Of a stretch of DNA of 32,000 nucleotides, positions 1 to 32,000 are shown in pieces (the first letter of the stretch is position 1; each line of letters begins with the position of its first letter). The stretch comes from Erysipelotrichaceae bacterium (GTDB lineage Bacteria; Bacillota_I; Bacilli_A; Erysipelotrichales; Erysipelotrichaceae). Both the position numbers and the translations under genes were made by a program. The notes beneath the pieces are model-generated. The model was not told the origin of the DNA. It did no database searches and worked only from the letters and a program-made list of their open reading frames with translations. The DNA is taken from contig OY760660.1 of NCBI GenBank assembly GCA_963663995.1, forward strand, positions 1,170,001 through 1,202,000. The letters are read 5' to 3'.

Positions 1-301
1 GTGAACGGACAGCTGATTCACGACCAGGACCGACACCTTTAACAAGTACTTCAACTGTACGCATACCGTGATCAACCGCAGCTTTTGCAGCGGCGAGTGA
101 TGCTTCTTGAGCAGCGTAAGGAGTTGATTTACGAGAACCTTTGTAACCTAACGCACCCGCACTTGACCAAGATAATACATTACCTTGTTCGTCAGTGATT
201 GTAACGATGGTGTTATTGAAGGTTGTATGAATATGTGCCACGCCTTTTGCTATATTCTTACGAACGCGTTTTTTACGTGATGTTGCTTTTGCTTTAGCCA
301 T
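1..301 (-). CDS. rpsK: 30S ribosomal protein S11, 5' part (gene runs off window start)
   Basis: Not in the ORF track. Manual minus-strand translation from ATG at 299-301 gives [40 protein letters not shown]..., a typical S11 N-terminus. GGAGG lies at 311-315 upstream. Position after rpsM is as expected. Confidence 0.95.
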
Positions 302-314
302 ATTGTTTTACCTC

Positions 315-680
315 CTATTTCTTCTTATTGGCCACGGTGCGACGTGGACCTTTACGTGTACGCGCATTAGTACGTGTACGTTGTCCTCTTACAGGTAGAC
401 CTCTTCTGTGACGAATGCCACGGTAAGAAGCAATTTCCATAAGACGTTTAATGTTGAGGTTAACTTCACGACGAAGGTCACCTTCAACTCTGAATTTTTC
501 TACTTCTGTACGGATTAAGTTTACTTGATCTTCCGTAAGATCTTTAACGCGGATATCTTCTGATACGCCGCTAGCTTTTAAAATATCTTCCGCTCTTGAG
601 CGTCCGATTCCATAAATATAGGTTAATGAGACAACCACACGCTTATTTTGTGGAATGTCAATACCTGCGATACGAGCCAT
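315..680 (-). CDS. rpsM: 30S ribosomal protein S13
   Basis: 121-aa [33 protein letters not shown]... with the canonical S13 N-terminus. GGAGGAG Shine-Dalgarno upstream. Confidence 0.97.
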
Positions 681-697
681 TGATTAAGTCTCCTCCC

Positions 698-811
698 TTA
701 TCCTTGACGTTGTTTGTGCTTTGGATTTTCACAAATGATCATGACGCGGCCTTTGCGCTTAATCACACGGCACTTGTCACAGATTGGTTTGACAGATGGT
801 CTTACTTTCAT
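698..811 (-). CDS. rpmJ: 50S ribosomal protein L36 (Zn-binding form)
   Basis: Below the ORF-track size cutoff. Manual translation gives [37 protein letters not shown] (37 aa, TAA stop at 698-700) with C-x2-C...C-x5-H ligands. Canonical infA-rpmJ-rpsM position. Confidence 0.95.
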
Positions 812-830
812 ACTGTTTACTCCTTGACAC

Positions 831-1049
831 CTATTTGTGTCTAAATGTTATACGCCCACGTGTTAAATCATAAGGTGAGATTTCGACAGTTACGCGATCG
901 CCCGGTAAAATGCGAATGTAATGCATACGGATTTTACCAGAAACGTGAGCTTTTAGCGTATGTCCATTTTCTAATCTCACATCAAATGTTGTATTAGGTA
1001 ATACCTTTTCTACAACACCTTGTACTTCTATCACATCTTGTTTAGCCAT
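831..1049 (-). CDS. infA: translation initiation factor IF-1
   Basis: 72-aa [56 protein letters not shown]..., the S1-like IF-1 fold sequence. Confidence 0.97.
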
Positions 1050-1809
1050 TGGTTTCCTCCTTTGATAGTTGTGTTAGGATTTCAAAACCTTCTTCGGTAA
1101 CCACAATCGTGTGTTCATAATGAGCACTCAAGCTACCATCTTTGGTCTTGACTGTCCATTCATCTGAAAGAACTTTAGTATGTGGTTTCCCTGCATGAAC
1201 CATGGGTTCAATTGCTAGGCACATCCCTTTTTTGAGTCGAGGACCAACCCCAGCAGTTCCATGATTAGGCACAGCTGGATCTTCATGTAAATGAGAACCA
1301 ATTCCGTGTCCTGTGTATTCATAAGGAACAGTATACCCATGATCGTAGACATAATCTCCGATAGCAGCTGAGATATCACCTAAGTGTGCTCCCGCTTTTA
1401 CCCTTTCAAGTCCTACAAAGAGACTCTCTTTAGTTACATCCATTAATCTTTGGGCTTCATCACTGATTTTCCCCACCGCATAAGTCCATGCACTATCGCC
1501 ATGATAACCTTTGTAGTTTGCACCGATATCGACTGATACAATATCACCTTCAACAAGTAATCTGTGATCAGGTATACCATGCACCAAAGTATCATTTACA
1601 GATACACATGTAGCAGCTGGAAAGCCGCCATAACCTTTAAACGATGGAGTCGCCTGATGTGATAGGATTACAGCTTCAACGACTTTGTCGATATCCGCTG
1701 TACTGATGCCAGGCTTTATTGCTTCACTCACAGCTTTGTGAGCTAAGGCAACAATTTCTCCCGCTTTACGCATCAGATCTAATTCGCGGGGAGATTTCGT
1801 CGTAATCAT
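1042..1809 (-). CDS. map: type I methionine aminopeptidase
   Basis: 255-aa ORF with MetAP metal-ligand context ([21 protein letters not shown]). Lies between adk and infA as in Bacillota spc operons. Confidence 0.93.
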
Positions 1810-2456
1810 TATAGTGAACTCAAAACTTGGTCTATTTGAGCAAATACTTCATCAATAGGCTTGGAAGCATCAATATCATGTACCAAGTTATCTTTCCCAT
1901 AAAGATCTAAGACAGGTTGTGTTTGCAAAACGTGTTCTTGAAGACGAGTTGCTAACATTTCTGCGTTATCATCTGAACGATGAACGAGTTCATGTCCACA
2001 GTAATCACAGACACCATCCTTTTTAGGAGGGTCAAATTTTACGTGGAAAATCGCTCCGCAGTTTCGACAGAGTCGACGACCTAGTACGCGTTCTTTTAAA
2101 TCATCCAAGTGAACTTGTAGATTAAGAATAGCTTTAACAGGACGTTTAATCTCTTTCGATATTTCTTCAAACGCCTCAGCTTGAGGAAGTGTACGTGGAA
2201 AGCCATCTAAGAGATAGCCTCTTTGTGTATCATCCTCAAGCAAGCGTTGACGAACCATTTCAATCGTCACATCATCAGGAACTAATTTACCTTGATCAAT
2301 GTAACTTTGGGCTAGTTTACCCAACTCAGTTTGCGCATAAATGTGTGAGCGAAACATGTTACCCGTAGAAATGTGGGCAATTTTATATTTCTCTATAATT
2401 TTTTCTGCCATTGTACCTTTACCACTACCGGCGGCACCCATAATCAGAATATTCAT
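1809..2456 (-). CDS. adk: adenylate kinase with Zn-binding lid
   Basis: 215-aa ORF with P-loop GAAGSGKGT. Lid carries CRNCG...CDYCG (4-Cys zinc lid typical of Gram-positive Adk). Stop overlaps the map start by 1 nt. Confidence 0.96.
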
Positions 2457-2475
2457 TCACACGCTCCTTTTAGTT

Positions 2476-3765
2476 TTATTTAACAAAACCTCTATACGCT
2501 TTTTGTGTAAGTTGTCCTTCAAGATTTTTAAATGTTTCTAAGGCAACACCCACAACAATGATTATACCAGTTCCGCCAACTGCAATTGAGCTAGGTAGAT
2601 TGGTAACCATTGGTAGAGCATAAGGTAGTATTGCGATGACCATTAGGAATAAAGCTCCTAAGACCGTAATACGATTAAGTACTTTCGCAAGATACTCTTT
2701 CGTTTCATTACCTGGACGAATACCAGGAATGTATGTTCCAGATTTCCCTAAGTTATCACTAACCTTCTGTGGATCAACTTGTAAGTTGGTATAGAAGAAA
2801 GTGAAGACAACAATTAACAAAGCATAGATTGATAAACCATGCACAGTTTGGAAATTAAACCATGTGGTAAAGAAATCATAGAGCCAACGCGTTTGAGAAA
2901 AGAAACTAAACGCAGTTGCTGGCGCAGTCATTACAGCCGATGCAAAGATGACTGGAATAACATTGGCAGAGTTAATCTTTAGGGGTAAAAATGTAACATC
3001 GTTTTTACCTTTGCGTAAATTACTTGATGTATATTGAATTGGAATTTTACGTACTGCTTGTTGCATAAAGATAACTAATACAATAATCAATAGGTATAAA
3101 CCAATAAACATCAGATAATTCATAAACCCTGCAAACATGGCTGAATTAGATGACGTATCAACTAAAACAGAGTATGTGCTTGAGAAGGTATATGGGATAC
3201 GGGAAACGATCCCCGCAAAGATAATAATTGAAATCCCATTTCCAATTCCGAATTGAGAAATGCGATCACCCAACCATAATAGGAACATCGTACCAGCTGT
3301 TAATACAATTGATACATAGATGTAAGTAGAAATACTTGGGTTTTCTAGAATTCCATAATTCACTTGAAATGCATAAGCCATCGTATAAGATTGGAAGAAT
3401 GCCATAAACACTGTTGTATAACGAGTGATACGGTCCATTTGCTTACGACCTTGTTGACCAGATTTAGCCATTTCACTTAAAGCAGGAATAACATCCATTG
3501 ACAACAATTGAATGATGATGCTGGATGTGATATAAGGTGTGACCCCCATCGCGAAGATGGAGAAACGTTGAAGAGCACCACCACCTAAAAGGTTCATGAT
3601 GCCTAGAACTGAGTTATCGTCTAAACCATTAAGTAAAGCTGTTGTATCCACCATAGGAGCAGGTATTCCTGCTCCTAGGCGAAAGATAAAGAGTATACCT
3701 AAGGTAAAGAAAATTTTGTTGCGGATGTCTTTCTGTTTAAACAGATTGACAAACGTCGAGATCAT
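2476..3765 (-). CDS. secY: preprotein translocase subunit SecY
   Basis: 429-aa polytopic membrane ORF between rplO and adk, with SecY-like motifs (GIPAPMVD..., GVTPYITSSIIIQLL, GTGIIIVVGVALET). Confidence 0.96.
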   Translation of the reverse strand: MISTFVNLFKQKDIRNKIFFTLGILFIFRLGAGIPAPMVDTTALLNGLDDNSVLGIMNLLGGGALQRFSIFAMGVTPYITSSIIIQLLSMDVIPALSEMAKSGQQGRKQMDRITRYTTVFMAFFQSYTMAYAFQVNYGILENPSISTYIYVSIVLTAGTMFLLWLGDRISQFGIGNGISIIIFAGIVSRIPYTFSSTYSVLVDTSSNSAMFAGFMNYLMFIGLYLLIIVLVIFMQQAVRKIPIQYTSSNLRKGKNDVTFLPLKINSANVIPVIFASAVMTAPATAFSFFSQTRWLYDFFTTWFNFQTVHGLSIYALLIVVFTFFYTNLQVDPQKVSDNLGKSGTYIPGIRPGNETKEYLAKVLNRITVLGALFLMVIAILPYALPMVTNLPSSIAVGGTGIIIVVGVALETFKNLEGQLTQKAYRGFVK

Positions 3766-4208
3766 TAGAGAACCTCTGCTTTTCCGCCTGCTGCCTCAAT
3801 TGAAGCAAGGGCAGATTTTGAGAACTTGTGTGCTTTTACAGTTAGTTTTTTCTCTAAAGCTCCGACACCTAAAATTTTGATACCATTTAGTTCTTTTTTA
3901 ACTAGACCAGCATCAATTAAGATAACTGGAGTAATTTCTGCACCGTCTTCGAAACGATTTAATGCTTCAACATTAACGATAGCATATTCTTTTCTTGTGA
4001 AGTTTGTAAATCCACGTTTTGGTATACGACGGAATAAAGGTGTTTGACCCCCTTCAAATCCGAGCGCTACACCGCCGCCTGTACGAGCGTTTTGGCCTTT
4101 ATGACCTTTACCAGCAGTTTTACCTTGTCCACTACCTTGACCACGCCCGAGACGTTTACGGTCTCCTTGACGTGCACCTTCTACAGGTTTTAATTCATGT
4201 AATTTCAT
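3765..4208 (-). CDS. rplO: 50S ribosomal protein L15
   Basis: 147-aa [49 protein letters not shown]..., a typical Gly/Arg-rich L15 N-terminus. Confidence 0.96.
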
Positions 4209-4222
4209 CTTTGGTAATCCTC

Positions 4223-4735
4223 CTACGCACGCACTTGTTCGTGTTTTAATTCACGTAACTTTGCGACATCTTCGATTGTTCTTAAGTTTTTAAGAGCTTC
4301 AAATGTGGCTTGCACCATATTGATTGGAGTACGACTACCTAAACATTTAGATAGAACATCCTCTAAGCCCGCTAATTCTAGAACGGCACGAATTGGTCCA
4401 CCAGCAATAACACCGGTACCTTCTGTAGCAGGTTTCAGTAATACTGAACCAGCACCGAAGTTTCCAACGATTGTGTGTGGAACTGTAGTTTTTACGATAG
4501 GTACTGTGATGAGATTCTTCTTAGCATTTTCAATTGCTTTCTTAATTGCATCAGGTACTTCATTAGCCTTACCGGTACCAAAACCGACACGACCTTTTTT
4601 ATCTCCTACAACAACTAAAGCAGCGAAGCGGAAACGACGTCCACCTTTAACAACCTTAGTAACGCGGTTGATGACAACCACGCGTTCTTCAAATTCTTTT
4701 GGCTCTCTTTCAAAGCGTCTTGGTTTGCGATCCAT
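4223..4735 (-). CDS. rpsE: 30S ribosomal protein S5
   Basis: 170-aa ORF ...[41 protein letters not shown]..., the S5 dsRBD-like core. Confidence 0.97.
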
Positions 4736-4747
4736 GGTGTCCTCCTC

Positions 4748-5104
4748 CTAAAATTCTAGTCCAGCTTTTCTTGCTGCATCAGCAAGTGCTTTGACTCTTC
4801 CGTGATAGAGGTAACCACCTCTGTCAAATACTACATTTTTAACTTTTGCTTTTTTAGCACGTTTTGCAAGCTCAGTACCGACCTCGGTTGCTGCTGCTAC
4901 GTTACCACCATTTTCGAGTTTCAAATCAATACTACTGCAAGCAACTAGGGTTACACCCTTAACATCATCGATGATTTGTGCAGAGATATTTGTGTTTGAA
5001 CGGAAAACGCTTAAACGCGGACGATCAGCGGTCCCAGAGATCTTAGAACGAACGCGTAAGTGACGACGTTGTCTTTGAGCATTCTTAGATATTTTCTTAA
5101 GCAT
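4748..5104 (-). CDS. rplR: 50S ribosomal protein L18
   Basis: 118-aa ORF ...[35 protein letters not shown]...[27 protein letters not shown]. Confidence 0.97.
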
Positions 5105-5125
5105 GTCTTAATTTCTCCTTTCCCA

Positions 5126-5671
5126 CTATTTCTTAGCAGCTGTTTTTCCTTCTTTACGACGGACCAGCTCACCTTTATAACGTACACCTTTACCTTTATA
5201 AGGTTCAGGTTTACGAGTTGCACGAATGTTCGCAGCTAATTCACCAACACGTTGTTTATCAATGCCTTTGACAATGATTTGAGTAGGAGCTGGACATTCG
5301 ACTGTTAAACCTTGTTCAACATCGAACACAATTGGATGTGAATAACCAACAGCAAGTGTTAGTTTTTGACCTTGCACATTAGCTCTATAACCGATACCGA
5401 CTAGTTCTAATGCACGAGTATATCCTTCAGATACACCCACAACCATATTGTTTAATAATGCACGAGTTGTCCCATGCAATTGTTTTGTGTGTTTTTCCTC
5501 ATTTGGACGAGCCACTGTGAGCACACCTTCATTTATTTCAATCTTTAATAATGGATTGAAAGCACGAGTTAATGATCCTTTAGGACCCTTAACCGTCACC
5601 TCATTCCCAGCACCAAGTGTAATTTCGACACCTGCAGGAATGGTAATCGCTTTATTCCCGATACGTGACAT
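5126..5671 (-). CDS. rplF: 50S ribosomal protein L6
   Basis: 181-aa [37 protein letters not shown]...GYSHPI...[14 protein letters not shown]. Confidence 0.97.
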
Positions 5672-5686
5672 GTGTAATTTCCTTTC

Positions 5687-6085
5687 TTACCACACGTAGG
5701 CGATAACTTCGCCACCAACGTGTTGTTTACGCGCTTGCTTATCGGTAAGAACGCCATTTGATGTAGAAATAATAGCAACCCCTAAGCCATTAAGAACTCT
5801 AGGTAGATTTTCAACATCAACATAAACGCGCAAACCAGGTTTAGAAATACGCTTTAGACCAGAGATAACTTTTTCTCCATTAGGTCCATATTTTAATGTA
5901 ACTGTGATTACAGCAGGTAATTCACCAGCTACTTTGTAACTTGTGATAAAGCCTTCTTCTTTTAAGATTCTAGCAATTTCAACTTTTTCTTTACTGGAAG
6001 GTACTTCCACAGTTTCGTGACGTGCACTAGCAGCGTTACGAATGCGTGTAAGCATATCCGCAATTGGATCTGTCATATTCATCAT
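5687..6085 (-). CDS. rpsH: 30S ribosomal protein S8
   Basis: ORF contains [15 protein letters not shown]..., the S8 signature. I chose the ATG at 6085 (MMNMTD...) because GGAGGA sits about 6-12 nt upstream. The track start at 6106 would overlap the rpsN stop and lies upstream of that SD. Confidence 0.93.
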
Positions 6086-6099
6086 GTGGTTTCTCCTCC

Positions 6100-6285
6100 T
6101 TACCAACTAGCCTTTTTAACACCAGGAATTTGACCTTTATAAGCCAATTCTCTGAAGCAAATACGGCAGAGTTTGTATTTTTGTAATACTGAATGTGGAC
6201 GACCACAACGTTCGCAACGAGTATACTCACGCACTTTGAACTTTTGAGGACGTTTAGATTTATTGATTAATGATGTCTTAGCCAT
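6100..6285 (-). CDS. rpsN: 30S ribosomal protein S14, short zinc-ribbon (type Z) form
   Basis: 61-aa ORF with CERCG...CRIC. Length and Cys pattern match the Zn-dependent S14 of Bacillota spc operons. Confidence 0.96.
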
Positions 6286-6288
6286 AAA

Positions 6289-6843
6289 TTATTTTCCTCC
6301 TGCAGTTTTAGCAAATGGCATACCGAGGTTTGCAAGTAATGAGCGACCTTCAGCATCTGTATTAGCTGTGGTTACAACAACGACGTCCATACCACGAACT
6401 TTTTGAACTTTATCGTAATTGATTTCTGGGAAGATCAATTGTTCTTTTACACCGAGTGTAAAGTTACCACGACCATCAAAGGCAGTTGAGCTAACACCAC
6501 GGAAATCACGTACACGAGGTAGAGCAATGTTTACAAGTTTATCTAAGAACTCGTACATTTTTTCTCCACGTAAAGTTACTTTACAGCCAATTTCCATCCC
6601 TTCACGAAGTTTAAAGTTCGCAATGGATTTCTTAGCTTTTGTAATTACTGGTTTTTGACCTGTAATTTGAGTTAATTCTTTAACAGCATCTTCTAGCGCT
6701 TTTGAATTAGCAATAGCATCACCAACACCCATGTTGATAACGATTTTTTCAAGTCTTGGCGCTTCCATGACTGATGAATAATTAAATTCTTTAACCAAAG
6801 CAGGTACAACGTCTTTGGTATATTTATCTTTTAATCGACTCAC
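6289..6843 (-). CDS. rplE: 50S ribosomal protein L5
   Basis: 184-aa [46 protein letters not shown]... Confidence 0.97.
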
Positions 6844-6857
6844 GATGTCCTCCTTGA

Positions 6858-7208
6858 TTATTCAGCTGCTTTTTTAGCTGCAGCTTTTTTCGCTGGAGCT
6901 TTCTTAGCAGGTGCTTTCTTTTCTGTAGCTTCTTTTTTAGCAGTTGCTTTTTTAGCAGGAGCTTTTTTGTCAGCTTTTTTAGCTTTCTTTTCTTCAGCTA
7001 ATGCAACATTTGAAACGTGAATTTTAGCTTCCATTTCAATCATGCCGCCTTCAGGGTTCGCTTGGGAAGGTTTAAGAGCCTTCTTAACCATGTGAACACC
7101 TTCAACAATTACCTTGTCCTCTGCAGGGAATGTTTTGAGAACTTCAGCAATTGTTCCTTTATCATCACCAGTGATGACGCGGACTTTATCACCTTTTTTA
7201 ATTTTCAT
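6858..7208 (-). CDS. rplX: 50S ribosomal protein L24 with Ala/Lys/Pro-rich C-terminal tail
   Basis: N-terminal KOW core [24 protein letters not shown]...IHVSNV, followed by ~46 aa of AKK/PAKK low complexity (see findings). Confidence 0.94.
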
Positions 7209-7218
7209 CGCATCCTCC

Positions 7219-7587
7219 TTATAGAACCTCAGGGGCTAAAGATACAATTTTCATGTATCCACGATCACGGATTTCACGAGCAACTGGGCCGAAAATACGT
7301 GTGCCTCTTGGGGTATTGTCTTCTTTAATAATAACTACTGCGTTGTCATCAAATTTGATGTATGTTCCACTGTCACGACGAACGCCACGAACTGTACGAA
7401 CAACAACTGCTTTAACAACTTCACCTTTTTTAACTTGGCCACCGACTGCAGCTGATTTAACAGTGCAAACGACAACGTCGCCAATATTTGCGTAACGTCT
7501 GCGAGATCCACCTAGAGCACGAATAACGAGTACTTCTTTTGCTCCGGAGTTATCGGCGACTTTACATCTACTTTCGTTTTGAATCAT
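7219..7587 (-). CDS. rplN: 50S ribosomal protein L14
   Basis: 122-aa [43 protein letters not shown]... Confidence 0.98.
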
Positions 7588-7595
7588 AAGGCCTC

Positions 7596-7856
7596 CTACA
7601 ACTTGATCGCTTCTTTAACGACTTTTACTAGACGGAAGTTTTTGTCTTTACTCAAAGGACGTGTTTCCATAATTTCTACTTCATCACCGAACTTTGCGAC
7701 ATTTGCTTCATCATGTGCTTTATATTTTTTTGAATACTTCACTCTTTTAGCATATAAAGGGTGACGTTTGGATGTGCTGACTTCAACAACAATGGTTTTA
7801 TCCATTTTGTCAGAAACAACTGTTCCACGATATACTTTACGATTTGTTCTTTCCAT
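7596..7856 (-). CDS. rpsQ: 30S ribosomal protein S17
   Basis: 86-aa [53 protein letters not shown]... Confidence 0.97.
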
Positions 7857-7868
7857 GGATAAATCCTC

Positions 7869-8066
7869 CTACTTCGCTTCCGCAATAGCACGTTCACTGA
7901 TAACAGTTTTAATACGTGCGATTGTTTTACGGATTTCCTTAATACGGCCAAAGTTTGTTAATTGTCCAGTTGCTTTTTGGAAACGCAAGGTGAACAATTC
8001 TTCTTTTAGAGTATCAACTTCTTTAAGTAATTCTGCATTACTTTTTTCGCGGATATCTTTTATCAT
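7869..8066 (-). CDS. rpmC: 50S ribosomal protein L29
   Basis: 65-aa ORF ...[36 protein letters not shown]. Start overlaps the rplP stop (ATGA-type coupling). Confidence 0.96.
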
Positions 8067-8485
8067 GCTAGTTCTTCCTCACCTTTCTTAACAAAGCGAC
8101 ACTTAACATTGAGTTTGTGTGAACCAAGACGAAGAGCTTCACGAGCAACTTCTTCAGAAACTCCAGCAACTTCGAATAGTACACGTCCAGGTTGAACAAC
8201 TGCTACCCAACCTTCAGGTGCACCTTTACCACTACCCATACGGACTTCAAGTGGTTTTCTTGTGATAGCTAAATGTGGGAAAATTTTAATCCACACTTTT
8301 CCACCACGTTTCATATAACGAGTGATAGCAATACGAGCTGCTTCAATTTGACGGTTACTTACGTAGTTTCCGCTTTCAGCAACTATGCCATATTCTCCAA
8401 AGTCAACATTACGGCCAGCTTTAGAACGTCCTTCATAACTTACGCGATGAGGACGACGATATTTTGTACGATTTGGCATCAACAT
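8063..8485 (-). CDS. rplP: 50S ribosomal protein L16
   Basis: 140-aa [37 protein letters not shown]... Confidence 0.97.
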
Positions 8486-8487
8486 AA

Positions 8488-9330
8488 TTATTCACCAGCC
8501 TCCTCTTTAACAACTTTTTTTGCAGGAGCAGCTTCAACAGCTTTTGTTTCTTTTACTTCAGTAGCTGAAACACCTTGTGTTTTTGCGCCTTCCATAGCAT
8601 TAGTTTGTTCGTTGCGATCACGACGTGGACGACGATTGTTGTCACGACGTGGACGACGACGTGGATTGTCTTTTGGTGCTTCAGGTTCTTTAACCATTTC
8701 ACCAGGTAAAACTTCACCACGGCAGATCCAAACTTTAACACCTAAGCGACCATATGTTGTATGTGCTTCGGCTAAAGCATAGTCGATATCTGAACGAAGT
8801 GTATGTAGAGGCACAACACCTTCTGAATAACCTTCGCTACGAGCGATATCATTACCACCTAAACGGCCAGAAACCATCGTTTTAACACCTTTAGCTCCTG
8901 AACGCATGACTTGTTGGATAGCACGTTTTTGAGCAATACGGAAAGAAGCACGAGCTTCTAATTGATCAGCAATTAAACGAGCAACTAAGTTTGCATCTAA
9001 GTTAGGGTTAGCAACAGCAACGACCGTAATCTTAACTGTTTTTTCACCTAACATTTTTTCTAAATCTTTACGAGTTGCTTCGATAGCAGCACCATCTTGA
9101 CCGATGATTTCGCCAGGTTTAGCAGCACGAATAATGATTTCGACTTTATCTTTTGTACGTTCGATTTCAATACGACTTACAGAAGCTTTTGAATATTTTT
9201 CGGAAACGAATTTACGAATTTCAACATCTTCTAATAAGAATTTACCGAAATCTTTTTCAGCGTACCAGCGGGATTGCCAGTCGCGGATAATACCGACACG
9301 CATGCCGATTGGATTAACTTTTTGACCCAT
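8488..9330 (-). CDS. rpsC: 30S ribosomal protein S3 with ~65-aa C-terminal extension
   Basis: Canonical start [24 protein letters not shown] at the ATG at 9330, with GGAGG upstream. The 12 extra N-terminal codons in the track overlap the rplV end and are unlikely to be real. KH and S3-C domains are intact through ...[10 protein letters not shown], then the extension follows. Confidence 0.94.
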
Positions 9331-9343
9331 GACTTTTCCTCCC

Positions 9344-9679
9344 TTATTCTCTTTCAGCCACAACAACAGTGATGTGACTTGTACGTTTTAAAATTTGGTC
9401 AGCTCTACCTTTAGCACGAGGCATAAAGCGTTTGAGCACAACACCTGCATCCGCATAACATGCTTTAACATAGAGTTTTTCTCCATCTAATTCATGATTA
9501 TGTGTTGCGTTAGCAATAGCAGATTTAAGAACTTTGTTAATAGCAACAGCCGCTACGTTTGGGGTGAACTTTAAGATAGCTGCAGCTTCTTCCACGTTTT
9601 TACCACGAATTAGATCTAAGACTAAACGTGCTTTACTTGGTGGAATACGTAGAGTTTTAGCAGTAGATTTTACATCCAT
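9344..9679 (-). CDS. rplV: 50S ribosomal protein L22
   Basis: 111-aa ORF ...[31 protein letters not shown]... Confidence 0.97.
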
Positions 9680-9684
9680 CTCGC

Positions 9685-9957
9685 TTAACCTCTCTTATCG
9701 TCATCACCATGTGATGCGACCTTTCTTGTTGGAGCAAATTCACCCAATTTGTGTCCAACCATATCTTCAGTAACAAATACTGGCACGTGTTCTTTACCGT
9801 TGTAAACCGCAAATGTATGTTCTACAAATTGAGGGAAGATAGTGGAACGGCGAGACCATGTTTTAATAACTTCTTTTTTACTTGCTGCATTCAGTTTTTC
9901 CACTTTATTCATTAAGTGTTCATCACAGAATGGGCCTTTTTTTAGACTACGACTCAT
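9685..9957 (-). CDS. rpsS: 30S ribosomal protein S19
   Basis: 90-aa [26 protein letters not shown]...[46 protein letters not shown]. Confidence 0.98.
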
Positions 9958-9975
9958 ATTTTAACCTTTCCTTTC

Positions 9976-10809
9976 TTACTTCTTGTTACGACGGCGAACG
10001 ATTAATTTATCAGATGCCAGTTTAGTTTTACGAGTTTTAACACCCATAGCTTTTTTGCCCCAAGGTGTCATAGGTGATTTACGTCCAATAGGCGAACGTC
10101 CTTCACCACCACCATGTGGGTGGTCATTAGGGTTCATAACTGATCCACGAACTGTTGGGCGGATACCCATCCAACGTGTACGGCCAGCTTTACCGATATT
10201 GACTAAGTTATGGTCTTCATTACCAACAACACCAATGGTTGCACGGCAATTGCTTAATACTTTACGCACTTCACCAGAAGATAAACGTAAGATTGAATAA
10301 CGACCTTCTTGACCTAAGATTTGAACAGATGTTCCAGCAGAACGAGCCATTTGGCCACCTTTACCAGGTTTAAGTTCTACATTGTGAACAACAGTACCGT
10401 CAGGCATTGAACCAAGTTCCATTGCGTTACCAACTTTGATATCAGCTTTTGTACCTGATATAACTTGCATACCTACAGTTAAACCTTTAGGTGCTAAGAT
10501 ATAACGTTTCTCCCCATCAACATAATTTAATAATGCGATGTTTGCGGAACGATTTGGATCATATTGAATACTTGCTACATTAGCAACAATTTCATCTTTG
10601 TTACGTTTGAAATCGATAATACGATATAAACGTTTATGGCCACCGCCTTTATGACGAGTGGTGATACGGCCGTTGTTATTACGACCACCTTCCTTGCTGA
10701 AACTATCTAACAAGGAACGTTCTGGCTTACGATCGGTGATTTCATCATTCACCAACGTGGTCATGCCACGTCGACCTGGCGTGGTCGGTTTATACTTTTT
10801 AATCGCCAT
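9976..10809 (-). CDS. rplB: 50S ribosomal protein L2
   Basis: 277-aa [20 protein letters not shown]...[15 protein letters not shown]...[15 protein letters not shown]. Confidence 0.98.
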
Positions 10810-10861
10810 GTGTTTCCTCCTGACGCAATTTATCCGGAAATAGCGTGATTCTTCCGATATG

Positions 10862-10885
10862 CGAATTGGTTATTAAACCAATTCG
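10862..10885 (-). promoter_or_regulatory. perfect 10-bp stem / 4-nt loop hairpin enclosing the rplW stop codon
   Basis: Plus strand cgaattggtt-atta-aaccaattcg at 10862-10885. The rplW TAA (10873-10875) sits in the loop. No U-tract follows, so it is not a canonical terminator. Function unknown. Confidence 0.5.
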
Positions 10886-11154
10886 ATGCTGTTTCCTTCA
10901 GCTAATTTAACGATAGCTTTGCGAACAGCGCTTGTTTGACCAACATAACGACCCATACGTTTTGTACGTGGACGAACGTTGACAATGTTTACTTTTTCAA
11001 CTTTAACTTTGAAGATTTCTTCAACAGCTTGTTTGACTTGTGTTTTATTTGCAGAACGAGCAACTTCGAATGTTACTTTGTTATCTTCTGCTTGTAATTT
11101 CATTGTTTTCTCAGTAATTAGAGGGCGAACAATGACATCTCTTGCGTTTGACAT
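10873..11154 (-). CDS. rplW: 50S ribosomal protein L23
   Basis: 93-aa ORF ...[51 protein letters not shown]... Confidence 0.96.
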
Positions 11155-11783
11155 TAAGCTAAGACCTCCCCAGCTGTTTTAATAGCTGCTTCAGTAAAGA
11201 CGATGTTGTTTACACGCATCATGTCGAATAAGTTCAATCCTTCAACAGTTGTGAAGAGAACATTTTCTAAGTTACGCATTGAGAGATAAGCATTTTCCCA
11301 ATCTTCGTTAGAATTGAAGACATATAATGTGTTTCTTGTGCAGTTAAGAGCATTTTGAACAACAACGAAGTCTTTAGTTTTTGGTGTTGCTAAGTTAATA
11401 GCATCAACAACTAAGATTTCATTCGCAGCTAGTTTTTCAGACAATACTGAACGAACAGCTAAACGACGAACTTTACGATTAATACGGTATGCGTAACTAC
11501 GTGGTGTAGGACCGAAGGATACACCCCCGCCTCTCCAATGTGGGTTACGAATAGAACCGGTACGGGCACGACCTGTACCCTTTTGACGCCAAGGCTTACG
11601 TCCGCCACCGCGAACTTCAGCTTTAGTTTTGACATCATGTGTTCCTTGACGCATCGCAGCGCGTTGTGCCAAGACTGAATCAAATACTGCTTGTTGATTG
11701 GGTTCAATACCAAATACAGCATCATTAATTTTTAATTTGCGAAGAACTTCGCCTGTTTGACTTAATACGTTAATTGATGGCAT
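11154..11783 (-). CDS. rplD: 50S ribosomal protein L4
   Basis: 209-aa ORF ...[45 protein letters not shown]... Confidence 0.97.
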
Positions 11784-11786
11784 GGC

Positions 11787-12611
11787 TTAGTCCTCCTTTA
11801 CTTCTTCAGTAGCTTCAACAGCAGGTGCTGCTTCCTCAGCTACAACTTCTTCGACAACTGCTTCAGCTGCAAGTTCTTCAACTACTGGAGTTTCAGCAAC
11901 AACTTCTTCAGCGACGACTTCTTCAACAACTTCTTCCACAACTGGTGTACGATCAAGTAATTCTTGAGCTTCAACAGATTTGTTTCTCTTAGTTGTTGTT
12001 TTAACGACAACGAATCCACGTTTAGGTCCAGGTACATTACCTTTAATTAATAATGCATCGTTTTCGAGATCAACTTTGATGATTTCTAAATTTTGGTTAG
12101 TGGTTGAATATCCACCTTCTTGACCAGGCATAACACGACCTTTGTTGATAATACCGTTGTTACGTCCTACAGTTGCAAGTGAACCCACACCTCTGTGGAA
12201 GCCTGAACCGTGAGATTTAGGTCCAATAGTTTGATTGTTACGTACAATCGCACCCATGAATCCTTTACCTTTAGATGTGCCAGATACATCAACCATTTCG
12301 CCTGCAGTGAATAAGTCAACTTTAACTTCTTGACCTACTTCATATCCATTCATAGCTTCACCGCGAATTTCGCGAATGAATTTCTTTGGAGCAGCATTTG
12401 CTTTGGTAGCATGTCCGACTAGAGCTTTGGTAGCGCGTTGAGGTTTAACATCTTGTAAACCTAATTGAACTGCTACATAACCGTCTGTTTCGACAGTTTT
12501 CTTTTGAAGAACGATATTTGGCTCAACTTTAACAACTGTTACAGGAATTAATTTTCCTTCAGTCGTGAAGATTTGCGTCATACCTAATTTTCTTCCGAGT
12601 AGTCCTTTCAT
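11787..12611 (-). CDS. rplC: 50S ribosomal protein L3 with ~64-aa acidic Val/Glu/Ala C-terminal tail
   Basis: Canonical start MKGLLGRKLGMTQIF at the ATG at 12611, with a GGAGA SD 8-12 nt upstream. The track start at 12656 would overlap the rpsJ 3' end. The core ends near ...GNVPGPKRGFVVVKTTTKRNK, then the tail follows. Confidence 0.94.
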   Translation of the reverse strand: MKGLLGRKLGMTQIFTTEGKLIPVTVVKVEPNIVLQKKTVETDGYVAVQLGLQDVKPQRATKALVGHATKANAAPKKFIREIRGEAMNGYEVGQEVKVDLFTAGEMVDVSGTSKGKGFMGAIVRNNQTIGPKSHGSGFHRGVGSLATVGRNNGIINKGRVMPGQEGGYSTTNQNLEIIKVDLENDALLIKGNVPGPKRGFVVVKTTTKRNKSVEAQELLDRTPVVEEVVEEVVAEEVVAETPVVEELAAEAVVEEVVAEEAAPAVEATEEVKED

Positions 12612-12630
12612 GATTTTTTCTCCTTGTTTC

Positions 12631-12942
12631 TTATAACTTAATTTCGATATCAACACCGCTTGGTAGCTCTAAACGACTTAGAGCATCAATTGTTGCTGTG
12701 CTTGGACCCACGATCTCAATGAGACGTTTGTGAGTTCTTTGTTCGAATTGTTCACGTGAATCTTTGTACTTATGTACAGCACGTAGAACTGTTACTACTT
12801 GTTTTTCAGTTGGTAGTGGAACTGGTCCGATAACTTTTTTAGAACCGTTGTCTTCAGCAGCTTGTACAATTTTTTGTGTAGCTGCGTCTAAACTTCTGTG
12901 TTCATAAGCTTTTAGACGAATACGAATACTATTCTTTGCCAT
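12631..12942 (-). CDS. rpsJ: 30S ribosomal protein S10
   Basis: 103-aa [50 protein letters not shown]...; first gene of the S10 operon. Confidence 0.98.
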
Positions 12943-13074
12943 GGTTAGCCTCCTGTTTAGCGCCTTTAAGAATCCTTGTTCTTACGCAACGTACGAATAA
13001 CCCGACTTGACACTGACCATGACAACGCTTATCAGTGTGTCAGCAACCTCTTACGTTTGAGCGTGCGCTTTAAA

Positions 13075-13103
13075 ATTATACGCCTTAGACATATAAAAAG
13101 CAA
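13075..13103 (-). promoter_or_regulatory. candidate sigma-A promoter of the S10 operon
   Basis: Minus strand reads TTGCTT (13098-13103), exact 17-nt spacer, TATAAT (13075-13080). It is followed by a ~125-nt leader before the rpsJ ATG. The -35 overlaps the upstream terminator stem. Confidence 0.5.
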
Positions 13104-13121
13104 GACTAAATTTGTCTTGCT
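13093..13121 (-). terminator. rho-independent terminator after the citrate synthase gene
   Basis: 8-bp stem agcaagac/gtcttgct (13099-13106 and 13114-13121) with a 7-nt loop and a U-run on the minus strand (plus-strand A-run 13095-13099). Starts 6 nt after the stop at 13127. Confidence 0.8.
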
Positions 13122-13126
13122 TTTAA

Positions 13127-14479
13127 CTAGCGTTTATCGATACTTTCGTAAGCTTGATGTTCATTCAAATTCACATAAGCCGGACGCATAATTTTATCAT
13201 CTAAAATTTGTTCTAAACGGTGTGCTGACCAACCCGCCATACGGGCAATAGCGAAGAGTGGTGTCGTCAATTCTTCTGGAATATTTAACATTGATAAGAC
13301 GAATCCCATATAGAAATCAACATTCGCACAAACGCGATTATCACTCTTAACTTTCGAGTTAATCAATTCACATCCAATGCGATCAATTTTCTCTAAGAAT
13401 TCAAGTTCTTTTAAACGACCTTTAATCTTAGCTAACTCTCGTGCTTTTTCTTTAATGATTAAAGTACGAGGATCTGACAAGGTATAAACAGCATGACCTA
13501 AACCATAGATTAAACCTTTTTTATCGTAAGCATCTTTGCTTAAGATTCTTTGAAGATAAACTCTTAATTCATCATCATTATTTTTATCTTTAATGTGTAG
13601 ACGAATATCTTTAAGCATATCAGTGACAGCTTTATTAGCCCCACCATGTTTCGGACCCTTTAGAGCACCAATTGCTGTCGAGATGGCACTATATGTATCA
13701 GTCCCTGTTGAAGATACGACATGGGTAGCAAAGGACGAATTATTACCCCCACCATGTTCAGCTTGAATGACTAATAGTAAATCTAATGTTTCAAGTTCTT
13801 CTTGGGTGTATTTTTTATCCGGACGTATCATGCGCAAAATGTTTGCAGCTGTTCCAATTCCTTTTTGTGGACGATGTAACATCAATGATTCATTGTGGAA
13901 AGCGTGACGTTTTGCTTGATAACCATAAGCTGCAATTGCAGGCATTTTCGCAATTAGATCAATTGATTGTTTTAAAACATTGAAGACGGTAATATTATCA
14001 GGATCTTTATCATAAGAATAGAGCGTCAACACTGAACGTTGTAGTTTGTTCATAATGTTGTTGGCTGGAATCTTAATAATGACATCTTCTTTATAACCTT
14101 TAGGTAAAGCCCGACTTTCATCTAAGACTTGATTAAAGTAATCTAGTTCTTCCTTAGTTGGAAGTTTCGCAAATAATAATAAGTAGACGATTTCTTCAAA
14201 CCCTAAACGACGATCTGCTTGAAATCCTTTAACTAAATCAGAAAGTGCATAACCACGATAGTAAACTTCACCTTCACACGGTACTTTAACACCATTCTCT
14301 TTTGTATAACCAACCACTTCACCAACTCGAGTAATGCCAACTAAAACACCGGTCCCGTTATCATTTCTAAGACCGCGTTTAATGTTGTGTTCTTTATACA
14401 GTTCGTTTTCTATCGTATTGTTACGAAGAATTTGACCTGCATATTTTTCTAAGTTTGCTTCTAATTTTTTATGTGGCAT
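13127..14479 (-). CDS. gltA: citrate synthase (Si-type citrate synthase family)
   Basis: 450-aa ORF with citrate-synthase family signatures (...AEHGGGNNSSFATHVVSSTGTDTYSAISTAIGALKGPKHGGANKAV..., GLGHAVY, ...DFYMG..., AIARMAGWSAH). Confidence 0.9.
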   Translation of the reverse strand: MPHKKLEANLEKYAGQILRNNTIENELYKEHNIKRGLRNDNGTGVLVGITRVGEVVGYTKENGVKVPCEGEVYYRGYALSDLVKGFQADRRLGFEEIVYLLLFAKLPTKEELDYFNQVLDESRALPKGYKEDVIIKIPANNIMNKLQRSVLTLYSYDKDPDNITVFNVLKQSIDLIAKMPAIAAYGYQAKRHAFHNESLMLHRPQKGIGTAANILRMIRPDKKYTQEELETLDLLLVIQAEHGGGNNSSFATHVVSSTGTDTYSAISTAIGALKGPKHGGANKAVTDMLKDIRLHIKDKNNDDELRVYLQRILSKDAYDKKGLIYGLGHAVYTLSDPRTLIIKEKARELAKIKGRLKELEFLEKIDRIGCELINSKVKSDNRVCANVDFYMGFVLSMLNIPEELTTPLFAIARMAGWSAHRLEQILDDKIMRPAYVNLNEHQAYESIDKR

Positions 14480-14490
14480 CGTTTCTTCTC

Positions 14491-15474
14491 TTAATTTGAT
14501 TGGATTAACTCAATCATCTTTTGTGTATAGCCTTTGGTGTCTAGTGGTCCTTTAACATCTTTTGTGAAAGTCATTGGGTCACTGTAGATAACATCTAAGG
14601 CTTTTCTGATTTTTTCTGCAGCATCTCTTTGGTTCAGATAATCTAGCATCAAACAAGCACTTAATAACATGGCACTTGGATTTGCTAAACCTTTACCTGC
14701 AATATCTGGAGCTGTTCCATGAACCGCTTCAAAGATTGCACTGTCTTCGCCTAAATTAGCAGATGGGACAAAACCTAAGCCACCAATTAATCCTGCACAT
14801 AAATCAGATAAAATATCACCATATAAATTCTCAGTTAAAATAACATCAAATTGAGATGGATCAATCACTAGTTGCATGCACATATTGTCGACTAAGACTT
14901 CTGTGGTTTCAATACTTGGGTAATCTTTCGCTACATCACGACAACTTTCTAAGAATAAACCATCAGATAGTTTCATAATATTAGCTTTTTGAACGATTGT
15001 TACTTTTCTACGATTGTTCTCTACCGCAAAATCATATGCCGCTTTGGCAATACGTTTTGAAGCAGATCGTGTAATAACTTTAATCGAGTGTGCTGTATCA
15101 GCATCGATTTGTTCTTCAATCCCCGCATAGAGATCTTCAGTGTTTTCTCTAAAGATAACTAAATCAACACCTTTGAATCGGGTTGGGATTTCGCCTAAGT
15201 TTTTAACAGGACGGATATTTGCGAATAATTTAAATTCTTTTCTTAATTGAACATTTAAGGATCTGAAACCTTTTCCAATCGGTGTCATTAAAGGTCCTTT
15301 TAAGGCAATTTTATTTTTTTGGATACTTTTTAAAACTTCATCATTAAGAACACCGTTTTCAACTTTTTGAATGTCCCAAACAATATCAGCCTTAGCTGCT
15401 TCTAATATTTCACGAACGGCTTGGGTAATCTCTGGTCCAATACCATTCCCTTCAATTAATGTTATTACACTCAT
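14491..15474 (-). CDS. icd: isocitrate dehydrogenase (isocitrate/isopropylmalate dehydrogenase family, short NAD-type)
   Basis: 327-aa ORF with beta-decarboxylating dehydrogenase motifs (LKGPLMTP...[48 protein letters not shown]). Isocitrate as substrate is inferred from the flanking aconitase and citrate synthase. Confidence 0.8.
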
Positions 15475-17390
15475 TTACTTGCCTCTTGTTTAGCAAAGTT
15501 TAAATAACCACCCGCCATTAAGATTTCAACTTCACGATCAGTTAGTTGAACCTTAACAATGACATCACAGTCTTGTGTTAAGTTACGGACTACAAATTCG
15601 TTATCCGTTTGAATAGATTTATGAATATTTGTGAAACTTAAGACATCACCTTGGGCAACTTCTCCGGACACATATAAGCAAGGAAGTATCGCAGCATTGA
15701 TGAGATTGTTTCTGTGAATTCTCGCAAATGATTTTGCGATAACTGCTTTAACCCCTAGATATAAAGGAATAAGTGCAGCATGTTCACGCGAGGATCCTTG
15801 TCCATAGTTTTCACCACCGACAATGACTCCACCGTTGTTGTCTTTAGCACGTTGATAGAAATCTTTATCCACACCATGGAAACAATATTCAGCTAACGCA
15901 GGGATATTTGAACGAAGTGGTAAGAGTTTCGCATAAGAAGGAACGATATCATCTGTTGTAATATTATCGCCTACTTTTAAAGTAACGACTTCTTTAAAGC
16001 TATCAGCTAAAGTATTTGATTGTGGGAAAGGTTTAATATTTGGACCTGTATAGATTTCAACAGATGCTGGATCTTTACTTGGTGGAATAATATATCCTTC
16101 GACAAAACCAAATGAATCGATTTCATCAATCGTTAGGTTTGCATCACATTCTGTCACATCACTTAGTTCACCTTTAATCGCTGAGTATGCAGCTGTTTCT
16201 GGAGAAACCAAATAAACTTGAGCCGAAGCCGTTCCTGATCTACCTTTAAAGTTACGGTTGAATGTACGTAAAGATATTGCATCCGTACGAGGCGCTTGAC
16301 CCATACCAATACATGGACCACAACCTGATTCTAAAATTCGTGCACCCGCTTTAATCATGTCAGCTAATGCGCCATTTTCAGAAATGAGTCTTAAGATATT
16401 AGCTGATCCAGGAGATACAACAAAAGACACATCTGGATGAACAGTTTTACCTTTTAAGATACGAGCGACTTTCATTAAGTCAGCGTATGAAGAGTTTGTG
16501 CATGAACCAATCGCAACTTGATCGACTTTTAAACCTTTTACCGCATCAACGCTGACAACGTTGTCTGGCATATGTGGTTGAGCAACCATTGGTGATAGGT
16601 CACTTAAATTAATTGTAATCTTATTGTCATATTCCGCATCAGCATCAGCTAAGAATTCAACCCAATCTGCCTCACGGTTTTGTTGTTTAAGATATTTACG
16701 TGTATTTTCATCGGATGGAAAAATTGAAGTCGTTGCGCCTAGTTCTGCGCCCATATTTGTAATGGTTGCGCGATCAGTAACACTTAAGTACTGTAATGCT
16801 TCACCACTATATTCCATAACATAACCAACACCACCTTTTACCGATAATGTTTGTAATACTTTAAGAATAATATCTTTACCATTTACAAAAGCTTTTGGTT
16901 TTCCGATAAGTTCAACATTAAAGACTTTTGGTGATGGAATATAAACTTGACCAGTCGCCATACCAACAGCGATATCTAATCCACCCATCCCAATAGCGAG
17001 TGCTCCAATTCCACCTGCATTAGGTGTGTGTGAGTCTGAACCAATTAAGACCGTTCTAGGTTTTGCGAATTGTTCTAAGTGAACTTGATGACAAATACCT
17101 GAACCAGGTTTTGAATAAACGATTCCGTGTTTAGCCGCAACCGATTGAATAAAAGCATGATCATCTGCATTTTCAAATGATGCTTGTAGTAAGTTATGAT
17201 CAACATACGCAACTGACAAGTCGGTTTGGACTTGTTGGATATCCATAGCGAGAAACTGTAGATACGCCATTGTACCAGTTGTATCTTGAGTTAATGTTTG
17301 ATTAACTTTTAACTTCACTTCGTTCGCTGGTCTTAAGTCACCAGAGATTAAATTCTGTTCTAATATTTTTCGTGTAAGTGATTTACCCAT
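15471..17390 (-). CDS. aconitate hydratase (aconitase family, 639 aa, catalytic plus swivel domains fused)
   Basis: Aconitase-family Fe-S ligand contexts IGSDSHT, GSCTNSSYADL and GCGPCIGMG. C-terminal swivel-domain motif GENYGQGSSREHAA. Stop overlaps the icd start (15471-15474). Confidence 0.85.
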   Translation of the reverse strand: MGKSLTRKILEQNLISGDLRPANEVKLKVNQTLTQDTTGTMAYLQFLAMDIQQVQTDLSVAYVDHNLLQASFENADDHAFIQSVAAKHGIVYSKPGSGICHQVHLEQFAKPRTVLIGSDSHTPNAGGIGALAIGMGGLDIAVGMATGQVYIPSPKVFNVELIGKPKAFVNGKDIILKVLQTLSVKGGVGYVMEYSGEALQYLSVTDRATITNMGAELGATTSIFPSDENTRKYLKQQNREADWVEFLADADAEYDNKITINLSDLSPMVAQPHMPDNVVSVDAVKGLKVDQVAIGSCTNSSYADLMKVARILKGKTVHPDVSFVVSPGSANILRLISENGALADMIKAGARILESGCGPCIGMGQAPRTDAISLRTFNRNFKGRSGTASAQVYLVSPETAAYSAIKGELSDVTECDANLTIDEIDSFGFVEGYIIPPSKDPASVEIYTGPNIKPFPQSNTLADSFKEVVTLKVGDNITTDDIVPSYAKLLPLRSNIPALAEYCFHGVDKDFYQRAKDNNGGVIVGGENYGQGSSREHAALIPLYLGVKAVIAKSFARIHRNNLINAAILPCLYVSGEVAQGDVLSFTNIHKSIQTDNEFVVRNLTQDCDVIVKVQLTDREVEILMAGGYLNFAKQEASK

Positions 17391-17413
17391 AAGTCCTCCA
17401 TAATAATATGTCT

Positions 17414-17442
17414 ATTCTATGTGAAACAGCCATAATATTCAA
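17414..17442 (-). promoter_or_regulatory. candidate sigma-A promoter of the aconitase-icd-citrate synthase operon
   Basis: Minus strand reads TTGAAT (17437-17442), exact 17-nt spacer, TAGAAT (17414-17419). It lies ~23 nt upstream of the ATG at 17390, with GGAGGA between. Confidence 0.4.
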
Positions 17443-17519
17443 CTTATACTTTTAAATAGTAAGCCTGCATTTAATATGTTTTAATAATGGTAACGATTAC
17501 AGGGCACAAGGAGACAATT

Positions 17520-18692
17520 ATGCGATTTGCGAGAAGAACTAAATCTACTACATCATCTATTTTCGATGTCATTATCGAACATTTAAAGGATCCCAAGATG
17601 ATTTCATTTTCTGGTGGTTTCCCAGCAACAGATTTATTACCACATCAAGAACTCGCAAAAGCAAGTCAAATCGTTTTTGAAAAAGATAAAACTCAAGCAC
17701 TCACTTATAGTTCAACATGGGGTTATCAACCTTTAAGAGAATGGATTGCAAAGCGCTACCAAGATCTCTATCAAATGGATATAAATGCTGAAGATATTTT
17801 AATCACCACTGGTTCTCAACAGGCTTTAGATTTAATCGGAAAAGTATTCTTAGATCCGATGGATCATATTCTTGTTGAAAAACCATCTTATCTAGGCGCA
17901 TTGCAATCCTTTCAGTTATTCGAACCTAATATCCATGAAGTCATCATGAACGATGATGGAATGAACGTAAATATGTTTCGAACATTCTTACGCACCTATC
18001 ATCCAAAACTAATCTACGCTGTACCTAATTTTCAAAACCCATCTGGTATTTCCTATTCAGAAAAAGTCAGAAAAGAAATGGTTCATGCTATGAAAGCCTA
18101 TGATGTAACCTTCATTGAAGATGATCCTTATGGAGATTTGCGCTATGAAGGAACTACAGCTCCTCACTTTAAATCACTAATGCCAGAAAGAACCATTTTA
18201 TTAGGCTCATTCTCAAAAATTATTGCCCCAGGTTTAAGAGTTGGATGGGTTTGTGCTCCTAAAGAAATTCTTGACCATTTATATACCGCTAAAGAAGCCT
18301 GTGATCTACACAGTTCCAATTTAGACCAACGAATTATTTACGAGTATTTAAACCACAATGATTTAGATGCTCATATTGGTGAAGCAAAAAAACGTTATAA
18401 AGATAATCAATTATATATGTTAGCCGCTATCAAAAAGTATTTCCCAAGCAATATTAAAGTTTCTAAATCTGAAGGGGGTATGTTTCTATGGTGTAGTGGA
18501 CCTGCACATTTAAATGTTATGGACCTCTTTAATAAAGCAGTTGTTTTACATGTTTTGATAATGCCAGGTACTCCATTTTATGCCTCAAGTCCTGAAATGA
18601 ATACTTTTAGACTAAATTATACAAGTGTCAGTTTCAAACAAATTGATGAAGGTATCGCAAGTTTAGGTGCTATCTTAAAAGGAATGTTATAA
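17520..18692 (+). CDS. PLP-dependent aminotransferase (class I/II fold, ARO8 / 2-aminoadipate-transaminase-like)
   Basis: 390-aa ORF from ATG 17520 (AAGGAGA SD 5 nt upstream; the track start at 17487 has no SD). PLP-lysine context SFSKIIAPGLRVGW, with N-terminal GGFPATDLLP. The only plus-strand gene in the window. Confidence 0.85.
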   Translation: MRFARRTKSTTSSIFDVIIEHLKDPKMISFSGGFPATDLLPHQELAKASQIVFEKDKTQALTYSSTWGYQPLREWIAKRYQDLYQMDINAEDILITTGSQQALDLIGKVFLDPMDHILVEKPSYLGALQSFQLFEPNIHEVIMNDDGMNVNMFRTFLRTYHPKLIYAVPNFQNPSGISYSEKVRKEMVHAMKAYDVTFIEDDPYGDLRYEGTTAPHFKSLMPERTILLGSFSKIIAPGLRVGWVCAPKEILDHLYTAKEACDLHSSNLDQRIIYEYLNHNDLDAHIGEAKKRYKDNQLYMLAAIKKYFPSNIKVSKSEGGMFLWCSGPAHLNVMDLFNKAVVLHVLIMPGTPFYASSPEMNTFRLNYTSVSFKQIDEGIASLGAILKGML

Positions 18693-18716
18693 AAAACGGA
18701 AAATTCCGTTTTTTTA
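18691..18716. terminator. bidirectional rho-independent terminator between convergent genes
   Basis: aaaaaacgga-aaat-tccgttttttt: 6-bp stem with an A-run on the left and a T-run on the right. Serves both the plus-strand aminotransferase and the minus-strand small ORF. Confidence 0.75.
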
Positions 18717-18890
18717 ATCCTCTTTTGTATATGCACCAAACAACATGAAATAAAGAATACCAATACTGATTAGATATCCATACCAACTATGTTGTAGAGA
18801 TGCCATAAATAGAACAATTGCATATAAAGCAATAATGATAAAGGCAATAATTGCGGATAATCTTTCTTCGAGTTCTGTATTACGTTTCAT
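18714..18890 (-). CDS. hypothetical small membrane protein (58 aa, two predicted TM helices)
   Basis: The track ORF starts at a TTG (18923). The first ATG (18890) gives MKRNTELEERLSAIIAFIIIALYAIVLFMASLQHSWYGYLISIGILYFMLFGAYTKED, with two hydrophobic spans. No recognisable family. Confidence 0.45.
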   Translation of the reverse strand: MKRNTELEERLSAIIAFIIIALYAIVLFMASLQHSWYGYLISIGILYFMLFGAYTKED

Positions 18891-18927
18891 GTTTTTGATT
18901 TTAACATAATCAAAATAAAACAAAATA

Positions 18928-19098
18928 TCATTTTCTTGCTTCTTGAATCCAAGGAATAGACACTGGACCTAAACCATGTAATTTTAACAATTCCTCATCT
19001 GATACTTTCCGTAAATCTTCAATACTGTTAATATTTGCACTCGCTAAAGCTCGTTGTGCTGGTTTACTTAAATGACTTAATAATTCCAAATAGGTCAT
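18928..19098 (-). CDS. unannotated 56-aa helix-hairpin-helix protein resembling the RNA polymerase alpha C-terminal domain
   Basis: Below the ORF-track cutoff. Manual translation gives MTYLELLSHLSKPAQRALASANINSIEDLRKVSDEELLKLHGLGPVSIPWIQEARK, with TGA stop at 18928-18930. The pattern LS..A...L....I.S.EDL......ELL.L.G.G is alpha-CTD/HhH-like. Caveat: no Shine-Dalgarno, and the ATG lies 5 nt after the tuf terminator U-tract. Confidence 0.45.
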   Translation of the reverse strand: MTYLELLSHLSKPAQRALASANINSIEDLRKVSDEELLKLHGLGPVSIPWIQEARK

Positions 19099-19103
19099 AG
19101 ATA

Positions 19104-19130
19104 TAAAAAAAGCTAGACAAAAGTCTAGCT
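19104..19130 (-). terminator. rho-independent terminator after tuf
   Basis: 8-bp stem agctagac/gtctagct (19111-19118 and 19123-19130), 4-nt loop, and a 7-U run on the minus strand (plus-strand A-run 19104-19110). Confidence 0.85.
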
Positions 19131-19147
19131 AGATTTGTTTTGTAAGA

Positions 19148-20332
19148 CTACTTAATGATGGAAACAACGTTTCCAGCACCAACAGTACGTCCACCTTCAC
19201 GGATTGAGAAAGTAGTACCTTGTTCAATCGCGATAGGAGCAATCAATGAAACTTCCATTTCAACGTTGTCACCAGGCATAACCATTTCAACACCAGCAGG
19301 TAGTTTGATAACACCAGTAACGTCAGTTGTACGGAAATAGAATTGAGGACGGTAGTTAGCTACGAATGGAGTATGACGTCCACCTTCTTCTTTACTCAAA
19401 ACATAAACTTGTGCTTTGAATTCAGTGTGAGGTGTAACTGAACCAGGTTTACATAAAACTTGTCCACGTTCGATTTCTTCACGGTTAACACCACGTAGTA
19501 ATGCACCAATATTATCACCAGCTTGAGCTGAATCTAATAATTTACGGAACATTTCGATCCCTGTAACAACAGTTTTCTTAGTAGGTTTTAAACCAACGAT
19601 TTCAACTTCTTCAGAAAGTTTTAATAGACCACGTTCAACACGGCCAGTCGCAACAGTACCACGTCCAGTAATTGTGAATACATCTTCAACACTCATTAAG
19701 AATGGTTTGTCAGTTTCACGAACTGGATCTGGAACATAAGCATCAACTGCGTCCATAAGTTCACCAAGTTTTGGTTCCCAAGTAGGATCGCCTTCTCCGC
19801 CTTTAAGAGCTGAACCACGGATAACTGGTGCATTGTCACCATCAAATCCGTTGTCAGATAGAAGTTCACGAACTTCCATTTCAACTAGGTCGATTAATTC
19901 TTCATCATCAACCATGTCGCATTTGTTTAAGAATACAACGATGTGTGGAACACCAACTTGGTGAGCAAGTAGAATGTGTTCACGTGTTTGTGGCATTGGT
20001 CCATCAGTTGCCGCAACAACTAAGATAGCACCATCCATTTGAGCAGCACCTGTAATCATGTTTTTAACATAATCGGCATGCCCTGGGCAGTCAACGTGCG
20101 CATAGTGACGTTTTTCTGTTTGATATTCAACGTGTGCTGTGTTGATGGTGATACCACGAGCTTTTTCTTCTGGTGCACCATCGATTTGGTCGTAAGCCAT
20201 AGCTTTAGCGCCACCTTTTTTAGCTAAATAGCTTGTGATAGCAGCTGTTAATGTAGTTTTACCATGGTCAACGTGACCGATTGTTCCGATATTGACATGA
20301 GTCTTGGAACGGTCAAATTTTTCTTTTGCCAT
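19148..20332 (-). CDS. tuf: elongation factor Tu
   Basis: 394-aa [36 protein letters not shown]...DCPGHADY...NKCD... Confidence 0.99.
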
Positions 20333-20373
20333 TTCTTTTGTTCTCCTTTTAGATTTGGTTTAAAAGCAATTTT

Positions 20374-20402
20374 ATTTTAATGCATGACCTTGCTTTATGC
20401 AA
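20374..20402 (-). promoter_or_regulatory. candidate tuf-specific sigma-A promoter in the fusA-tuf spacer
   Basis: Minus strand reads TTGCAT (20397-20402), exact 17-nt spacer, TAAAAT (20374-20379). It starts 5 nt after the fusA stop. Separate tuf promoters are known in other bacteria. Confidence 0.4.
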
Positions 20403-20407
20403 GATGA

Positions 20408-22486
20408 TTAAGCTTCGCTATTCTTTTTAGCGACTTTTTCAGCAATGGATTTTGGTACTTCATTGTAGTGACTAAATTCCATGCCATAGTTACCACGACC
20501 TTGAGTGAATGAACGAAGGTCAGTTGCGTAACCAAACATTTCAGAAAGTGGAATATCAGCTGTAACAACAATTGCATTTCCACGTTCTTCTTGGTCTTTG
20601 ATGGTTCCACGTCTTGAGGAAACATCACCCATTACAGAACCTAAATATTCATTTGGTGCTGTAACTTCAACTTTCATGATTGGTTCTAATAGTTTAGGAT
20701 CACATTTCTTGCCTGCTTCTTTAAGTGCAAGTGAACCCGCCACTTTATAAGCCATTTCACTGGAGTCAACATCATGGTATGAACCGTCAAAGAGAGTCGC
20801 TTTAATATCGATAACTGGGTATCCAGCAATAAGCCCATTTTGTAGAGCTGCTTCAATACCTTCTTTAGTAGGTTTGATAAATTCACGAGGAACACTACCA
20901 CCTACAATCGCATCGATAAATTCAAATCCTTTACCAGTTTCATTTGGTTCAAAACGGACCCAAACGTGTCCATATTGACCACGACCACCAGATTGACGAA
21001 CGAATTTACCTTCACACTCTGCTTTACCACGAATTGTTTCACGGTAAGCAACTTGTGGAGCACCAACGTTTCCTTCAACTTTGAATTCACGTTTCATACG
21101 GTCAACGATAATATCTAAGTGAAGTTCACCCATACCTGCAATAATAGTTTGACCTGTTTCTTGATCGGTATAAGTTTTGAATGTTGGATCTTCTTCAGCC
21201 AACTTAGCTAAAGCGATAGACATCTTATCTTGGTCACCTTTTGACTTAGGCTCAATAGCAATATTGATAACCGGTTCAGGGAAAACCATAGATTCTAAGA
21301 TAATCGGAGCTTTTTCATCACAGAGGGTATCCCCTGTAGTGGTGTCTTTAAGACCAATTGCCGCTGCGATGTCCCCTGAGAATACTTCAGGAATATCTTC
21401 ACGGTGGTTAGCGTGCATTTGAACAATACGTCCAAAACGTTCACGTTTATCCTTAGTTGAGTTTAAGACATAAGAACCAGATGTCATGCTTCCAGAGTAA
21501 ACACGGAAGTAAGTTAAACGACCAATGAATGGGTCAGTCATAACTTTGAATGCAAGTGCTGAGAAAGGTTTACTATCATCAGATTCACGTACATCTTCGA
21601 CTTCAGTATCAGGATTAACACCTTTAATCGCTGGAACATCTAGTGGGGAAGGCAAGTAATCAACAACTGCATCAAGCATTGCGGTTACACCTTTATTTTT
21701 ATAAGCAGAACCACAGAGTACTGGATAGAAATCACCAGTAATAACTGCTTTACGGATAGCTGCTTTGAATTCTGCTTCGGTTGGTTCTTCACCTTCTAAG
21801 ACTTTCATCATTAGATCGTCGTCGAATTCAGCAACCATTTCAAGAAGCGCTTGGCGGTAGTTTTCTACATCTTCCATCATTTCTGTTGGAATATCACCAA
21901 TTGTGTCTTCTTTCTCTTTTAAACCAGAGAAGAGTTTAGCTTTACGTTCAACTAGATCAACCACACCATCGAAATAATTTTCGACACCGATTGGAAGTTG
22001 AAGTGGAGTTGCTTTAGCTCCTAAACGTTTTACAAGAGATCTTGCAGACATATAGAAGTCAGCACCTGTTGCATCCATTTTATTAACGAATACAATACGA
22101 GGAACACGATATTTTGTTGCTTGACGCCAAACTGTTTCAGTTTGTGGTTCAACACCACTCTTTGCATCAAGAACTGCAACCGCGCCATCTAAGACACGTA
22201 GAGAACGTTCAACTTCAACAGTGAAGTCAACGTGCCCTGGAGTATCGATAATGTTAACACGATTACCTTTCCAAGCAGCTGTTGTCGCAGCAGAAGTGAT
22301 TGTAATACCACGTTCTTGTTCTTGCGCCATCCAGTCCATGGTTGCAGCACCATCGTGAACTTCACCGATTTTATGCGTTCTACCTGTGTAATAAAGAATA
22401 CGTTCAGTCGTTGTTGTTTTACCAGCATCGATATGAGCCATAATTCCAATATTACGAGTATTTTCTAACGAATATTCGCGAGCCAT
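20408..22486 (-). CDS. fusA: elongation factor G
   Basis: 692-aa [38 protein letters not shown]...DTPGHVDF...NKMD... Confidence 0.99.
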
Positions 22487-22522
22487 TAACTAGCCTCCTT
22501 TCCTAACTTTAAATTGTTCATC

Positions 22523-22993
22523 TTACCAACGATAGTGAGCGAATGCTTTATTCGCTTCAGCCATACGATGGATGTCTTCACGTTTTTTAACAGAAGCACC
22601 GGCACCATTTGATGCATCAATGATTTCGTTAGCTAAACGTAATTCCATTGTACGTTCGTTACGTAAACGTGCGTAGTTTACTAACCAACGTAGACCTAAA
22701 GTTAAGCGACGTTCTGCAGAAACTTCTACAGGAACTTGATAGTTAGAACCACCAACACGACGTGCTTTAAGTTCTAACATTGGCATAATGTTTGTTAATG
22801 CGAGTTCGAATACTTCCATTGGTTCACGTCCAGTTTTTTCTTGAACGAGATCGAAAGCATCGTATAGGATGGTTTGCGCGATACCGCGTTTACCATCAAT
22901 CATAATTTTATTAATTAAGCGTGTGACAAGTTTAGAGTTGTAGATTGGATCTATTAAGACATCACGCTTTGCTATATAACCTTTTCTTGGCAT
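22523..22993 (-). CDS. rpsG: 30S ribosomal protein S7
   Basis: 156-aa [43 protein letters not shown]...AFAHYRW. Confidence 0.98.
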
Positions 22994-23004
22994 GATTCTT
23001 CTCC

Positions 23005-23418
23005 TTATTGTTTAGGTTTCTTTGCGCCGTATAGTGAACGACTTTGTCTTCTATCGTTAACACCAGCGCAGTCTAATGTTCCACGGATAATGTGGTAACG
23101 TACCCCAGGTAAATCCTTAACACGACCACCACGGATCATGACAACGGAGTGTTCCTGAAGATTATGACCAATTCCAGGGATATACGCTGTAACTTCCATA
23201 CCGTTTGATAAACGTACACGAGCATACTTACGTAAAGCTGAGTTTGGTTTTTTAGGTGTCATTGTACCAACACGAGTACAAACACCACGCTTTTGAGGCG
23301 ATGATAAATCAGTTGGACGACGTTTTAATGAGTTTAAACCACGGTTTAAAGCAGGTGATTTTGACTTATAAGTTTTGTCAGTACGTCCTTGATTTACTAA
23401 TTGATTAATTGTAGGCAT
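23005..23418 (-). CDS. rpsL: 30S ribosomal protein S12
   Basis: 137-aa [15 protein letters not shown]...[33 protein letters not shown]... Confidence 0.98.
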
Positions 23419-23516
23419 CTAATCTCCTTTCTTATGCACACGCATCCGGGTGTGCGAAGTCTCTTCCCAAAACGAAAGTTTCCACTTTGGGAAACATTCA
23501 TTGCATAGGCTTATAA

Positions 23517-23545
23517 ATAATAGACCATGACTGAGATTCTGTCAA
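23517..23545 (-). promoter_or_regulatory. candidate sigma-A promoter of the str operon
   Basis: Minus strand reads consensus TTGACA (23540-23545), exact 17-nt spacer, TATTAT (23517-23522). It is followed by a ~95-nt leader with two hairpins before the rpsL ATG. Confidence 0.55.
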
Positions 23546-23567
23546 TATTTTTGGGTTGATAATTTGA

Positions 23568-23858
23568 CTAATTAACTTTCTTCATTGGTAGTAACGCCAT
23601 CATTAAACCTAATCCTAAACCAACGATAAATTGGATCACTGATTCACTTCGATTTATAAGTGATCCAAAGCCGACTAAAACAGCTTCAACAAACAAGGTC
23701 AAGACAAACCATTGAAGTAAATTAACCCAATGATTCTTTCGTTTAATCTGATTCCAAACATAATTGTAAACACCTGTTTTTCTAACAACAACAAGTGAAA
23801 TAATCGTTCCAGTAAATATACCAGCTCCAAATATCAGTGATAATGTAAAACTTCCCAT
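23568..23858 (-). CDS. hypothetical small membrane protein (96 aa, three predicted TM helices)
   Basis: ORF MGSFTLSLIFGAGIFTGTIISLVVV...WVNLLQWFVLTLFVEAVLVGFGSL...FIVGLGLGLMMALLPM with an AAGAGG SD upstream. No recognisable family. Confidence 0.6.
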   Translation of the reverse strand: MGSFTLSLIFGAGIFTGTIISLVVVRKTGVYNYVWNQIKRKNHWVNLLQWFVLTLFVEAVLVGFGSLINRSESVIQFIVGLGLGLMMALLPMKKVN

Positions 23859-23903
23859 TTTCTAATACCTCTTTTCAAATTTGTATCAGTTTACCACTTT
23901 AGT

Positions 23904-23933
23904 TTAAAAAGAAAAAGATGGAATTCCATCTTT
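23904..23933 (-). terminator. rho-independent terminator after the XRE-membrane regulator gene
   Basis: Palindrome aaagatgg-aatt-ccatcttt (23914-23933) overlapping the stop codon, followed on the minus strand by UUUUCUUUUU. Confidence 0.75.
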
Positions 23934-24885
23934 ATCGTGGTTTTTTGAATAAATCAAAGATAATATAGGAAACAATTCCAGCAATTGGCCAAATAATCCA
24001 AGTTATATGCCATTTAAAGGTTAAGAAACTCCATAATAGGTAAGCAGCTGTAATTAATAACCAATATAAAGTCTCATATGGTTCTTTCTTTTGTCTAAAT
24101 AATCGTTGTTCCTCTGTGTATTCACCAATACGAAGGATAACATCTAGTATTTTCTTAATATTCGCTGAGTAAACGATTAGCCCAACTCCAATTGAAATGA
24201 TTAAGAACATTAAAGCAACTAAGTTAATTAATGTACTTTGTGGCCATGCTAAGATTCCGCCAAAGATTAATGGAAGGAAACTTATGATAAACAACATAAT
24301 CGCCCCTGCTAAATAAGTCGCATGATTACGGTTATGCTGTTTAGATTCTTCTTTTACAACATTGATAACACCATACTCTAATTTATATTCTGCTTTTTCT
24401 AAGTATTCATATTCTTTCATTCTCAAATTCACAACAATGATGATTCCAACACCAATGGCGATGAGTCCAAACATAATAACTAATCCAAATGCTGAATAAA
24501 ATGGTGAGTAATATGTATCAAATTGACTCAAAATGATCATCGGTGAAACAGAAATAACAAGTGCGCTTACCGCAAAGGCCAATAACAATGAATACTTGCG
24601 TCTCTTTACAATCGCTTCTCTAACTTCTTCTAGGCTTACTCTTCTAATTGATGATCCTTCCGTATCAGTTTTAACATCGATGCTCTCAATATCATCTTTT
24701 AGTAAATAATCTGTAGATATACCAAAGAAATCGGAGAGTTGAAGAATACGATTCATATCAGGGATGCTCATCGCGCTTTCCCATTTTGAAATAGATTGAC
24801 GAGAAACACCTAGTTTTTCTGCGAGTTCTTCTTGAGAGATATCCATCTCTTTTCTTAGTTTATAAATTTTATCGGCGATTAACAT
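23932..24885 (-). CDS. XRE-family helix-turn-helix regulator fused to a ~6-TM membrane domain
   Basis: N-terminus IYKLRKEMDISQEELAEKLGVSRQSISKWESAMSIPDMNRILQLSDFFGISTDYLL is a classical HTH_3/XRE domain. Residues ~100-317 contain about six hydrophobic helices. AAGGAGG SD upstream. Confidence 0.85.
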   Translation of the reverse strand: MLIADKIYKLRKEMDISQEELAEKLGVSRQSISKWESAMSIPDMNRILQLSDFFGISTDYLLKDDIESIDVKTDTEGSSIRRVSLEEVREAIVKRRKYSLLLAFAVSALVISVSPMIILSQFDTYYSPFYSAFGLVIMFGLIAIGVGIIIVVNLRMKEYEYLEKAEYKLEYGVINVVKEESKQHNRNHATYLAGAIMLFIISFLPLIFGGILAWPQSTLINLVALMFLIISIGVGLIVYSANIKKILDVILRIGEYTEEQRLFRQKKEPYETLYWLLITAAYLLWSFLTFKWHITWIIWPIAGIVSYIIFDLFKKPR

Positions 24886-24992
24886 ATATCTTGCCTCCTT
24901 ACGTTTAAATCTTAAGGTTTAGACGAGTTGCATACTACCAAGTTTGCTTTGAACTTAGCGCAACTAGTGGTTGCATCTTCAGTTTAACATAG

Positions 24993-25017
24993 AAAAAACC
25001 CCCTGTTTAACAGGAGG
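24993..25017 (-). terminator. rho-independent terminator after rpoC
   Basis: Minus-strand RNA CCUCCUGU-UAA-ACAGGGGG (8 bp including one G-U pair) followed by UUUUUU. Starts 14 nt after the rpoC stop. Confidence 0.8.
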
Positions 25018-25031
25018 TTTTAAGGTTTTGA

Positions 25032-28000
25032 CTATTCTTCGTTAGAATCTTCACGAGAATCGCGTAGCATTTCTGGTGGTAAGCTTTGAGCTTCTTCTTC
25101 CATGATTCGATTACGTTCATCACGCTCTTCCTTCATTTCAGCCGCCATTCTTTCAATGCGAACACTTGACTCACGATCAGCAAATGATCCTGTACCAGCA
25201 GGAATCTTCTTACCGATAATAACGTTTTCTTTTAGACCCATTAAGTGATCCACTTTACCTTTGATTGCAGCATCTGTAAGAACTTTAGTTGTTTCTTGGA
25301 AAGACGCAGCAGATAGGAATGAATCTGTTTCAACAGATGACTTAGAAATACCTAAGAGAACTGGTTTGAATTTTGCAGGACGTTTGCCACTTAATAGAGC
25401 TTTACGGTTAAGGTTAGTAATATTAGCTAGAGAGAGTTGGATACCCGCACTTAAGTGTGTATCTTGACCATCTGTAACAACCACTTTACGCATCATTTGT
25501 TTAACCATGACTTCGATGTGTTTGTCTGAGATTTCAATCCCTTGGCTTTGGTATACTTTCTTAACTTCTTTCATGATGTATTCTTGTACAGCATGAACGC
25601 CACCAACTTCTAAGAGTTCTTTTGGATCGATATGATCTTCAGTGAGTTTATCACCTGCTTCAATTTCGTACCCTTCTTTAATCCATGGACGGATATGTTG
25701 AGTCATAGAAGCAAAGTGTTCAACACTTTCTTTTTCGTTGGTAACAACAATCTTCATCAGCAAGTCTTTATTACCACGAGATTCTTGTTCTGTGGATTTA
25801 AAGGATTCTAAATCACGAATATTTTGGAATTTAGACTCTTCGTTACTGATAACAGAGAGTAGATATGAATAGATATTTGGGTCAACCCCTTCAATAGAAG
25901 TGATTGTTCCAGAGATTTTAGAAAGAAGTGCAGGTTTCTTAGGACGACGAGCTTCGAAAAGTTCTTCAACACGAGGTAAACCTTGTGTGATATCCCCACC
26001 GTCTCCACCAGCAACCCCACCAGTATGGAAGGTACGCATGGTTAATTGGGTACCAGGTTCACCAATGGATTGAGCAGCCATAATACCAACTGCTTCACCG
26101 ATTTCAACTTCTTTACCAGTCGCCATATTACGACCGTAACATTTCTTACATACACCATATTGTGAATCACAAGTGAATACATTACGGATAACCGCTGATT
26201 TAACACCAGCTTCTACAACAGATCTTGCTTGTGCTTCAGTGATGAGTGTATCCCCTTCAACAAGTACTTCACCTGTAATAGGATCGATAATATCATCTTT
26301 GAGTGTACGTCCGATTAAACGATCATAAATAGATTCGATAACAGTACCGGTCTTACGATCAACGATATCTGAAATCACTTCACCACGATCAGTTCCGCAA
26401 TCCTCTTCAGTGACCATAACATCTTGAGCAACATCAACTAAACGACGAGTTAAGTAACCAGACTCAGCAGTTTTTAGAGCCGTATCGGTTAGACCTTTAC
26501 GCACACCGTGAGTAGAAATAAAGAACTCAGACACGTTTAGACCATGTCTAAATGATGAGTAGATAGGGACTTCGAAGATTGAGGTGATATATTTACGTTC
26601 ACGTAAAGCCTCAGTCTTAACAGCATCTCGAATTTCAACAGTACTTGAGTCAGCTGCATGAGTGACATCGTTGTCCTTGATTTCAAGGAAACGGTTATAG
26701 CTTAGTTTATTGGAATCGATGAGTTTTTTAGCTAATTCGTAGAAACCATTTTCAAGTTCTAGATCATTCTTAGTGAGTTGATCTAATTCTTCTTGGCTTA
26801 AGTGTTTTAAGATACGTTCACTTTCAGCTTGGATGAGTTTCTTGGATTTCGCAATAAGTTCACGACGTTGATATTTCGCAATGAGCTCAGGTGTAATTTT
26901 TTCTTCTTCGATTAATCCATCAACAACTTGGTTAATTAAAGCCATATCTTTACCTTTTGCTTCAGCTAAGATTTGGTGTTGGATAGGACCAAGTAGTGGT
27001 GTAATTTCATCAGCACTTGAAACAAGCATTTCAATGATGATTGAACGATACTCTAGATTTTCCAAGAACGCTTCATCAACACGATTGTTTTGAACAAGTG
27101 AAGTTGCAGCTGCAGGAATTGTCTTACGCGTTAAGCTTTCAATATCAATGAATTCTTTTATCGTTTCAATGAGTGTATGATTACGGGATTCTAAGAAGCC
27201 AATTGTTTTCTCAATTAAGGACTTGATCAATTGGAACTGTTCTAAGTCATCAAGGGAGAAACGGTTACTATCAAGTAATAAATCAGATAGTTCTTTAATG
27301 GTTTCAGCTTTAAGTTTTTTGTCTTTAGCACCATCGAGTTGATCTTTTTCTTCGTCGCTTAAACGATCTAAGATCATTTCATCATTGGCTTTTAAACCAT
27401 CAATAATCACTTTTCTTAGTTCTGCACGGTCTAAAACATTTTGTGTTAAAGCTTCATTACCCATAAGTTCTTCAACCATTGGTTTGATTTCTTCAGCACG
27501 TTGTTTCTTACCTTTAGCACTTGCTAAGACAAGTTGATCATCTTCAGATAATAAGTTAACGATTTCTTCTGTTCCTAAATTTAAGTGTTCAGTTAGAAGA
27601 GCACGTTTTTCCTTGCGTAAATCACTTTCAAGTTTTTGTAGTTCGCTCATTGATACACGATTTTCATCGACAATTGCTTGAGATAAAGTATTGATGTATT
27701 CTTCGCGATTAGCTTTAAGTGTACGTAAGTTATCAACATCACGATTTGATGTGAGATTCTTGATGAATGGATTTTCTTTTTCAAGATGACGTTTGAGTAG
27801 TTCAGGAACACTCATCGCCATGTGTGCTTGATGGAGATGTTTGATATTTAAATCTTCGCCATTCATTAAGTTAAGCGCAAATTCTTTAAGTTCAGCATGA
27901 TTCTTAGATTTGTTAATCAATCTGAGTTGTTGTCTTTGTTCATTAGACAATACTTCAAGAATCATTTCAGTTTCACGCGCAAGAAGTTCCATCAAGGTTA

Positions 28001-30815
28001 AACGTAATTGACGAGTAATTTCTGCTTTGTGTAACTTTTCTTCACTGATACGATCTTCAGCAACTAAACGTTGAGCTAAAGCACGATAAGCTTCTGCTTT
28101 TTCTTTTGCACTTTCAATCGCTTTTAAAGATTTTGTTTCCGCTGCATTAACAGCTTTAAAGATTTCAGTTGAACCTTCATTTAAGAGGTCTAATACTAAG
28201 GCTTGTTTTTCTTTGTTGGATGTTGCTTTACGTAAGATTTCATCAAGACCTTCTTTTTTGCGACGGTCAATGAAACTTTCCGCAACATACAATAAGTATT
28301 CATCATATTCACTTGAATCTTCGATCGTATTTAAACGCATTCTTTCATCAGAAGGAATGTATTCATCTAAGTTGCCCCATTCGACAAGTTCTTTAACTTT
28401 ATCAACTAGTGGTTCTTTATTCTTAGTTACATCTTCAGATTCATATTGTTGAAGGATATCTCCGGTTGTCGCAGCTTTGAATGGTTTACCCATCAGACCA
28501 CGAGTACCCGCTAATTGGGTAAAGTGAGATGCATTACCACGGGCACCAGATATTTTCATCATATTAATTGGGTTTTTACGTGGAAGATGTGCTTCTAAGT
28601 CTTTTCCAATTTCAGATTTAATTCTGTCCCAAAGTAGGGTTACGTGACGTTCCCACTCACGTGGTGTTAAACGACCACGTTGACGTAGAGCCATCAACTC
28701 TGATTCTTTAATTTTTCCATCTTCAACCAATTTATTTGTGTTAGGTGAAACAACGATATCCGCTAAGGCAACCGTCATCCCCGCAACTGTGGAGTATTTA
28801 AATCCATTGTCTTTAATTTGGTCTAAGATTTGAGAAGTTCTAGAAGTACCATATCTTGCGAATACTTCAGAAATAATTGTTCCTAAATCTTTCTTTTTAA
28901 CATCACTGGATAATGGAAGAGCTTTAACCGCTTCTTTAACATTTTGACCAGGTGCTACAAAGTAACGTTGAGGAGTCGCAATAAAGTTTTCTTTAGTGAC
29001 TTCATTAACATATGGGAAATCACTTGGGAACATTTCATTTAAGATTAACTTACCAACAGTGGTAATTAGGAAACTTGCATTTTGTTCTGGTGTAAAAGCA
29101 TCTTTATGTAAAGATTTAGCTTTTACCGCAACTCTAGAATGTAAGTGAACTTGTTTAGCTTCATAAGCCATGATCGCTTCGTTTGTATCTCTAAAGACAC
29201 GCCCTTCGCTCTCACCAAATTGTTGCCATTTATCAGCTTCTTCATGATCACCTAAAGCTCTCATTAAAGCTGCTTTTTCAAAGAATTCATCAGCACTTTC
29301 TTCCATTGATAGGTAGAAGTTACCCATAACCATATCTTGAGAAGGAGTAACAATTGGTTTACCATCTTTTGGACCTAAAATGTTGTTTGAACCTAACATT
29401 AATACTTCAGCTTCAGCACGTGCTGATTCTGAAAGTGGAACGTGAACAGCCATTTGGTCACCATCGAAGTCAGCATTAAAAGCTGGTGTTACGAGTGGGT
29501 GAAGACGAATAGCACGTCCTTCAACAAGTTTAGGCATAAAGGCTTGGATACCAAGTCTATGTAGAGTAGGTGCACGGTTTAATAGAACTGGATGGTTTGC
29601 GATAACATCATCGACGATATCCCAAACTCGTTCATCCTGTCTTTCAATCAGTTTTTCAGCACTCTTAGGGTTTGATGCAATACCACGATAAACGATTTCA
29701 TTGATAACGAAAGGTTTGAAAAGTTGAATTGCCATTTCACGAGGAATACCACATTCAAACATCTTAAGATCTGGTCCAACAGCGATAACTGAACGACCTG
29801 AGAAGTCAACACGTTTACCAAGTAAGTTTTGACGGAAACGACCTTGTTTCCCTTTCAAACTATGGGAAAGAGATTTAAGAGCACGACCACCAGCACCTGT
29901 AACGGCTTTTGAACGACGTCCGTTGTCAATTAAAGCATCAACAGCTTCTTGTAACATACGTTTTTCGTTTTGAACGATAATTGCAGGCGTACCCATATCG
30001 ATGAGTTTACGTAAACGATTGTTACGAGTGATAACACGACGATAAAGGTCATTTAAATCGGAAGTCGCAAAACGACCACCATCTAGTTGTAACATTGGAC
30101 GTAAATCTGGTGGAATAACTGGAAGGATTGTAAGAACCATCCATTCTGGTTGATTTTCAGAATTACGGAATGCTTCAATGGTTTCTAAACGTTTGATTAA
30201 TTTCTTACGTTTGTCACCATGTGCATCTTTTAAGGATTCTAAAACATCTTTGTGATCTTGTTCAAGATCAACTCTTTCTAATAAATCAAGAACCGCTTCA
30301 GCACCTGTTTTAGCAGTAAATGAGCCGAAACCATAACGACGTGAGTAGTTACGATATTCTTGTTCAGAAAGAATTTGTTTAGATTGAAGTGGTGTTGTTC
30401 CTGGATCAATAACAACCCATGAAACGAAGTAGACAACTTCTTCTAAGTTTTTAGGAGTAATCCCAAGTAGTAATGACATACGACTTGGAATCCCACGAAG
30501 ATACCAAATGTGGGCAACAGGTGCAGCAAGTTCAATATGACCCATACGTTCACGACGAACGCTAGATTTTGTAACTTCAACACCGCATCGATCACAAACG
30601 ACACCTTTATAACGTACCTTTTTATACTTACCGCAGTAACATTCCCAGTCTTTTGATGGACCGAAAATCTTTTCGCAGAATAAACCATCACGTTCAGGTT
30701 TTTGACTACGGTAGTTAATCGTCTCAGGTTTTTTTACTTCACCATGAGACCATTCACGGATTTGATCAGGTGAGGCTAATCCGATTTGAATAGATGAGAA
30801 ATTGTTTATGCTCAT
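25032..30815 (-). CDS. rpoC: DNA-directed RNA polymerase subunit beta', 1927 aa, with a ~635-aa lineage-specific insertion
   Basis: Single uninterrupted frame with all beta' landmarks colinear: Zn finger [30 protein letters not shown] (res 447-455), bridge helix [30 protein letters not shown], and trigger loop [39 protein letters not shown] lies 8 nt upstream, 14 nt after the rpoB stop. Confidence 0.97.
26661..28160 (-). repeat. protein-level tandem array of ~8 degenerate 62-66 aa helical repeats inside the rpoC insertion
   Basis: Recurrent anchor (E-x-I-L-x-x)-L-S-x-E/D-E/D-x-x-Q-L-x-x-A-K-x-K-K-x-x-A-E-x-I-K-E-L...L-x-x-x-x-L-S. Clear copies: res 956 (LSNEQRQQL), 1089 ([23 protein letters not shown]), 1152 ([23 protein letters not shown]) and 1339 (LSQEELDQL). 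Weaker copies: res 1021 ([10 protein letters not shown]), 1275 ([16 protein letters not shown]) and ~890. Too diverged to show as DNA repeats. Confidence 0.7.
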
Positions 30816-30829
30816 ATGTTTCTTGCCTC

Positions 30830-32000
30830 CTACTCTTCGTCGCCGCTGTCTTCGTAGTCATCATCAGCTCCTACGACTGCAGCTTCGGCGATAAATTCAT
30901 CATCGTTAACAAGCTCTGTGCTTTCCATGAAATTCACATCATAATCAGCACTGTTGTCTTCGACTTCCATTTTCTTAATATCAACTTCATCTCCGTCGTC
31001 ACTTAATAAGCGAACGTCGATAGCTAAAGCATTTAATTCATGTTTTAGAACTCTGAATGATTCAGGAACACCCGGTTCTGGGATATCTTTACCTTTAATA
31101 ATGGCTTCATAGGTTTTTGTACGACCCATGATGTCATCGGATTTGATGGTTAGGATTTCTTGTAGAGTATGAGATGCCCCATAAGCTTCAAGTGCCCAAA
31201 CTTCCATTTCCCCGAAACGTTGACCACCATTTTGTGCTTTACCACCTAATGGTTGTTGAGTAACAAGTGAATATGGTCCAGTTGCACGAGCATGTAATTT
31301 ATCGTCAACCATGTGAGCTAACTTAATCATGTACATGACACCAACTGAGATTCTTTCATCAAATGGTTCACCAGTACGGCCATCATATAGAATTGTTTTT
31401 CCATCTTCAGCCATTTCTGCTTCAGCCATAATTGATTTTAGTTCTTCGTTGTTAATACCATCGAAAACTGGTGTAGCAAACTTAACACCTAATTTTTGTG
31501 CAGCGAATCCTAAGTGAATTTCAAGAACTTGCCCGATATTCATACGTGATGGAACGCCGAATGGATTCAACATAATATCAACTTGTGATCCATCAGGTAG
31601 GAATGGCATATCTTCAACTGGTAAAATTTTGGAGATAACCCCTTTATTACCGTGACGTCCAGCCATTTTATCCCCTTCAGAGATCTTACGTTTTTGAACG
31701 ATATAGACTTTGACAACTTCATTAACACCTGGAGGTAAATCATGTCCTTCTGAACGTTTGAAAATACGAACAGCTTGAACAATACCACTACCACCATGAG
31801 GTACTTTAAGTGAGTTATCACGAACTTCACGTGATTTATCACCAAAGATTGCGAGTAATAATTTTTCTTCTGGAGAAATTTCTGATTGACCCTTAGGCGT
31901 AACTTTACCGACTAAGATGTCACCTTCTTTAACTTCAGCCCCAATCATAACAATCCCGCGAGCATCTAAATGACGACAAGATTCTTGGGAAACGTTTGGA
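30830..32000 (-). CDS. rpoB: DNA-directed RNA polymerase subunit beta, 3' part (gene runs off window end)
   Basis: The frame stays open upstream of the track Met to position 32000 (…[37 protein letters not shown]…). Conserved C-terminal beta motifs present: [39 protein letters not shown]. Acidic C-terminal tail. Confidence 0.97.

What the first reader, a model, noticed from the sequence alone, without database searches (positions are those of the whole stretch)
26661..28160. The beta' insertion is a tandem array of a ~64-aa repeat with an LSxEExxQL...AKxKKxxAExIK signature
Reading the insertion by eye shows a periodic module. Anchors fall at residues 956, 1021, 1089, 1152, 1275 and 1339, giving spacings of 65, 68, 63, 123 and 64 aa. 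The 123-aa gap contains a half-degenerate copy. Examples: [41 protein letters not shown]; [42 protein letters not shown]; [46 protein letters not shown]; [44 protein letters not shown]. Each copy therefore looks like a 2-3 helix unit, amplified in situ and then diverged, with no residual DNA-level repeat. I do not recognise the module as a named domain. Repeat arrays of this type usually form extended solenoid or rod scaffolds, which would be an unusual appendage on a catalytic RNAP subunit.
Basis: seen in the sequence. Interest (0 to 1): 0.62.

Follow-up and report, generated by a model that had tools for sequence, protein, structure and literature searches.

The report
Helical repeat insertion in RNA polymerase
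The largest RNA polymerase subunit of one uncultured gut-type Firmicute genus carries a 634-residue block of about nine tandem copies of a previously undescribed ~65-residue helical module, inserted next to the catalytic bridge helix at a site and with a fold not reported for bacterial polymerase insertions.

Summary
Observation confirmed and extended. rpoC (window 25032-30815, minus strand, 1927 aa) has a 634-aa insertion (residues 779-1412). It sits in the F-loop, between the Pro that aligns with E. coli beta' P750 and the bridge helix.

The insertion is a real tandem array. Self-alignment scores of 284, 206 and 182 compare with a shuffle maximum of 127. Profile self-comparison gives E = 6e-16 at lag ~69. 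There are seven clear copies and two degenerate ones (U1-U9, residues 813-1395).

A two-unit AlphaFold2 model is very confident (pLDDT 94.8, pTM 0.83) and all-alpha. Pfam, PDB sequences, PDB folds and viral folds gave no significant match. In 1.84 billion representative proteins the unit profile found only fragments of this same beta'.

The insertion is confined to one Erysipelotrichaceae genus:
- Class A: exactly 634 aa in 15 sequences at 52-92% identity, with no indels.
- Class B (sister clade): 526 aa, with the periodicity lost.
- No other large insertion at this site in 249 class-level genomes.

dN/dS is 0.11, so the insertion is under purifying selection. There is no copy-number variation. 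Function is inferred only: a rigid acidic helical arm anchored on the bridge-helix cap, analogous to Si3. I class it as a new variant of a known kind (a lineage-specific RNAP insertion).

The parts
25032..30815 (-). rpoC, RNA polymerase beta' subunit, 1927 aa (P0001)
   Evidence: ORF and translation. Pfam Rpb1 domains 1-5 match residues 4-783 and 1425-1795. TIGR02386 scores 1639 bits.
28482..28508 (-). N-terminal F-loop flank GTRGLMGKP (residues 770-778). The final Pro aligns with E. coli beta' P750. T771 replaces the otherwise conserved Met.
   Evidence: Alignment to solved beta' chains. P750 is an F-loop residue (PMC3959191). The M->T/I change is present in all 15 insertion-bearing sequences and in none of the 15 insertion-less relatives.
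26580..28481 (-). Lineage-specific insertion, residues 779-1412 (634 aa). All-alpha, acidic (net charge -31, pI 5.0).
   Evidence: Not covered by any beta' model. Absent from relatives outside the genus. AF2 predicts an all-helical structure. Charge. dN/dS 0.11.
28380..28481 (-). N-terminal linker, residues 779-812 ([25 protein letters not shown]...). Nearly invariant among class A. Low pLDDT when modelled in isolation.
   Evidence: Mean column identity 0.89 among 15 orthologues. Invariant columns listed. pLDDT 35-40.
28173..28379 (-). Repeat slot U1 (residues 813-881), degenerate
   Evidence: Weak HMM match: E 3.8 in the window protein and 1e-3 to 3e-3 in orthologues. Included in the lag-68 and lag-202 self-alignments.
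27972..28172 (-). Repeat unit U2 (residues 882-948)
   Evidence: Found by an HMM that did not contain it, 8e-8. After iteration 1.9e-17.
27774..27971 (-).
   Evidence: HMM 7e-23.
27573..27773 (-).
   Evidence: Found by an HMM that did not contain it, 9e-5. After iteration 1.1e-15.
27384..27572 (-).
   Evidence: HMM 3e-24. First unit of the two-unit AF2 model, pLDDT 94.8.
27192..27383 (-).
   Evidence: HMM 1.2e-21. Second unit of the two-unit AF2 model.
27015..27191 (-). Repeat slot U7 (residues 1209-1267), degenerate
   Evidence: Only the C-terminal half matches the unit HMM, E 0.004.
26823..27014 (-).
   Evidence: Found by an HMM that did not contain it, 3e-3. After iteration 1.8e-16.
26631..26822 (-).
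   Evidence: HMM 4.8e-20.
26580..26630 (-). C-terminal linker, residues 1396-1412 (...[17 protein letters not shown]). The most conserved part of the insertion.
   Evidence: Mean column identity 0.96 among 15 orthologues.
26538..26579 (-). C-terminal F-loop flank and start of the bridge-helix region, [14 protein letters not shown] (residues 1413-1426). H1424 replaces the otherwise conserved Glu of FREGL.
   Evidence: Alignment to solved beta' chains. E->H/K occurs only in insertion-bearing sequences.

Best explanation
SHOWN. The feature is a lineage-specific insertion domain of RNA polymerase beta'. It arose once, in the ancestor of one uncultured Erysipelotrichaceae genus. It formed by in-situ tandem amplification of a ~65-residue module: a 4-residue helical turn, a 9-residue helix starting with an 'LSxEE'-type motif, a short basic and often Gly-containing turn, a 16-residue helix, and an 18-23-residue helix. 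There are nine slots, seven clear and two degenerate, flanked by two nearly invariant linkers. The whole block is spliced into the tip of the F-loop, between the equivalents of E. coli P750 and I754, directly before the bridge helix. It is translated in frame as part of beta'. It is under purifying selection and its length is fixed exactly. It is not an intein, not a mobile element and not an assembly artefact.

INFERRED (my estimate ~35-40% for this specific mechanism). Consecutive units pack in a defined geometry, so the array forms a rigid, acidic alpha-helical arm. Both ends meet at one loop, so the arm must curve or fold back on itself. It projects from the bridge-helix cap on the secondary-channel side of the enzyme. 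There it would act like Si3 of E. coli or cyanobacteria, as a surface-lying docking or shielding platform. Its conserved linkers, together with two co-varying substitutions at otherwise conserved F-loop positions (M->T/I and E->H/K), would couple it to the F-loop, bridge-helix and trigger-loop motions that set catalysis and pausing.
For: - Repeat statistics.
- Position in the F-loop. P750 is an F-loop residue and the F-loop modulates trigger-loop folding (PMC3959191). The F-loop is part of the bridge-helix cap that controls bridge-helix hinge motion, and the Sal-binding pocket in that cap opens onto the secondary channel (PMC4029172).
- Single origin: insertion-bearing sequences form a clade with 100/100 support on the core-only tree. 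The insertion is absent from four other genera of the family and 16 genomes of the order, and from 249 class-level genomes, where no junction gap exceeds ~17 aa and no rpoC ORF exceeds 1450 aa.
- Selection: dN/dS 0.11 at dS 0.73, against 0.04-0.06 for the core. All 15 class A sequences are 634 aa with no indel at 52-92% identity.
- Structure: all-alpha. The two-unit model has pLDDT 94.8 and pTM 0.83, so the inter-unit geometry is defined.
- Linkers are the most conserved parts, 0.89 and 0.96 mean column identity.
- Flank substitutions co-vary perfectly with the insertion.
- The insertion is acidic, net charge -31.
- GreA is retained in all 41 relatives, so the secondary channel presumably stays usable.
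- Precedent: Si3 is a 645-residue repeat insertion that lies along the RNAP surface and moves with the trigger loop (PMC10895346).
Against: - There is no direct evidence on where the array lies on the enzyme.
- The full-length model has only moderate global confidence (pTM 0.42).
- No partner was identified.
- Presence or absence of GreA and the delta subunit does not track the insertion.
- In the sister clade (class B) the insertion has lost detectable periodicity and 108 residues. The regular array is therefore not indispensable for whatever the insertion does.
- The co-varying flank substitutions are phylogenetically a single event.
Confidence: 0.72

Rival explanations
1. Neutral ballast. 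A slippage- or duplication-generated low-complexity helical expansion that is merely tolerated at a surface loop and has no function of its own.
For: - The insertion evolves 2-3 times faster than the core.
- Class B has degenerated beyond recognisable periodicity.
- Composition is rich in E, K, L, D and R, together 49%.
- It is confined to one genus.
Against: - dN/dS is 0.11.
- There is not one indel in 634 columns across 15 sequences down to 52% identity. Class B length is also nearly fixed: 526 aa, with one sequence at 524 aa.
- The fold prediction is highly confident.
- The linkers are nearly invariant.
Neutral helical filler would be expected to vary in length.
Confidence: 0.1
2. A degenerate tandem helix-turn-helix array that binds nucleic acid (downstream DNA or RNA). 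Each unit would use helix 2, the basic Gly-containing turn and helix 3 as an HTH.
For: - The only plausible non-beta' hit of the unit profile in 1.84 billion proteins is P0017. P0017 is a tandem HTH_23 array with a ~60-aa period and a shared 'L(I/V)xxxR(I/V)(S/T)xxx(I/L)' motif (E 1.4e-7 over 5 stretches).
- hhalign of the unit profile against P0017 gives E 5e-4.
- The geometry of a 9-residue helix, a 3-residue turn and a long helix is HTH-like.
- The turn is consistently basic, e.g. AKGKKQ and AKDKKLK.
Against: - hhalign probability is only 32%.
- No unit hits any HTH Pfam model, even at E <= 10.
- Foldseek found no HTH protein.
- The insertion is strongly acidic, net charge -31 and pI 5.0.
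- The conserved positions are hydrophobic-core and helix-capping residues, not a recognition surface.
Confidence: 0.1
3. An intein, a mobile-element remnant, a gene fusion or an assembly artefact, rather than a genuine part of beta'.
For: It is large, lineage-restricted and slightly lower in GC (0.34 against ~0.39).
Against: - The reading frame is continuous.
- The same insertion appears in at least 15 independent assemblies from different studies.
- There are no intein junction residues: the insert starts with Phe, ends with Ser and is followed by Ile. There is no Hint or endonuclease Pfam hit.
- There are no transposase or terminal repeats.
- There is no second copy of the module elsewhere in the genome and no viral fold match.
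Confidence: 0.02

Closest known systems
Si3 (beta'i6) of E. coli and cyanobacterial RNA polymerase
   Same: - A large lineage-specific insertion built from repeats of one module.
- Spliced into a mobile element of the active-centre machinery of beta'.
- Comparable in size: cyanobacterial Si3 is 645 residues and is called the largest known insertion (PMC10895346). This one is 634.
- Translated as part of beta'.
   Different: - Si3 lies in the trigger loop. This insertion lies in the F-loop before the bridge helix.
- Si3 is made of beta-rich SBHM/HABAS domains. This insertion is all-alpha.
- Si3 is found across Gram-negative phyla. This insertion is in a single Firmicute genus.
Catalogued bacterial beta' lineage-specific insertions (HABAS, BEAN and sLC domains at seven sites; Alvarez-Carreno et al. 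2024, PMC11515920)
   Same: The same phenomenon: a domain inserted into a loop between conserved beta' segments and inherited vertically within a lineage.
   Different: - None of the seven catalogued sites is in beta'-uD4, the domain that holds the funnel, F-loop and bridge helix.
- The catalogued domains are HABAS, BEAN or sLC, not helical repeats.
- Firmicute RNAPs are described as having only one major insert, beta-In5 (bioRxiv 10.1101/2021.06.06.447298).
Tandem HTH_23 (homeodomain-like) arrays such as metagenomic protein P0017
   Same: A ~60-65-aa period, three helices per unit, and a shared motif after the third helix.
   Different: No Pfam HTH model matches any unit. The profile-profile probability is only 32%. 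The insertion is acidic.

Membership tests
Bacterial RNA polymerase beta' (rpoC, TIGR02386) | Rpb1 domains 1-5 in order, scoring above the curated cut-offs | tested here: met
   Pfam PF04997, PF00623, PF04983, PF05000 and PF04998 are all above cut-off. TIGR02386 scores 1639 bits against a cut-off of 963.
Bacterial RNA polymerase beta' (rpoC, TIGR02386) | Catalytic NADFDGD motif and the bridge-helix sequence | tested here: met
   The translation shows '[14 protein letters not shown]' and '[35 protein letters not shown]'. It aligns to solved beta' chains.
SBHM/HABAS insertions (beta'i2, beta'i6/Si3) | Beta-sandwich/barrel hybrid fold with a four-stranded sheet | tested here: not met
   AF2 predicts only helices, with no strand, in both the 634-aa model and the two-unit model.
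SBHM/HABAS insertions (beta'i2, beta'i6/Si3) | Located in the trigger loop (i6) or between the N-terminal clamp regions (i2) | tested here: not met
   The insertion follows the Pro equivalent to E. coli P750 in the F-loop.
BEAN/BBM2 insertions | Two antiparallel bracket-like beta elements (CATH 3.90.105.10) | tested here: not met
   The prediction is all-alpha. There is no Foldseek match to RNAP insertion domains.
Inteins | Cys/Ser/Thr as the first residue, His-Asn at the end followed by Cys/Ser/Thr, and a Hint domain | tested here: not met
   The insert begins with F779, ends ...YITS1412 and is followed by I1413. There is no Hint or LAGLIDADG Pfam hit.
Named alpha-helical repeat families (HEAT, ARM, TPR, Sel1, PPR, spectrin, annexin) | A match to the family profile, or the family's period and fold | tested here: not met
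   No Pfam hit on the insertion, the consensus or 42 units at E <= 10. The ~65-aa period differs from 30-47 aa (HEAT, ARM, TPR, Sel1, PPR) and ~106 aa (spectrin), as I recall those periods. Foldseek against the PDB gives a best E of 1.7 and TM <= 0.27.
HTH_23 / homeodomain-like HTH | Profile match above threshold, and tri-helical HTH geometry | tested here: inconclusive
   No Pfam HTH hit. hhalign against the HTH_23 array P0017 gives probability 32% and E 5e-4. The geometry could not be inspected.

The most novel reading that the evidence does not exclude
The array is a new alpha-helical repeat fold with no relative outside this genus. It forms a fixed-length arm anchored directly on the bridge-helix cap. 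This would give the polymerase a second Si3-like regulatory appendage that acts through the F-loop rather than the trigger loop. For example, it could gate the secondary channel, or transmit binding of a lineage-specific factor to translocation and pausing.
Probability: 0.3. Interest if true: 0.8.

Novelty: new variant of a known kind. Interest (0 to 1): 0.66.

Why it matters
Lineage-specific insertions are the main way bacterial RNA polymerases differ. The few that have been studied (Si3, beta-i9, beta-In5) turned out to be regulatory or factor-docking modules.

This insertion differs from the catalogued ones in four ways:
- It is about as large as the largest known insertion (634 against 645 residues).
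- It is built from a module with no detectable relative in sequence or structure databases.
- It is all-helical, whereas catalogued beta' insertions are beta-rich.
- It sits in the F-loop, an element that controls bridge-helix and trigger-loop dynamics and lines antibiotic pockets (CBR, salinamide). It sits next to a residue (P750) whose substitution alters translocation and pausing.

It occurs in Firmicutes, whose polymerases are regarded as the minimal ones. It shows that the bridge-helix cap can tolerate a 70-kDa insertion. It also offers a natural system for asking how the F-loop communicates with the active site. The contrast between class A and class B is a natural experiment on how such domains decay.

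Tried and rejected
- blastp self-comparison returned only the identity hit. I replaced it with my own Smith-Waterman plus shuffles.
- A 3x3 super-repeat was suggested by the best self-alignment at lag 202. A unit-by-unit hhalign matrix did not clearly bear it out: mean score 19.8 at lag 3, 18.9 at lag 2 and 14.6 at lag 1. I treat it as tentative only.
- Replacement of secondary-channel or accessory factors was tested and not supported. GreA is present in all 41 relatives. Delta-like HARE-HTH genes are present with or without the insertion.
- A donor gene in the same genome was sought and not found.
- Apparent split matches in other families (f4, f7, f21) turned out to be gaps of only ~16 aa.
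- The eukaryotic hit P0016 is a spurious sum over VWA repeats.
- Pfam, PDB HMM, and Foldseek against PDB and BFVD gave nothing significant.
- The Lane & Darst 2010 papers are not held. The insertion catalogue was therefore taken from PMC11515920 and PMC2939025.


Full report
**What is there**

The finding lies inside the ORF at window 25032-30815 on the minus strand. Its 1927-aa product (P0001) is the RNA polymerase beta' subunit. Pfam Rpb1 domains 1-4 cover residues 4-783 and domain 5 covers 1425-1795. TIGR02386 scores 1639 bits. No model covers residues ~790-1412.

Alignment with relatives puts the boundaries at residues 779-1412, which is 634 aa and corresponds to window 26580-28481. The insertion sits between '...[12 protein letters not shown]' and '[25 protein letters not shown]...'.

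**Where in the enzyme**

The flanks align with solved beta' chains of Bacillus subtilis and E. coli, with only three residues at the junction. The Pro before the insertion is the Pro of the E. coli motif GLMAKP. I counted from the E. coli motif as I recall it. The count is consistent with L770, F773 and H777 as named in PMC3959191. On that count the Pro is P750 and the sequence after the insertion resumes at the equivalent of I754.

P750 is an F-loop residue, and P750L alters translocation and pausing. The F-loop is described as an N-terminal extension of the bridge helix that modulates trigger-loop folding (PMC3959191). It is part of the 'bridge-helix cap'. The salinamide-binding pocket within that cap opens onto the secondary channel (PMC4029172).

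**Is the repeat real?**

Yes.
- Smith-Waterman self-comparison with the diagonal excluded gives 284 (lag 202, 339 columns, 101 identities), 206 (lag 68) and 182 (lag 136).
- One hundred global shuffles give mean 76.5, sd 13 and max 109. One hundred shuffles within 30-aa windows give mean 90, sd 14 and max 127.
- A profile of 15 orthologous insertions compared with itself gives off-diagonal hits at lag ~69 (E 6e-16, probability 98.6%) and lag ~200 (E 1e-13).
It also finds two weak slots. After one iteration seven units score 1e-15 to 1e-22.

The array has nine slots, U1-U9, spanning residues 813-1395. U1 and U7 are degenerate. The array is flanked by a 34-aa N-linker and a 17-aa C-linker. The consensus unit is SEEILELLSAEEIKQLKEIKKKKKAEELKALAEKLIDENRLSEEKLQKAELRKVIVEKLKSEL.

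The conserved positions are mostly hydrophobic, plus Ser/Thr-x-x-Glu motifs at helix starts. From general knowledge of helix N-capping boxes, I read the 'LSxEE' signature as structural rather than as a binding site.

A higher-order three-unit repeat is suggested by the lag-202 alignment. A unit-by-unit profile matrix does not single it out. At the DNA level no tandem repeat remains.

**Structure**

AlphaFold2 on the 634-aa insertion with nine orthologues gives an all-helical model of moderate confidence (mean pLDDT 71, pTM 0.42). The two linkers score below 50.

A two-unit segment (U5-U6) was modelled with an alignment of 45 orthologous and paralogous unit pairs. It gives pLDDT 94.8 and pTM 0.83. 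Each unit has a 4-residue helical turn and helices of 9, 16-17 and 18-20 residues. The high pTM implies a defined packing between consecutive units, not beads on a string.

Searches for relatives of the module found nothing significant:
- Foldseek with either model against the PDB: best E 2.6 and 1.7, TM <= 0.27.
- Foldseek against viral predicted structures: best E 1.4.
- A PDB sequence search with the unit profile: best E 0.08.
- Pfam on the insertion, the consensus and 42 single units: nothing.

**Distribution**

Named records that hold the insertion are all MAGs labelled Erysipelotrichaceae bacterium. Three classes appear among 41 relatives:
- Class A: nine genomes of the window's genus, beta' of 1927-1928 aa.
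- Class B: five genomes of the same genus, ORFs of 1799-1803 aa. A sixth copy is broken.
- No insertion: all other genera, 1225-1285 aa, with only 15-16 residues (same family) or 6 residues (rest of the order) at the loop.

Fifteen class A sequences, including six from the 5.8-billion-protein collection, are each exactly 634 aa across the insertion. They align without a single gap at 52-92% identity.

Class B insertions are 526 aa, with one of 524 aa. They show no significant internal repeat. They match the class A profile only weakly (E 0.009), with one recognisable unit (3e-5). A few collinear motifs remain: NPFI, LSDxEK and AFYxxAxKL.

A core-only tree places all insertion-bearing sequences in one clade (100/100), with class B monophyletic (100/100). 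Class A forms two lineages in an unresolved trichotomy with class B. This indicates one gain, followed by remodelling in the class B lineage.

I also searched 249 class-level genomes with the fused flanks. No other rpoC ORF exceeds 1450 aa. The other split matches have gaps of only ~16 aa.

The unit profile searched against 1.84 billion representative proteins returned four hits:
- Two are fragments of class A beta'.
- One is a spurious eukaryotic VWA-repeat protein.
- One is a tandem HTH_23 array (P0017).

The window's own genome holds no other copy of the module.

**Selection and other properties**

Against the closest relative (dS 0.73), dN/dS is 0.11 for the insertion and 0.04-0.06 for the flanking core. 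The insertion is acidic, with net charge -31 and pI 5.0. The rest of beta' has net charge -4.

The most conserved parts are the linkers, with mean column identity 0.89 and 0.96 against 0.71-0.82 for the units. This holds even though AF2 cannot place the linkers in isolation. That pattern is what would be expected if they pack against the enzyme core.

All 15 insertion-bearing sequences carry T or I for the Met of QLAGMRGLM. They also carry H or K for the Glu of FREGL. All insertion-less relatives in which the motif was matched keep Met and Glu. This co-variation is perfect, but phylogenetically it is a single event.

**Interpretation**

The anatomy and evolutionary behaviour are those of a lineage-specific insertion domain of RNAP, not of an intein, a mobile element or an artefact:
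- The frame is continuous.
- There are no splice-junction residues and no Hint domain.
- The insertion is present in many independent assemblies.

Three features distinguish it from the known catalogue.
1. Site. The seven catalogued beta' insertion sites do not include the domain that holds the F-loop and bridge helix (PMC11515920).
2. Fold. It is all-alpha rather than HABAS/SBHM, BEAN or sLC.
3. Size. At 634 aa it is close to the 645-residue cyanobacterial Si3, which is called the largest known insertion (PMC10895346). It occurs in a phylum whose polymerases are described as the smallest, with a single major insert in beta.

Function is inferred, not shown. The exact length conservation, the confident inter-unit geometry, the conserved linkers and the altered F-loop flanks all point one way. 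They suggest a rigid helical arm anchored on the bridge-helix cap that works by analogy with Si3, as a platform or shield coupled to active-centre motions. Because both ends meet at one loop, the array must curve or fold back. This could not be examined.

GreA and a delta-like protein are retained whether or not the insertion is present. I therefore found no sign that the insertion replaces a known factor.

The HTH-array idea rests on one weak profile match and is disfavoured by the acidic charge. The neutral-filler idea is disfavoured by dN/dS and the absence of indels. The decay of periodicity in class B shows, however, that the regular array itself is not essential.

**Limits**

- No coordinates of the models could be inspected.
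- No complex was modelled.
- The Lane & Darst 2010 catalogues were not available.
- The organism is uncultured.

Noticed in passing
window 28503-28505 (T771) and 26544-26546 (H1424): Two otherwise conserved F-loop positions are substituted only in insertion-bearing beta'. The Met of QLAGMRGLM becomes T (class A) or I (class B). The Glu of FREGL becomes H or K. All insertion-less relatives in which the motif was matched keep Met and Glu.
   Followed up: partly
L024 (G006:C4:387813-394070): A class-B-like rpoC in one same-genus genome is split into at least three ORFs, with one TGA and one TAA inside the match. This could be an assembly error, a pseudogene or a naturally split beta'.
   Followed up: no
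L025-L028 and L049-L058, at the F-loop tip: Other genera of the same family carry a 15-16-aa extension at the same loop, where the rest of the order has 6 aa. Genomes of three other families of the class (f4, f7, f21) also show a ~16-aa gap at this junction. This loop appears to be a recurrent site of small expansions.
   Followed up: partly
P0017 (metagenomic protein, 361 aa): A protein made of about five or six tandem HTH_23 domains with a ~60-aa period. It carries a 'LIxxGRITxxEI' motif that weakly resembles the end of helix 3 of the beta' module.
   Followed up: partly
window ~25755-25880 (beta' residues ~1646-1687): A ~40-residue stretch downstream of the trigger loop does not align with any relative outside the genus. 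Their matches stop at ~1641-1650 and resume at ~1687. It is a second, small lineage-variable segment of beta'.
   Followed up: no
If so, this lineage's polymerase has accumulated insertions in both large subunits.
   Followed up: no
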